A stretch of 64,000 bases of DNA, taken from positions 68,091-132,090 of IMG/VR virus record IMGVR_UViG_2974497520_000001, one strand, 5' to 3'. The DNA comes from a virus. Shown here in pieces: positions 1-64,000 of this stretch. The position numbers and the translations under genes were made by a program. Every line of letters begins with the position of its first letter. The first letter of the stretch is position 1. The notes beneath the pieces are model-generated. The model ran no database searches and was not told where the DNA came from. It saw only the letters and a list, made by a program, of their open reading frames with translations.

Positions 1-322
1 GCTCTTTAAGAATTGCTTCATACTTAGAAATAATTCCTTTGGCGATATTTTTTTCTTGAGCGGCTTTAGGGTCCGCTTTTGACGCAGGTGCTTTACCTGT
101 AGCTTTCTGGAACAATTCACCTGAGGCAGCTAGGCTTTTAAAAACTCGGCTAACAGTATTGGCATTAGTAAAACCTTCGGCTTTAAAATCTTTAATAAAA
201 CGGAAACGTTCTTCATCAGAGGCGTCTTTGTAAGAATATTTACCTGCTTGAATTGCTGCAATCGCAGCGGCTTTTACATCTGAACTAGATTGTTCAGTCA
301 AAAATTCATTGTAAGTTTTCAT
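1..322 (-). CDS. Partial (runs off window) probable virion internal protein with capsid-targeting N-terminus
   Basis: Hand-translated MKTYNEFLTEQSSSDVKAAAIAAIQAGKYSYKDASDEERF...; N-terminus matches the T4 capsid-targeting sequence MKTYQEFIAE; late promoter directly upstream. Confidence 0.75.
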   Translation of the reverse strand, partial: MKTYNEFLTEQSSSDVKAAAIAAIQAGKYSYKDASDEERFRFIKDFKAEGFTNANTVSRVFKSLAASGELFQKATGKAPASKADPKAAQEKNIAKGIISKYEAILKE

Positions 323-348
323 ATTATTTCCTAAGTTAGTTTACTACA

Positions 349-356
349 TATTTATA
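349..356 (-). promoter_or_regulatory. T4-type late promoter
   Basis: TATAAATA on minus strand, 26 nt upstream of the ATG at 322. Confidence 0.8.
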
Positions 357-357
357 C

Positions 358-385
358 AAAAAAAGCCCAACCTTTCGGAAGGGCC
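358..385 (-). terminator. Rho-independent terminator of the tRNA/stable RNA operon
   Basis: GGCCC-TTCCGAAAGGTT-GGGC followed by a T7 run on the minus strand. Confidence 0.8.
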
Positions 386-433
386 TTTAACCTAGGGTAA
401 CCTTGTCGGGGTTCCACCTGCTAGGCAAGTGTT

Positions 434-573
434 TGTACGAAACGCCGGGATTCGAACCCGGTTATTAAGTAGTTGACGCCACTCAATATTTTTAAAAGGC
501 CATATCTCGACCATATCCGAACGTTCCGTCAAAAACGCTACTCGGCTTACGGCAAAGATATTTCCTCGAATCG
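434..573 (-). ncRNA. rnaC: T4-type stable RNA species 1 (RNA C), tRNA-like 3' end
   Basis: About 140 nt with a T-arm CCGGG-TTCGAAT-CCCGG near the 3' end; resembles T4 species 1 RNA as recalled; position next to tRNA-Arg; ends approximate. Confidence 0.75.
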
Positions 574-579
574 ATAATT

Positions 580-700
580 CGGTGCGCCGTTTCTGCTGTG
601 ATGTAAGGGGACGTTAACAGATCGTAAAGATTTGTTAATGCCAGTCCTTACTCAGGGAACATCAGTCCGACGACTTACCGGTAGCGACCCGGTTTCTTGT
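580..700 (-). ncRNA. rnaD: T4-type stable RNA species 2 (RNA D)
   Basis: AGAAACCGGGTCGCTACCGGTAAGTCGTCGGACTGATG...CAGCAGAAACGGCGCACC resembles T4 species 2 RNA as recalled; synteny; ends approximate. Confidence 0.7.
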
Positions 701-767
701 TTGTTGCGCCGGTGAATGCTGGTAATCAGTCTTCATACGACGGCTTGACTATATAATAGTCTTCATT

Positions 768-842
768 TGGTATCCCGCCCTGGGATCGAACCAGGACCGC
801 AAACTTAGAAGGATCGTATGCTATCCATTACACCAGCGGGAC
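768..842 (-). tRNA. tRNA-Arg (UCU)
   Basis: GTCCCGCTGG...anticodon loop CTTCTAA...GGTTCGATCC...GGGATACCA; CCA encoded. Confidence 0.95.
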
Positions 843-847
843 GTAGT

Positions 848-924
848 TGGTGACCCAGACCAGATTTGAACTGGTAACCTTTCCCTTATGAGGGGACTGC
901 TGCTAACCATTGAGCTACAGGGCC
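848..924 (-). tRNA. tRNA with CAU anticodon, most likely Ile2 (lysidine type)
   Basis: GGCCCTGTAG...CTCATAA...TTCAAAT...GGGTCACCA; has C4-G69 and C5-G68 (TilS determinants); G1-C72 pair and CCC/GGG anticodon stem argue against initiator. Confidence 0.85.
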
Positions 925-929
925 TTAAA

Positions 930-1202
930 TCAAACTACAAATCCAGCAGGAGCATTATCATCTTTAGCCATGTGCTGAATTGTATGATAAGTCATTTCTT
1001 CAGGAGCAACCAGATAAGCCGCAGCGTTAACTAGTGGAATTATTTTTGGTTTGGCGAATGTGCTATCGGCAATTGCCATAAAGGGCTCGCCATCAGTCTC
1101 AACTTCGCCAAATTGACATTCATATGAAATAGAACAACGTTTGGTAGTTGTTGTCTTGGTTTCTGGGTCGTAAAAAGCTAATTTTAATACTAACATAAAC
1201 AC
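930..1202 (-). CDS. Hypothetical protein (90 aa) immediately upstream of the tRNAs
   Basis: ORF with GAGGTG Shine-Dalgarno, downstream of a middle promoter; no recognised family. Confidence 0.6.
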   Translation of the reverse strand: MFMLVLKLAFYDPETKTTTTKRCSISYECQFGEVETDGEPFMAIADSTFAKPKIIPLVNAAAYLVAPEEMTYHTIQHMAKDDNAPAGFVV

Positions 1203-1308
1203 CTCAAATAAAATTAAGTAAAGTAAGTTTGATTAATAGACCTTGTCTATTATGAAAGGTTCTTTGAGGGAAGAACCTTTGGTAATAGAGGGTATTAATG
1301 ATAGAGTA

Positions 1309-1335
1309 ATAATAACACATTACTCTTAAAGCATA
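1309..1335 (-). promoter_or_regulatory. MotA-dependent middle promoter of the tRNA operon
   Basis: TATGCTTTA box, 12-nt spacer, TATTAT -10. Confidence 0.75.
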
Positions 1336-1370
1336 TTACTATTTTTAGGAATAGTCTGGTCAAATTTGAT

Positions 1371-1661
1371 TCATTGTGGCCACATATTAATGTAATCAAG
1401 TTTAATAGAAGCAATCTTCAAAGGATTTTTAAAGATGTCGTATTCGACCAACCCGTTTTCAGTTGCGGTGTAGAAAGTAAAGTTAACAGAATTATAACGG
1501 CGACCATTAACTTTTAGTTTAACGTCGCTTGAACTACGACCAATATTAACCTGTTGGACATCAAGCACAGCACCTTTGCCAAAGTTGCGAATCAGTAGCT
1601 CTGCTGCAACCTGGTCTGAATTATAGCCATTCTCTGGATTAGTAACCTTAACGTATAGCAT
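1371..1661 (-). CDS. trna.2: T4 Trna.2-like conserved hypothetical protein
   Basis: VQQVNIGRSSS and NSVNFTFY motifs; synteny. Confidence 0.7.
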   Translation of the reverse strand: MLYVKVTNPENGYNSDQVAAELLIRNFGKGAVLDVQQVNIGRSSSDVKLKVNGRRYNSVNFTFYTATENGLVEYDIFKNPLKIASIKLDYINMWPQ

Positions 1662-2069
1662 TTAACCCTCGTCTACAATAGTATGGGTATTAGCATTAAC
1701 AATCTGCCACCAGTCACAGTCAAAACGATTAGAACCGTAACGAGGCTTTTTCTCATTTTCGTTAATAATATCACGTAGTTCGTCTTCAGAAAATGCTTTA
1801 GCGATTAAATCGGTATAGCCGCCACGTGGATAATAGTTATCACCTGCGAACAGAAGGAAATTTACTTTACCAGAAGGAACATATGCTTCCTTAGGATACT
1901 TGTTTCCTGCTTGGTCTACCACTTCAATATAACGGTAAGGAATATCGGTACTTTCAACCCATTGCCAAGCTGCAGCAGGGGATTCAAAAGCATCTACACC
2001 TAAACGGTTATCTTCATCTTTAGACGGATTATTTTCATAATCCGCATATACATAATATTCAATGTTCAT
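1662..2069 (-). CDS. trna.3: T4 Trna.3-like conserved hypothetical protein
   Basis: FLLFAGDNYYPRGGY...WWQIVNANTHTIVDEG; synteny. Confidence 0.75.
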   Translation of the reverse strand: MNIEYYVYADYENNPSKDEDNRLGVDAFESPAAAWQWVESTDIPYRYIEVVDQAGNKYPKEAYVPSGKVNFLLFAGDNYYPRGGYTDLIAKAFSEDELRDIINENEKKPRYGSNRFDCDWWQIVNANTHTIVDEG

Positions 2070-2254
2070 TATTCACCTTTAGAGATTTTATCCATAACGA
2101 AAGAAATTGAACCAATTAAGAATGCCACTACTAAAGAGATTATATTCTCGGAAGTTGAAAGCATATCGAGCATGAATCCTGCAAACATACTAAAGCCAAA
2201 AGCAGTAACAGCGGCCAGTGCAGTAACATTTCTAATTAATTCACAACGTTTCAT
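2069..2254 (-). CDS. trna.4: T4 Trna.4-like small membrane protein
   Basis: MKRCELIRNV...; two hydrophobic segments; GGAG Shine-Dalgarno supports the start at 2254. Confidence 0.8.
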   Translation of the reverse strand: MKRCELIRNVTALAAVTAFGFSMFAGFMLDMLSTSENIISLVVAFLIGSISFVMDKISKGE

Positions 2255-2290
2255 TTTATTCTCCAATCACTCATTTGTTTTGATAGGGCT

Positions 2291-2320
2291 ATAGTACCAT
2301 CACTAAAGCCCGTTGTAAAC
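2291..2320 (-). promoter_or_regulatory. T4-type early promoter with internal inverted repeat
   Basis: GTTTACA -35, 17-nt spacer, TACTAT -10; 8/9 inverted repeat at 2286-2294 and 2303-2311. Confidence 0.85.
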
Positions 2321-2322
2321 AA

Positions 2323-2595
2323 TTATTTTAAATAAATTGCATATTTTTTATAACCAGCCGTCTCGTGGCGCAGCCCTTTTTCATTAGCAAAACGTTCAAT
2401 ATTGTTAATTTGATTCTGGTCGAGTTCTGAAGTATCAAATACAAAAAAGTTTCGCTTATTGCCTAAAGTTACGTGATTAGTCAAATCGATGTTATAGAGA
2501 TGATTTATATTATCAATCATGGTCTTAACAGATTTGTTAATTTTTACTTCTTCATTAAGAATAGATTCAGCGATAAATTCTTGGTATGATTTCAT
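2323..2595 (-). CDS. Internal head protein (ip1 locus) with capsid-targeting sequence
   Basis: MKSYQEFIAE N-terminus; position between trna.4 and 57B. Confidence 0.8.
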   Translation of the reverse strand: MKSYQEFIAESILNEEVKINKSVKTMIDNINHLYNIDLTNHVTLGNKRNFFVFDTSELDQNQINNIERFANEKGLRHETAGYKKYAIYLK

Positions 2596-2596
2596 T

Positions 2597-2821
2597 TTAT
2601 TCAGCGCCAGCGGCTTTCAAAAGTTTTTTAAGATTGGCTATGCCGCCAGCAGAAAACGTGACCTTGCCACCTTTTTCATTGATAGAGCCAGTCAATTTAG
2701 CAAGCTTATCACTAGGGACTTTTTTAAAATCAGCCAGTGTGCCATCAAAGGTTTTTGTAACAATTGGCAGTTCATCTTCATGTCTTTTAGCTTCGGTGAT
2801 AAATTCTTGATAAGTTTTCAT
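2597..2821 (-). CDS. Second internal head protein (ip1 locus)
   Basis: MKTYQEFITE N-terminus; small and basic (74 aa). Confidence 0.8.
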   Translation of the reverse strand: MKTYQEFITEAKRHEDELPIVTKTFDGTLADFKKVPSDKLAKLTGSINEKGGKVTFSAGGIANLKKLLKAAGAE

Positions 2822-2858
2822 TTTGATTTCCGTTTGGTTAGTTTGTTTTGATAGGTCT

Positions 2859-2887
2859 ATAGTATCATGCCTATAGACCTTGTAAAC
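2859..2887 (-). promoter_or_regulatory. T4-type early promoter with perfect 10-bp inverted repeat
   Basis: GTTTACA...TACTAT; AGGTCTATAG (2853-2862) and CTATAGACCT (2871-2880). Confidence 0.85.
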
Positions 2888-2898
2888 AACTTTTTAAA

Positions 2899-3591
<693 letters not shown>

Positions 3592-3599
<8 letters not shown>

Positions 3600-4353
3600 T
3601 TTTATTTCCTAATAATTTATCAATAGTGGTGTATAGTTCAGAAAGAGTGCCGTTATTTTCAACAACAACGTCACCAGGTAAAATTGGTAGACCCGCTTCA
3701 GTGATGTGCGAGTCTTGTACTTGACCGGTTTCAGCGCGAACTACATGAATAATCGTAGCACCCATCGCTCTGAGCGAATCAATTTCGTGTGTTTGACGAA
3801 CATCAGGTACGACATAGTATTTCGCATCAGAGTATATTTTATCAAAATAGTCTAAAGCGAACAACTTAACCCAATACATCTTATCAAATTGGTTAACAAT
3901 AATATCAGTCCCAAGGGTCTGCATGAGACGACGTACTGACCAATTGTTATTTTTATTTATTACTTCAAACAGTTGGTCTTTTGTTTCTTCAGACAGATAC
4001 TGGACTGGGGTAAGACCATAATGATATGCGGTACGAACATCCATTCCTGGAATAGGAAGGATATTATTCAGTTTGACAATAGCATTTTCAAAGATATCAA
4101 TCACATCATATGGTTTTAAAGGAATGATTTCTTCACGGTCGTAACCGATACCTTCAAAACAGTTAAAATCTAGTTTAGGCATGTAACTACGGTCGAATAC
4201 AGGGTCATCAGAGATGTATTCATAGGCTTCAGCCAGATACTTTTTAATAGGACCTGCGAGCTGAAATTTTACCGAATCCATATTTTCGATTACATAGTTA
4301 GCAACGGTATCCTTACCGCTACGTTTGATTCCTACAATTGATATTAGTTTCAT
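3592..4353 (-). CDS. 1: gp1 deoxynucleoside monophosphate kinase
   Basis: P-loop GIKRSGKDT; RRLMQTLGTD; DVRQTHE. Confidence 0.95.
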
Positions 4354-4943
4354 TATTTTCTCATAGATGGATGCATAGACATACGAGCCACTCGTTGTTC
4401 GGCATACGAATCAATTTGTGGACGACCTGTAACTATTGTACCATCTATTTCTACAGCAAACGATTTGAAGTTGAATGTTGCTGTGGCGATAATCGCCGGG
4501 TCAGAATCCTCTTTATAAGAGTACTGGATTTCCGAGAGGTCGGATGGCCAACCATCGTAGTAATGAATGCTCATTACGATTTTCTGTTTGTTATTATCAA
4601 GGATGTGGAGGGTGATAGCTTCCGGTTGACCTTTAGGATGCCAGGCTTCTGAATCATGGGTTACATAGTTGTTTAATGACAACATCCACTTATAAACGTC
4701 AAGCCACGATTTCAATTCACGGTCCACAAGAAAGTTCACAATCAATGGGTCGAATTCTACAGTAGAACCTGGCAGCTTAGCACGATGTATGCCCTGGGTC
4801 GATCCTGGGACGTCTGAGACCGGAATATGGATACCCGGTAGTGTTACATCTTGTACGTTCAATTTGAATGCCTGTGTCATTCCTGCGTCACTAACCTCTA
4901 AGATAAAGTTAGTAGTGTTAGTTTGGTTAAATAAACCGTTCAT
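4353..4943 (-). CDS. 3: gp3 tail tube terminator
   Basis: NQTNTTNFILEV...LPGSTVEFDPL; synteny. Confidence 0.9.
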   Translation of the reverse strand: MNGLFNQTNTTNFILEVSDAGMTQAFKLNVQDVTLPGIHIPVSDVPGSTQGIHRAKLPGSTVEFDPLIVNFLVDRELKSWLDVYKWMLSLNNYVTHDSEAWHPKGQPEAITLHILDNNKQKIVMSIHYYDGWPSDLSEIQYSYKEDSDPAIIATATFNFKSFAVEIDGTIVTGRPQIDSYAEQRVARMSMHPSMRK

Positions 4944-4954
4944 AGGGTTCCTAT

Positions 4955-4982
4955 ATTGCTTAAGTCCCAGACAGTGTATAAT
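4955..4982 (+). promoter_or_regulatory. MotA-type middle promoter antisense to the HNH gene and gene 2
   Basis: ATTGCTTAA box, 13-nt spacer, TATAAT; opposite to the usual early/middle strand. Confidence 0.65.
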
Positions 4983-5025
4983 GGTCCTAGGTCTGTTCCA
5001 TTCAATAACTGGCTGGGATAATAGA

Positions 5026-5676
5026 TTATTTTATAAATTCACGTAGTCTTACTGGTGTCATAAAAGGCCATTTGGCTATAGTTGGTTTTATCCAGTATCT
5101 TTCGTGGCATGTAGCTTTAAATGCCCGAACCATATCCTTGGCCTCTTCTATAGTATCCACACCAAATTGTTCACAAGTTTCCTTTCTGGCTTTATCCCAT
5201 CTCCGTTTAGAAAGCTCCGCTTGGAGTTCTTTATTGGCAAAACGGCCATTATTCCTATCATGAGTGGTTCCTTTTGTAGGACTCCATCCTCGTCCCTTTA
5301 CAAATCCTTCAGGAATCGGTTCACCCGGAAACAGCTTAATACACTTCTTGCCATTATTATAATAAACCTTTCCTGTTTGGGTTGCTGTGATATTCTCAGA
5401 GTGCTTACGTTTAAGCCAGCCGTAAAGCTTATTAGAACGACGAGGGCCTTGAGTCATTGTCATAGCTGCAAAAGTTAGACCAGGATGTCCTGGATGCATT
5501 TTAACTAATAGTTGATGTGCTAAATAATGTTCTTCAGGAGTTAAATCAACTAAGTTTGTAGATTCATCACCTCCACCCATACATCTAGGTAAAATATGAT
5601 GAGATTCGGTATAACAGGATAGTGCTCGTCCTTGAGCACGTGTAATTAATGAAGAATATATTTTCTGGTAATTCAT
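5026..5676 (-). mobile_element. Free-standing MobE-like HNH homing endonuclease between genes 2 and 3
   Basis: MNYQKIY...ESHHILPRCMGGGDESTNLVDLTPEEHYLAH; start overlaps the gene 2 stop (TAATG). Confidence 0.85.
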
Positions 5677-6503
5677 TATGCCTTCTTCCAAACTTTCTGA
5701 GCTGAATAACGCTTACCTTTCGATACAAATTGCTGAAGTGGTAATCCTATTACATTAGCCCAATCAGATGGTTTTATCTCTACTAAAGGTCCCTTAATAT
5801 TTCCAGGGATATAAGCCTTAATCATCACGTCGGCGCCAGCGAATCCTTTTACCTTACTCCAATCGATTTTTAATTTAGTCGAGTTCGTAATGGTAGGCGT
5901 ACTCGCGTATTGCTTCAGCAATTCTTCCAGAAATTGCTGACGTGCTTTAGGTGGAATATAGTGTAAGTTCAGTCCGTACATTAAATTATGCTTACCTAAC
6001 CCAAGATAAATTATTAAAGGATATTTGTCCCAGTATGGTAGGGTATCCTTATGTTTGGCATCATAGATATAAGCATAAAGCTTACCAGGAGACGGTTTAG
6101 ATACCTGGTGTCCACGAATTCCTTTCTTTAATGTTTCTGTAAACCATTTAGCTGATTTATTGTTTACGGCAGCGCCTTCGTTAGCAATCTTATCGCGAAT
6201 ACTCTTTCTAAAACTATTCACCAAAATTAATTGACGTTCGGCTTTGGTTAATTTATTGCCAGGTTTCTTCTGAAGTTTTTCAACCTGTACAGCAGTTTTA
6301 ATTCGACTCGAGTATCGAGACATCGCAGATGTAAAGCTAGAATACTTGATGCCTTTATCTTCAGCGAATTTCTTAGCCGAAACACCTTTAGCCTTAGCGT
6401 TGGCATATTCAACGCCTAAAGTTATCCATTGTTGTTCTGAACGAGTAGGCTTGGAACCTTTTGTAGTTTCAGTAGCCTCGTTGATGTAAGAAAATATACT
6501 CAT
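5676..6503 (-). CDS. 2: gp2 DNA end protector
   Basis: [35 protein letters not shown]; synteny. Confidence 0.95.
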
Positions 6504-6949
6504 CCTTTCCATCCTAATTTTTTCAGTGAGTTTTCGGTAATCAATCTGAAATTAATTCCCATTTTATCTGCTGTAGCTTTAGCAGCTTTCCATTTATCTT
6601 TATTTACACTCCATGTATAATGTTCGTTGATATATCTCTTTTTAGCAGCTGTAGTCATTTTAGCAGGCGCCGCTGGAGGATGGGTCTCTTTAAAAGGTTT
6701 GACTTCGAAAAAGAATTGTTGACCATTGTCGAACTTCACCCAGAAGTCCATAAAATACCGACGTTTCTTTCCATCAGCGTTACTAAAATATGGAATCACA
6801 ACCTCTTCCGAGTTCCACTGGACGACATTAGGATGGTTGTCAAGCCAACGCATAAGCCATGCTTCCCAAGAGGAACGATATTGGATTTTCTTCCAATCAC
6901 CTTTATATTTTTGTAAGTTTGTAGGTTTAAATTTCCCTGAGTAGGCCAT
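6500..6949 (-). CDS. 4: gp4 head completion nuclease
   Basis: MAYSGKFKP...YRSSWE...RRYFMDFW...EVKP (PD-(D/E)xK type). Confidence 0.95.
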
Positions 6950-6959
6950 AGTGCCTCCT

Positions 6960-6982
6960 TATAAATATTAATATTATTTATA
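6960..6982. promoter_or_regulatory. Divergent pair of late promoters (genes 53 and 4)
   Basis: TATAAATA at 6960-6967 (+) and 6975-6982 (-). Confidence 0.85.
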
Positions 6983-6994
6983 CTCGGAGGCACT

Positions 6995-7597
6995 ATGCTC
7001 TTCTCATTTTTCGATCCTATAAATTACGAATCAAAAACAGTCAAGCCAGATTCCGGCTCATTAACTGATGCCGATGTACTGAGCGTACCGATGACTGATA
7101 TATTTAGAAACTATAAAGAATATTTTGATAAAGTGGCTAAAAATTATACACTTAAAACATATTATATCAGTGGGGCCCCTCGTCCAGAAGAATTAGCCCA
7201 TCAACTTTATGGTAACGTGCAATTATATTGGGTTTTATTGATGTGTAATAACGTATATGACCCTTATTACGGCTGGATTACAGGCCAAGAATCTGCGTAT
7301 CAAGCAGCTATTCAACGTTATGCTACTGCAGGCGGAAACCAAGTCCTTTATCATGTCAATGAAAAGGGTGAGAAATTCTGGAATCTAGTAAATACTCCGG
7401 AAAATCCTTATACTTGGTACGATAAAGGTGATACAGAAAAACGTTATCCTCAATATGAAGGTCCTTTGGCTGCAGTAGATATTTACGAGGACGCCATTCG
7501 TAAAAATGAATATAAGCGCGAAATAAAGATTATAGACCCTAATGACATCGAGTCCTTTGTTTCCGCTTTAATTAGAGAAATGGAGAAAGCCCTCTAA
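6995..7597 (+). CDS. 53: gp53 baseplate wedge subunit
   Basis: MLFSFFDPINY...RPEELAHQLYGN LysM-like segment. Confidence 0.95.
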   Translation: MLFSFFDPINYESKTVKPDSGSLTDADVLSVPMTDIFRNYKEYFDKVAKNYTLKTYYISGAPRPEELAHQLYGNVQLYWVLLMCNNVYDPYYGWITGQESAYQAAIQRYATAGGNQVLYHVNEKGEKFWNLVNTPENPYTWYDKGDTEKRYPQYEGPLAAVDIYEDAIRKNEYKREIKIIDPNDIESFVSALIREMEKAL

Positions 7598-9339
7598 TGA
7601 TTAACATGTCTGATAATGTAAGTTGGTTCGTCGGTGTAGTTGAAGACCGAATGGACCCACTCCAACAAGGCCGAGTACGCGTGCGCGTATGGGGTATGCA
7701 TCCATATGAAAAAGTACAAGGCCCTGTAAAAGGCCTTCGTACAGAAGATTTACCATGGATGTCGGTATTAATGCCTACATCTTCTGCCTCTGTTTCAGGT
7801 ATCCAAACCGCTATGACTGGTATGGTCCCCGGTACACAAGTTTATGGTCACTTTCTTGATAAGTGGAAATTAAACGGACTTGTCCTTGGTACATACGGTT
7901 CCGCTTCAAGACAGAAGGCTAATCCTAATGAAGGGTTTAGTGACCCTACAGGCCAATATCCGCTTTATTTAGGTAACGATGCTGCTGCTTTAAACCGAGG
8001 TGGTGAAGTTGGATACGATGCCACTTCTAACGTAATACAAGATGCAAACACTGATGTAGGTATTAATCCTGACGGGTTGGATTTAAGTCAAGTCAAACCA
8101 GACGATAATCCTAATTTCACAATAGAAAACATGCTTCATCGTGATGAAGGGCTTAGACTGAAGGTATATTGGGATACCGAAGGTTATCCTACTATAGGTA
8201 TAGGCCACCTTATCACACCACAACCTATTAGAGATATGAATCGAATAAACAAAATATTATCTAATCAGGTAGGACGAGAAGTTAAAGGTAACCCTGGTGC
8301 AATATCAATGGATGAGGCTTCTAAATTATTCCAAGAAGACCTTAAAAAAGTCCAAAACGATATAGGTCGGCATAGTGTTGTAGGTCCTGTTTACAATAAA
8401 GAAAACCGTTCAAGACAAATGGCTCTTGAAAACATGGCTTTCCAAATGGGATTAGGTGGATTGGCTAAATTCCGTGGAATGCTTAGTGCAATGCTAATAG
8501 GCGATTATAAAAAGGCATTTGAGGAAGCTCGTAATTCAGTATGGTTTAACCAAACTAAAGGTCGCGCATCAAGGGTGTCAATGATTATCCTCACAGGTAA
8601 CATGGAATCATATGGTATTATGGCCCCTAAAGAAAGGTCATTTAATGGCCGTTCGTATAGAATGATTCAAACCTTTGTGGCCCCTACAAATTCAGACCCT
8701 GCCGACCCGTGGACTCCAGAAGACACAAGGATTCTTTTTAAAGAACCTGATTCTAGTTATAAAGGCGAATATCCATATGTCCAAACCATGCAAACTGAAG
8801 GCGGGCATATCCAAGAATTCGATAATACCCCAGGGCAAGAACGATACCGTTTAATCCATCCTACCGGTAGTTATGAAGAAGTTGCTCCTGATGGACGTAA
8901 AACTTCTAAGACGGTAGCCGATGGTTATTATATGACCCAAGGCGATTCAAATACTTATGTTGGTGGTAATAATAAAGTCAACGTTGGTGGCGATGAAACC
9001 TATTATAATATGGCAAACGTGCGTCGTCAGACTGATGGAAACGAAACCATCCATATTCGCGGTAATGAAGAGAAAACTGTAGAAGGTAATGGCACCCTTC
9101 GTGTTAAAGGTAATGTTACTGTTATTGTTGAAGGAAATGCTGATGTTACTGTTAAGGGTGATGCAACTACCTTAGTTGAAGGTAATGAAACTCGTACGAC
9201 CAATGGTAATTTAAATTGGACAGTAAACGGTACCGTTTCTTGGACTTGTGCAGGTGCGTGGTCCGAGACTATGGCTTCAATGAGTTCTATTGCATCTGGT
9301 CAATATACTATTGATGGTTCGAGGATTGACATTGGCTAA
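7597..9339 (+). CDS. 5: gp5 baseplate hub tail lysozyme/needle
   Basis: OB-fold WFVGVVEDRMDP; T4-lysozyme DEGLRLKVYWDTEGYPTIGIGH; C-terminal V-x-G-N beta-helix repeats. Confidence 0.97.
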   Translation: MINMSDNVSWFVGVVEDRMDPLQQGRVRVRVWGMHPYEKVQGPVKGLRTEDLPWMSVLMPTSSASVSGIQTAMTGMVPGTQVYGHFLDKWKLNGLVLGTYGSASRQKANPNEGFSDPTGQYPLYLGNDAAALNRGGEVGYDATSNVIQDANTDVGINPDGLDLSQVKPDDNPNFTIENMLHRDEGLRLKVYWDTEGYPTIGIGHLITPQPIRDMNRINKILSNQVGREVKGNPGAISMDEASKLFQEDLKKVQNDIGRHSVVGPVYNKENRSRQMALENMAFQMGLGGLAKFRGMLSAMLIGDYKKAFEEARNSVWFNQTKGRASRVSMIILTGNMESYGIMAPKERSFNGRSYRMIQTFVAPTNSDPADPWTPEDTRILFKEPDSSYKGEYPYVQTMQTEGGHIQEFDNTPGQERYRLIHPTGSYEEVAPDGRKTSKTVADGYYMTQGDSNTYVGGNNKVNVGGDETYYNMANVRRQTDGNETIHIRGNEEKTVEGNGTLRVKGNVTVIVEGNADVTVKGDATTLVEGNETRTTNGNLNWTVNGTVSWTCAGAWSETMASMSSIASGQYTIDGSRIDIG

Positions 9340-9871
9340 TATTTTACCTATGAGCACAGATTTAGGAGACTCCATGGAAGGAGCCTCAATCGATGTTACG
9401 TTTACTGCTCAATTAGAAACAAACGAAACATTAGTTGAAATAAATATAACAGAATATGAGCCTACAGAAGGCATTATTGTCGATGGAGCTCATTTATATG
9501 GAACCTACGAATCGGTATTTGGATTCTCTGAAGATGCCTTGAAATATCGATTAAACGATGAATTTAAAACAGCCGGTTCATGGAAAGACTTACCAGGCGA
9601 TAGTAACACTCAATTATACCTCTGGAAAGCCCCTAGTAATCTCCAGAAGACGTTTTCTTACACAGTCACATTAATCTATGACTTTCAAGAAGAGTCATCA
9701 GGAGGTGATACAGGGAACTCAGGCGGTAGTAATTCTAGGGCCGGTAGCGAAATAGACCCTCCTCCGGCTCCTGTAAGAAAAACCCTTACTAAGGTTTATA
9801 CCAAGGTTATTGTCGGTAATTGGTCCAAATGGGCAAATCAATTAAGAGAATACGTATATGCGAGGCCATAA
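9332..9871 (+). CDS. 5.1: gp5.1 conserved protein
   Basis: ANILPMSTDLGDSMEG...; probable TTG start at 9332 after GAGGA. Confidence 0.85.
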   Translation: MANILPMSTDLGDSMEGASIDVTFTAQLETNETLVEINITEYEPTEGIIVDGAHLYGTYESVFGFSEDALKYRLNDEFKTAGSWKDLPGDSNTQLYLWKAPSNLQKTFSYTVTLIYDFQEESSGGDTGNSGGSNSRAGSEIDPPPAPVRKTLTKVYTKVIVGNWSKWANQLREYVYARP

Positions 9872-10165
9872 ATGTCAGGCTTAAGTTATAACCAATGCGT
9901 AACAGCAGGTCATGAAGCGTGGCCTCCTACAGTAATAAATGCCACTCAAGGTAAAGTATTTACAGGTGGTATTCCTGTATTAGTTGCAGGAGACCCTATT
10001 ACAGAACACACAGAAATTAAAAAACCATATGAAACCCATGGTGGGGTAACCCAACCTAGAACATCAAAGGTGTATGTTACAGGCAAAAAGGCTGTCCAGA
10101 TGGCAGACCCTATTTCGTGCGGAGATACAGTCGCACAAGCCTCATCTAAAGTATTCATAAAATAG
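9872..10165 (+). CDS. 5.4: gp5.4 PAAR spike tip protein
   Basis: [29 protein letters not shown] repeats. Confidence 0.95.
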
Positions 10166-10173
10166 GAATTAAA

Positions 10174-12132
10174 ATGGCTACTCCTACGAATTACCAATTA
10201 ACAAGAACCGTTAACGCTATCCCAAAAGTATTTGTGGGAGCTACGTTTGAAGAGATTAAAAAGAATATTATCGATTGGCTTTCTAGCCAGGACGAATTTA
10301 AGGATTACGATTTCGTTGGTTCGCGAATGAATATCCTGATTGACATGCTAGCTTACAACACCCTGTATATGCAGCAGTTTGCTAATACTGCAGTATATGA
10401 ATCTTTCATCGGTACTGCTAACTTGCGTTCCTCCGTCGTCCAGGCTGCACAGGATAACGGCTATTTGCCAAGTTCTAAATCAGCAGCCAAAACAAGTATC
10501 ATGTTGACCTGTACTCAAGCCCTGAATGAAAAGAATATTCGTATCCCACGTGGTACTAAATTCCTGGCCTATGCTCGTGATACTTCAGCGGACCCATACG
10601 CTTTTGTTACCACGGAAAACGTTATTGCCGTACGTGATGTTAATAACCAATATCTTCCTATCGTATCTTTAGCACAAGGCCGTATTATTCGTACCGAACT
10701 TAAGTATGACCCTAAAACTCCTATTCTTATTCGTGACCCGGATATTGATAGACAGGAAGTTAAACTTTATGTCGATGGCGCAGAATGGACTAACTGGACT
10801 AATAAATCCATGGTTCATGCTGGTAGTACATCAACAATTTACTATATGCGTGAAACCGTAGATGGTAATACTGAATTCTTCTTTGGTGAAGGTGTTGCTG
10901 AAAAATCAGTTGCAGGTGGGGTATTAGAAGCTAATTATATTGGTGGTTTAAAACCTGTTAAAGATGCTACTATTGTTATAGAATATCTTCGTACTGATGG
11001 CGAAGTTGCTAACGGGGCGGTGGACTTTAGTTATGCGGATTCTTTGGCATATATTACGGTTGAAAAAATTACAGAAAACTACGATGAAAATCCGGATTAT
11101 GTAGGTGCTGATGGTGGTGGTGACCCTGAAGATATTGAACGTATTCGCGAATTGGCTGTAGTTAAACGTGAAGCCCAGATGCGTGCTGTAACTGGTACAG
11201 ATTATGATACATTCGTTTCGGAGCGATTTGGGTCTATTGTACAAGCAGTACAAACCTTTACGGACCCAAATAAACCAGGTTACGCCTTTGTTACCATTAA
11301 ACCTAAATCAGGATTGTATTTGACGGCAGTACAACGTGAAGATATCCAAAATTATCTTTCAGAATTTAACTTGGCACCTATTACCCCTTCGGTTATTTCT
11401 CCTGACTACTTGTTCTTGAAGCATAAAATTAAGGTTTCATATGCACTGAACAAATTACAGGAATCCGAACAATGGTTAACGGCTCAAATCCTTTCTCAAA
11501 TAGACCGTTATTATATTAACGAAGTTGAAATATTCAACCATGGATTTGCCAAGTCTAAAATGTTGACTTATATTGATAATGCAGACCACAGTATCCTTGG
11601 CTCTTCGGCTACGGTAACAATGGTTCGCGAGGTATTAAACTTCTTCAAAACACCTGAAGCGGGTATTAAATACTATAATCAATACACCAACCGTTCTGTA
11701 ACTTCTAGTGAATTTGAGTTCGTCCCAACAAACGTATCCGATGTTGTTAAATCTTACAACGTACGTATTGTTGCCACAGATAAAGACGAACGAGGCGATG
11801 GTAAAATGGTTATAGGTCCTTTCCGACCTGGCGATGTAATTGAAAACCAATACATCCAACCTTACACCGGAGATGACTTCGATAAAATGGCAGCGCCTGC
11901 AGACCAATCGGTCTACTATGTTATTGGCGAAATTGATTATTACTCGGACTTTATTTTCTGGGATATCGCCGCAATAGGCCTTACTTCCGACCGTTTTGAA
12001 GTCCAGTCTATTGAACTTTATGCAGGGCCAGACCAAGACAACATCTTTACCAAAGACGGTTCTTTAATCGTATTTGAAGATGACCTTCGTCCTCAGTACA
12101 CAACTATAGAGTTGGAACCAATTACAATATAA
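10174..12132 (+). CDS. 6: gp6 baseplate wedge
   Basis: NYQLTRTVNAIP...GGGDPEDIERIRE. Confidence 0.95.
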   Translation: MATPTNYQLTRTVNAIPKVFVGATFEEIKKNIIDWLSSQDEFKDYDFVGSRMNILIDMLAYNTLYMQQFANTAVYESFIGTANLRSSVVQAAQDNGYLPSSKSAAKTSIMLTCTQALNEKNIRIPRGTKFLAYARDTSADPYAFVTTENVIAVRDVNNQYLPIVSLAQGRIIRTELKYDPKTPILIRDPDIDRQEVKLYVDGAEWTNWTNKSMVHAGSTSTIYYMRETVDGNTEFFFGEGVAEKSVAGGVLEANYIGGLKPVKDATIVIEYLRTDGEVANGAVDFSYADSLAYITVEKITENYDENPDYVGADGGGDPEDIERIRELAVVKREAQMRAVTGTDYDTFVSERFGSIVQAVQTFTDPNKPGYAFVTIKPKSGLYLTAVQREDIQNYLSEFNLAPITPSVISPDYLFLKHKIKVSYALNKLQESEQWLTAQILSQIDRYYINEVEIFNHGFAKSKMLTYIDNADHSILGSSATVTMVREVLNFFKTPEAGIKYYNQYTNRSVTSSEFEFVPTNVSDVVKSYNVRIVATDKDERGDGKMVIGPFRPGDVIENQYIQPYTGDDFDKMAAPADQSVYYVIGEIDYYSDFIFWDIAAIGLTSDRFEVQSIELYAGPDQDNIFTKDGSLIVFEDDLRPQYTTIELEPITI

Positions 12133-12148
12133 ACCTCTTCGGAGGTTT
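12131..12148 (+). terminator. UUCG hairpin between genes 6 and 7
   Basis: AAACCTC-TTCG-GAGGTTT; weak U tail, abuts the gene 7 Shine-Dalgarno. Confidence 0.55.
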
Positions 12149-12159
12149 AAGGAGATTTA

Positions 12160-15100
12160 ATGTCTGTACAAGCGCCTTATGTTACTAGTCTGAGAATTGA
12201 TAAACTCTCGGCTAACCATGTGAGCATTCTTTGGGATGACGTAGGCGCCAACTTCTATTATTTCGTAGAACTGGCCCAAACGAAGGATGCGGGTGTAGAA
12301 ATTCCCGACGATAGATTATTTTGGAGAAATTTAGGTTACACCCCTAATAACGAATGGTTTGAAGAGGCATTCATTTCTCCTAATTCATTTTATAAAATGC
12401 GAGTTGCGGTGGCCGCCCAGGGGTTTGAGCAGTCTGAATGGGTTTACACTGAAGAATTTGAAACTTTCTCTACCAACGCATATACATTTGAGCATATGCG
12501 TGAATTCACTTTGTCTAATAAATTTATTGAAGAAAAATTCACAAAAAATAATCAGAATTATGTGAACTTTAATACCGATGCCATTATGGCTTCCTTAATG
12601 ACGGAAGATTTTAACTTTACGCCGGCGTATTCGCATTTGTCATCTATATCAAATTATGTTTTAAAAGCAGACCGATTCCATGAAATCCAAGGAAGCATCC
12701 AAGCGGTTTGTAAAGACCCTAAACGTTCTATTTTAATGGAACTTGGTGGTGTACTTTACCTTTTAGAAAGATTCCAAAGTACTGCTAAGGTTTCTAATGA
12801 TAAAGGGCAGAACTGGCATTATATCCGTTTGTTTAATGACCGAGTAGGTAACCCTGTTTCGCGTACAGCACATTACCAAACTGAAACTACTACGTATGTT
12901 CTAGGTTATGACCAAATATTTTACGGACGTAAATCAAGTGATATTCGTTGGTCTGCTGATGATGTCCGTTTTAGCTCCCAAGATATAACATTTGCTAAAA
13001 TAGGTAGTGATATCGACCTTCCATTTGAAATCGAGATATTTGGGTCATATGCAAAACTTCCTTTGCCTATTTCCACTATTGCTGAAGCTATATGCGCTTC
13101 TGATGATTTCATTTATGTTGCAGGTAGAGACAGAGTTTATAAAGCAAAAACATCTGAGGCCCCTATAGACACCGACCCTAGTTCTCCGACTTATGGAGAG
13201 AAGATATTTGAAAGCAGATATTCGACTATCACAGGGAACCCTAAAGCTGTTTGTTATAAATTAGATTCTATCCAAGGCCATACATTTGCTTTAATTACAG
13301 GTGAAGTTAAAGAAGAAAAAATGGACCCTACGGTCGAATCCAATGTGGTTGATTCTGAATCCAAAGGTGTTTATTGGTTAGACACTTCAACTGATACATG
13401 GACCCGTGTATTTGGAAACACTGAAGAAGAACGTCGTCGTATAGAGCATGGATATACCAGCATGTCTACTGATGGAGAGGAATTATTTTTCAGTTCAAGC
13501 AACTTTAGATATGAAGTAGAGGTTGATTCTGAGCTTCCTTTGGAATACCCTGAAATTGTCACCTCCGCCGTTAAATATGTTAAAGATGAACAATGGATTC
13601 ACGATAAACATTATTTGATGATGAGTTTTAGGTCTAACTCTAAATCCGATTTCAAAGAATTTAAACCTGGGCGTATGGCTTATTATGCCGAACCATTCTT
13701 TAGTTGGTCTCGACGCGATGGAACCCGTTCATGGATTACCACTGGTGACCATGCGATGGTTGTTTATAACGATGCTTTATACCAGAAAATTATCGACCTG
13801 AACAGTGGTTCTTCACCTGAACGTATTGTTCATGAGATTTGGAATAAAGGTTTTTGTAAAGTCACATCTCCTAATATAGAGTTCAACGGCTTTAAGAAAT
13901 ATTCTTCTGGAATGATGATTCACAAATCTACAGGTGAATTGGTTGGATATTTTGAATTCGACTATCGTGTACGCGATGAAGTCCGTGTTATTTGGAAGCC
14001 TAAAGAAATTATGTTTACGGCTGAATTGCAAAACCAAGAACATGAAATCCCGTGGAAACCTAAAGAGGAAGTTGGTGAGCAAGACCCGGACCTCCAGCCT
14101 TTACTGGTTAAAATGATTCCAGATAGTTATTTGCTTCAAGATAGCAACTTTGAAAAATTCTGTGAATACTATCTCCAATTTATTAGTGATGGCTCAGGTA
14201 CACACTATAATAATTTGTTGAATCTTATTCGTAACCAATACCCACGTGAAGAAGATTCATGGGAATATTTGTGGTCGGAAATCTATAAGCGTAACATCTA
14301 TTTGTCGAAAGAAAAACGCGACGAAGTAGTTCGTTTTTTCCAGGCGCGCCAAACCGATTTTTGGTCTACAAAAGGTACCGAGGCTTCATATAAATTCCTG
14401 TTTAAATTGCTTTACAATGAAGATGTAGAAATTGATATCGAGTCCAAGAACTCTATCGAATATGATATCATCGTAGAATCTGATAATATCAGTGAAGATA
14501 TCGTAGGCCAAACGATTTATACTCCTACAGGTCGTAGTAATGTTACTTATATAGAACGAAATTACAAAGATGGTAAACTGCAATGGCGTTTAACCATTCA
14601 TAATCTTTTAGGTCGTTTTATAGTCGGACAGGAAATTAAATCTGAACGTACTTCGTTCAAGGGTATGATTGTTCAGGGCGTACGTGGTAAAGAGCTTTTG
14701 AGTAACAATATCGACTATATCAACCGTAACCGTTCTTATTATGTGATGACCATTAAGTCTAATCTCCCTACTTCTCGTTATCGCAACGATGTTTTGAGAT
14801 TTGTTCATCCAGTAGGTTTCGGCTTTGTAGGTATAACTTTGCTTTCTATGTTCGTTAACGTAGGTTTAACGCTAAAACATACAGAAACTATTATTAATAT
14901 CCTTAAGAACTACAAATGGGACTCAGGTTTGCCATCTGAATGGTATGATAGAGTTGCTGTAATAGGTTTTGATGGTAATATAGAACGAGACCCTAGAACA
15001 GGACTTCCGGTTTATAACGTTGGACCTAAAGCAGGAGAACCGTTTGATATCCCTGCAGATTATGATGCGGAAAATGATTTCTCTGTATTCCAAGGTCAAT

Positions 15101-15255
15101 TACCACACAAACGTATTAAAAAGCATAGTCCATTGTTTGACCAAAGTGCTGTGACCTTTGCCAATTGGCGTGCACTGGTTGATAAGCGTCTTAAAGACGA
15201 TATTGGAAATCCTAGAGACCCTAAAGTTCCAACTCAGGTAAAAATTAATGATTAA
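12160..15255 (+). CDS. 7: gp7 baseplate wedge initiator
   Basis: 1031 aa; APYVTSLRIDKLSAN; VHPVGFGFVG; synteny. Confidence 0.95.
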   Translation: MSVQAPYVTSLRIDKLSANHVSILWDDVGANFYYFVELAQTKDAGVEIPDDRLFWRNLGYTPNNEWFEEAFISPNSFYKMRVAVAAQGFEQSEWVYTEEFETFSTNAYTFEHMREFTLSNKFIEEKFTKNNQNYVNFNTDAIMASLMTEDFNFTPAYSHLSSISNYVLKADRFHEIQGSIQAVCKDPKRSILMELGGVLYLLERFQSTAKVSNDKGQNWHYIRLFNDRVGNPVSRTAHYQTETTTYVLGYDQIFYGRKSSDIRWSADDVRFSSQDITFAKIGSDIDLPFEIEIFGSYAKLPLPISTIAEAICASDDFIYVAGRDRVYKAKTSEAPIDTDPSSPTYGEKIFESRYSTITGNPKAVCYKLDSIQGHTFALITGEVKEEKMDPTVESNVVDSESKGVYWLDTSTDTWTRVFGNTEEERRRIEHGYTSMSTDGEELFFSSSNFRYEVEVDSELPLEYPEIVTSAVKYVKDEQWIHDKHYLMMSFRSNSKSDFKEFKPGRMAYYAEPFFSWSRRDGTRSWITTGDHAMVVYNDALYQKIIDLNSGSSPERIVHEIWNKGFCKVTSPNIEFNGFKKYSSGMMIHKSTGELVGYFEFDYRVRDEVRVIWKPKEIMFTAELQNQEHEIPWKPKEEVGEQDPDLQPLLVKMIPDSYLLQDSNFEKFCEYYLQFISDGSGTHYNNLLNLIRNQYPREEDSWEYLWSEIYKRNIYLSKEKRDEVVRFFQARQTDFWSTKGTEASYKFLFKLLYNEDVEIDIESKNSIEYDIIVESDNISEDIVGQTIYTPTGRSNVTYIERNYKDGKLQWRLTIHNLLGRFIVGQEIKSERTSFKGMIVQGVRGKELLSNNIDYINRNRSYYVMTIKSNLPTSRYRNDVLRFVHPVGFGFVGITLLSMFVNVGLTLKHTETIINILKNYKWDSGLPSEWYDRVAVIGFDGNIERDPRTGLPVYNVGPKAGEPFDIPADYDAENDFSVFQGQLPHKRIKKHSPLFDQSAVTFANWRALVDKRLKDDIGNPRDPKVPTQVKIND

Positions 15256-16252
15256 TTCTACAGTAGTTTATCGTTCTATTGTTACTTCAAAATTTAGAAC
15301 GGAAAAAATGTACAACTTTTACAGAACAATAGGTGATGGTGAAGACCAGAACACCATGTATGTATCTTTCGGAAGGGCCCGACCATGGGCCGATAACGAA
15401 AACGACCCTGGTTTTGCCCCGCCTTATCCTGTAGATGATTCTGAGGGCGTAGAAGACGTCTGGACAAACATGATGGGTTGTGTTAAGGTTTATAAGAGCA
15501 TGTTGGATTGTGTTGTCCCGCGCAAAGACTGGGGCGATACCTCTTATCCTAATCCGTTTACTTTCCAGATTGGTGAAATTGTAGTGGCGAACAGCCAGCC
15601 GCAAAACCGTACTGATGTCGGTGCCGGGTGGATGGTTTATCGTTGTGTAGATATCCCAGAATCAGGTACATGTTCTATTTTGTCCCTTGATAATAAAACC
15701 GAGTGTATTAAACTTGGTGGTAAATGGACCTCAAATGTACAGTCGGTTAAAGCCCCTGCAGGACAAGGCGATACGGAAGGTATGGTTGATACGGGTGATG
15801 GGTATCTCTGGGAATATTTGTATGAGATTCCACCTGATGTAAGTATTAACCGTTGCACTAATGAATATATTGTAGTACCATGGCCAGAAGAAATTGCCGA
15901 AGACCCTGAACGTTGGGGATACGAGAATAATCTTACTTGGCAGCAAGACGATTATGGATTGATTTATCGTATTAAAGGCAATACCATTCGTTTTAAAGCA
16001 TTCTTAGATTCAGTTTACTTCCCTGAATTTAGTCTTCCTGGTAACAAAGGATTTAGACAGCTTTCGATAATTTCTAATCCATTAGAAGCTAAAGCTCACC
16101 CATCCGATCCGATCATTAAAGCCGAAAAAGAGTACTATGATGTTATAGACCTCTCCCGCCATTCAGGTGAAATGATTTATATGGAAAACCGTCCTCCGGT
16201 TATTCGTTCCATGGACCAAACAGAAGAAATTAACATTATCTTCGAATTCTAA
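15248..16252 (+). CDS. 8: gp8 baseplate wedge
   Basis: YRSIVTSKFRTEKM...GDGYLWEYLYEIP. Confidence 0.95.
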   Translation: MINSTVVYRSIVTSKFRTEKMYNFYRTIGDGEDQNTMYVSFGRARPWADNENDPGFAPPYPVDDSEGVEDVWTNMMGCVKVYKSMLDCVVPRKDWGDTSYPNPFTFQIGEIVVANSQPQNRTDVGAGWMVYRCVDIPESGTCSILSLDNKTECIKLGGKWTSNVQSVKAPAGQGDTEGMVDTGDGYLWEYLYEIPPDVSINRCTNEYIVVPWPEEIAEDPERWGYENNLTWQQDDYGLIYRIKGNTIRFKAFLDSVYFPEFSLPGNKGFRQLSIISNPLEAKAHPSDPIIKAEKEYYDVIDLSRHSGEMIYMENRPPVIRSMDQTEEINIIFEF

Positions 16253-16253
16253 T

Positions 16254-16272
16254 AAGGGCCGCAAGGCCCTTT
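16254..16272 (+). terminator. GNRA hairpin after gene 8
   Basis: AAGGGCC-GCAA-GGCCCTT-T. Confidence 0.6.
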
Positions 16273-16313
16273 CGGGTTTAATAAATACAGTATATCAATA
16301 ATGAGGCATACCT

Positions 16314-17174
16314 ATGATTAAGCAAACTGGTAAAGAACTAATTGACGTCGGTGAAATTGGTAATGCCAGCACCGGCGACATTCTTTATGATGGCGGTGTT
16401 AAACTGAACACTGACTTAAACAACATATATAATACTTTCGGCGACCAACGCAAAACTGCTTTAACTGGTGAATTAACCGGTCAGAAATTACACGCTACAG
16501 GTTATTATCAAAAATTTGGTGATATGGACCAAGCAAGCTCAGTAGATTTAGGCTCTTTGGTGGATATCGATGCTTCTACCGGTTCTATCGTATTAACCAC
16601 TGTAAAAGGTGCAGTCGGTGAAGGAATCGAGATTATCAACTCTAACGGGAGTATTTCTTCCACTAATTATCTTGAAATCCGTATATTGGATACTTTTGCA
16701 AGCCATTCAACTTCGACTTTGCGTATCGTAACACCCTATACACGGGTTCTTTTATGGTGTGTATCGGATACAAACGGCGTTGCAGTATGGGATTATTCAA
16801 TTGAAAGTATGTTTGGTGATAAACGAGTTCCATTAAATAAGACATATAATATATCTTCTGTCGCTCGTGATATTCCGGTGGTTTATTCCGGCCAGTATTC
16901 ATTGGTCAAACTTTTAGTTACGGCAGTGAATGCCAACGAAACCATTTACAAAGCTTCAGAATATCTTGTGTTTATCGACAACCAAGCTAAAAAGATTTAT
17001 TCCACCGAATACGCTGTTATTAAACGTGGTCAAACTTCAGATGATGACGAAATTTATTCCCTAGATTTTAAATTCGATACATCAAACTATATTATCGCGA
17101 CCGCTTCTTCTGTCAATCCTATGAGGCTTGCAATTAAGGTCGTAGAAACCCAAACTATTGGAGTTCCAGTATAA
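16314..17174 (+). CDS. 9: gp9 long tail fibre connector
   Basis: IDVGEIGNASTGDILYDGG; QKLHATGYYQK. Confidence 0.95.
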   Translation: MIKQTGKELIDVGEIGNASTGDILYDGGVKLNTDLNNIYNTFGDQRKTALTGELTGQKLHATGYYQKFGDMDQASSVDLGSLVDIDASTGSIVLTTVKGAVGEGIEIINSNGSISSTNYLEIRILDTFASHSTSTLRIVTPYTRVLLWCVSDTNGVAVWDYSIESMFGDKRVPLNKTYNISSVARDIPVVYSGQYSLVKLLVTAVNANETIYKASEYLVFIDNQAKKIYSTEYAVIKRGQTSDDDEIYSLDFKFDTSNYIIATASSVNPMRLAIKVVETQTIGVPV

Positions 17175-18985
17175 TGAAACAAGACTTAAAAGTAGGTTCC
17201 GCTGTTGATGACGGGTCCGGTGATTACCTGCGTGCAGGTGGTCTTAAAATTAATAACAACTTCAATGAGCTTTATTACCAATTAGGTGATGGCAACAACC
17301 CTCATGCAGCAGGCGCTTGGAAACAGCATTCTACTGCAGATGGTGCTTTGTTGAACGCTGTAATGGGTCATAGCTATACCCTTAATACTCAAGGTGGGCG
17401 TATTAACGTTCAGCTTCCTAAAGGCTCTCCTGAAGAATATAACTTTGTTATCCGTGTACGTGATGTGTATTCCTCATGGCAAGCTAACCCTGTAACCCTA
17501 ATCCCTGCCACGGGTGATACCATTAAGGGTTCAGCTACTCAAGTAGAAATTGCTCGCAACTTCTCGGACCTTGAATTAGTTTATTGTGCCCCAGGACGAT
17601 GGGAATACGTTGAAAATAAGCAAGTAAACCGTATTCCAAATAACGACCTCGCTACTGTAGCAACTAAGCAGTTTATTGCCACTGAAGGCCAAACAGATTT
17701 TCTAGACATTTTCCCAGGGCTTTCTTATAACGTAGCAAGTTTAAGCGTTTCGCAACGTGGTAACAATTTGTTCTACGGTGTTGATGATATTTTTGATGCG
17801 GCTACTGCAGAGTTCGGTTCTCCGGGTGCTCAACCAGGCGAATTGGTTGCCTTGAATGGTAAAGACATCCGTTTAAAATATCCTTGTGAAGCAGGTGATA
17901 CTGTTATTATCAAATCATATAATGACGGGCTTGCTCAATGGCGCAGTTCTTATAACCGCCGTGATATAACAATCCAAAGTTCAGAATTGACTAAAAACGT
18001 TTCTGTTCCTGGTTCTTCTTTCGTGGCTGATTTGAATACTTCGCATGTTATATCGGCCGCAGATTTGAATATTTCTGTTAACAGCCCTATCAACCCAAAT
18101 GCTTGTCAAGTCATGCTTAATAGCACATTACTTCATCAAGCGGGTACAGCAGGACTTCCTTCGTTTTATTGTGAAGGTGCTGATGGTCGTACTGCTACCG
18201 AGTGTTTTAATGCTGGTGGTCAATGGACCCAATCTAAATCAGATTATATTTTTAATTTGACTCCTGAAGACAAGATTGAATCTATTGAATTTGGACGTAA
18301 CTTTGAACACGGCGATATTCTTACAGTAATTTGGTACAATAATGATATCGGTACCACCATGGAAATTGATGAGATTTTGGATTATACCAACAACATCTAT
18401 ATTTCTAAAGGGCCTTCTATCGATATAACAGGTCAAGTTCGTATCACTGATGTAGACAATCCTTTTGCACCTAACGTTGAACCGGTCGCCGCGTCCAATA
18501 TTACAATAGATACAGCAGCAACGTTTTTTGATTTGGTTTATCCAATAGGAACCATCTATGAGAATACGGTGAACCCTAATAACCCTAAAACTTATATGGG
18601 CTTTGGTTCATGGAAGCGTTTATCTGATGTGTTCTTGGTAGGTTGGTCTCCTGACGCTAGTTCTTTGTTTAATGCAAATAACAACGATCTGGATTCTGCC
18701 GGTATTCCACAGTCAACTGCTGGCGGTACTGGTGGCGCTCATGTGGCTAATTTGAAATATGAGAATATCCCTGAACTTAATACCGATGATAAAGTCCTTA
18801 TTGCTGATAACGATGGCCCTATTTTTGTAGGTGGGTGTTTAGTTGACCCTGATTCACAAGGACCGGCTTATACAAAATATCGTGAAGATAAAGCCAGTAT
18901 TAATAAGGCTCAAGGAACCACTCCTATCCCGGTTAATACTCTACCGCCATACTTAACTGTTCATCGCTGGATGAGGATTGCATAA
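17174..18985 (+). CDS. 10: gp10 baseplate wedge/tail pin
   Basis: MKQDLKVGSAVDDGSGDYLRAGG...LPPYLTVHRWMRIA. Confidence 0.95.
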   Translation: MKQDLKVGSAVDDGSGDYLRAGGLKINNNFNELYYQLGDGNNPHAAGAWKQHSTADGALLNAVMGHSYTLNTQGGRINVQLPKGSPEEYNFVIRVRDVYSSWQANPVTLIPATGDTIKGSATQVEIARNFSDLELVYCAPGRWEYVENKQVNRIPNNDLATVATKQFIATEGQTDFLDIFPGLSYNVASLSVSQRGNNLFYGVDDIFDAATAEFGSPGAQPGELVALNGKDIRLKYPCEAGDTVIIKSYNDGLAQWRSSYNRRDITIQSSELTKNVSVPGSSFVADLNTSHVISAADLNISVNSPINPNACQVMLNSTLLHQAGTAGLPSFYCEGADGRTATECFNAGGQWTQSKSDYIFNLTPEDKIESIEFGRNFEHGDILTVIWYNNDIGTTMEIDEILDYTNNIYISKGPSIDITGQVRITDVDNPFAPNVEPVAASNITIDTAATFFDLVYPIGTIYENTVNPNNPKTYMGFGSWKRLSDVFLVGWSPDASSLFNANNNDLDSAGIPQSTAGGTGGAHVANLKYENIPELNTDDKVLIADNDGPIFVGGCLVDPDSQGPAYTKYREDKASINKAQGTTPIPVNTLPPYLTVHRWMRIA

Positions 18986-19650
18986 TGACTTTAACTGAAA
19001 TGAAAAGCGGGCTAAAATCCCGCTTAGCCGATTATTTGGAATTATCTTACACTAGTGACAAGCCTACTGCTGTCGCTGACCAACGTCCTATCGGTGGTCC
19101 TTCTGCAAACCAAACTCAGAAGGGTGTTTATTTTCCTACGGTCCAAAGTGCAATAGATGATATTGCATTTAGAACAGAGCTTCCTGTGAACTCTGTTATT
19201 ATTACCACAGAAAACAGAGCACCTGGATTTATCCAGCAATCTGATAAAATTACATTTACCGGTTCTATTTCTTCAGGCGGTGAACTTGGCGACCCGGTTA
19301 TTATTAAAGTGTTCGGACTTCCTGTAGAGGTCTTAGTTGGCGATTCATCTGTATTGGTTGCATCTAAAGTAAATGATGTGTTTTTAGACGCTATTGCTAA
19401 TAGCTATATTTTAGCCGAAACTGCTATTGATGCCTTAGACCAATCTACCTTGAATATTAAATACAATGACTATCAGAATCATATTTTTTCACCATATAAA
19501 CAATCGGGTTGTACAATTTCCCATACTATAGTCCAACAGCCAAGGGCTGGATACGGTAAGTGGGAATACTTAGGTAACTCTACCCAATCGTTAGCAGGTG
19601 GTACAGTTAACGGCACGATTCCTTTATATTACTATAAGAGATTATATTAA
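18985..19650 (+). CDS. 11: gp11 short tail fibre connector
   Basis: SRLADYLE...DQRPIGGP...FPTVQSAIDD; synteny. Confidence 0.9.
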   Translation: MTLTEMKSGLKSRLADYLELSYTSDKPTAVADQRPIGGPSANQTQKGVYFPTVQSAIDDIAFRTELPVNSVIITTENRAPGFIQQSDKITFTGSISSGGELGDPVIIKVFGLPVEVLVGDSSVLVASKVNDVFLDAIANSYILAETAIDALDQSTLNIKYNDYQNHIFSPYKQSGCTISHTIVQQPRAGYGKWEYLGNSTQSLAGGTVNGTIPLYYYKRLY

Positions 19651-21176
19651 TGTCAACAAACACACTAAAACACATTAGTGATAAATCGGAATTCAAATCA
19701 TTCGACCCTACTGGGTCGAATTTCCCGCCTGATATTACTAATGTTCAAGAAGCATTGGCAACTATTTCATTAATCGGCGTCACAGGTAATGTTCCTTCAG
19801 CTACAGAAACGTCCCAAGGCATTATTCGTCTTGCCACAACACAAGAAGTAATGGATGGTCTGGATGCTTATAGTGCAGTGACACCGGCAACTTTAAAAGC
19901 CCGTTTAGATATTCCTACTCAGGCAACAGAAACTTATGTAGGTATCACCCGTTATGCTACTAACGCTGAAGCTATAGCAGGCACAGAGCCCCAGGCTGCA
20001 ATCGTAGCAACTTCTTTGAAAGCGGTAATGGATTATACATTTGAGAACCGTTTATCAACAGAGAACGCCACAGGCGTTATCAAGATTTCAACTACACCTG
20101 CCGCATTAGCTGGTACCGATGATACCACAGCAATGACCCCACTTAAAGTATCTCAGGCAATTGGTGCAGCGACGGCCGCGTTACCGGTTTATTCTACAGC
20201 AACGACTACAAATGAAGGTTTAGTTCGTTTAGCGACCAATGCAGAGGTTGGTAATGGAAGTCTTTCGGTAGGTATCGCTATTTCTCCGGCAGGATTAGCC
20301 ACATTAACTTCCACCGAAGAACGAAGCGGTATTATTAAACTCGCAGGTTGGGATATGGTATCTAATGGTACCGACCATACCGCCGCAGTTACACCGGCTT
20401 CTTTGTTAGCTCGTACAGGTAATACTGGACGTATTGGGTTGGTTCGTTTATCTACTACTGTAGGCCAAGGCGATGGTAATACGGCGCTGGCTTATAATGC
20501 TAACGTTATTTCTACTTCAGGCGGCGAAATATGGGGTACTTTAAACGTTAATGGAGCATTACGTCGTAATGGTGTTGATGTTGTTACCCATGACCAATTA
20601 TCAGATAGCGTTCCGGTGGGTACTATTTGCATGTGGGGTGGCAATGAAGGTAATATACCTGGTAAATGGCGTGCTTGTGTAGGTGGGACTTACACTGGTG
20701 GTGCATATTTAAATGCTGTTGGTGGGCGTTGGGGATGGTGGGGTGCTATTCCAGATTTCCGTGGATTATATCCTCGTGGCGCTAACATGGTCGGTGGATA
20801 TTCTGAAGGCGAAGTTAACCCGCATATTGCCGGTAACCGAGGAGAAGACGGTAAAGGTAAAGCCCGTTTAGGTAATGGTGTTGGTTCTTTCCCGCAATCT
20901 TCCGTTCAAGCCCAAGCATTACGTTATCATAAACATGCTGGTGGTTTTGGTGAACATGATAACTATGGCGCTTTTGGTAACACCGCTAACTCCGGATATG
21001 TTGGTACTCGTAAAGGCCTTGACTGGGATAACCGTAGTTATTATACCAACGAAGGTTTTGAGACCACCGATCCTTGGAACCGTGATGGACATACCACATT
21101 GAATAGTGAAGGTCTTATTGCCAACGAAACACGTCCATGGACAATGTCCGTTCTTTTTATTATTAAAGTAGAATAA
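19650..21176 (+). CDS. 12: gp12 short tail fibre
   Basis: Six G-I/L-x-R/K-L/Y-A-T-like shaft repeats; YHKH zinc site; ETRPW C-terminus. Confidence 0.95.
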   Translation: MSTNTLKHISDKSEFKSFDPTGSNFPPDITNVQEALATISLIGVTGNVPSATETSQGIIRLATTQEVMDGLDAYSAVTPATLKARLDIPTQATETYVGITRYATNAEAIAGTEPQAAIVATSLKAVMDYTFENRLSTENATGVIKISTTPAALAGTDDTTAMTPLKVSQAIGAATAALPVYSTATTTNEGLVRLATNAEVGNGSLSVGIAISPAGLATLTSTEERSGIIKLAGWDMVSNGTDHTAAVTPASLLARTGNTGRIGLVRLSTTVGQGDGNTALAYNANVISTSGGEIWGTLNVNGALRRNGVDVVTHDQLSDSVPVGTICMWGGNEGNIPGKWRACVGGTYTGGAYLNAVGGRWGWWGAIPDFRGLYPRGANMVGGYSEGEVNPHIAGNRGEDGKGKARLGNGVGSFPQSSVQAQALRYHKHAGGFGEHDNYGAFGNTANSGYVGTRKGLDWDNRSYYTNEGFETTDPWNRDGHTTLNSEGLIANETRPWTMSVLFIIKVE

Positions 21177-21185
21177 GGGTAAAAA

Positions 21186-22775
21186 ATGATTAACAAATTG
21201 GAACTTAGTGAGTTACCATTTGTTGACGGCGTACCTGATGCTCCTCAAAAGCGTATCCAATGGATACGCGAGGGTGATTGTATGTCTGCAGCAAAAACAA
21301 AATACGGCAATGAAGGTAATTTGAACGCTGCTGCTTTAGGAGTTCAGAAAAACGTTGAAGCTCTTGATGCGAATGATTTGAAAACCGCAGATAAAGTTAA
21401 CGAACTGGTAGAAAACGTTAATAATATCAATGATGCCTTAGAAATGGCTACGGATATTTCCGTCATCCAACAAATTGAGAAAAACCGTGTTGATATCGTA
21501 GAGCTTAAGAGAGTAGAAGGCGAAACCACTACTGGGCTAAACAATTTAACCATAAATTTAGACCACCTAAAAGAAGACGTTGGTTACCATGACCCTTTAC
21601 AAGATGGCCCATATTTAACTGTACGTGAAAATATTGTTCTTCTTAAAACCGAAATAGGTCATTATGAAAACCAGGATATAAATGGTAATCCGTTGCCTCC
21701 TGGTGAAACCAGCGAAGCCACCGGTATGAAACGTCGCATCATTGATAATACCACTCAATTGGTCGACCATCGTCTTCGCATTGATACCCTTGAAAGGAAT
21801 TATGAAGATTCTGACGTCGGGCAACTAGGTATTAAATTAAATGAAATTCGTGCTGAACTCGGGCCCCATTCCGATACGGTAGGTAAACAACAGGCTTATA
21901 CCCGAATTTCTGTATTAGAAACGGCTGCAATTAATTTCAATACATCTATCGACGAAATTAAGACTAATATTGATTTCTCCGGTATGCCTATAAAGGACCG
22001 AGTAACTACTTTAGAAAGCAAAACTCTTACCCTAGAAAATTCAGTCAACGTTGATTTAAAACCTCGTGTAACATCAATTGAAACCCAAATAGGTTCTGAA
22101 TCAACTCCTACTTCTATTAATGGACGTTTAAGCGGTCTTCGTACTGATGTAAATGACCTTAAAACCATAGTGGGTGTTAGTTCAAGTGATGGCTTACGTT
22201 TCCAAGTTACTGATATCAACCGCCGTTTAGGTAGTGAAGTATCTCCGGCAGCTGGGACCATTAATAAGCGTTTAAATGACGTTATTATCCAAGCAAACCA
22301 ATCTACTTCATCTATCCAGGATATTCAAGTAGAAATTGGAAATAACCAATCCGGTATTAAGGGTACTTTACTTAAACTCACCAATAAGGTTGACGGGACA
22401 AACCCTAACGGTACTACTGTAGAAGAACGTGGTCTTATTAACGCGGTTACTTCTTTAGAAACCCAGATGTTAGGTAAGTTGAATGATGCCCCTTCCGATG
22501 GTAAGCTTTATGCTCGTCGTAATGCTACGTGGACCGAAGTTCCTAACGTTTCTACTGAAATAGGGACCGTTAAAGCTGATTTAGTTGTTACCGATGGTAA
22601 TGTGGCAGCTTTAACTTCTAGAGTTACTACAGCAGAAGATAAAATCACTGCATTAGAAACTGAACTTGCTAAACGTCCACCAGTGGCTCCAGTTGCTGAT
22701 GGACTTCCATATGTTCTTGTTGATAATGCGTGGGTGCTATTGTCAGATTTTGTGACTTTAAACCCAGCACCATAA
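21186..22775 (+). CDS. wac: Fibritin (whisker), with two foldon motifs
   Basis: LSELPFVDGVP...RIQWIREG N-terminus; heptad coiled coil; C-terminal foldon. Confidence 0.95.
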   Translation: MINKLELSELPFVDGVPDAPQKRIQWIREGDCMSAAKTKYGNEGNLNAAALGVQKNVEALDANDLKTADKVNELVENVNNINDALEMATDISVIQQIEKNRVDIVELKRVEGETTTGLNNLTINLDHLKEDVGYHDPLQDGPYLTVRENIVLLKTEIGHYENQDINGNPLPPGETSEATGMKRRIIDNTTQLVDHRLRIDTLERNYEDSDVGQLGIKLNEIRAELGPHSDTVGKQQAYTRISVLETAAINFNTSIDEIKTNIDFSGMPIKDRVTTLESKTLTLENSVNVDLKPRVTSIETQIGSESTPTSINGRLSGLRTDVNDLKTIVGVSSSDGLRFQVTDINRRLGSEVSPAAGTINKRLNDVIIQANQSTSSIQDIQVEIGNNQSGIKGTLLKLTNKVDGTNPNGTTVEERGLINAVTSLETQMLGKLNDAPSDGKLYARRNATWTEVPNVSTEIGTVKADLVVTDGNVAALTSRVTTAEDKITALETELAKRPPVAPVADGLPYVLVDNAWVLLSDFVTLNPAP

Positions 22776-22776
22776 T

Positions 22777-22798
22777 AAAAGGGCTTCGGCCCTTTTTT
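22777..22798 (+). terminator. Rho-independent terminator after wac
   Basis: GGGC-TTCG-GCCC-TTTTTT. Confidence 0.9.
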
Positions 22799-22800
22799 GC

Positions 22801-22808
22801 TATAAATA
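22801..22808 (+). promoter_or_regulatory. Late promoter for gene 13
   Basis: TATAAATA. Confidence 0.85.
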
Positions 22809-22829
22809 CGGTTATTAGAGGAATAAACC

Positions 22830-23765
22830 ATGGCAAGTGAATCATATAACCCTAAGCAACTCAAGGACGCAATCCTGCGCCGCCTGGGTGCACCGATTAC
22901 GAATATTGAAGTAACTACAGACCAAGTGTACGATTGCATCCAGCGCGCCCTGGAGCTCTACGGTGAGTATCATTATAACGGCTATAACAAAGGTTATCAG
23001 GCTTTTTATATAGGCCATGATGACGAAGAAAAATTCCGTAACGGCGTATTTGACCTTAAAGGCCGTAATATATTTGCAGTAACACAAATTTTAAGAACTA
23101 ATGTAGGTTCTTTAACATCTATGGATGGCCAAGCGACTTATCCATGGTTTACTGATTTTGTATTAGGCCTAGCTGGTATTAACGGCGGTCTTGGAACTTC
23201 TTGTAACAGCTTTGGGCCTAATGCCTTTGGTGCTGACCTCGGGTATTTTACACAATTAATGCAATATCGTTCTATGATGCAGGACCTTTTGGTTCCATTG
23301 CCTGATTATTGGTATAACGATGCCACTGAACAGTTGAAGGTAATGGGTAACTTTGTTAAAGGCGATTTTATTGTAATTGAAGTTTATACTCGCTCTTTTA
23401 ATGGGGTCGATTCTATGGTAGGAAATACCGCAGGATATGGATATGCCTCTGGTGGGTGCGACGAAAATGAATGGAGCCCCGGAGCTATTTGGGATAACCC
23501 GGCTCGTCGTATTTCAGGTATGAGGGCAGGTGAAGACCTTGGTTTGCAAGATGGTTCATATAATAACCGTTGGGTCAAAGATTATGCGACGGCATTGGTT
23601 AAAGAAGTCAATGGTAATATTTTGGCCAAACACCAAGGCATGCAACTTGCGGGTGGAACCACTGTAGATGGTATTCGATTGATTGAAGAAGCTCGTTTAG
23701 AAAAAGAACGCCTTCGCGAAGAATTAGATTTACTCGACCCACCAACACCTATTTTAATTGGATAA
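22830..23765 (+). CDS. 13: gp13 neck protein
   Basis: [16 protein letters not shown]...[11 protein letters not shown]. Confidence 0.95.
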
Positions 23766-23767
23766 TT

Positions 23768-24541
23768 ATGGCTACTTTCGATTCGAGTTTATTTGCCAAG
23801 CTGGAAAATAATACCGGCTATGCTAACACGAACGAAACTGAAATAATGAATCCGTTCGTCAACTTCTACAAGCATGAGAATACCCAAACATTGGCTGATG
23901 CTTTAGTTGCTGAGTCTATTCAAATGCGTGGTATTGAGCTTTATTATATACCACGTGAATACGTTAATCCAGACCAGCTATTTGGCGAAGACCTTCAGAA
24001 CAAATTTACTAAAGCCTGGAAATTTGCAGGTTATTTGGATTCCTTTGAAGGTTATTCCGGTGACAATACTTATTTCAGTAAGTTCGGTATGATGGTTAAT
24101 GATGAAGTAACAATCACAATTAACCCTAACCTTTTTAAACATCAATGCAATGGCACTGAACCTGTTTCAGGTGATTTGATTTATTTCCCAATGGACAACA
24201 GCCTATTCGAAATTAACTGGGTACAACCTTACGACCCATTCTATCAAGTAGGAGCTAACGTCCAGCGGCGCATCACCGCTACCAAGTTCATTTACAATGG
24301 TGAAGAACTTCGCCCTGAATTACAGAGAAATGAAGGTATTAATATCCCTGAGTTTAGTGAGCTTGATTTAATGCCTGTTAAGAATATCGACGGATTGGCT
24401 GATATCTCTGACATTCAATACGAAGAGGTCAATGAGATTAATGCTGAAGCGGCTGAATTCGTACATCCTTATGTTGTAATTAATGGACGAGGAGAGGATG
24501 CTCCTCCTACAGCATTTGATGATGCTTTTTTAGATGATTAA
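23768..24541 (+). CDS. 14: gp14 neck protein
   Basis: [12 protein letters not shown]...[16 protein letters not shown]. Confidence 0.95.
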
Positions 24542-24579
24542 ATAATACATGGCGCATGGTGCGCCATTTAGGAGGTTTG

Positions 24580-25442
24580 ATGTTTGGACATTGGTATAAT
24601 AGTTCGCTACGTCGCTATATTGTTTTGATGGGTGATTTATTTTCCCATGTTCAAGTAGCACGTCAAAGAGAAGATACGGGACTTAAATTTATTAAGGTCC
24701 CTATTACGTATGCTTCTAAAGAAAGATTTATGGCAAATTTGGGTAAATGGACGGCAGTACAGAATATTCCAAATCCTAATATGACAGCTAAAGAACGGGC
24801 CGAACAAAAAGCTAAAGTGGAAACAGTTCTTCCGCGTATGAACCTCCAAATGGTTGATATGCTTTACAACTCACAATATAAAACAGCCCTTCAAAACAGA
24901 ACACAAATTCAATTTGAGAATGGCGACCCACGTAAGCGTGTCAGCCAATATTCTCCTACTCCGGTTAAAATGATTTTCGAACTGGGTATTTACACTAGAA
25001 CCCAAGATGATATGTTCCAAATTGTAGAACAGATTATGCCTTATTTCCAACCTCACTTCAATACAACTATCACTGAACTCTATACAAACGAAATTAAATT
25101 TGACCGTGATATCCGTATTGTGTTCCAATCTATAGCAATGGATGAACAATTAGAAGGTGATACCACTTCTAGACGTCGCTTAGAGTGGTCTATGATGTTT
25201 GAGGTTAATGGTTGGTTATATCCTCCTGTGAAGGAAATGGAAGGCGAAATTAAAACCATTTATCTTGATTTCTTTGCCAACTCAAAGGAACTCGCTCCTG
25301 AAGGTAATTTCGAATCGGTTGATAGCGAAGTGGTTCCTAGAGGTGTAGAAGAAAAAGAATGGGACGGTAAGTCCATTCAAACATATTCACAAGATATTCC
25401 AGTGCCTGTCGAGCCAGCGCCTCCAGCACCAAGGAGAAACCC

Positions 25443-25446
<4 letters not shown>
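24580..25446 (+). CDS. 15: gp15 tail sheath terminator
   Basis: [22 protein letters not shown]; AGGAGG Shine-Dalgarno preceded by an 8-bp hairpin (24549-24567). Confidence 0.95.
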
Positions 25447-27756
<2,310 letters not shown>

Positions 27757-27785
27757 ACAATAAAGCATAACCAAGAGGATTCAAA

Positions 27786-29768
27786 ATGGCTTTATTATCA
27801 CCGGGCATTGAGCTCAAAGAAACGTCCGTACAGAGTACTGTCGTTCGTAACGCAACGGGTCGTGCAGCGCTGGTTGGTAAATTCCAGTGGGGCCCTGCTT
27901 TCCAGGTAACTCAGATTACTAATGAAGTTGAACTGGTCGACTTATTTGGAGGTCCTAATAACGAAGTTGCTGATTACTTCATGTCGGGTATGAACTTCCT
28001 CCAGTATGGTAACGACCTTCGTACTGTTCGTGTTGTTAACCGTGAATTCGCTAAAAACGCGTCTCCGGTAGCGGGTAACGTCCAAACCACTATTACTACT
28101 GCAGGTTCTAACTATGCGGTAGGCGATAAAATTAATATCAAATATAACCAGACTGTTGTTGAATCTGAAGGTCGTGTGACTTCTGTAGATACGGATGGTA
28201 AAATTCTTTCCGTGTTTATCCCATCAGCAAAAATTATTGCTTATGCACGTTCTTTAAACCAGTATCCGAACCTCGGCCCGGCATGGACTGCTGAAGTAAC
28301 TTCTGCCTCTTCAGGTGTTTCTGGTACTATTACCGTTGGTAAAATCGTAACCGATTCCGGTATTCTTTTGACCGAAGCAGAGAACAGTGAAGAAGCTATT
28401 ACTTCCCTAGAATTCCAAGCGTCTCTTAAACAGTTTGGTATGCCTGGCGTGGTCGCTCTTTATCCTGGTGAAATTGGCAGCACCTTAGAAGTAGAAATTG
28501 TTTCTAAAGCAGCTTATGATGTCGGTTCTTCTAAAATGCTGGATATTTATCCTGGCGGTGGTACCCGTGCTTCTATTGCCAAGGCAGTATTTAACTACGG
28601 CCCACAAACAGATGACCAATACGCAATTATTGTTCGTCGTGATGGCGCTATCGTAGAATCTGTCGTACTTTCTACCAAAGAAGGTGAAAAAGACGTTTAC
28701 GGTAATAACATTTATCTTGACGACTATTTCGCTAAAGGTACTTCTAACTATATTTTTGCTACCTCTTTGAATTGGCCTAAAGGCTTCAGTGGTATCATCA
28801 ATCTTATGGGTGGTGTATCTGCTAACGATCAGGTTACTGCGAGTGATTTGATGCAGGGTTGGGATTTGTTTGCCGACCGTGAAGCACTCCATATTAACCT
28901 TTTGATTGCTGGTGCTGTTGCCGGTGAAGGTGATGAAGTTGCTTCTACCGTCCAGAAACACGTTGTTAGTATTGCTGATGAACGTCAGGATTGCTTGGCA
29001 TTTATTTCTCCTCCTAAAGGACTGTTGGTTAACGTTCCATTGACTCGTGCAGTAGATAATCTTATCGACTGGCGTACCGGTGCAGGTACTTTCGATACCA
29101 ACAACATGAACATTAGCACCACTTATGCTGCTATTGATGGTAACTATAAATATCAGTATGACAAATATAATGACGTAAACCGTTGGGTGCCTCTGGCCGC
29201 TGATATGGCTGGTTTGTGTGCACGTACTGATGATGTTTCTCAGCCTTGGATGTCTCCGGCAGGTTATAACCGTGGCCAGATTCTTAACGTTCTGAAATTG
29301 GCAATTGAACCGCGCCAAGCTCAACGTGACCGCATGTACCAAGAAGCTATTAACCCAGTTGTTGGTTTTGCTGGTGGCGATGGTTTCGTATTGTTTGGTG
29401 ATAAGACTGCAACCAAAGTTCCATCTCCGATGGACCACATTAACGTTCGCCGTCTGTTCAACATGCTTAAGAAAAATATCGGTGATGCCTCTAAATATAA
29501 ACTGTTTGAATTGAACGACAACTTCACTCGTTCAAGCTTCCGTATGGAAGTTTCTCAGTACTTAGATGGTATTAAGGCACTTGGTGGGATTTATGAAGGA
29601 CGCGTGGTTTGTGATACTACAGTGAACACCCCTGCGGTTATTGACCGTAACGAGTTTATTGCTAATATATACATCAAACCGGCGAGATCGATAAATTATA
29701 TCACTCTTAATTTCGTGGCTACTTCTACCGGTGCAGATTTTGACGAGTTGATTGGACCACTAGTTTAA
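27786..29768 (+). CDS. 18: gp18 tail sheath
   Basis: MALLSPGIELKETS...INVRRLF. Confidence 0.97.
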   Translation: MALLSPGIELKETSVQSTVVRNATGRAALVGKFQWGPAFQVTQITNEVELVDLFGGPNNEVADYFMSGMNFLQYGNDLRTVRVVNREFAKNASPVAGNVQTTITTAGSNYAVGDKINIKYNQTVVESEGRVTSVDTDGKILSVFIPSAKIIAYARSLNQYPNLGPAWTAEVTSASSGVSGTITVGKIVTDSGILLTEAENSEEAITSLEFQASLKQFGMPGVVALYPGEIGSTLEVEIVSKAAYDVGSSKMLDIYPGGGTRASIAKAVFNYGPQTDDQYAIIVRRDGAIVESVVLSTKEGEKDVYGNNIYLDDYFAKGTSNYIFATSLNWPKGFSGIINLMGGVSANDQVTASDLMQGWDLFADREALHINLLIAGAVAGEGDEVASTVQKHVVSIADERQDCLAFISPPKGLLVNVPLTRAVDNLIDWRTGAGTFDTNNMNISTTYAAIDGNYKYQYDKYNDVNRWVPLAADMAGLCARTDDVSQPWMSPAGYNRGQILNVLKLAIEPRQAQRDRMYQEAINPVVGFAGGDGFVLFGDKTATKVPSPMDHINVRRLFNMLKKNIGDASKYKLFELNDNFTRSSFRMEVSQYLDGIKALGGIYEGRVVCDTTVNTPAVIDRNEFIANIYIKPARSINYITLNFVATSTGADFDELIGPLV

Positions 29769-29824
29769 GTTTACTTGCTCTAAGCTTTATGGTATAATGC
29801 GCGTATACACAATACGCGCAAGGA
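29769..29824 (+). promoter_or_regulatory. Early promoter plus overlapping 9-bp hairpin in front of the HNH gene
   Basis: GTTTACT, 17-nt spacer, TATAAT (29793-29798); TGCGCGTAT-ACACA-ATACGCGCA abutting AGGA. Confidence 0.75.
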
Positions 29825-29832
29825 TTTCTAAA

Positions 29833-30453
29833 GTGATTATTACTAAATTTGTTGATGTAAAAATAAATACTAACAATTACAGTTATTTCTTAGACTTAGG
29901 GTATGAGTTGGAACCTCTAGGAGCACCGAAGCATGGGCATAAGTGCCAAACTATTCGAGCAAAAGTTTCTGATTTAAAGGATGGTTCTAATAAAGAAGTT
30001 CAATGTATCTGCGATAAATGTGGCACAGAATTCAAACAAAGGATTGCTAGAAATACCGATGTATGTTATCCTTGTAGGCGTCATGAAGCTCTTATAGGTA
30101 ACACCAACGGTAAAGCTAATAAAGGTAAAACTCTACCTCATATGCAAGGTGAAAACCATCCAAGATGGAACCCTAATAAATCTGAATACTTTGCTTATGC
30201 ATCAAAGGTTAGAGCTGTTACTTATGCTTGTAAAGACGAGTGGATGGCTTGGGAAAATGCAGATAAAATAGGGTTATGTGGAGTTGAAGGTGCTTACCAA
30301 TTAGACCATAAGGTTTCAGTAGCTTATGGATTCTATAACCATATCCCAGCAGAGATAATTGGACAATTATCAAATTTAGAAATAATCACTTGGGAATCCA
30401 ATAGAGCTAAAAGTAAGTCTAGTTCAATAGACTTATGGGACTTACTATCCTAA
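29833..30453 (+). mobile_element. Free-standing HNH homing endonuclease between genes 18 and 19
   Basis: CxxC pairs (CDKC, CYPC), NUMOD3-like GENHPRWN, C-terminal LDHKVSVAYG...SNLEIITWESNRAK; GTG start 8 nt after AGGA. Confidence 0.8.
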
Positions 30454-30469
30454 ATAAATTATATCTCCT

Positions 30470-30540
30470 TAATCTATTATCCCAGGCTGTAATATAAAGA
30501 ACCTAAAACCATTATACCATGAGTTTGGTTACAGCGTACA
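30470..30540 (-). promoter_or_regulatory. Antisense promoter/leader element downstream of the HNH gene
   Basis: TGG-TATAAT (-10 at 30511-30516) with degenerate box CGCTGTA 13 nt upstream; 16-mer shared with 5013-5028. Confidence 0.5.
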
Positions 30541-30597
30541 TCACGCAGAATTGCGCCTGGGGTTGATTATTCTTTAGGAATATGATTTATCAACTGT

Positions 30598-30605
30598 TAT
30601 AAATA
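30598..30605 (+). promoter_or_regulatory. Late promoter for gene 19
   Basis: TATAAATA; followed by the hairpin GTTCCTGG-TGTGT-CCAGGAAC (30619-30639). Confidence 0.85.
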
Positions 30606-30657
30606 AATTAATCAGAACGTTCCTGGTGTGTCCAGGAACTGACTTAAGAGGCATCCC

Positions 30658-31149
30658 ATGGAGTTGACAGATATCACTCGTGCATTTGAGTCAGGTGACT
30701 TTGCACGCCCTAACCTTTTCGAAGTGGAAATTCCATTTCTTGGTAAAAACTTTAGCTTTAAATGTAAAGCAGCACCAATGCCTGCTGGCATTGTAGAAAA
30801 AGTACCGGTTGGCTACATGAACCGTAAAATTAACGTAGCTGGTGACCGTACGTTTGATGATTGGACAATTACCATTTATAACGATGATGCACATGACACC
30901 CGTCAAGCAATTGTCGATTGGCAGAATCTCTGTCACGGTATGACCAATGAAATTACCGGTGCAGCACCTGCAGAATATAAGAAACAAGCAGTAGTTCGCC
31001 AGTTCCATCGTGACGGCAAGACTGTGACCAAAGAAGTTACAATTTACGGCTTATGGCCTACTAACGTTGGTGAAGTCCAGATGGACTGGGACTCGAATAA
31101 CGAGGTAGAAACATTTGAAAGCACATTTGCTATTGACTGGTGGGAATAA
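30658..31149 (+). CDS. 19: gp19 tail tube
   Basis: DITRAFESGDFARPNLFEVEIP...GDRTFDDWTITIYND. Confidence 0.97.
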   Translation: MELTDITRAFESGDFARPNLFEVEIPFLGKNFSFKCKAAPMPAGIVEKVPVGYMNRKINVAGDRTFDDWTITIYNDDAHDTRQAIVDWQNLCHGMTNEITGAAPAEYKKQAVVRQFHRDGKTVTKEVTIYGLWPTNVGEVQMDWDSNNEVETFESTFAIDWWE

Positions 31150-31152
31150 GTT

Positions 31153-31186
31153 TTTACTTTTATAGCAAATTATGATAGTATAAATA
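31153..31186 (+). promoter_or_regulatory. Overlapping early-like and late promoters for the seg gene
   Basis: TTTACT-17-TAGTAT overlapping TATAAATA (31179-31186). Confidence 0.65.
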
Positions 31187-31216
31187 CATTCAAACAATGA
31201 AGTCAAGGAGTTTAGA

Positions 31217-31798
31217 ATGTATTGTACTTACTTAACCATATACACGGGGTCTAAACTACCCCGTCGTTATATTGGCTCAACATACGTTGAAAGGATTCTC
31301 AAAGAAGGATATAATGGTTCTGTATTATCCCAAGCATATAAAAAGATTTGGAATCTAGAACGTAAAGAAAATCCGCACCTTTTCAAAACCAGAATTTTAT
31401 CTTTATTTGAAACCGATAAAGAAGCTCGTATAGCTGAGAAAGAGCTTCAAATAAAGTATAATGTAGTTAAATCTAAAAACTATATAAATATGTCATTAGC
31501 TCAGCCTGACGGGTTCTTTGGAATGTCTCGTAAAGGGATTCCAATGAGTGAACATGCCAAACAGCTACAAAGAGATTGTAGGTTAGGTAAAAAGAGGCCT
31601 GAACATTCTAAAGCTCTAAAAGGACGTAAGCGACCAGACCAAGCCAAAGCTATGTCTGGTGAAGGTAATCCGATGTTTGGTAAAGAACATCCGGCTAAAG
31701 GCAAAAAGATTAATCAGCCAAGGATGATTTGCCCTATCTGTGGTGTTGAATCAACTCGTTCGGCTATAACACGTTATCACAAACATGAAAATGAATGA
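31217..31798 (+). mobile_element. Free-standing Seg-type GIY-YIG homing endonuclease between genes 19 and 20
   Basis: YCTY...RRYIGST catalytic motif, conserved E and N, NUMOD3-like GEGNPMFGK, C-terminal CPICG. Confidence 0.85.
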
Positions 31799-31799
31799 G

Positions 31800-31833
31800 T
31801 ATAAATAGAATTATCAAGGAGCTTCGGCTCCTT
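31800..31833 (+). promoter_or_regulatory. Late promoter for gene 20 followed by a UUCG hairpin
   Basis: TATAAATA 31800-31807; AAGGAGC-TTCG-GCTCCTT 31816-31833. Confidence 0.75.
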
Positions 31834-31855
31834 ATCCCATTCATCGGAGACTCTA

Positions 31856-33430
31856 ATGGCAAACTTTAATACAATATTAAGTTTTCTTAAGCCATGGGCT
31901 AATGAAGACGAAAAAGAATATAAACAACAAATTAATAACAATTTAGAGTCTGTCACCGCACCTAAGCTTGATGATGGCGCTCGCGAAATTGAGACACAAG
32001 AGCAAAATATTCCTTATAATGCTCTTATGCAACAGATGTTTGGTAGTAATGAGCCTGAAGTTAAAAATACCAGGGAACTTATTGATACCTACCGTAATTT
32101 AATGAACAACTATGAAGTCGACAACGCCGTACAGGAAATTGTGTCTGACGCTATTGTCTATGAGGATGATAAAGAAGTAGTTGCATTGAATTTAGACGGG
32201 ACAGAATTTAGTCAAGCAATTAAAGATAAAATCTTGGCCGAATTCAGTGAAGTTTTAAACCTTTTAAATTTCCAACGTAAAGGTACTGACCATTTCCAAC
32301 GCTGGTATGTAGACTCAAGAATTTTCTTTCATAAAATTATAAACCCTAAAAAAATGAAAGATGGCGTACAAGAGCTTCGTCGCTTAGACCCACGCCAAGT
32401 CCAATATATTCGTGAAATCGTTACACGTATGGAAGATGGCGTTAAAGTTGTAGACGGATATCGCGAGTTTTTCGTTTATGATACAGGCCATGAAAGTTAT
32501 TGCGCTGATGGACGCATTTATTCAGCCGGGACTAAAGTTAAAATTCCTCGTGCTGCAGTGGTTTATGCTCATTCTGGATTATTAGATTGTTGTGGTAAAA
32601 ACATCATTGGCTATTTGCAACGTGCTATTAAGCCTGCAAACCAGCTTAAATTGATGGAAGACGCAATGGTCATCTACCGTATTACACGTGCTCCTGACCG
32701 TCGTGTGTTTTATATCGATACAGGTAATATGCCTTCACGTAAGGCTGCAGCACAAATGCAACATATCATGAACACGATGAAAAACCGTGTGGTGTATGAT
32801 GCTTCGACAGGTAAAATTAAAAACCAACAACACAATATGTCCATGACTGAAGACTATTGGTTGCAACGTCGTGATGGTAAAGCGGTAACAGAAGTTGATA
32901 CAATGCCAGGTGCTACTGGTATGAGTGATATGGATGACGTTCTTTATTTCCGCACAGCACTTTACCGTGCGTTGCGTGTTCCTGAATCACGTATCCCTAG
33001 CGAGTCTAATTCTGGTGTTATGTTTGATGCCGGTACAGCAATCACTCGTGACGAATTAAAATTCTCTAAATGGATTCGTCAACTACAAAACAAATTTGAA
33101 GAAATTTTCCTAGACCCGTTAAAAACAAACCTCATTCTTAAAAAGATTATTACAGAAGATGAGTGGGAAAAGGAAATAAATAATATTAAAGTTACGTTTA
33201 ACCGTGATAGCTATTTCAGTGAAATGAAAGATGCTGAAATCATGGAACGCAGAATCAATATGCTAACGATGGCTGAACCATTTATTGGTAAGTATATTTC
33301 ACATCAAACGGCTATGAAAGATTTCCTCCAAATGACCGACGAAGAAATTAATCAAGAAGCTAAGCAAATTGAAGAAGAGTCTAAAGAGGCTCGTTTCCAA
33401 AACCCAGATGAAGAAGAAGAGGATTTCTAA
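31856..33430 (+). CDS. 20: gp20 portal
   Basis: [21 protein letters not shown]; [11 protein letters not shown]. Confidence 0.97.
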
Positions 33431-33675
33431 TGGAAGATTTAATCGAAGCTATTAAATCAAACGACCTCGTAGCAGTTCGTAAAGCAGCAGCCCCGCTTAT
33501 CGAATCTCGAGTAACCGCTTTGATTGAAGCCCGTAAAGCAGAAATTGCTCGCTCCGTTATGATTGAAGGCGAAGAAGCTGACGAAGATGACGAAGACGAC
33601 GAAAAATCCGATAAAGCAGATAAGAAAGACAAAAAAGAATCTGACGATGCGGATGATGACGAGGACGACGAATAA
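33430..33675 (+). CDS. 67: gp67 prohead core protein
   Basis: [18 protein letters not shown]; acidic tail. Confidence 0.9.
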
Positions 33676-34103
33676 TGTTCCTTATCCCTGATGATTACGA
33701 ATTAACTCTAGAAAGCGTAGAGGCCAAAATTCCAGAAGCACAGGGACGTTTTGCTGCTCTTTCTGAAGCGCTCGAGAAAAGCGATATAAATAATCTTGTA
33801 GAGAACATGATTGCTGAAGGCGATATCGAATGTGCTATCGCTCTTGGTTCTTTAAATGAATCAATGGCTCTTAACGAATTTATCGTTAAACACGTTTCCT
33901 CTAAAGGTGAGCTTACTCGTACTAAAGATATTAAAACCCGTCAACGTAATGCGTTCCAAACGACAGGTTTATCTAAAGCAAAACGCCGTCAGATTGCTCG
34001 TAAAGCATCTAAAACCAAACGTGCTAATCCGTCTACTCAAGTACGTGCCGAACGTAAGCGTAAGAAAGCCCGTTCTAAACGTAAAGCTTTTGGACTTAAC
34101 TAA
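33675..34103 (+). CDS. 68: gp68 prohead core protein
   Basis: [10 protein letters not shown]...[18 protein letters not shown]. Confidence 0.95.
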
Positions 34104-34738
34104 TGAAACCTGAATTGCTCATCGAACATTGGGGACAACCAGGTGAAATTATCGATGGGGTTCCTATGTTGGAATCTCATGATGGAAAAAATTCTGGGCT
34201 TGCTCCCGGCCTTTATATAGAAGGCATTTTCATGCAAGCAGAGGTAGTTAACCGTAATAAACGCCTTTACCCAAAACCTATTTTGGAAAAAGCCGTTGCC
34301 GATTATATGGCAGAACAGGTTGCTACTAAACAAGCTTTAGGAGAATTAAACCACCCACCTCGTGCTAACGTTGACCCTATGCAAGCTGCTATCATTATTG
34401 AAGATATGTGGTGGAAAGGTAATGATGTTTATGGACGTGCACGTATCATCGAAGGTGACCATGGCCCTGGTGATAAACTAGCTGCAAATATCCGAGCTGG
34501 CTGGGTTCCTGGTGTTAGTTCTCGCGGTCTTGGTTCTTTAACTGAAACCAATAAAGGATATAAGCGTGTAAACGAAGGTTATAAATTAACCGTCGGTGTT
34601 GATGCAGTATGGGGACCATCTGCTCCTGATGCTTATGTAACTCCGAAGCAAATTACAGAATCACAAACGGTAGAAACCGATACCAGTGCCGATGACGCCT
34701 TTATGGCTCTCGCAGAGGCCATGAAAAAAGCGTTATAA
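34103..34738 (+). CDS. 21: gp21 prohead protease
   Basis: GELNHPPR and GVSSRGLGSL catalytic motifs. Confidence 0.97.
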   Translation: MKPELLIEHWGQPGEIIDGVPMLESHDGKNSGLAPGLYIEGIFMQAEVVNRNKRLYPKPILEKAVADYMAEQVATKQALGELNHPPRANVDPMQAAIIIEDMWWKGNDVYGRARIIEGDHGPGDKLAANIRAGWVPGVSSRGLGSLTETNKGYKRVNEGYKLTVGVDAVWGPSAPDAYVTPKQITESQTVETDTSADDAFMALAEAMKKAL

Positions 34739-34741
34739 ATA
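34734..34741 (+). promoter_or_regulatory. Late promoter for gene 22
   Basis: TATAAATA. Confidence 0.85.
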
Positions 34742-34768
34742 TTATTATCTAAACAACAGGACTACAAA

Positions 34769-35584
34769 ATGCTTAAAGAACAACTGATCGCCGAAGCACA
34801 GAATATTGATGCTTCCGTTGCTCTTGACAGTATTTTCGAATCAGTTAATATTTCTCCGGAAGCAAAAGAAACTTTCGGCACTGTATTCGAAGCTACCGTC
34901 AAGCAACACGCCGTGAAACTGGCTGAATCTCACATCGCTAAAATCGCTGAAAAAGCGGAAGAAGAAGTCGAGAAAAATAAAGAAGAAGCTGAAGAAAAAG
35001 CCGATAAGAAAATCCAAGAAGCTGCCGGTCGTTTCCTTGACCACGTTGCTAAAGAATGGATGGCTGAAAACCAGCTGGCTGTTGATAAAGGTATTAAAGC
35101 CGAACTGTTCGAATCCATGTTGATGGGTATGAAAGAACTGTTTGTTGAACACAATGTGGTTGTTCCAGAAGAAGCAGTAGATGTTGTTGCTGAAATGGAA
35201 GAAGAACTCCAAGAGCAGAAAGATGAAACCGCTCGTCTGTTCGAAGAAGTTGGTAAGCGCGACGCGTATATTAATTACGTACAGCGTGAAGTTGCTGTTA
35301 CGGAAGCAACTAAAGACCTGACTGAATCCCAAAAAGAAAAAGTTAGTTCTCTGGTAGAAGGCATGGATTATTCCGATGCATTCGGTAGAAAAATTGGCGC
35401 TATTGTTGAAATGGTTAAAGGTCAGTCTGACGTTGAAAACCCAATCACCGAAGCCGCTATAAATAAAAATGTAGACGATGCTGCGGCACTGAATTACATT
35501 TCAGAAGCAGTTGAAGAAAAAGGCGCTAAGCCTACCCTGTCCTTCGCGGACCTGTCTGCAATCGCAGCATCACGAATTTCTTAA
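34769..35584 (+). CDS. 22: gp22 prohead scaffold
   Basis: MLKEQLIAEAQNIDASVALDSIFES. Confidence 0.95.
   Translation: MLKEQLIAEAQNIDASVALDSIFESVNISPEAKETFGTVFEATVKQHAVKLAESHIAKIAEKAEEEVEKNKEEAEEKADKKIQEAAGRFLDHVAKEWMAENQLAVDKGIKAELFESMLMGMKELFVEHNVVVPEEAVDVVAEMEEELQEQKDETARLFEEVGKRDAYINYVQREVAVTEATKDLTESQKEKVSSLVEGMDYSDAFGRKIGAIVEMVKGQSDVENPITEAAINKNVDDAAALNYISEAVEEKGAKPTLSFADLSAIAASRIS
35458..35465 (+). promoter_or_regulatory. Late promoter for gene 23 inside gene 22
   Basis: TATAAATA. Confidence 0.75.
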
Positions 35585-35605
35585 TTTAATAAGGTTATAC
35601 AACAC

Positions 35606-37165
35606 ATGAAAAAGAATGCATTAGTTCAAAAATGGTCCGCTCTGCTGGAAAACGAAGCCCTTCCTGAAATCGTGGGTGCTTCTAAACAAGCTATCATCGC
35701 TAAAATTTTCGAAAACCAGGAACAAGACATCCTGACTGCTCCGGAATACCGTGATGAAAAAATCTCTGAAGCATTTGGTTCTTTCCTGACCGAAGCTGAA
35801 ATTGGTGGTGACCACGGTTATGATGCTACCAATATCGCAGCTGGCCAGACTTCTGGTGCTGTAACTCAGATTGGGCCGGCAGTAATGGGTATGGTTCGTC
35901 GTGCTATTCCTCATCTGATTGCTTTTGATATTTGTGGTGTTCAGCCTCTGAATAACCCTACCGGCCAGGTATTTGCCCTTCGTGCAGTTTATGGTAAAGA
36001 CCCTATCGCTTCTGGCGCTAAAGAAGCTTTCCATCCGATGTATTCTCCAGACGCTATGTTCTCTGGTCAGGGTGCTGCTGAAACTTTCGAAGCACTGGCT
36101 GCAAGCAAAGTTCTGGAAGTTGGTAAAATTTATTCTCACTTCTTCGAAGCTACCGGTGCTGCACACTTCCAGGCTGTCGAAGCCGTAACCGTTGATGCTG
36201 CTGCTACTGATGCCGCTAAACTGGATGCTGCTGTTACCGCTTTGATTGAAGCTGGTAAGTTGGCTGAATTGGCTGAAGGTATGGCTACTTCTATCGCTGA
36301 ACTTCAGGAAGGCTTTAACGGTTCTACCGATAACCCGTGGAACGAAATGGGCTTCCGCATCGACAAACAAGTTATCGAAGCTAAATCCCGTCAGCTGAAA
36401 GCAAGCTACTCTATCGAACTGGCACAGGACCTTCGTGCAGTACACGGTATGGATGCAGATGCTGAACTGTCCGGTATCCTTGCTACCGAAATTATGCTCG
36501 AAATCAACCGTGAAGTTATCGATTGGATTAACTACTCTGCACAGGTTGGTAAATCTGGTATGACCAACACCGTTGGCGCTAAAGCTGGTGTGTTTGACTT
36601 CCAGGACCCGATTGATATCCGTGGTGCTCGTTGGGCCGGTGAGAGCTTTAAAGCCCTTCTGTTCCAGATTGATAAAGAAGCAGCCGAAATCGCTCGTCAG
36701 ACCGGTCGTGGTGCTGGTAACTTCATCATCGCTTCCCGTAACGTAGTTAACGTACTGGCTGCAGTTGATACTTCTGTAAGTTATGCAGCTCAAGGTCTGG
36801 GTCAAGGTTTCAACGTTGACACAACCAAAGCAGTATTTGCCGGTGTTCTTGGTGGTAAATATCGCGTTTACATCGACCAGTATGCACGTTCCGATTACTT
36901 CACCATCGGTTATAAAGGCGCTAACGAAATGGACGCAGGTATCTACTATGCTCCGTACGTTGCACTGACCCCGCTGCGTGGTTCCGATCCGAAGAACTTC
37001 CAACCGGTAATGGGCTTCAAAACTCGTTACGGTATCGGTATCAACCCGTTCGCTGACCCTGCTGCTCAGGCTCCTACCAAACGTATCCAGAATGGTATGC
37101 CTGACATCGTTAACAGCCTTGGTCTGAATGGTTACTTCCGTCGCGTATATGTTAAAGGTATCTAA
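35606..37165 (+). CDS. 23: gp23 major capsid protein
   Basis: FLTE-AEIGGDHGY cleavage site; KSRQLKASYSIELAQDLRAVHG. Confidence 0.98.
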   Translation: MKKNALVQKWSALLENEALPEIVGASKQAIIAKIFENQEQDILTAPEYRDEKISEAFGSFLTEAEIGGDHGYDATNIAAGQTSGAVTQIGPAVMGMVRRAIPHLIAFDICGVQPLNNPTGQVFALRAVYGKDPIASGAKEAFHPMYSPDAMFSGQGAAETFEALAASKVLEVGKIYSHFFEATGAAHFQAVEAVTVDAAATDAAKLDAAVTALIEAGKLAELAEGMATSIAELQEGFNGSTDNPWNEMGFRIDKQVIEAKSRQLKASYSIELAQDLRAVHGMDADAELSGILATEIMLEINREVIDWINYSAQVGKSGMTNTVGAKAGVFDFQDPIDIRGARWAGESFKALLFQIDKEAAEIARQTGRGAGNFIIASRNVVNVLAAVDTSVSYAAQGLGQGFNVDTTKAVFAGVLGGKYRVYIDQYARSDYFTIGYKGANEMDAGIYYAPYVALTPLRGSDPKNFQPVMGFKTRYGIGINPFADPAAQAPTKRIQNGMPDIVNSLGLNGYFRRVYVKGI

Positions 37166-37180
37166 GATATAACCTTATTA

Positions 37181-37204
37181 TGGGAGACTTCGGTCTCCCA
37201 TTCT
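37181..37204 (+). terminator. Terminator after gene 23
   Basis: TGGGAGAC-TTCG-GTCTCCCA-TTCT. Confidence 0.85.
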
Positions 37205-37214
37205 TGTTTCTGTA

Positions 37215-37481
37215 TTATGCAATCTTAACTCGGCGGTTGATGATATCACGGAAGTCAATACGATTTTCTTGGATTTTCAGCCAGTTACCAGATTTGTCTT
37301 TGGTATGGGTAGAGTATTCACCGTTCCACCAGAAGTCGGTAGCATAAGCCATGGCTTCGTATTTCTTAACTAAGGCATTCACTGCATTACCATTAGGATT
37401 GTTACCGAATTTTTCTACCAGAGCTTTGATGTCTTTATCAAGAGCGGAAAGAGTAGTACGAATAAAGTTTAACTTGTTCAT
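37215..37481 (-). CDS. Hypothetical early protein (88 aa) inserted antisense between genes 23 and 24
   Basis: GAGGAG Shine-Dalgarno and its own early promoter; MNKLNFIRTT... Confidence 0.75.
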   Translation of the reverse strand: MNKLNFIRTTLSALDKDIKALVEKFGNNPNGNAVNALVKKYEAMAYATDFWWNGEYSTHTKDKSGNWLKIQENRIDFRDIINRRVKIA

Positions 37482-37510
37482 TTTTAATCTCCTCATGTTT
37501 TGATAGGTCT

Positions 37511-37540
37511 ATAGTAACATGTGAGAATCTTGCTGTAAAC
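37511..37540 (-). promoter_or_regulatory. Early promoter
   Basis: GTTTACA-17-TACTAT then AGACCTATCAAAAC; back-to-back with the late promoter at 37547-37554 (+). Confidence 0.85.
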
Positions 37541-37582
37541 AACTTTTATAAATAAACATATACCCTCAATAAGGAAAGCGCA

Positions 37583-38866
37583 ATGGCAAAGATTAACGAA
37601 TTACTGCGCGAGTCAACAACTACTTCCAGCAACTCATTGGGTCGCCCTAATCTTGTTGCTTTGACCCGTGCTACAACCAAATTGATTTACCGTGATATTA
37701 TCGCCGAACAACGTACTAGCCAGCCTATTGCTGCACTGTATGGTGTCAAATATCTTACCCCTGATAATGAATTTAGTTTCCAGACAGGTGCCTCTTATGG
37801 TGGTGAAGTTGGTTCTAAAGACCGTGAAACTATCCCAGAACTCACAGATAAGGCCCAGGCGATTGCTCAGGGTGAATATTTCAAGTACCAGAATGTGGTT
37901 TATAAGGCTCTTAAAGCAAGCCCACTCGCGTCCACTAGCGCCACAGAATTGGCTGAGGCTCTTCAAGAAGGTTTAGTGTCATTAACATGTCGTCTGGTTC
38001 CTGATGCTGCCCATACCACTAAATTTGAAGCGAGTGATGTAGAAATCTCTGATGCTGTATTCCAGGTTAATAAATGGAATGCTCCGGTTAAGACCCGTAA
38101 ATTGAAGACGGCTTTGACTGTAGAATTAGCGCAGGATATGGAATCAAATGGCTTTGACGCGCCGGCGTTCTTAGAAGACCTCTTGGCTACAGTAATGGCA
38201 GATGAAATTAATAAAGACGTTCTGCAATCTCTAATAACCGTATCCAAACGTTATAAAGTTACTGGTGTATCTGATAACGGCATCATCGATTTGTCTTATG
38301 ACAGTGCTCCTGAATCTGCACGTAAACTTTATGAACTCGTTTGTGAGATGAATTCTGAAATCCAGAAAACTACTTCTTATTCTGGCACGTTTGTTGTGGC
38401 TTCAAGTCGTGTGGCTGCAATGCTTGCAGGTTCTGGCTGGTTAAAACATAAACCCGAAGATAATAATTGGCTTCCGGAAACTGCATACGGATATTTGTTG
38501 AATGGGCTGCCTCTGTTTTGTGACGTTAACAGTCCATTAGATTATGTTACCGTTGGTGTTAAAGAGAATTACGGCGGTAATGAAGTTGTCGGTTCTATTT
38601 TCTACGCTCCCTATACCGAAGGCTTAGATTTAGATGACCAAGAACACGTCGGTGCTTATAAGGTTATTGTTGACCCGGATTCATTACAACCTTCTATTTC
38701 TCTGATGGTTCGTTATGCACTATCAGCTAACCCGTACACCGTGGCTAAAGACGATAAAGAAGCTCGTGTTATCGATGCAACCAATATGGATTTAATGGCT
38801 GGGCAGAGCAATATGTCTTATCTGGTTGGCGTTAAACTTCCGGCAATTATTTACGAGGCTGATTAA
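37583..38866 (+). CDS. 24: gp24 head vertex protein (copy 1)
   Basis: MAKINELLRE-STT...GRPNLVALTRAT. Confidence 0.95.
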   Translation: MAKINELLRESTTTSSNSLGRPNLVALTRATTKLIYRDIIAEQRTSQPIAALYGVKYLTPDNEFSFQTGASYGGEVGSKDRETIPELTDKAQAIAQGEYFKYQNVVYKALKASPLASTSATELAEALQEGLVSLTCRLVPDAAHTTKFEASDVEISDAVFQVNKWNAPVKTRKLKTALTVELAQDMESNGFDAPAFLEDLLATVMADEINKDVLQSLITVSKRYKVTGVSDNGIIDLSYDSAPESARKLYELVCEMNSEIQKTTSYSGTFVVASSRVAAMLAGSGWLKHKPEDNNWLPETAYGYLLNGLPLFCDVNSPLDYVTVGVKENYGGNEVVGSIFYAPYTEGLDLDDQEHVGAYKVIVDPDSLQPSISLMVRYALSANPYTVAKDDKEARVIDATNMDLMAGQSNMSYLVGVKLPAIIYEAD

Positions 38867-40146
38867 TGTCTAAGATTGTAGACCTAATTAAAGAATCCAC
38901 ATTGACGGCTGCCAGCTCGGTTGGCCGTCCTGCTCTTCTTTCATACACCCAAGCAACTAATAAACGAATCTTTAAAGCCCTAGTTGCTGAACAAAAAACA
39001 AATCAACCGGTTGCTGCTCTGTATGGGGTACGTGTACTGAATCCTGACGACAAAATGACTTATCTTGGTGGAGCAACATTTGCGGGCCAGATTGGTATGA
39101 CGGAACGTGAAAATATTCCAGAATTTACTGATTCATCTACAGCTTATGCGGTCGGTGATATGTTCCAGTTTGAAAGCGTAGTGTTTAAAGTTCTAGAAGC
39201 ATCTCCTTTCGCCGGAACCACAGAAACCAACCTCAGCGAAGTTATTTCTGAAGCAGTGGCAGCCGGCCATATCCGTATGGTGTCGGATGCTGCTATTACT
39301 TCTAAATTTGAACAGGGCCATCCTGAAATTGCTGAAACCGGATTCCGTATCGACAAATGGCAATCTGAAGTTAAATCACGTAAACTGAAAACTTCATTGA
39401 CAGTCGAATTAGCCCAAGACCTAGAATCTAACGGGTTTAATGCTCCTAATTTCGTTGAAAATCTGCTAGGCATTCAAATGGCAGAAGAAATTAATAAGGA
39501 TGTATTACAGTCATTAATTACCGTGAGCTCTCGTTTTAAAGTCCAGGGTGTTTCTGAAAAGGGTGTATTAGACCTTACCAACCCTCGCTACGATAATGCC
39601 CAGGACCGTGCTCGCACATTATATTATTATATGTGTGAGATGAACTCTGCCGTCCAACGACAGACTTCTTTTGCCGGGACTTATGCAGTAGCTAGTTCTC
39701 GTTGTGCTGCTATTCTCGCCGCCTCTGGTTGGGTTGAGAAAAAGGAAGACCAGGACGAATTGGCTTATGGTATATTAAAGAATGGCCTACCACTTTATGC
39801 TGATATGAATAGTCCATGTGATTATGTTATTGTTGGTGTAAATGCCCAGATGGGTGAAGGACAGACGGTCGCATCTTTATATTATGCGCCTTATACGGAA
39901 GGTTTGAATGTGGTTGACGAAGAAGGTGATACTTCAGTTGGTGAATTTAAGGTTATTGTTGACCCGGAAAGCTTACAACCTACAGTAGCATTGCTTGCTC
40001 GTTATGCATTGACTGCAAACCCTTATACCGTCGCTAAGGACGATAAAGAAGCCCGCATTATTGATGGTTCTGATATGGACAAAATGGCTAATCAAAGTCA
40101 ATTGAGTTCTTATCTCGGCGTAAAATTACCGCCTTTAGAAAAATAA
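38866..40146 (+). CDS. Second gp24-like head vertex paralogue
   Basis: MSKIVDLIKE-STLT...; same motifs (KSRKLKTSLTVELAQDLE, YALTANPYTVAKDDKEARII). Confidence 0.9.
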   Translation: MSKIVDLIKESTLTAASSVGRPALLSYTQATNKRIFKALVAEQKTNQPVAALYGVRVLNPDDKMTYLGGATFAGQIGMTERENIPEFTDSSTAYAVGDMFQFESVVFKVLEASPFAGTTETNLSEVISEAVAAGHIRMVSDAAITSKFEQGHPEIAETGFRIDKWQSEVKSRKLKTSLTVELAQDLESNGFNAPNFVENLLGIQMAEEINKDVLQSLITVSSRFKVQGVSEKGVLDLTNPRYDNAQDRARTLYYYMCEMNSAVQRQTSFAGTYAVASSRCAAILAASGWVEKKEDQDELAYGILKNGLPLYADMNSPCDYVIVGVNAQMGEGQTVASLYYAPYTEGLNVVDEEGDTSVGEFKVIVDPESLQPTVALLARYALTANPYTVAKDDKEARIIDGSDMDKMANQSQLSSYLGVKLPPLEK

Positions 40147-40167
40147 AAGGGACCGTAAGGTCCCTTT
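40146..40167. terminator. Bidirectional terminator between the 24-like gene and rnlB
   Basis: AAAGGGACC-GTAA-GGTCCCTTT. Confidence 0.8.
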
Positions 40168-40172
40168 ATCGT

Positions 40173-41180
40173 TTATTTGGATACTAGTTCAATCCATACA
40201 TGTCTTAATGTTTCTTTTACGCACTCAACGAGCTGCTTTTTAACTTCAACGGGATTTTCCGCATCAGTTAATTCCAATTCTTCACGGGCGGCTTCTTCAA
40301 GGATATCCTGGACTGTCAAGCCCATCACCTTTCCGAAATCCTTCGGCGATACTTCGCCAATCTTACTGATGACATTGTTAATGCGGTTAACAGTCACATA
40401 ATCGGTGAATTGCCACATCAAATCCATATCGTCTTGGGACAATACCACTGCAACTTTAATAGGCTTATCAGACTTTTTCTTCTCGCTGAATTTAGAGTTC
40501 TTACATTTAATCGCCACACGATTTCCGTTTGGAAGCCAGAGCGGATAACAAGGTTTTAATACGTACCCTTCAGCGGTAAATACTTCACCTTTTACTTCAG
40601 CATTCCACACATAGGCATTAGCTTCAATTAGCCCGACGTTATCTACCATAAAATTATAATCAGGAAGGACGGAATCTAAATCATTTGGCAATTTAATAAG
40701 GTCTTCAAATTTACCACGTCCTAAAAGTGGAGCCAGTTTAAATCCAAAGGTCTTACAAAATGATTCCATCATATAATCATCGACATAGGTCACATCACCA
40801 CTTTCGGTGGTAACAATAATGTCAAATACATAAAAATCTTTAGCACCGTAATCAACATTCTTCTGAATGCCTGTTCCAGCGAATTCACCGAAAACTTGAT
40901 AAGATACAGCTGCCGAAGTTTCCATAATATCTTGTACGGCTTTAATAGAATCGGCATAGTTCTTAAGTACAATTTCATAGCCATAGAAATCTTCAGCAGG
41001 GAGGATAGGGCCAGTGCGCTTGGCGCATGTGACTGCGTCACGTTCTATGATTAAACTAAAGTTGGTTCCATGAATCTTCTCACGTGCTACCCATTCACCA
41101 CCAGTCAAACCATTAGTACGGAGTTTTTCGATAAACTTACTGTTGTAGTGGTTTTCGAGACTGCTATATTTCTTGAACAT
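40173..41180 (-). CDS. rnlB: RNA ligase 2
   Basis: EKIHGTNFS motif I, FGEFAG, FYVFDI, EGYVLK, AIKCK. Confidence 0.97.
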
Positions 41181-41266
41181 AAATCACCATAATAAATATA
41201 ATTAAATAGAAGAGCTAGTAGTCTTCTGTCACCAAGCCAAATGGTTTAACGGAAGGACCTAGACCC

Positions 41267-41294
41267 ATTATATCACACCTAAATTTAAAGCATA
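41267..41294 (-). promoter_or_regulatory. MotA middle promoter for rnlB
   Basis: TATGCTTTA, 13-nt spacer, TATAAT. Confidence 0.85.
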
Positions 41295-41504
41295 TTACTT
41301 TGAACTAGAACGCGCTTTGCGCCGAACCTTGTTGTTCAATCTTTTACGATAAACAACCTTTTCTTTCGCTTTAAATTTGGCCTTGGCTTGTTCTACATCA
41401 ACCCATGCTTTGGCCATGTCCTTAGCGGTCCCGCCCATTTTTTTAGCAATTTCTATAAAATTCAACCCAGATTCGTGTAAAAAATGTACTTTAACCTTAT
41501 CCAT
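41295..41504 (-). CDS. 24.3: gp24.3-like small basic protein
   Basis: LHESGLNFIEIA...KVVYRKR; early promoter at 41534-41563 (GTTTACA-17-TAAGAT). Confidence 0.65.
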   Translation of the reverse strand: MDKVKVHFLHESGLNFIEIAKKMGGTAKDMAKAWVDVEQAKAKFKAKEKVVYRKRLNNKVRRKARSSSK

Positions 41505-41584
41505 AACAATTCTCTCGTTGAGTTGGTAAACCCATCTTAACATAGAATTTTTAACTTGTAAACAGGAATTTTGTACTTTAATGC

Positions 41585-41606
41585 AAAATGGGCCTTGCGG
41601 CCCATT
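41585..41606 (-). terminator. Terminator after hoc
   Basis: AATGGGCC-GCAA-GGCCCATT-TT on the minus strand. Confidence 0.8.
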
Positions 41607-41607
41607 A

Positions 41608-42456
41608 TTAATAAATGTAATCGTATATAATACCAGCTTCTAAAGCGGTGCGATGAATAATTCGACCATTACGAGATTCTTGTACATCAACCTCTGAATA
41701 GTCGGTAATCATTTTTTGAAGTGTATATCGGTGCAAATAATACGGGCTATCCGGGTCATCTGTTTTCCAGTCTTTGCCTTCAAGAGTCATTTTCTGGATT
41801 TCATCCATAACCCACCAACCAACCCAAATATATGCTGAATTACGAACAGGGAGTGGATGAACGTAAGGTAATTCGCCATCCAGAACCGGTGCGACTTTAG
41901 CCGTGACTGTTACATTACCGGTTTTTGTGACAGTCGCCGGGTTATAATCAGTCGCCGAAACCACAACAGAAACTTCAATAACCTGTGAACCTTCAGTGCT
42001 TGTATCGATTGCTAGAGTATCCGTGGTGCCAACTACAGGAGAACCGTCTTTCTTCCAAGAATAGGCAAAAGTAGCACCAGCAGGAGCGCCGACCACATCC
42101 GCTTTAAAAGAAGCTGGAGTGCCTTCCGGAACATTAATCGAAGCTGGGGTTAATGTCACAGAAACACCAGTCATAGTTTTATTCTGGATAGTTAAAGTCG
42201 TCTCAGCTTCAGCAGTTTCCGGTTCGCCGTCCGCTGGTGTAGTTGTTGCAACAACTTTAATAGTCTTGCTGCCTGCTGGACCAACAGCAACATAATCCAT
42301 TGCAGCAGTCACAGAAGATTGAGGAACGCCATCAACAGTCCAGACAAATGATTCAGTACCTTCAGCTGCAGCACCGGAACCGGTCGCAGTGAAATTGGTT
42401 GTTGCTCCAATAACGGCCGTAGCCGCCGAAGGAGAAATATCTACGGTATAAGCCAT
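41608..42456 (-). CDS. hoc: Hoc head outer capsid protein (two Ig-like domains)
   Basis: Two Ig-like repeats (FVWTVDG, YSWKKDG) plus the C-terminal capsid-binding domain with ESRNG. Confidence 0.92.
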   Translation of the reverse strand: MAYTVDISPSAATAVIGATTNFTATGSGAAAEGTESFVWTVDGVPQSSVTAAMDYVAVGPAGSKTIKVVATTTPADGEPETAEAETTLTIQNKTMTGVSVTLTPASINVPEGTPASFKADVVGAPAGATFAYSWKKDGSPVVGTTDTLAIDTSTEGSQVIEVSVVVSATDYNPATVTKTGNVTVTAKVAPVLDGELPYVHPLPVRNSAYIWVGWWVMDEIQKMTLEGKDWKTDDPDSPYYLHRYTLQKMITDYSEVDVQESRNGRIIHRTALEAGIIYDYIY

Positions 42457-42465
42457 AATAAACCC

Positions 42466-43137
42466 TTATTTTAAAGTGACAAAAGATGAGTTACGAGTTT
42501 CTCGTACTAGAACAGACCCATTACGATTGATGTAATAAATCAAGCTGAATAGTGTTTGGTGTGCGGTAGGATGTTGGAAACTGGTTGGACGTTCTTTCCA
42601 ATCCGGAGTCTCAGAAATCCATTGGTAAATCCACCAAGGAACGGTGCAATAACCTGGGTTCTTACCGATAAGCAAAAGATTAGGACTGAAGTTTTCAGGT
42701 AAAGAGAATACAGGTTTTTCAGATTCAACAACCTTGGCTATAGCCCCTTTGAATTTCTCTTCGTCAAATGGAACATCCTCTTCGATAATCTCTACCTTAG
42801 GAAGTTCGGCTACCTCAACGACTTCTACTGCAGCCTCAGGGGCATCGAACAACAGGGTGGCTTCTTCTTTAGCTGGTTCAGCACCATCAACAAATTCGTT
42901 AGCACCTGTAAGTTCGTCGGCAGCATCAATCAAATCAGAAATGGACAACCCTTCGGTTTCTGGGAGTGGTTCGTCAGCCAAGGCTTTAAGGCCTTCAGAG
43001 ATATCGATAATCAAATTATCAAACGAACGGGTTTTCTTAAGTTTTAAACCGAACTGTTCGCCGTATTCGATTAACTTAGCTTTAGCTTCTTTTTTATCTT
43101 CGAGTGCACGAAGCTCTTCAATATATTGAGTATCCAT
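42466..43137 (-). CDS. inh: Inh, inhibitor of prohead protease
   Basis: FSPNLLLIGKNPGYCTVPWWIYQWI; RETRNSSF. Confidence 0.92.
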   Translation of the reverse strand: MDTQYIEELRALEDKKEAKAKLIEYGEQFGLKLKKTRSFDNLIIDISEGLKALADEPLPETEGLSISDLIDAADELTGANEFVDGAEPAKEEATLLFDAPEAAVEVVEVAELPKVEIIEEDVPFDEEKFKGAIAKVVESEKPVFSLPENFSPNLLLIGKNPGYCTVPWWIYQWISETPDWKERPTSFQHPTAHQTLFSLIYYINRNGSVLVRETRNSSFVTLK

Positions 43138-43156
43138 AATTAGTCTCTTGTTGGTG

Positions 43157-43178
43157 TATAAATATAACTATATTTATA
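43157..43178. promoter_or_regulatory. Divergent late promoters (uvsW and inh/hoc)
   Basis: TATAAATA 43157-43164 (+) and 43171-43178 (-). Confidence 0.85.
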
Positions 43179-43192
43179 ACTGAGAATTACTT

Positions 43193-44689
43193 ATGCAAAT
43201 TCAAGTACATTTTGATAATTTTAGTCATGTCCGTATTGAATGCGATGAATCTACATTCTACGAACTCAGAGACTATTTTAGCTTTGAAGCTGATGGATAT
43301 AAATTCAACCCTAAATTTCGTTATGGTCAATGGGACGGACGTATTCGCCTTCTGGATTACAACCGTAAACTTCCTTATGGATTGGTCCCTCAAATTAAAA
43401 AGTTCGCTGAACAATTTGAATACTCTCTGTGGATTGACCCACGTATTCTTGAACAGGAAGATATTTCTCGTGAAGATTTTGATTCATGGGTGGCTTCTCA
43501 AGAAATTTATTCAGGGTCTACCAAGATTGAGCCTCATTGGTATCAGAATGAAGCCGTATACAACGGCCTGACAAAACGTCGCGCAATTCTGAATTTACCT
43601 ACATCTGCAGGTAAATCATTAATCCAGGCACTCCTGAGTCGATATTACGTTGAGAACTATGAAGGTAAAATCCTCATCTTAGTTCCTACTACTGCACTTG
43701 TCGACCAGATGATTAACGACTTCATCGATTATCGTCTGTTCCCTAAAGCCGCAATGCTTGGTATTCGTTCAGGTACTGCTCGTGATTCCGATGCAATGAT
43801 TTATGTTTCAACTTATCAAACCGCTATCAAGCAACCTAAAGAATGGTTTGCTCAGTTCGGTATGTTTATGAACGACGAATGCCATTTGGCTACAGGTAAA
43901 TCTATTTCTACTATCATCGAAGGCCTAACCAACTGTATGTTTAAATTCGGTTTGTCTGGTTCTTTAAAAGATGGTAAAGCTAATTTAATGCAATATATGG
44001 GTTTGTTTGGTGATGTGTTTAAGCCAGTATCCACCTCCCAGTTAATGGAAGAAGGACAGGTTACTGACCTTAAAATCAACAGTATTTTCCTTCGATACCC
44101 AGACGAATTCACGGTTAAAATGAAAGGTAAAGATTACCAATCAGAAATCAAGGTCATTACTAAGGCTACTCGTCGTAATAAATGGGTTGCTAATTTAGCT
44201 GTTAAACTCGCTAAGAAAGAAGAGAACGTATTCCTGATGTTTAAAAACATCGAACACGGTAAAACTCTTTTTGAAATGGTTAAAGAGCAACATAAAGAAG
44301 TTTATTACGTATCAGGTGAAGTTAATACCGAAACGCGTAATGCTCTGAAAGTAATGGCGGAAAATGGTAAGGGTATTATTGTTGTGGCAAGTTATGGTGT
44401 GTTCTCTACTGGTATTTCCGTTAAGAACCTTCACCACGTTGTATTTGCCCATCCAGTAAAATCTAAAATCATTGTACTCCAGACAATTGGTCGTGTACTC
44501 CGTAAACATGCCTCTAAATCAACAGCACAGGTGTGGGATATCATCGACGACATGGGTGTTAAGCCTAAATCAGCTACGGCTAAAAAGAAATATGTTCATT
44601 TGAACTATGCCCTCAAACACGCTTTAGAACGTATTCAACGTTATGCTGATGAGAAATTTAATTACGTAATGAAACAGGTGGATTTATGA
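43193..44689 (+). CDS. uvsW: UvsW SF2 helicase
   Basis: LPTSAGKS, NDECH, LQTIGRVLR. Confidence 0.97.
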   Translation: MQIQVHFDNFSHVRIECDESTFYELRDYFSFEADGYKFNPKFRYGQWDGRIRLLDYNRKLPYGLVPQIKKFAEQFEYSLWIDPRILEQEDISREDFDSWVASQEIYSGSTKIEPHWYQNEAVYNGLTKRRAILNLPTSAGKSLIQALLSRYYVENYEGKILILVPTTALVDQMINDFIDYRLFPKAAMLGIRSGTARDSDAMIYVSTYQTAIKQPKEWFAQFGMFMNDECHLATGKSISTIIEGLTNCMFKFGLSGSLKDGKANLMQYMGLFGDVFKPVSTSQLMEEGQVTDLKINSIFLRYPDEFTVKMKGKDYQSEIKVITKATRRNKWVANLAVKLAKKEENVFLMFKNIEHGKTLFEMVKEQHKEVYYVSGEVNTETRNALKVMAENGKGIIVVASYGVFSTGISVKNLHHVVFAHPVKSKIIVLQTIGRVLRKHASKSTAQVWDIIDDMGVKPKSATAKKKYVHLNYALKHALERIQRYADEKFNYVMKQVDL

Positions 44690-44913
44690 AAACCTTTAAA
44701 GAAGTTATTCAAGAAGCATCTATTGAAAGCTTCATGGCTAAAATTGGTTCTTGTCAGACTATGGATGGTCTGAAGGAATTGGAAAAGTATTACAAAACTC
44801 GTAGTAAGGAAGCCGAACTTCGTGATTCGGATGATATTAGCGTGCGTGATGCATTGGCTGGTAAGAGAGCTGAATTGGAGTCGATGGACGACGAGGAAGA
44901 GGAAGATTTCTAA
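44686..44913 (+). CDS. uvsW.1: UvsW.1
   Basis: KIGSCQTMDGLKELEKYY...DDISVRDALAGKRAELE. Confidence 0.9.
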   Translation: MKTFKEVIQEASIESFMAKIGSCQTMDGLKELEKYYKTRSKEAELRDSDDISVRDALAGKRAELESMDDEEEEDF

Positions 44914-44914
44914 A

Positions 44915-44943
44915 CAAAAAAGGCCCAACCTTTCGGAAGGGCC
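44915..44943 (-). terminator. Terminator of the uvsY operon
   Basis: GGCCC-TTCCGAAAGGTT-GGGCC-TTTTTT. Confidence 0.8.
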
Positions 44944-44972
44944 AATAACCATAAATGGCTATACACACTAGA

Positions 44973-45140
44973 CTAAAGTAGTAATTGGGTTTCGTTCAGC
45001 TGTTCTTCAGTGTTTTCCGTAACCGGCAAGCTTTGAACGTAATTATAGCATGAGCCCGGATGAACCGGACCTTTTTCTGTTTCAACAACCAATGCAGCAT
45101 CGATTGGAGTTTTACAGACAACGCAAATCTTATCTGACAT
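44973..45140 (-). CDS. uvsY.-2: UvsY.-2 small Cys/His protein (55 aa)
   Basis: Hand-translated MSDKICVVCKTPIDAALVVETEKGPVHPGSCYNY...; GGAG Shine-Dalgarno. Confidence 0.85.
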   Translation of the reverse strand: MSDKICVVCKTPIDAALVVETEKGPVHPGSCYNYVQSLPVTENTEEQLNETQLLL

Positions 45141-45167
45141 GATTGTCTCCTTAGTTTAACTTACATA

Positions 45168-45267
45168 CCTATTTATTACTTGCTAAAGCAGCATTAATGA
45201 ATTCTTGGAGAAGTTTCATCTTATCGGCATCTACTTTAATGGGTTTGGTATTTTTAGTACGTCTCAT
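45168..45267 (-). CDS. Possible 32-aa peptide in the uvsY.-1 position
   Basis: MRRTKNTKPIKVDADKMKLLQEFINAALASNK; ATG overlaps the uvsY stop (TAATG); end approximate. Confidence 0.4.
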
Positions 45268-45701
45268 TATTTACCCGCCTCAAATTGTCTCATCTCATGC
45301 ATGGTCTTAAGGTTAAAACCACGCGCCTTAATAGCATCAAGTGCTGAACTACAAAAGTCTTGTAATAAAGCCCAATACTGAATTGATGTGTCGATTTTAA
45401 TTACACTAGAATCCGCAGCCATAACGGTCTTTAATTCAGATTTCTCATATTGGTCCATACAAACCTCATCACCAGGCTCTCCACGTCCCGTGTAGAAATC
45501 TAATCGCTTCTTAAGTGAGGTCTTTTTCTGGATTTCTAATCTCATTATTTCTTTCTTACAATTCGTATACAGCCTTAGCCATTTGCTGTGCAGCAAAACG
45601 TTGTTCTGTACTTCATATTGTAAACGAGTTCCATCAATCTTTAAATCCTCGTCTAATGCGTCCTGGAATGATTCTAACTTATATTCAATCTCTTTACTCA
45701 T
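45267..45701 (-). CDS. uvsY: UvsY recombination mediator
   Basis: LDEDLKIDGTRLQYE...FYTGRG...YEKSELK...MRQFEAGK. Confidence 0.95.
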   Translation of the reverse strand: MSKEIEYKLESFQDALDEDLKIDGTRLQYEVQNNVLLHSKWLRLYTNCKKEIMRLEIQKKTSLKKRLDFYTGRGEPGDEVCMDQYEKSELKTVMAADSSVIKIDTSIQYWALLQDFCSSALDAIKARGFNLKTMHEMRQFEAGK

Positions 45702-45732
45702 CGCATGTTTCCTGTGTAATAACCATAGGACC

Positions 45733-45760
45733 ATTATACACTATTCATTTGAACAGCAAT
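45733..45760 (-). promoter_or_regulatory. uvsY middle promoter (position of T4 oriF)
   Basis: ATTGCTGTT, 13-nt spacer, TATAAT. Confidence 0.7.
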
Positions 45761-46149
45761 TAACCACTCTGTGAGAGCTGGATTCTAATTTGCTCTAATG
45801 TATCTGGGTCATCAACGATACTAAACTGAACGGTCACGATAATCGAGTTATCATCGTACACAGGTGTCACACCTACAGCTAGAGCAGAAATTCTGGGTTC
45901 GAAGTTCCGCACTGCGGAAACTATATTACGCTTAATGGTATCCGTGATTAATGGAGTAATATTCTCAAACAATTGGTTGCTGATGTCACAACCGAATTCA
46001 GGCATAAAAGGGCGCGAACCCTTGCGAGTAGTAATAATGCCTAACAAACTATTTTTTACTGCGCGAGCACCTGTAGCTTTAGCGACGTCTCTATTCCAAG
46101 ACGTCCTCATTTCAGGGTCTAAATCTGAATACATTTTATTGATATTCAT
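45760..46149 (-). CDS. 25: gp25 baseplate wedge
   Basis: YSDLDP...RKGSRPFMPEFGC. Confidence 0.95.
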   Translation of the reverse strand: MNINKMYSDLDPEMRTSWNRDVAKATGARAVKNSLLGIITTRKGSRPFMPEFGCDISNQLFENITPLITDTIKRNIVSAVRNFEPRISALAVGVTPVYDDNSIIVTVQFSIVDDPDTLEQIRIQLSQSG

Positions 46150-46772
46150 TACATCACCTTAAAGAACTCTTTAAGTCCCTCAATAACGTGGACGGTGTGT
46201 TCACCACATTCACAAGAAATAGGTATAGCCAAAATAGGCTTAGGGGCGACTAGTGCATCATAAACTTCTTTTATATCTTTTTCTGTTATCACAGAATAAA
46301 GGTCATCAAGTTCCGCATCGCTTAAATCGGAAAGAAAAAGCTTTTCACCTGCAGAAGTTAAAATATAATCGATACACCCGGCGACCATCATAGCTCTATT
46401 TTTATCTTCAAAGAGTTTAGGATATCTGAAAACAATTTTAAAGTTGCCAAAGTCTTTAATAACATCCGGCTCTTTACCCAATGTTGCTCGAGTTAGTGTC
46501 ATAGGGACAACCTGTGAGCGACCACAACTACAACTCCACTCACGTTCTATATTCACTTCAGCTAATGAATGGGCCCACAGGTTTATCACCAGGAGCTCAG
46601 ATTCTTGCTTGTTTAAATCACGGGCATCTGTGCAATTCGAAATGAGTTCATTGATAAAGGACTCTATTCTGCCTTCTAATTTAGCTTGGAGCAAGTCCTT
46701 ATATTCTCTGAGGGTAAATGCTCTGCATTTTATGGTTTTGTTTTTAATTTTTACGTCAAAAGTATAATTCAT
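46149..46772 (-). CDS. 26: gp26 baseplate hub
   Basis: CRAFTLREYKDLL; WSCSCG; CECG. Confidence 0.9.
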   Translation of the reverse strand: MNYTFDVKIKNKTIKCRAFTLREYKDLLQAKLEGRIESFINELISNCTDARDLNKQESELLVINLWAHSLAEVNIEREWSCSCGRSQVVPMTLTRATLGKEPDVIKDFGNFKIVFRYPKLFEDKNRAMMVAGCIDYILTSAGEKLFLSDLSDAELDDLYSVITEKDIKEVYDALVAPKPILAIPISCECGEHTVHVIEGLKEFFKVM

Positions 46773-46790
46773 TGTCTTCTCCTTTAAGCT

Positions 46791-46802
46791 TATTTATAAA
46801 TA
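46791..46802. promoter_or_regulatory. Overlapping divergent late promoters (26 and 51)
   Basis: TATTTATAAATA palindrome. Confidence 0.85.
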
Positions 46803-46822
46803 CATCAATAAGAGGACACCCT

Positions 46823-47575
46823 ATGGCTAATATAGTACGTTGTGAAATGCCTGATGGAGTCCACCGATTTAAACCTTTTACAGTAGCTGATTATCGTGAT
46901 TTTATTTTGATTCGAAATGACATGAATAATAAATCGCCTGAAGAGCAAAAACAAATTTTAGATGAGTTACTGGAAGAATACTTCGGTGAATATCCTATGT
47001 CATGGCGCCCATATATGTTCATTGAACTTTATACGTCATCACTCGGCAAGACCAAAATTCCTATCCGATACACTTGTAGTAAGTGTGAAAAGGATAGACA
47101 AGTTTTATTCAATTTGAAACAGACCAAGTTAGATAATCCCACAATTGAAGTGGCCGGCTTGAAGCTAACATTCAAATTTCCGGAAATAGAATATCAAGAC
47201 AAATCCGAATTGATTCTGAACACCCTCCAAACCGTGGAAGATGAAAACGGGAAATATAATTGGACTGACCTTTCTGAAGAAGACCAATTAGCCGTAATAG
47301 ATGCTATAGACTTATCCACTTTAGAGGATATAGTCAAACAAACTAGCCCTATTAATTTTGAACTAAAATATGGATGCTGTAATCGTAGAACAATTACGTA
47401 TACCGATATTTTAGAGGTGTTTAAGCTTATAGTCAACCCGGATGAGATATTTTTATTTTACCAAATAAACCATTTATTGGTAAAGAACAATTATTCATTA
47501 GAAAGCATTATGCAGATGATTCCAATCGAACGCGGTATTGCTTTGTCTTTGGTTGAAAAGGACCTTAAGAAATGA
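46823..47575 (+). CDS. 51: gp51 hub assembly chaperone
   Basis: [24 protein letters not shown]. Confidence 0.92.
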
Positions 47576-48741
47576 GTTCAAAAACTATGCAACGTGAAGG
47601 CTTTCCTAATATTAGTATACGCCTTTACGAAGATTATGACGCCTGGTTAGAGCATCGTTTTGTTGAACTAGGCGCGACATTTACTACTCTAACAATGCGA
47701 GATGGGCTTTACGGTAGTAATGAAGGGTTGCTTCAGTTTTATGATGCAAAGAACCTTCATACTAAAATGGATGGTGAGCAGATTATTCAAATTTCTGTTA
47801 AGAATGCTAACTCTGAACGTACCCAATCAAGAATTTATGGAAGTAAACACTTTGCTGTAGGAGTGGATTCGAAGGGCGACAATATCATAACAATACAACT
47901 CGCCCCAATCCACTTTTTAGAGAATCTTAAATTTAGTCGTATGTTCTTCCCGAGTGTTCAAGAAACATTAACTGAAATGATTGGTGTTATTTATCAAGAC
48001 CGTCCGCTTCTTGCTCCTCCTTTGAACGGGATAAACGTTTACGTTCCTAATGTTCCTTGGTGTGATTCAATGGACCGTTATATGGAATTTGTACGAGAAG
48101 TAGGTATGGCCGTTGAATCTGATAAATTTGTATTTGTCTGGGAAGATATAGATGGTATTTCTATCATGGACTACGAATTTATGGTTAACCAAGAGCCTAT
48201 TAATTTTGTAGTGGGTGAACCGCGATTAATAGGTCAATACGTTCAAGATATGGATACACCTATCGCATTTGATTTTGAATGGTTAACTAAAGCCAACCAA
48301 CATTCCAGAAAACCATATGAAAACGCTACTGTATACGCCCACTCTTTCTTAGACAAAAACGCCACACGAATTACTTTTGGTGACGGGCAAAACAGTATAT
48401 TGGTTTCTCGCTCCGGTGGATATTCTGATTATACCTACCGAAACGGTTTTGAAGAAGCCGATAGATTAGTTACTATGGCCCAATACGATGGATACGCTCA
48501 TTGTAAGGTATATGGTAACTTTGAACTAACTCCAGGCGATAAGATTAATTTCTATGACCCTAAAAACCAATTCCAGTACGATTTTTATGTAGACGAAGTT
48601 ATTCATGAAGTGAGTAACAATACATCAATTACAAACCTTTATATGTTTACTAATGGTAAGCCTATTAAGATTGAAGAACCGCCGAAGGTTAAAAATGAAC
48701 TTAAAACTGATACTCCCGATCAAGAAAATAACGCTGGGTGA
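47572..48741 (+). CDS. 27: gp27 baseplate hub
   Basis: [19 protein letters not shown]; TMAQYDGYA. Confidence 0.95.
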
Positions 48742-49222
48742 CAAAGAGATTTCCATTCCTAAATTGGGTCTTAAACACCAGAAATTGGTTAAAGATGAAA
48801 AGGACCCTTACAAGGCCCTCTATATGACAATGGAATCTATTTGTAAAGGACTGTCTGCAGCAGAAACAGATTTTGCTGCTTTACACCTTTTAGAATTCAA
48901 CGGACGATTAAAAGAAAAAGTAACTAAAGATGGATTCACATATAATTTAAATGACCTTTATATTTGCCAACGACTTGAATTCCAGTTCCAAGGTAAAACG
49001 TTTAAATTTAAATCACATGAACCATTTCAAACATTTGGTCCTGTTGATAGTGTACTACAATCTCTTTATCTTGGTGATGATGTACCAGATTTTCTGGATA
49101 TGCCTGCCTTTGTTGCTACATGGGCCGACGATATAACTTCTACTGTAGCTATCCCTGGTCCTAATGGTCCTATCAAAGGATTGCTTAAAATCATGGATAT
49201 CTTAAATGAAGAACGAATCTAA
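48695..49222 (+). CDS. 28: gp28 hub distal subunit
   Basis: IPKLGLKH; DFLDMPAFV; synteny. Confidence 0.9.
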
Positions 49223-50942
49223 TCAGAATAGTTTTCGTCGCAATAAACTGATTGAAGAAATGGCTCCTCAGCGTCGTGCTGAGGCGCTAGCCCAAACTCA
49301 GAACGACGAATTAGGAAATATATCAGATGTTTTATCCGATTCCCAGGCGGCGTCTGAATTGCTCTCTGAAGTTGTTGAGACAAAGTCTAACCAGATTATT
49401 AATTCTGTAGACCGAGTAGACAAAAGCGTCCAAGATGTTGTCGCTGGAACAGAATTAACGGCCGAAGCCATATCAGAACAAACCCAACAGTCTAAAGCTC
49501 TTTCGGATGCATTAAACGAAAAGATTAATAAGCTTTCTAATATGTTGGAGGCTAAATTTTCTGGTATTTCTATTCCACCGGAAGGGAGCTCATTAAAGGT
49601 TATTGAAGACTCTATTCCAGAAGAACCTAAGGCCGAAACTCCTAAAGTTCCTGCTGTTGTTGAAGATATTCTTCCACCTGAAGATAATAAACCTGACGCC
49701 GAATTTATGCCTGAGCCTCCTAAAAATTCAGATGAAGGTAAAGAAGGTGATAAGACTTCTCTTTCCGAGAAAATCGAAGCCCTTACTAAAATAACTGAAA
49801 AGGGATTTAAAGCTTCTATAGGCGTCGCTGATAGAATTTCAGGCATGCTTTTTAAGTATACCATTACCGCTGCCGCTGAAGCTGCTAAACTCGCAGCAGG
49901 TTTAGTCCTTTTAATATTTGGTATAGATGCCATTCGCGTATACTTCCAATATTTCATGGACCAATTTGAGTCAGGGTGGAAAGAATTTAACGATAAGTTT
50001 AAAGAGTGGGGACCATTACTTGAAGGGCTAATGACATGGGCCAAGAATGCTGAAGCCATGTTTAGTGAAGGAAACTGGTTAGGTCTGGCTGAAGCTATTA
50101 TTCGTGGTATGGTTAATCTTACCAAAAATATGGCACAACTTTTAATGCTTGGTATTTCTAAGTTGATTTCTGCTATTTTAAGTAAAATACCTGGTATGGG
50201 TGATTTAGCTGAAAACGTAGAGGCTTCTGCTTTAATGTCATATCAGCAAAATACCGGAGCCACTTTGGACGATGAAGACCAAACTAAAGTGGCCAAGTAC
50301 CATGATAGACGTTCAGCCGAGGCTTTAGAAACAGCCGAGAAAATGAATAAGAAGTATAAGGATAAACCTGAGCTTATAAACCAGGCAGAGAAATACGGTA
50401 ATCTTACTAAAGAACAAGCCGACCAATTACGCGCAGGTGGAATTGACACAAGCTTCCGTGACCTCCCTGAAGAAGAACGTTTAGAGTATTTCAAGAAACG
50501 TGATAAAGCTCAGGCTGATATTATTCGTTTGACACAAACCGCTGATAATATAATGAAGCCAGATTCTAAAGATATCGAAAATGCTAAAGCATTTAAAGCT
50601 GATATCGAGAAACAATTGGCAGACCCTATTATGGCTAAAGGTGGGGCACCGAAAGACCTTAATATCCAGCAATTACTCGATAAGATGAATAAATCTTTAG
50701 AGAAATTTAATGAAGCTGAAAAGCCTAAACCTGCTTCTGTAGCGGAATCTCCTGAAAATACCCAGGTTAAAAAGGTTGATGAGCAAATGAGAGCAAAGGA
50801 AAATGCTAAATATAGTCAGCAAGCTCCAACTCAAATAAATCAGCAAACGAATATCAAGAAAACGAGTAAGACAAGCTATAATATGCCCCCACAGTCCTCT
50901 ACTCCGGCCCCTGGTATGCGTCAAGCTACTAAAGTTAATTAG
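49206..50942 (+). CDS. 29: gp29 tape measure
   Basis: SFRRNKLIEEMAPQRRAEALA; DRISGMLFKYT. Confidence 0.92.
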   Translation: MKNESNQNSFRRNKLIEEMAPQRRAEALAQTQNDELGNISDVLSDSQAASELLSEVVETKSNQIINSVDRVDKSVQDVVAGTELTAEAISEQTQQSKALSDALNEKINKLSNMLEAKFSGISIPPEGSSLKVIEDSIPEEPKAETPKVPAVVEDILPPEDNKPDAEFMPEPPKNSDEGKEGDKTSLSEKIEALTKITEKGFKASIGVADRISGMLFKYTITAAAEAAKLAAGLVLLIFGIDAIRVYFQYFMDQFESGWKEFNDKFKEWGPLLEGLMTWAKNAEAMFSEGNWLGLAEAIIRGMVNLTKNMAQLLMLGISKLISAILSKIPGMGDLAENVEASALMSYQQNTGATLDDEDQTKVAKYHDRRSAEALETAEKMNKKYKDKPELINQAEKYGNLTKEQADQLRAGGIDTSFRDLPEEERLEYFKKRDKAQADIIRLTQTADNIMKPDSKDIENAKAFKADIEKQLADPIMAKGGAPKDLNIQQLLDKMNKSLEKFNEAEKPKPASVAESPENTQVKKVDEQMRAKENAKYSQQAPTQINQQTNIKKTSKTSYNMPPQSSTPAPGMRQATKVN

Positions 50943-50950
50943 GATTAATA

Positions 50951-52039
50951 ATGAAAGTAAAAGAACTTGACTTTGATGTAGCCTCCTTGTTTAAAGGAGG
51001 TTCAAAGACCTCCGCAGGTCAATCTAAAACACCAGCAATAAAAACCACGGTAACCGCTCAGTATCCAGCTGAGCGTGCTTCAGGTAATGATACCTCAACC
51101 GATATGGTATTAAACGACCTCTATAAAAACGGATTGCTTTTTACTGCATATAATTTTAGTTCTCGTGTATCTCCGGATTTGCGTAACGACCGTTCGAGTC
51201 AAATGACTAAAAAGTTCTCAAGTGCAGCCAACAAATTAACAGGCAATAGTGGAACATATAGTGCTGTTAAAAACTTATTTGGTGGAAATACTAAGGGCGT
51301 TAAATTTGATACCCAAGCCTTAGCTAATATCCTTTTACCTCGTTCTAAATCTGATGTGGATTCCGTATCACACAAATTTAATGATGTTGGTGAGTCCTTA
51401 ATTACTAAAGGCGGTGGTACTGCTACAGGTATTTTAAGTAACGTTGCTAGTACCGCGGTATTTGGTGCATTAGAATCTGTGACTAACGGCGTAATGGCTG
51501 ATTCAGGCGAACAGATATACACTACAGCTCGTAGTATGTACGCCGGTCCGGATAACCGTACTAAGGTATTCACTTGGGAAATGACTCCACGAAATGCCCA
51601 AGACCTTATCCAGATTATTAAAATATACGAAATCTTCAACTATTATTCTTACGGCGAAACGGGTAATTCGGCTTTCGCAGGTGAATTAAAAGAGAAGATT
51701 GATACTTGGTATCGTTCTACATTTAAAAAAGAAGCTATTGACAAGTTTGATGGTAAGCTATTAGGGGAAAGTATTACAAGCTTCCTTTCTAATGTTATTG
51801 TGGTAAGTAACCCAACCATTTGGTATATCCGAAACTTTGGTGATAGCAGTTCATATGATGGTCGTGAAGATATTTTTGGCCCATGCCAAATCCAGAGTAT
51901 CCGTTTTGATAAAACTCCGGACGGCCATTTTAACGGATTGGCTATTGCTCCTAACTTACCATCTACGTTTAGTTTAGAAGTTACTTTCCGTGAAATTATT
52001 ACTCTGAACCGTGGCTCACTTTATACGGAAGGATTCTAA
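50951..52039 (+). CDS. 48: gp48 tail tube assembly
   Basis: AQYPAERASGND; FGPCQIQSIRFDKTPDG. Confidence 0.95.
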   Translation: MKVKELDFDVASLFKGGSKTSAGQSKTPAIKTTVTAQYPAERASGNDTSTDMVLNDLYKNGLLFTAYNFSSRVSPDLRNDRSSQMTKKFSSAANKLTGNSGTYSAVKNLFGGNTKGVKFDTQALANILLPRSKSDVDSVSHKFNDVGESLITKGGGTATGILSNVASTAVFGALESVTNGVMADSGEQIYTTARSMYAGPDNRTKVFTWEMTPRNAQDLIQIIKIYEIFNYYSYGETGNSAFAGELKEKIDTWYRSTFKKEAIDKFDGKLLGESITSFLSNVIVVSNPTIWYIRNFGDSSSYDGREDIFGPCQIQSIRFDKTPDGHFNGLAIAPNLPSTFSLEVTFREIITLNRGSLYTEGF

Positions 52040-52992
52040 TGTATACTTTACAAGAATTTCAGAATCAGGCAATTAATATTGACCTACAAAGGAATAACCT
52101 GTTTAGTGTGGTATTTGCCACAGTTCCTTCTTCTAAATCTCAGACGCTCCTCGACCAGTTCGGTGGAGCTTTATTTAACAATATCCCATTGAATAGCGAT
52201 TTGTTTGGTATTACACAAGGAGAGTTGACCCAAGGTGTTACGACATTAGTGACAGCGGGCACTCAGAAGTTGATTCGTAAGTCAGGCATAAGTAAATATT
52301 TGATTGGAGCTATGTCATCCAGGGTTGTGCAGAGCTTACTAGGAGAGTTTGAAGTAGGTACATATCTGATGGATTTTTTCAATATGGCCTATCCTACGGC
52401 AGGTCTTTTAGTCCACGCCGTTAAAATCCCGGATAATACTTTGAACTATGAAATGGATTTGAACCACAACTCACCTAACATCAAAATTACCGGAAGAGAA
52501 TATTCTCCATTAGTATTAAGCTTCCGTATGGATTCTGAAGCTGCTAACTACCGTGCTTTTAATGATTGGGTTAATAGTGTTCAAGACCCTATTACACAAT
52601 TAAGAGCATTACCCGAGGATGTTGAAGCCGACATTCAAGTCAACCTTCATTCTCGTAATGGATTACCCCATACAGTAGTAATGCTTAATGGTTGTGTTCC
52701 TGTTGGTGTTTCGTCACCGGAATTATCCTACGACGGTGATAACCAAATTGCTTCATTTGATGTTACATTTGCTTATAGAAGTGTACAGACGGGTGCAGTT
52801 GGTAAACAAGCTGCTTATGAGTGGTTGGAAGATAAGATTATTAAAGGCGTCGCTGGGCTAAGTGAGAGCAATTCGCTGAGTTCTTCAGTGGCCAAATTAA
52901 GTAGACTTTCAGGAGCTTCTAGTGGATTAACAGGATTGGTTAATACATTTGGTGGGCGTGCTATTAATAATGGAATATCGAGGCTGTTATAA
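52039..52992 (+). CDS. 54: gp54 tail tube initiator
   Basis: MYTLQEFQNQAINIDLQRNNLFSVVFAT. Confidence 0.95.
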   Translation: MYTLQEFQNQAINIDLQRNNLFSVVFATVPSSKSQTLLDQFGGALFNNIPLNSDLFGITQGELTQGVTTLVTAGTQKLIRKSGISKYLIGAMSSRVVQSLLGEFEVGTYLMDFFNMAYPTAGLLVHAVKIPDNTLNYEMDLNHNSPNIKITGREYSPLVLSFRMDSEAANYRAFNDWVNSVQDPITQLRALPEDVEADIQVNLHSRNGLPHTVVMLNGCVPVGVSSPELSYDGDNQIASFDVTFAYRSVQTGAVGKQAAYEWLEDKIIKGVAGLSESNSLSSSVAKLSRLSGASSGLTGLVNTFGGRAINNGISRLL

Positions 52993-52993
52993 C

Positions 52994-53020
52994 AAAAAAG
53001 GAGAGCATATGCTCTCCTTT
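52994..53020. terminator. Bidirectional terminator between 54 and alt.-3
   Basis: AAAGGAGAGC-ATAT-GCTCTCCTTT. Confidence 0.8.
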
Positions 53021-53026
53021 AGGGGT

Positions 53027-53317
53027 TTATTTACGGAACGAAATGAAACCTGCTGCAGTCATTAATGGCTGCTTTTTAACAAAGACCGTGATAGAAATAG
53101 GAGCTTCAGATTCGAGTTGTCCTGTCACTACACCGTTAAAAATGTTTTCGGTTTGTTCTGGATAAGAAAAATTCTCAACAGGTCGGATATCAAACTGTTT
53201 GTCTTCACCGAAAACTCGACGTAATTCATTACCTACGGCACTGTCAAACTCTTCGGAAGCAGGGATAACGTTTTCAACTACCAGTTCTTGACCATTAAAA
53301 CGGAATGCAGATTTCAT
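53027..53317 (-). CDS. alt.-3: Alt.-3 conserved hypothetical protein
   Basis: MKSAFRFNGQELVVENVIPASEEF; early promoter at 53346-53375 (GTTTACA-17-TACTAT). Confidence 0.85.
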   Translation of the reverse strand: MKSAFRFNGQELVVENVIPASEEFDSAVGNELRRVFGEDKQFDIRPVENFSYPEQTENIFNGVVTGQLESEAPISITVFVKKQPLMTAAGFISFRK

Positions 53318-53374
53318 AATGTTCTCCTCATGTTTGTGTAAGGTAATAGTACCACATCCTTGTGGTGTTGTAAA

Positions 53375-55498
53375 CTACATTTTGAATTTATTTGATAAAG
53401 AAGAGATATCCAAAGACGCGGCAAGGATTTCCATAGCTTCGTTGCTTTCAGAAACGGATTCATTAACCAAGAATTGACTAAATCCATCCATCAGGCGAAC
53501 TTCACCAGTTTCCATCAAATGGTCACCATCGTAAACAGATTCGCTGAGCTCTGAAGGAGGCGTTACGGTAGCTTCCATAAGGTATTTGTGAGATACTCTA
53601 TCATTCATGGCAAAAGCCGCTACTTTATCAACCTTCAACAATAATCCACGCGGAAGGATAATTTCTGCTTCTTCGGCATATTCTGTAAGGTCACCAGGAG
53701 CGATAACTTTAACTGCTTCAGCACCTCGAATAACCATACCAATTTCAGCAATTCTATCTGCAGGACCTTCAGGTGCAATTGGATTACCAAACTCGTCTTC
53801 TTCCCATTCTACCTCTTCGTCATCGACTTCACCCACATCAGATGAACTACCACTAGCCAATTTAAACAACTCATCAGCGGAGGACAAAGAACCTTCACCA
53901 CCAACAAAAACGGCTTGGTTGTCGAGGGCCATATAATTTTTACCGAATTCACCAAAGATGTTAGGCTTTAATGAGGCTGACACAAAGTTCTTAAAGTAAA
54001 ATGTTTTGTTATCGATATTATGGCGCAGAATTTTGTATGGCAAATCCTGACCACGATACAAAATAGTACCCTTAGGAAGTTTAATACCCTTAGTAAATGC
54101 TGAGTCTAAATCCTTAATCAATTTAATAGCCGTTGTATTGTTTTCGGATTCAGGTTTACCTAAAAGGAATAAGTTCATAGGAGCATATTCAGCCGCGCAA
54201 TATTCAATAATAGCATTGCTTTCGTCTTTGGTTAGGTCCTTAGGTTTAATGAGCTCGCCTGAATAAGCATATGCATCACTAATAGAATCGTTAACCAGTT
54301 TATAAACGGCTTCCATAGCGAAAGCAATTCTAGATGCTTTCTCTGAAGGGGAACCCTTAAAACGGGTACTCAGGTTATTAACAATTTTCTTAATAATATC
54401 CAGACTATTGGTTGTATTGATTTGCGAAAGGCCACTTAAAAGTCTATCGACTTCTGTATTAAAAAATGCCATATTATTAGAGTAAATTTCAAACCCTTGT
54501 TTATCTCTATTAGCATAATTTAGTTTAAATTTACTATCAGTCATTAAAGCGTGTGTGAGAGCAATAGTGTATCTAAAGTTGGCAAGGTCCTCGCTCTTAG
54601 ATTTAAACTGAGAAGCCTGACGCATTTTAGTAATGGCACCTTTTTTAAAGTTCTGACTAATCTGTTCAATACCTTCGTTCTCAGGGCCTTCAGCCGTGTG
54701 AACCGGTACAGAAGCTTCAAACTCGTTATAAACCTGCAATTCTTTAGGGGACAAAGTTTCAGGCTCAGCAGTAGAATACTGCGCGGCCGCAGCCATACGA
54801 CGCGAAATCTTAGTACGAGAGATAACGGCCTTATCAGTACGTTTCTCTTCAACTTGTGCAATAGATGCCGCTACGGCTTCTACTTTACTTACGGCCTGGC
54901 CTGTTTTCTTAGAAACATACACTTCGCCAACTTTAGACTCAACTTTAGTATAAAGATCGGCATTAATTTCAGGCATACCCTTGATATCTTCAATATTAGC
55001 ACCGCGACGTACTAAAAGAACGTAGGTATGTTTTCCGCTGAATTGGAACATGTCGTCAACAACTTTAAACTTACCACCGGTACGAGCCATAGCCAAACGA
55101 GCTAATACGCGCTGAACGGTAGGACCTTTACCTTTCATTTTCTTAGTAGGGAAACGGAATAAAACCGCGTCCATTTTAAGTTTGATTATTTGTTCATATA
55201 TGGTATCGAAAATGGTGTTCAGTGTACCGAGTGGATCGGTACCCAAACCACCCTTGAGTTCTGCCGGAGCGCCTTTAGCAGATAAACTCATTAAGATAAC
55301 ATGGACGTACTTATCGCCATTTTTAACCATCTTAATAGCGTCGCCTTCGGACGCATAAGATACCATACGTGCTACTAAATTGTCATTACCAGGAGCATGT
55401 ACCGCAAAAATCTGCGGTACGCCTGAGCCAGGTTTAAGATTTGTTACCGGATAGTTTTTAGCGGAATCGCTATCAAAAACTTCGTTTAAATTTTCCAT
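53375..55498 (-). CDS. alt: Alt-family ADP-ribosyltransferase (third copy)
   Basis: R-S-E motifs LYRGQ, FVSASL, EAEIILPRG. Confidence 0.9.
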   Translation of the reverse strand: MENLNEVFDSDSAKNYPVTNLKPGSGVPQIFAVHAPGNDNLVARMVSYASEGDAIKMVKNGDKYVHVILMSLSAKGAPAELKGGLGTDPLGTLNTIFDTIYEQIIKLKMDAVLFRFPTKKMKGKGPTVQRVLARLAMARTGGKFKVVDDMFQFSGKHTYVLLVRRGANIEDIKGMPEINADLYTKVESKVGEVYVSKKTGQAVSKVEAVAASIAQVEEKRTDKAVISRTKISRRMAAAAQYSTAEPETLSPKELQVYNEFEASVPVHTAEGPENEGIEQISQNFKKGAITKMRQASQFKSKSEDLANFRYTIALTHALMTDSKFKLNYANRDKQGFEIYSNNMAFFNTEVDRLLSGLSQINTTNSLDIIKKIVNNLSTRFKGSPSEKASRIAFAMEAVYKLVNDSISDAYAYSGELIKPKDLTKDESNAIIEYCAAEYAPMNLFLLGKPESENNTTAIKLIKDLDSAFTKGIKLPKGTILYRGQDLPYKILRHNIDNKTFYFKNFVSASLKPNIFGEFGKNYMALDNQAVFVGGEGSLSSADELFKLASGSSSDVGEVDDEEVEWEEDEFGNPIAPEGPADRIAEIGMVIRGAEAVKVIAPGDLTEYAEEAEIILPRGLLLKVDKVAAFAMNDRVSHKYLMEATVTPPSELSESVYDGDHLMETGEVRLMDGFSQFLVNESVSESNEAMEILAASLDISSLSNKFKM

Positions 55499-55525
55499 TA
55501 TTTACCCTTGGATGAATTTTTCTGG
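55485..55525. repeat. 41-bp exact direct repeat spanning alt-alt junctions (second copy at 57534-57574)
   Basis: TTTAAATTTTCCATTATTTACCCTTGGATGAATTTTTCTGG at both junctions. Confidence 0.9.
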
Positions 55526-57547
55526 CGTTTCGTCAAAATTAATACATGAAGCTAAAATAGGCATTATATCCACCTTGGTCGATTTGACGAATGAATCAAA
55601 AGACACAGGGTTGTCGGTCTCTGTTTCTACGCCTTGGTAAACAACCAATTCGCCGGTTTCCATCAATGCATCACCATCATAGATAACCGCATTTTCTGCT
55701 AGTTGGTCTGTGGTCTGGATATCAGCTTCCAATAATTTGGTGTTGTAGTTTCCTTTATATGAGGCATCTGTAATTTTAGTAATCTTAACAGTAGTTCCAC
55801 GTGGAAGAATAACCTCTTGTTCTGTTGGAGAACCTGACAATTTACCTGGCACAATTACGTTAATAGAGTCTGCACCGGAAATTTTCCAACCGATGTTCAT
55901 CATTGTATTTTCGGAACTCGTCAGCATACTTGGAAGAACAATTTCATTATCGCCTTGGAAAGATGTCCCAGCGCGATAGTCCTGATGAACTGCGGCCATT
56001 GCGACGTTTGATACCCAGCCGCCAAAGATAATCGGCTTAAGGGACGTTGATACATAGTTCCTGAAATAAAACAATTTTGAGTGTTTGATTTTATCAAAAG
56101 TGTTAACATTTAAATATTGACCACGCCAAAGTGTAATATCAGGTGGCAATTTATGGCCAATTTCAAATGCTGCATCCATATCATTAATTACTTCAATTAC
56201 ACGATAACTATCAATAAATTCTGCATCCTCTTCATAATAATTACCCAACAAATAATTATTAACATCGGTATAATATTGGCCACAATAAGAAGAAATAGCC
56301 TCACGCTGCTCATACTCAAATCGATTATCGCTATAACTGGCTGTAAAATGCATAACACTTTCTGACGCTTCATTAGCAAAGTCGGTAACAGCAGCACTTA
56401 TACGTTGAGCATACTCTTGTTCCCAAAGCTCTGCTGCATATTCTGCCGCATCCATATTAGGAGGAGCCTCATTCATTTTTCTTTCAATAAATGCAGCTTT
56501 GCGAAGGTTAAGAACCTCTGCACATGATTCGGCAAAAATCTGCATCTGCTTCATACTGCCGACAGGAGCACGTTTAAGTTCACGATGCATACGGTTAAAA
56601 ATTGGGTCAGAGTCTTCGACTCGAATTTCTTCTTTCCAAACACCGTTTGCTCGCATAGCCATATCTGCCGCGCGCATACGCTCCATAGTATTCGTTTCAG
56701 AAGGTTGAATAAAAATTTCTAGTTCTTCATAATCATCGATAAGTTCCGCTGTTGCTGGGGCACTAAATTTTGATGCCTCTGCATCAATCTCATTCCAACC
56801 TTCCGGAACTTCATCTCGAGGAGAATACTGGGCTGCGGCTACAGCACGCCTAGAAATCTTAGTAGTAGTAATAACGGCCTTATCCGTACGTTTTTCTTCG
56901 ACTGCCGCTATACTAGCAGATAGTGCTTCTATTTTGGTTACCGATTGGCCTGTTTTCTTGGATACATAAACCTCACCAACTTTAGACTCAACCTTAGTGT
57001 AAAGGTCTGCATCAATTTCAGGCATACCTTTTATGTCCTCAATATTAGCTTGTTTACGGACCAGTAAAACGTATGTATGTTTGCCTGTAAATTGATACAT
57101 ATCATCGACAACTTTAAACTTGCCGCCAGTACGAGCCATCGCCAAACGTGCCAATACACGTTGAACAGTAGGACCCTTACCTTTCATTTTCTTGGTAGGG
57201 AACCGGAAAAGAACTGCATCCATTTTAAGTTTGTTTACTTGTTCGTATACAGTATCAAAAATGGTATTCAGCGTACCAAGTGGGTCAGAACCTAACCCAC
57301 CTTTCAACTCGGCTGGGCTACCCTTAGCAGACAAACTCATCAAAATAACATGAACATATTTGTCGCCCGGCTTAACCATTTTAATAGCGTCTCCTTGAGA
57401 CGCATAAGATACCATACGAGCAACCAGATTATCATTACCTGGTGCTTGGATAGAGAAAATCTGTGGAATACCGGAACCCGGTTTAAGATTTGTTACTGGA
57501 TAGTTTTTAGCGGAATCACTATCAAAAACCTCATTTAAATTTTCCAT
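55502..57547 (-). CDS. alt: Alt-family ADP-ribosyltransferase (second copy)
   Basis: LWRGQ, YVSTSL, EQEVILPRG. Confidence 0.9.
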   Translation of the reverse strand: MENLNEVFDSDSAKNYPVTNLKPGSGIPQIFSIQAPGNDNLVARMVSYASQGDAIKMVKPGDKYVHVILMSLSAKGSPAELKGGLGSDPLGTLNTIFDTVYEQVNKLKMDAVLFRFPTKKMKGKGPTVQRVLARLAMARTGGKFKVVDDMYQFTGKHTYVLLVRKQANIEDIKGMPEIDADLYTKVESKVGEVYVSKKTGQSVTKIEALSASIAAVEEKRTDKAVITTTKISRRAVAAAQYSPRDEVPEGWNEIDAEASKFSAPATAELIDDYEELEIFIQPSETNTMERMRAADMAMRANGVWKEEIRVEDSDPIFNRMHRELKRAPVGSMKQMQIFAESCAEVLNLRKAAFIERKMNEAPPNMDAAEYAAELWEQEYAQRISAAVTDFANEASESVMHFTASYSDNRFEYEQREAISSYCGQYYTDVNNYLLGNYYEEDAEFIDSYRVIEVINDMDAAFEIGHKLPPDITLWRGQYLNVNTFDKIKHSKLFYFRNYVSTSLKPIIFGGWVSNVAMAAVHQDYRAGTSFQGDNEIVLPSMLTSSENTMMNIGWKISGADSINVIVPGKLSGSPTEQEVILPRGTTVKITKITDASYKGNYNTKLLEADIQTTDQLAENAVIYDGDALMETGELVVYQGVETETDNPVSFDSFVKSTKVDIMPILASCINFDETPEKFIQG

Positions 57548-57550
57548 TAT

Positions 57551-59635
57551 TTACCCTTGGATGAATTTTTCTGGGATGTCATAGAGGTCTATGCATGAAG
57601 CCAAAAGAGGCAGTACATCAAACCGTGTAGATTTAACAAATGAATCAAAAGATAAGGGGCTTTCGGAAGTATCGAAGTCATCTTGATATACGACCAACTC
57701 GCCGGTTTCCATTAGTACATCACCATCATATACCACAGATTCTTGAAGCTCATCTGTTGTCATAACTTCAGCTTGAATGAGTTTTGTATTACTAGATGTT
57801 GTTCCATCATTATTAGAAGCATCTGTTATTTTATTAACTTTGACCATTAATCCACGCGGTAGAATAACTTCGGCTTCAGTTGCTATTCCGAGATTTCCTG
57901 GATATACGACATTAACTTTATGGGCCCCATCAATAGCCCATCCTATTTGAACTTTAACATAATCAGGATTTTCTTTATATGCTCTTATTTCATTAGGATT
58001 AATAGTTATTCCTTCTTCATTTTTATCGACTGTCAATTCATTGCGAACTTCAGGTTCTAAAAGACCGATACCAGCGTGCGTAACACCAAAACGTCCGAAA
58101 ATTATAGGGGTCAATGAAGTGGATACAAAATTTCTAAAATAAAACACTTTATTTTTAACTAGTGCTTCGTATATAGGAGCAGTCATACTCTGGGCACGAT
58201 AAACTGTGATGCCCTCTGGTATACGGTCGCCATTTTCAAAAGCAGAATCCAAATTATTAACTGCAGATTCGATATCTTTTTCGCTCATAACCTCATAGTT
58301 CTGAGGATTATAACGTCCTAAAAGAAGATTATTTATGTCTGTATATCCTGAACCACAATATTCTCTGATACCACGCTTTTGTGATGGAGTATATTTAGAA
58401 CCCTCACGAGCAATAGTAATATCGACCATAATACCGCCACCTACACCAGCAAAACTATACACGCGTTTTTTAATGAACTTGGTCTTGGCCGCTTTCCACT
58501 TGGCCTCTGTCAATTCGTTCCAAAGGTCATCAGGTTGGCCTTTACGGGTTCTGTTATGAATAGCCAGCCACTCGCCTTTGTATTCTTCGAAAATGGTATT
58601 AATAGTAGAGGCATATTTTTCTAGGGCTTTAACAGATGTCAAAGGTTCGTTTTTGATGGCCGTAAGGATTTTCTCTTTAATTTTCTCTTGGATTTCGCCA
58701 ATACCGTGAAGTGGGAACAATTTGTAATCGTAATGCAATTCTTCAGCAGTGCCTTCAGCCACTATATTAGCAACCTTATTTTTAGCCGCAGGAGAATTGT
58801 TATTAGTAACCATTTCCTGAGCCTCAGGGATTAATGGAACTGTTGCCGGTTTATTAAAATCTACTGCAGTAGCTTCATATTTCTTAAACAGCTCACTTTC
58901 ATTACGATAAGATTCTAACGATTGACTTGCTGCAATGGCACGTCGAGAAATCTTAGTCTTGGTTATAACCATTTTATCAGTGCGACGTTCTTCAACCTTA
59001 GCAATACTACCGGCAATAGCAGTTTCTTTAGTAACCTGCATGCCTTCTTTTTTGGAAATATAAACTTCGCCGACATCAGAATCTACCTTAGTATACAATT
59101 CAGCATTAATTCCAGGCATACCTTTGATATCTTCTATATCAGCTTGTTTACGAACTACCAGGATGTAAGTATGTTTACCGGTAAATTGGTACATAGCCGG
59201 AACTACTTTAAAACGTCCACCTGTTTTCTGTGCTACCAAACGTTGGATAATCCGTTGAACGATAGGGCCTTGACCTTTCATTTTCTTAGTAGGGAAACGG
59301 AACATCACGGCATCCATACGAAGCTTTTTAACTTGGTCATAAACCACATCAAAAATAGTATTAATCGCATCTACGGGAGTAGGGCCTAGGCCACCTTTAA
59401 GTTCGGCAGGCGAACCTTTAGCTGAAAGGCTCATAAGGATAACGTGGGCATATTTATCACCCATCTTAACCTGTTTAATAGCATCACCTTCAGAAGCGTA
59501 GGATACCATACGCGCCACTAATTGGGATTCTGCGTCACCAATCTTCCAAATCTGGGGTACTTTAAGTTTTGGGTTCAAGTTTACTGTAGGCAGTGTGCCT
59601 TCGGACTCAAACACTTCATTTAATTGTTCGGTCAT
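57551..59635 (-). CDS. alt: Alt-family ADP-ribosyltransferase (first copy)
   Basis: MTEQLNEVFES; VYRAQ, FVSTSL, EAEVILPRG; CATAAATA late-like promoter at 59658-59665. Confidence 0.92.
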   Translation of the reverse strand: MTEQLNEVFESEGTLPTVNLNPKLKVPQIWKIGDAESQLVARMVSYASEGDAIKQVKMGDKYAHVILMSLSAKGSPAELKGGLGPTPVDAINTIFDVVYDQVKKLRMDAVMFRFPTKKMKGQGPIVQRIIQRLVAQKTGGRFKVVPAMYQFTGKHTYILVVRKQADIEDIKGMPGINAELYTKVDSDVGEVYISKKEGMQVTKETAIAGSIAKVEERRTDKMVITKTKISRRAIAASQSLESYRNESELFKKYEATAVDFNKPATVPLIPEAQEMVTNNNSPAAKNKVANIVAEGTAEELHYDYKLFPLHGIGEIQEKIKEKILTAIKNEPLTSVKALEKYASTINTIFEEYKGEWLAIHNRTRKGQPDDLWNELTEAKWKAAKTKFIKKRVYSFAGVGGGIMVDITIAREGSKYTPSQKRGIREYCGSGYTDINNLLLGRYNPQNYEVMSEKDIESAVNNLDSAFENGDRIPEGITVYRAQSMTAPIYEALVKNKVFYFRNFVSTSLTPIIFGRFGVTHAGIGLLEPEVRNELTVDKNEEGITINPNEIRAYKENPDYVKVQIGWAIDGAHKVNVVYPGNLGIATEAEVILPRGLMVKVNKITDASNNDGTTSSNTKLIQAEVMTTDELQESVVYDGDVLMETGELVVYQDDFDTSESPLSFDSFVKSTRFDVLPLLASCIDLYDIPEKFIQG

Positions 59636-59669
59636 AATAATTCCTCTTTAATAACCTTATTTATGCCAG

Positions 59670-59688
59670 AAAAGGCCCGAAGGCCTTT
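59670..59688 (-). terminator. Terminator after alt.1
   Basis: GGCC-TTCG-GGCC-TTTT. Confidence 0.8.
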
Positions 59689-59689
59689 A

Positions 59690-59872
59690 TTAAAGTACTA
59701 ACAGCGTACGGTACACTTCAAATTTAGGACCCTTTTCATAGCGGTCGAAATTATCTTTAAAATCAGCGAACGCGATTTCATTTTCAAATTCAAGGACAAT
59801 TTGGGACACTGCAGTGGAGACATCCCCACCTTCTTTATATCCAATAACCACGGTTTCTAAATAAGCTTTCAT
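59690..59872 (-). CDS. alt.1: Alt.1
   Basis: MKAYLETVVIGYKEGGDVSTAVSQI...YEKGPKFEVYRTLL. Confidence 0.85.
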   Translation of the reverse strand: MKAYLETVVIGYKEGGDVSTAVSQIVLEFENEIAFADFKDNFDRYEKGPKFEVYRTLLVL

Positions 59873-59873
59873 A

Positions 59874-61397
59874 TTATAGACCAGTTTGAGACCAATCACC
59901 GAATACATCTTCAAATGTATCAGCTTCTGTTTTATCGAAACGCCAACCTTTAATAATTGGAAGGAAAATACCTACAGTATCGGTACGTCCTTTAGAATGA
60001 ACCCAACCATTACATTCACAGTCGGCAATACGGCCAATCAATTTACCTTCACGAGCTTGTTTCATAAGAAGTTCACGGTCTAAATCAGGCCGGTCTTCCA
60101 ATGGAATCAATACCTTTTTACCTGATTTATCTTTCTTATGGGTGGTATCTTTAAAGCCTGAACCACAGTCACTTGTAATTCGACGACAACGTGATACTAA
60201 TTCAACACCACCAAGTTTGTTAGGGTCCTTCGAGTGTTCATAATAACCTACTACTTCTAAAGCAATATCGATTACTTCTTTGAACTTGATAAGATTCTTA
60301 GAACGGCGGTTTTCCCAGTAGGAGTCCATGTTCTTAAGGATAATACCTTCCAGACCTTGGTCGACATATTTCTTATAAACGACTTTAGCTTCTTCAAGAT
60401 TATTAACCCACTGGTTTTCGATAGCTTCAACACGCGTTGTGCCATGCAATACGACATTATGAGCCACCATAAGTTCTAAGGCTGTAAAGCGTACATCATA
60501 CTTATCACCTTTAATTTTGCCTTCAGAATACACGACATCCAGTGGGACATAATCCCATGCCTGTAATACCATACCAGCGGCTTCAGATGGGGTGATAGTT
60601 CCTTGAAGAGCCTTATTAGCCAATCCATTTGACGTAGAACGATCGGCGACAGTTTGGAATTCTTTGGCTTTACTTAATTCAGGAAGTTCCTCGTCAAACA
60701 TACTAAACAAATCATTAGATGCTTTAGGTTCAACTTTAGGAGTATGGTAAACTAATTCGCCATCAATCATAACGCCATTAGGATGACGTTGACGAGCTTC
60801 TTCGGTCATCGCCATTAATTCAGCAGCTAAAAGATGAAGCCCTTGGTATTCATTACCACCACGAGTAAGGAATGTCACACCATCGTTACGAACTTCGGCA
60901 AAACAACGAGCACCATCAGCTTTTAATTGAGCAAACGCTGGCCATTTAATATTTTTCTTAATCAAAGCTTCATCATAAGAACTCGCCAACATCTGCTGTT
61001 GTTCAGGGATTAAACCTTTCCAAACCTTGTTAGCAATAGAAATCGATGCACCACATTCAAGGTCGCGCATCATTACACGACGTAATACCTCGGCATCCGG
61101 GGCCTTAGCATCAGCAATGATTTGAGCCAGTTCTTCAATAGCCGCATTACCCGTAATCTTACGTGTGGCTAATGTGAATTCAGCGAAATCAAGAAGGTCC
61201 TCAAGAGTAATCATACCAAAGGATTGAGATGTAAATCCAGGTTCTGGCCACTTTTTAATACCGTAGTTCAGACGACGGGTATAAGCCATACGATAAACAC
61301 GTTTCAGAAGCTCATTGTCCTTTTCACGAGCAATAATGGCTTCTTTAGCTTTAGTAGAATCAATAGCAGCAATTTCGTTTAAAATATCTAAAATCAT
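59874..61397 (-). CDS. 30: gp30 ATP-dependent DNA ligase
   Basis: MILDILNEI start; QLKADGAR motif I, IDGEL, EGIILK, IKFK. Confidence 0.97.
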   Translation of the reverse strand: MILDILNEIAAIDSTKAKEAIIAREKDNELLKRVYRMAYTRRLNYGIKKWPEPGFTSQSFGMITLEDLLDFAEFTLATRKITGNAAIEELAQIIADAKAPDAEVLRRVMMRDLECGASISIANKVWKGLIPEQQQMLASSYDEALIKKNIKWPAFAQLKADGARCFAEVRNDGVTFLTRGGNEYQGLHLLAAELMAMTEEARQRHPNGVMIDGELVYHTPKVEPKASNDLFSMFDEELPELSKAKEFQTVADRSTSNGLANKALQGTITPSEAAGMVLQAWDYVPLDVVYSEGKIKGDKYDVRFTALELMVAHNVVLHGTTRVEAIENQWVNNLEEAKVVYKKYVDQGLEGIILKNMDSYWENRRSKNLIKFKEVIDIALEVVGYYEHSKDPNKLGGVELVSRCRRITSDCGSGFKDTTHKKDKSGKKVLIPLEDRPDLDRELLMKQAREGKLIGRIADCECNGWVHSKGRTDTVGIFLPIIKGWRFDKTEADTFEDVFGDWSQTGL

Positions 61398-61407
61398 AAT
61401 CACCTCA

Positions 61408-61686
61408 TTAGTCATGGATTCTATTATAAGCCACATCAGCCAAAAGCAAGTCTAATCGCTTATGATAAGAGAACACAAATCTCATTCGCCCATCAGATTT
61501 GAACTTGGACATAAAGTGGACATAAATGAATCCCTGTTCGACGCATTCGCGCCAAACAGGATGGTCTTTAGCCGGATTTACATCAAATGAGTAATCATGA
61601 TTCACATGACGAATAAACTGGTTTACATGACCATAATCCATTGTAGTGGTAGGACCATAGTCTGAAATTGTATGAACTACAAACAT
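61408..61686 (-). CDS. 30.1: gp30.1
   Basis: MFVVHTI...DYGHVNQF...CVEQGFIYV. Confidence 0.85.
   Translation of the reverse strand: MFVVHTISDYGPTTTMDYGHVNQFIRHVNHDYSFDVNPAKDHPVWRECVEQGFIYVHFMSKFKSDGRMRFVFSYHKRLDLLLADVAYNRIHD
61423..61450 (-). promoter_or_regulatory. MotA middle promoter for gene 30
   Basis: CTTGCTTTT, 13-nt spacer, TATAAT. Confidence 0.8.
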
Positions 61687-61687
61687 A

Positions 61688-62326
61688 TTAACCTCGAGCA
61701 ATCCATTCAACTGCGGCATTATTACGAAGGGATTCGATTGCTGCGATATCGTCCCATGAATTAACCTTTACGGCCAAATTAGGTTTAAAGTCACGTTCAC
61801 CACGAGCCAACCAATAAACTTGGATATCCATGAGAACATTAGATGCGGCATCACAGTGGTGAGCCAAATCATCAACATAAAACTTAATACGTTTACCGTA
61901 CGTATTTTTAGCTCTTATGAAGAGGTCTTCTTTTGATTCTGAATGACCACACATCAGAATCTCCTTGAATGCGCCAGGGAACAAAGCATTCAAATTGAAT
62001 TGTCTATTCAGCAGTGCATCAATTGAGTCGCCTAGCGCAGTCACGGCTACAAAATCGAAGTCTTTTTTGAGCTTGTTGATATGTTTTAATGCGTCCATGT
62101 AAGGAGACAGATAACGAATAAAATCTGACTGATTGTACTTCTCGATTAAACGAGCGCCTAATTCATTATCACAATTAAACAGCTCACCAGGAGATAAGAA
62201 ACGTTCGTCCTGAATCATATTCAAAATATGTTCTAAAGGCAAATTATATTTCTGTGCGAAATAAGGCAAGCCGGACTGCCAACTTAAACATACTCCATCG
62301 ATATCTGTTAAGATAACTGGTTTCAT
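61688..62326 (-). CDS. 30.2: gp30.2 HAD-superfamily phosphatase-like protein
   Basis: TDIDG motif I and YVDD motif IV. Confidence 0.9.
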   Translation of the reverse strand: MKPVILTDIDGVCLSWQSGLPYFAQKYNLPLEHILNMIQDERFLSPGELFNCDNELGARLIEKYNQSDFIRYLSPYMDALKHINKLKKDFDFVAVTALGDSIDALLNRQFNLNALFPGAFKEILMCGHSESKEDLFIRAKNTYGKRIKFYVDDLAHHCDAASNVLMDIQVYWLARGERDFKPNLAVKVNSWDDIAAIESLRNNAAVEWIARG

Positions 62327-62790
62327 AATAAATCTCTCAATTTGTTTAGGATGTCGATAAACTCTTTTTCAGTTAGTATTGTATCACATTCTGTAAGGTG
62401 GCTCGCCATCGAATGCTTTAAAACTTTGCCCTTTGTAGCTTGTAATGCGTCGCGGAATCCTTTGTTTTGGAGCGCTGCTTCAAAATATGCATTTGTATAC
62501 AACTCTTTCCATGATGTAGAGTATCTTGAAAAGGGAATTCCAAGCCAGAAAAGCGTCCCACGGTCCGCAGCTCTTGCATAAGCTCTTCCAGTTTGTTGTG
62601 CGGCCAGACCGGACATCCCAAATATACGTTTTTGTTGTTCATGATTTCTCACCTTACACCCTTGGAGGAATCCTTCGAGCCCTCCAAATTGGATACCATC
62701 CATAACGAAAGGCCATTTAGCAAAGTTACTTAATGCACATGATGGCCATGGAAAATTGCTTCTTATTTCTAACTCAGACATCTTTGACAC
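62323..62790 (-). CDS. 30.3: gp30.3 NADAR-family hydrolase
   Basis: SCALSNFAKWPF...EGFLQGCK...TILTEKEF. Confidence 0.88.
   Translation of the reverse strand: MSKMSELEIRSNFPWPSCALSNFAKWPFVMDGIQFGGLEGFLQGCKVRNHEQQKRIFGMSGLAAQQTGRAYARAADRGTLFWLGIPFSRYSTSWKELYTNAYFEAALQNKGFRDALQATKGKVLKHSMASHLTECDTILTEKEFIDILNKLRDLL
62418..62642 (-). CDS. 30.3': gp30.3' overlapping out-of-frame gene
   Basis: MNNKNVYLG...QMHILKQRSK resembles T4 30.3'; AGGTGAG Shine-Dalgarno 5 nt upstream. Confidence 0.7.
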   Translation of the reverse strand: MNNKNVYLGCPVWPHNKLEELMQELRTVGRFSGLEFPFQDTLHHGKSCIQMHILKQRSKTKDSATHYKLQRAKF

Positions 62791-62986
62791 TTATAATTTC
62801 GACATCAGCCCAATGACCATAACCAGGTAGACGGTCTTCAATAGATAATCCGCCATCAGATTTCAGCATTTTAATTGTTTTAGTATATGGTTCATCTTGT
62901 GGATGCACAGGAGATAAATCAGTTACACGATAAGTCACTTCGACCATTTCCGTACCTAATAATTTCTGAATCAATTTCTTAAACAT
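62774..62986 (-). CDS. 30.4: gp30.4
   Basis: MFKKLIQKLLGTEMVEVTYRV...GGLSIEDRLP. Confidence 0.85.
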   Translation of the reverse strand: MFKKLIQKLLGTEMVEVTYRVTDLSPVHPQDEPYTKTIKMLKSDGGLSIEDRLPGYGHWADVEIISVKDV

Positions 62987-62987
62987 A

Positions 62988-63182
62988 TTATCCTCGCTTT
63001 AAACATTTGATTACAGACAGTTCACCGCCCATGCGAACGTCTTCAGTTCCATCGACCCATAAGACGGTGTAGGCTTCTTTAATAGTAACATTACCTAATT
63101 TAAAAGCAGGTAGAACCTTGGAAATCATTCCAGGAATACCTACACCTTTTAACTGAACCGTTTGCGATAAGAATAATTTCAT
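62988..63182 (-). CDS. 30.5: gp30.5
   Basis: QTVQLKGVGIPGMISKVLP...WVDG. Confidence 0.85.
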   Translation of the reverse strand: MKLFLSQTVQLKGVGIPGMISKVLPAFKLGNVTIKEAYTVLWVDGTEDVRMGGELSVIKCLKRG

Positions 63183-63183
63183 G

Positions 63184-63480
63184 TTAGCCTCGGTATTTCA
63201 TTTGGAAGCAATGCTGCTCGTCACATTCAATAAAGAACTTGCGGTCTGCAGCAGAAATAATAATTCGTTCATCTTGACGGGCGTCCGTTTTGATAGATTT
63301 CATATCATAAGACACTTTATCATACGGTATATAGATTTTATACACGTCGCCATTCTGGGCGAAATCAACACGGAATAGCTCTAGACCTATTAAATCAGTT
63401 ACAAGACTGTTTATAGCATAGAACCCGTCAAGCTGGCTAGTAGGCAAACAGTACCATTTACCTTCAATAAACTCTAACAT
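63184..63480 (-). CDS. Hypothetical protein inserted between 30.5 and 30.6
   Basis: GAGGT Shine-Dalgarno before MLEFIEG; no recognised family. Confidence 0.65.
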   Translation of the reverse strand: MLEFIEGKWYCLPTSQLDGFYAINSLVTDLIGLELFRVDFAQNGDVYKIYIPYDKVSYDMKSIKTDARQDERIIISAADRKFFIECDEQHCFQMKYRG

Positions 63481-63488
63481 AATTAACC

Positions 63489-63776
63489 TCAATATCTCAT
63501 CTGAAAGCCGTGTGATTTAACATTACCACCATAGATGTCAGAGGTATTGACTTCACGGGCGACACTTGGGTCGATATTGATATCATGGTTGAGCTTAGTG
63601 ATTGCTAGGGTATCACGACCATTAACAGTACGGAATTCTACCGGGCATACAACATCAGCATAGGCCTTAATAGATTCACGAGTGGGTTGTTTGTCGGCAG
63701 GAACGTCTTTACCTGCTTTAGAGAAAACAACTTCACAGAAATTTTTACGAGTATCAAAATAAGTGGTCATAAACAT
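63489..63776 (-). CDS. 30.6: gp30.6
   Basis: MFMTTYFDTRKNFCEVVFSKA...NVKSHGFQMRY. Confidence 0.88.
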   Translation of the reverse strand: MFMTTYFDTRKNFCEVVFSKAGKDVPADKQPTRESIKAYADVVCPVEFRTVNGRDTLAITKLNHDINIDPSVAREVNTSDIYGGNVKSHGFQMRY

Positions 63777-63788
63777 AATATTTTCCTC

Positions 63789-63807
63789 AAAGGAGGCCGA
63801 AGCCTCC
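63789..63807 (-). terminator. UUCG terminator after 30.7
   Basis: GGAGGC-TTCG-GCCTCC-TTT. Confidence 0.75.
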
Positions 63808-63817
63808 ATTTTTAAGA

Positions 63818-64000
63818 TTAGATGTCGAATTCATTCAGAACTACATCAAAGATTGCTTCCAGGTGTTCAGGTTTAGCTCGGTTGCTCAGGATGTGACGAA
63901 TCCAAGTTTTAACCAGAAGCTTACGATTAACACCGTTCCAGCAAGGATGGGTACCTAAATCACGTTGACGGAAATCATCATCTAAAGCGATTTTAAAAGT
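63818..64000 (-). CDS. 30.7: gp30.7, C-terminal part
   Basis: FKIALDDDFRQRDLGTHPCWNG...EAIFDVVLNEFDI*. Confidence 0.88.
   Translation of the reverse strand, partial: TFKIALDDDFRQRDLGTHPCWNGVNRKLLVKTWIRHILSNRAKPEHLEAIFDVVLNEFDI

Follow-up and report, generated by a model that had tools for sequence, protein, structure and literature searches.

Middle promoters of phage T4 carry a MotA box with the consensus (a/t)(a/t)TGCTT(t/c)A, centred near -30 (PMC2988021). Two promoters of this type, PuvsY (start 115371; oriF) and P34i (start 153011; oriG), fire the two defined R-loop origins of T4, and both combine a 13-nt spacing between box and -10 with a start 7 nt past the -10. Downstream of PuvsY, which drives uvsY, an unwinding element has been mapped. 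P34i is an orphan inside a coding region, antisense to a late gene and with no ORF to express, and its origin and R-loop activity have been demonstrated. Prereplicative transcription of the strand opposite the late genes also belongs to the older T4 literature; the work of Belin in 1987 (cited in PMC2988021) reportedly dealt with the classical 'anti-late' RNA and with sense and antisense transcription of oriE and gene 32. Promoter and stem-loop cassettes form another described class. PeSLs and PmSLs are short conserved intergenic promoters with a stem-loop at the -10, which are repeated within a genome, are found at indel junctions, carry the Shine-Dalgarno sequence of the next gene and occur mainly in hyperplastic early regions (Arbiol 2010, PMC2839356; Comeau 2014, PMC4122927), and the MotA-box versions (PmSLs) have been described for phage nt-1 (PMC2839356, PMC4122927).

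Here we describe an element between genes 2 and 3 that can be compared with each of these systems. The window, i.e., the whole stretch of DNA that was analysed, comprises 64,000 nt of a Dhakavirus, a JS98/Bp7-like T4 relative, and the region around the element is 97-99% identical to phages E33, LQ5 and C6. The element fills the 82-nt gap from the stop of an HNH gene to the start of gene 3. We consider it, with a probability of about 60%, to be a functional middle promoter for a non-coding antisense RNA, superimposed on a hairpin of the late mRNA. The features of this locus (copy A), of a twin element in the same window (copy B) and of two related promoters are as follows.

4955-4963, + strand: MotA box ATTGCTTAA with core GCTT, from motif reading
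4964-4976, + strand: 13-nt spacer from box to -10, holding the left inverted-repeat arm (4965-4974)
4977-4982, + strand: -10 hexamer TATAAT, followed by the discriminator GGTCCT (4983-4988)
4989-5028, + strand: predicted start A4989 and 40-nt conserved leader of a putative non-coding RNA, from homology with T4 PuvsY and P34i
4964-5019, - strand: hairpin in the late mRNA from gene 2 (here the HNH gene) to gene 3, fold -22.2 kcal/mol, z -2.7
3592-4353, - strand: gene 1
4353-4943, - strand: gene 3, tail completion/terminator, with its start 11 nt from the MotA box
5026-5028, - strand: HNH stop codon; the same TAA ends gene 2 in HNH-less relatives
5026-5691, - strand: free-standing gene for an HNH homing endonuclease (phrog_655), inserted here and lacking in most relatives
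5676-6512, - strand: gene 2, DNA end protector, the first conserved gene antisense to the predicted + strand RNA
6500-6949, - strand: gene 4
30470-30538, - strand: twin element B, antisense to an inserted ORF and gene 18
30538-30530, - strand: box TACGCTGTA of twin B, followed by a 13-nt spacer
30516-30511, - strand: TATAAT of twin B, with predicted start A30504
30485-30470, - strand: end of the twin B leader, which is the shared 16-mer
41256-41299, - strand: middle promoter of rnlB, related to copy A by its leader
45726-45742, - strand: -10 and start region of the uvsY promoter, with the shared 17-mer

The gene 2/3 element has the sequence layout of a middle promoter. The box at 4955-4963 agrees with the MotA consensus, and TATAAT follows after 13 nt, within the 12 ± 1 bp past the box at which a sigma-70 -10 is expected; the box, spacer and hexamer reported on the + strand in the initial annotation are present exactly, at 4955-4982. 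The expected start at A4989 is based on analogy with the mapped starts of T4 PuvsY and P34i, which lie 7 nt after the -10, and the leader reaches its 3' limit at 5028, the complement of the HNH stop codon. MotA and AsiA are encoded by the phage's own genome (PF09114, E 1e-39, and PF09010, E 2e-22, respectively). Across the whole genome, 24 of the 27 strict MotA-box/-10 matches are on the - strand, which makes the + strand orientation of the gene 2/3 promoter unusual and bears out the earlier remark that it lies on the wrong strand relative to the other middle promoters. The promoter faces into the HNH gene, then gene 2 and gene 4, all of which are on the opposite strand; genes 53 and 5 follow on the + strand. 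It had also been said to have no ORF to serve, and the downstream + strand ORFs are indeed not conserved, with 26 codons in HNH-less relatives and 45 in T4. No + strand ORF in the window starts inside the leader, and no conserved + strand ribosome site lies downstream of copy A. A further consensus MotA promoter of this phage, outside the window at G000:C1:11258-11330 (+), consists of TTTGCTTTA, 12 nt and TATAAT; it is located in an early region and is likewise on the 'wrong' strand there.

The promoter motif is widely conserved among T4-like phages. Gene-3-anchored loci were taken from IMG/VR and the spacer was read in each, and the motif GCT[TA]-N13-15-TA[TC]AAT was scored in the distinct gene 2/3 spacers of at least 60 nt (n = 23). 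Of these spacers, 22 have it on the antisense strand and not one has it on the sense strand; the rate expected by chance is 0.05-0.7% per spacer. The spacers span at least ten T4-like lineages, T4 included, among them Dhaka-, Gapriver- (VR), Karam/Kanagawa-, PM2-, PEi20- and T4-type phages and several further groups. Box and -10 are retained in these lineages while the bases between them vary freely, as expected for a promoter under selection. Loss of the motif in close relatives had been named as an argument against a functional promoter; in the gene 2/3 spacers of relatives with and without the HNH gene, the motif is kept. The 74-nt core of the spacer is 91-93% identical to that of Karam-type and PEi20 phages, and the flanking gene 3 and gene 2 DNA is 71-82% identical.

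The same layout is found in T4 on the same strand (75955-76060), with the box AATGCTTTA, 13 nt and TATAAT at 75988-75993. In a 2010 table of 58 mapped T4 middle promoters, P1 (75393) is directly followed by PrnlB (109763), and the gene 2/3 copy has no entry; it may never have been tested, or it may have been tested and found silent. The portions of the review tables available to us enter no defined promoter at the gene 2/3 spacer, and our search for literature on a T4 start-site map or a gene 2/3 antisense RNA found nothing. The cassette is dispensable, as genes 2 and 3 directly adjoin each other, without an intervening spacer, in four phages (L038, L046, L047 and L049); MotA was found in L038 and L046, the two that were checked. 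At least the DNA-binding domain of MotA occurs in all 14 phage records tested, and the records therefore offer no contrast between its presence and absence.

The HNH gene is an insertion next to the spacer in some phages rather than its source. A promoter, regulator or target site of the HNH cassette could be imagined, as the element abuts the 3' end of the gene. Such a role is extremely improbable, and we reject it. HNH-less Dhakaviruses, e.g., LHE83, have a gene 2/3 spacer of the same length and sequence, so the element is not part of the HNH cassette, and it also occurs in T4 and in many genera without an HNH gene. Kosakonia phage 305 retains ~93% identity in the spacer but has a diverged HNH 3' end next to it; conservation is higher in the spacer than in the HNH gene itself. 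The gene sits between the gene 2 stop and the edge of the cassette, with junctions TAATG and TAATC, and positions 5026-5028 are both the outer edge of the cassette and the HNH insertion junction. Two tandem promoter cassettes occupy the gene 2/3 spacer of a distant phage (L045:951-1200), tandem AGAAGATTA repeats lie at the junction of gene 2 stop and cassette in another (L032:1081-1200), and other Dhakaviruses have 3-6 nt duplications there. This junction looks like a hot spot of slippage or recombination.

Exact repeats link the element to two other sites of the window. The 17-mer at 4973-4989 recurs exactly once, at 45726-45742 (-), which recovers the match to the uvsY promoter noted earlier; this copy is 25 nt upstream of a UvsY-family ORF (45267-45701, -), and none of 100 shuffles gave two hits. 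The 16-mer at 5013-5028 also recurs exactly once, at 30470-30485 (-), again as first reported. Neither recurrence is expected by chance. The sequence TATAATGG(T/C)(T/C)CT is also common at early promoters of the same phage, and the 17-mer identity is therefore in part a matter of general promoter consensus.

Comparison of the leaders extends this relationship to the T4 origins. The 60 nt after the -10 were compared by local alignment and scored against 1000 shuffles. The leader of copy A in the window aligns with those of twin B (z 6.7), the T4 gene 2/3 copy (z 6.3) and T4 oriF (z 3.9), and scores lower with the phage's own oriG homolog (z 2.1) and its own uvsY leader (z 0.9). For the leader of the T4 gene 2/3 copy, the scores are z 9.0 with the rnlB leader of this phage, z 6.3 with the T4 oriG leader and z 1.2 with oriF. 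By these alignments, the element belongs to a small promoter-plus-leader family together with PuvsY (oriF), P34i (oriG) and PrnlB, a family that includes both defined T4 R-loop origins. The kinship with the uvsY promoter is supported, as had been suggested, and that with T4 P34i is even clearer.

The gene 2/3 element resembles P34i in several respects. Both are of the MotA type with 13-nt spacing and a start, predicted in our case, 7 nt past the -10; the block AGTGTATAATGGTCC is identical in the window element and T4 P34i, and both are orphans, antisense to a late gene and with no ORF to express. They differ in that oriG is intragenic and of demonstrated activity; the gene 2/3 element, known from sequence, occupies an intergenic spacer, coincides with a late-mRNA hairpin and is absent from some MotA-positive phages. 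A homolog of T4 P34i/oriG is itself kept in gene 34 of this phage, outside the window at G000:C1:153590-153665 (-), with the layout TTTGCTTCT, 13 nt, TATAATGGTTCC and then a GTTCCTGATTCAAC leader. With T4 PuvsY, the element shares the same geometry and, in this phage, the 17-nt identity with the uvsY promoter, and the T4 gene 2/3 copy closely matches T4 PuvsY from the MotA box through the first transcript bases. The two differ in that PuvsY expresses uvsY and has its mapped unwinding element, and the similarity between the PuvsY leader and the element leaders is weak past about +10.

The initial annotation had called the element half of a twin, and a second copy is confirmed at 30504-30538 (-). 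Twin B is flanked by gene 19 and by an inserted 218-aa ORF (phrog_5104). JS98 has no such ORF, and its twin B lies directly 3' of the gene 18 stop; the T4 18/19 spacer has no counterpart. The motif TAATCTATTATCCCAG occurs in the genome of this phage only at A and B. At twin B, AAGGAG is present without a start codon. The outer edge of either copy coincides exactly with the insertion of a foreign ORF (the HNH gene for A, the phrog_5104 ORF for B), and a comparison of the two ORFs found no relatedness.

These observations raise the question of a mobile promoter and stem-loop cassette of the PeSL/PmSL type, i.e., a repeat at which foreign ORFs recombine and which has no dedicated RNA role. The architecture is as published, with a stem-loop overlapping the -10, and copies A and B both join promoter and stem-loop in one repeated intergenic motif. 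The foreign ORF at the outer edge of each copy and the small duplications at the gene 2 junction in relatives would fit as well. However, the PeSLs and PmSLs of the literature are directed at the next gene and terminate in its ribosome site, whereas the present element is backward and geneless: the Shine-Dalgarno sequence and start codon of a served gene are absent downstream on the + strand. It lies between core late genes rather than in a hyperplastic early region, and copy A keeps one fixed position across genera, in at least ten lineages including T4. The two inserted ORFs are unrelated, and one of them is a homing endonuclease with its own mobility. We therefore find mobility of this kind very unlikely as the explanation of the element. 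A different cassette nearby does have the published form. Right after the gene 18 stop, at 29769-29835 (+) of the window, an early-type promoter (GTTTAC, 17 nt, TATAAT) is followed by a perfect hairpin (GCGCGTAT/ATACGCGC) and a Shine-Dalgarno sequence ahead of the 218-aa phrog_5104 ORF; it is a PeSL-like promoter-stem-loop cassette that came in with this ORF. Between genes 19 and 20, the window has a third free-standing homing-endonuclease-like ORF (31217-31798, +; phrog_314/phrog_10820, HNH).

The spacer also carries a hairpin on the late strand. An inverted repeat bracketing the -10 had been noted at first; it is present, at 4965-4974 and 5010-5019 (9 of 10 pairs), and it is better read as a hairpin of the late mRNA. 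The left arm is upstream of the start, so the repeat cannot form in the promoter's own RNA. In the late mRNA, the outer stem pairs 5019-5010 with 4974-4965 and the inner stem pairs AAUGG with CCAUU. The late-strand fold has z -3.2 at twin B and z -1.7 in the T4 copy, and the leader RNA of the + strand has no more structure than usual (z -0.6 and +0.8). The hairpin starts 7-14 nt past the gene 2 stop in every lineage, and its stems are lineage-specific: CCCAG/CTGGG here, CCCGG/CCGGG in Karam-type phages, CCCAGTTT/AAACTGGG in PM2, TCAGTGT/ACACTGA in the VR phages, CTTCCATTC/GAATGGAAG in T4 and CTTCCGGT/ACCGGAAG in another group. All 18 spacers folded have a negative sense-strand z-score, from about -0.5 to -4.35 relative to mononucleotide shuffles. 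In the L040/41/43 lineage, the hairpin is stable on the late strand only, via G.U pairs. Among eight close relatives, one pair covaries (AU in 3, GU in 2, GC in 3), which is not significant as 101 of 500 shuffles scored as high; the hairpin is thus supported across lineages and not within them, and the case for it consists of the differing stems among lineages and the fold z-scores. Two variants each weaken the stem on one strand and give opposite hints on which strand folds. The hairpin lacks a following U-tract and is therefore no intrinsic terminator; neither strand of 4700-5300 has an Rfam match at E <= 1.

The conserved hairpin invites the view that the spacer is a structure of the late mRNA only, with a silent promoter look-alike. 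An intercistronic hairpin of this kind would stabilise or process the gene 2 to gene 3 transcript, or would keep the two cistrons translationally coupled. Its constant place right past the gene 2 stop, the lineage-specific stems and the sense-specific G.U pairs of one lineage are all in keeping with such a role, and the overlapping gene 2 and gene 3 ends of the spacer-less phages suggest that coupling matters. Nevertheless, a hairpin has no use for the MotA box, the 13-nt spacing and the perfect TATAAT with GG discriminator on the opposite strand, a combination whose motif recurs in 22 of 23 spacers. The stem does not include the box, and the loop, which hardly varies, agrees with the leaders of the working promoters PuvsY, P34i and PrnlB. 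A hairpin without a functional promoter is accordingly an improbable account of the spacer, and we favour a middle promoter that overlaps the hairpin.

Whether such a promoter would serve replication is a separate issue. The initial annotation had suggested an R-loop origin, and an origin or primer promoter of the oriF/oriG type is possible, though we judge it unlikely. According to this idea, the annealed transcript, trimmed by RNase H, would prime a rightward leading strand, and the twin at 30.5 kb a leftward one. T4 oriG has an orphan MotA promoter of just this kind, directed against a late gene, and the window element has the AGTGTATAATGGTCC block and the 13-nt spacing in common with it; the leader scores of T4 gene 2/3 against oriG (z 6.3) and of the window element against oriF (z 3.9) point in the same direction. 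A middle-mode promoter, as in the minimal region (~100 bp) of oriF/oriG-type origins, is present at the element, the site is near a strand-switch region, as are oriE, oriF and oriG, and the DNA past twin B melts very readily (0.4th-3rd percentile). Past element A, in contrast, melting is not notably easy: with an AT content of 0.64, the 70 nt next to the -10 are at the 11th percentile of duplex stability, and the corresponding values for an HNH-less relative are 0.60 and the 29th percentile. This measure is non-discriminating and has little power, as T4 oriG itself is only at the 32nd percentile. Also against an origin, some MotA-positive phages have no spacer, and the insertion of an HNH gene at +40 is tolerated. 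To our knowledge, plasmid screens have recovered only oriF and oriG.

The element had been placed near the T4 oriE position, but T4 oriE is 3.3 kb away. The review of T4 origins, which has five, locates oriE in gene 5, ascribes it to an early promoter on the other strand and has no middle promoter near it. We regard it as doubtful that the gene 2/3 cassette and the Dhakavirus twin after gene 18 are the third and fourth members of the oriF/oriG class, i.e., MotA-fired R-loop primer sites, with the gene 2/3 site contributing to the poorly understood origin activity of the oriE region.

We see in the gene 2/3 spacer a composite cassette of T4-like phages that is both old and conserved and that probably acts as a middle promoter with a non-coding product. 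The box at -30 would be bound by MotA, and RNA polymerase with AsiA-remodelled sigma-70 would use TATAAT. The predicted RNA would begin at about 4989, carry the 40-nt conserved leader and then run antisense into whatever precedes gene 3, which is the HNH gene here and genes 2 and 4 in most relatives. When the same DNA is read from the - strand, the late mRNA would form its hairpin a few bases past the stop, with the promoter sequence looped out. The RNA would thus resemble the 'anti-late' RNA of T4 as a middle-period transcript of the strand opposite late genes, in which the leader alone is constant; the T4 'anti-late' observations differ from the element in that they concern bulk hybridisation or other loci. 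Across HNH-plus and HNH-less genomes, the 40-nt leader is the only constant part of the RNA, which argues that any conserved action is local or lies in the act of transcription itself. The likeliest action is probably local, in that the RNA would pair with the late mRNA at the junction of genes 2 and 3 or its transcription would run against that junction.

We also considered whether the promoter counters early read-through from the gene 5/53 side, and this proposal is weakened by a terminator-like hairpin on the - strand (7060-7042). The hairpin, with its T-run, is located inside gene 53 at 7042-7060 (-), before the late promoter of gene 4 (TATAAATA near 6980), and would stop early antisense transcripts from gene 5/53 before they reach genes 4, 2 and 3.

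Searches of public RNA runs for this DNA or that of T4 gave Logan contigs, which hold no strand or end information, or unrelated gut metatranscriptomes, and two raw-read runs contained next to nothing. In one T4-like RNA run, a single low-depth contig crosses the element. In the same run, a contig of depth ~3100 (L021:1256-1285; T4 75363-75392) ends within 1 nt of the P1 start, so contig ends can mark strong start sites. The depth falls 38-fold upstream of the P1 start (T4 75392/75393), 600 bp from the element.

Phage transcription and replication have their reference system in T4, whose middle promoters are regarded as catalogued. In the gene 2/3 spacer there is a sequence of textbook promoter quality that extends from T4 to Dhaka-, Karam-, Kanagawa- and Gaprivervirus-type phages and stands outside the list of 58, and it is a sibling of the two promoters that fire the defined origins of T4. 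If this promoter fires, T4-like phages make a defined and conserved anti-late RNA. Should this RNA form an R-loop, the view of which origins are used near oriE would have to change.
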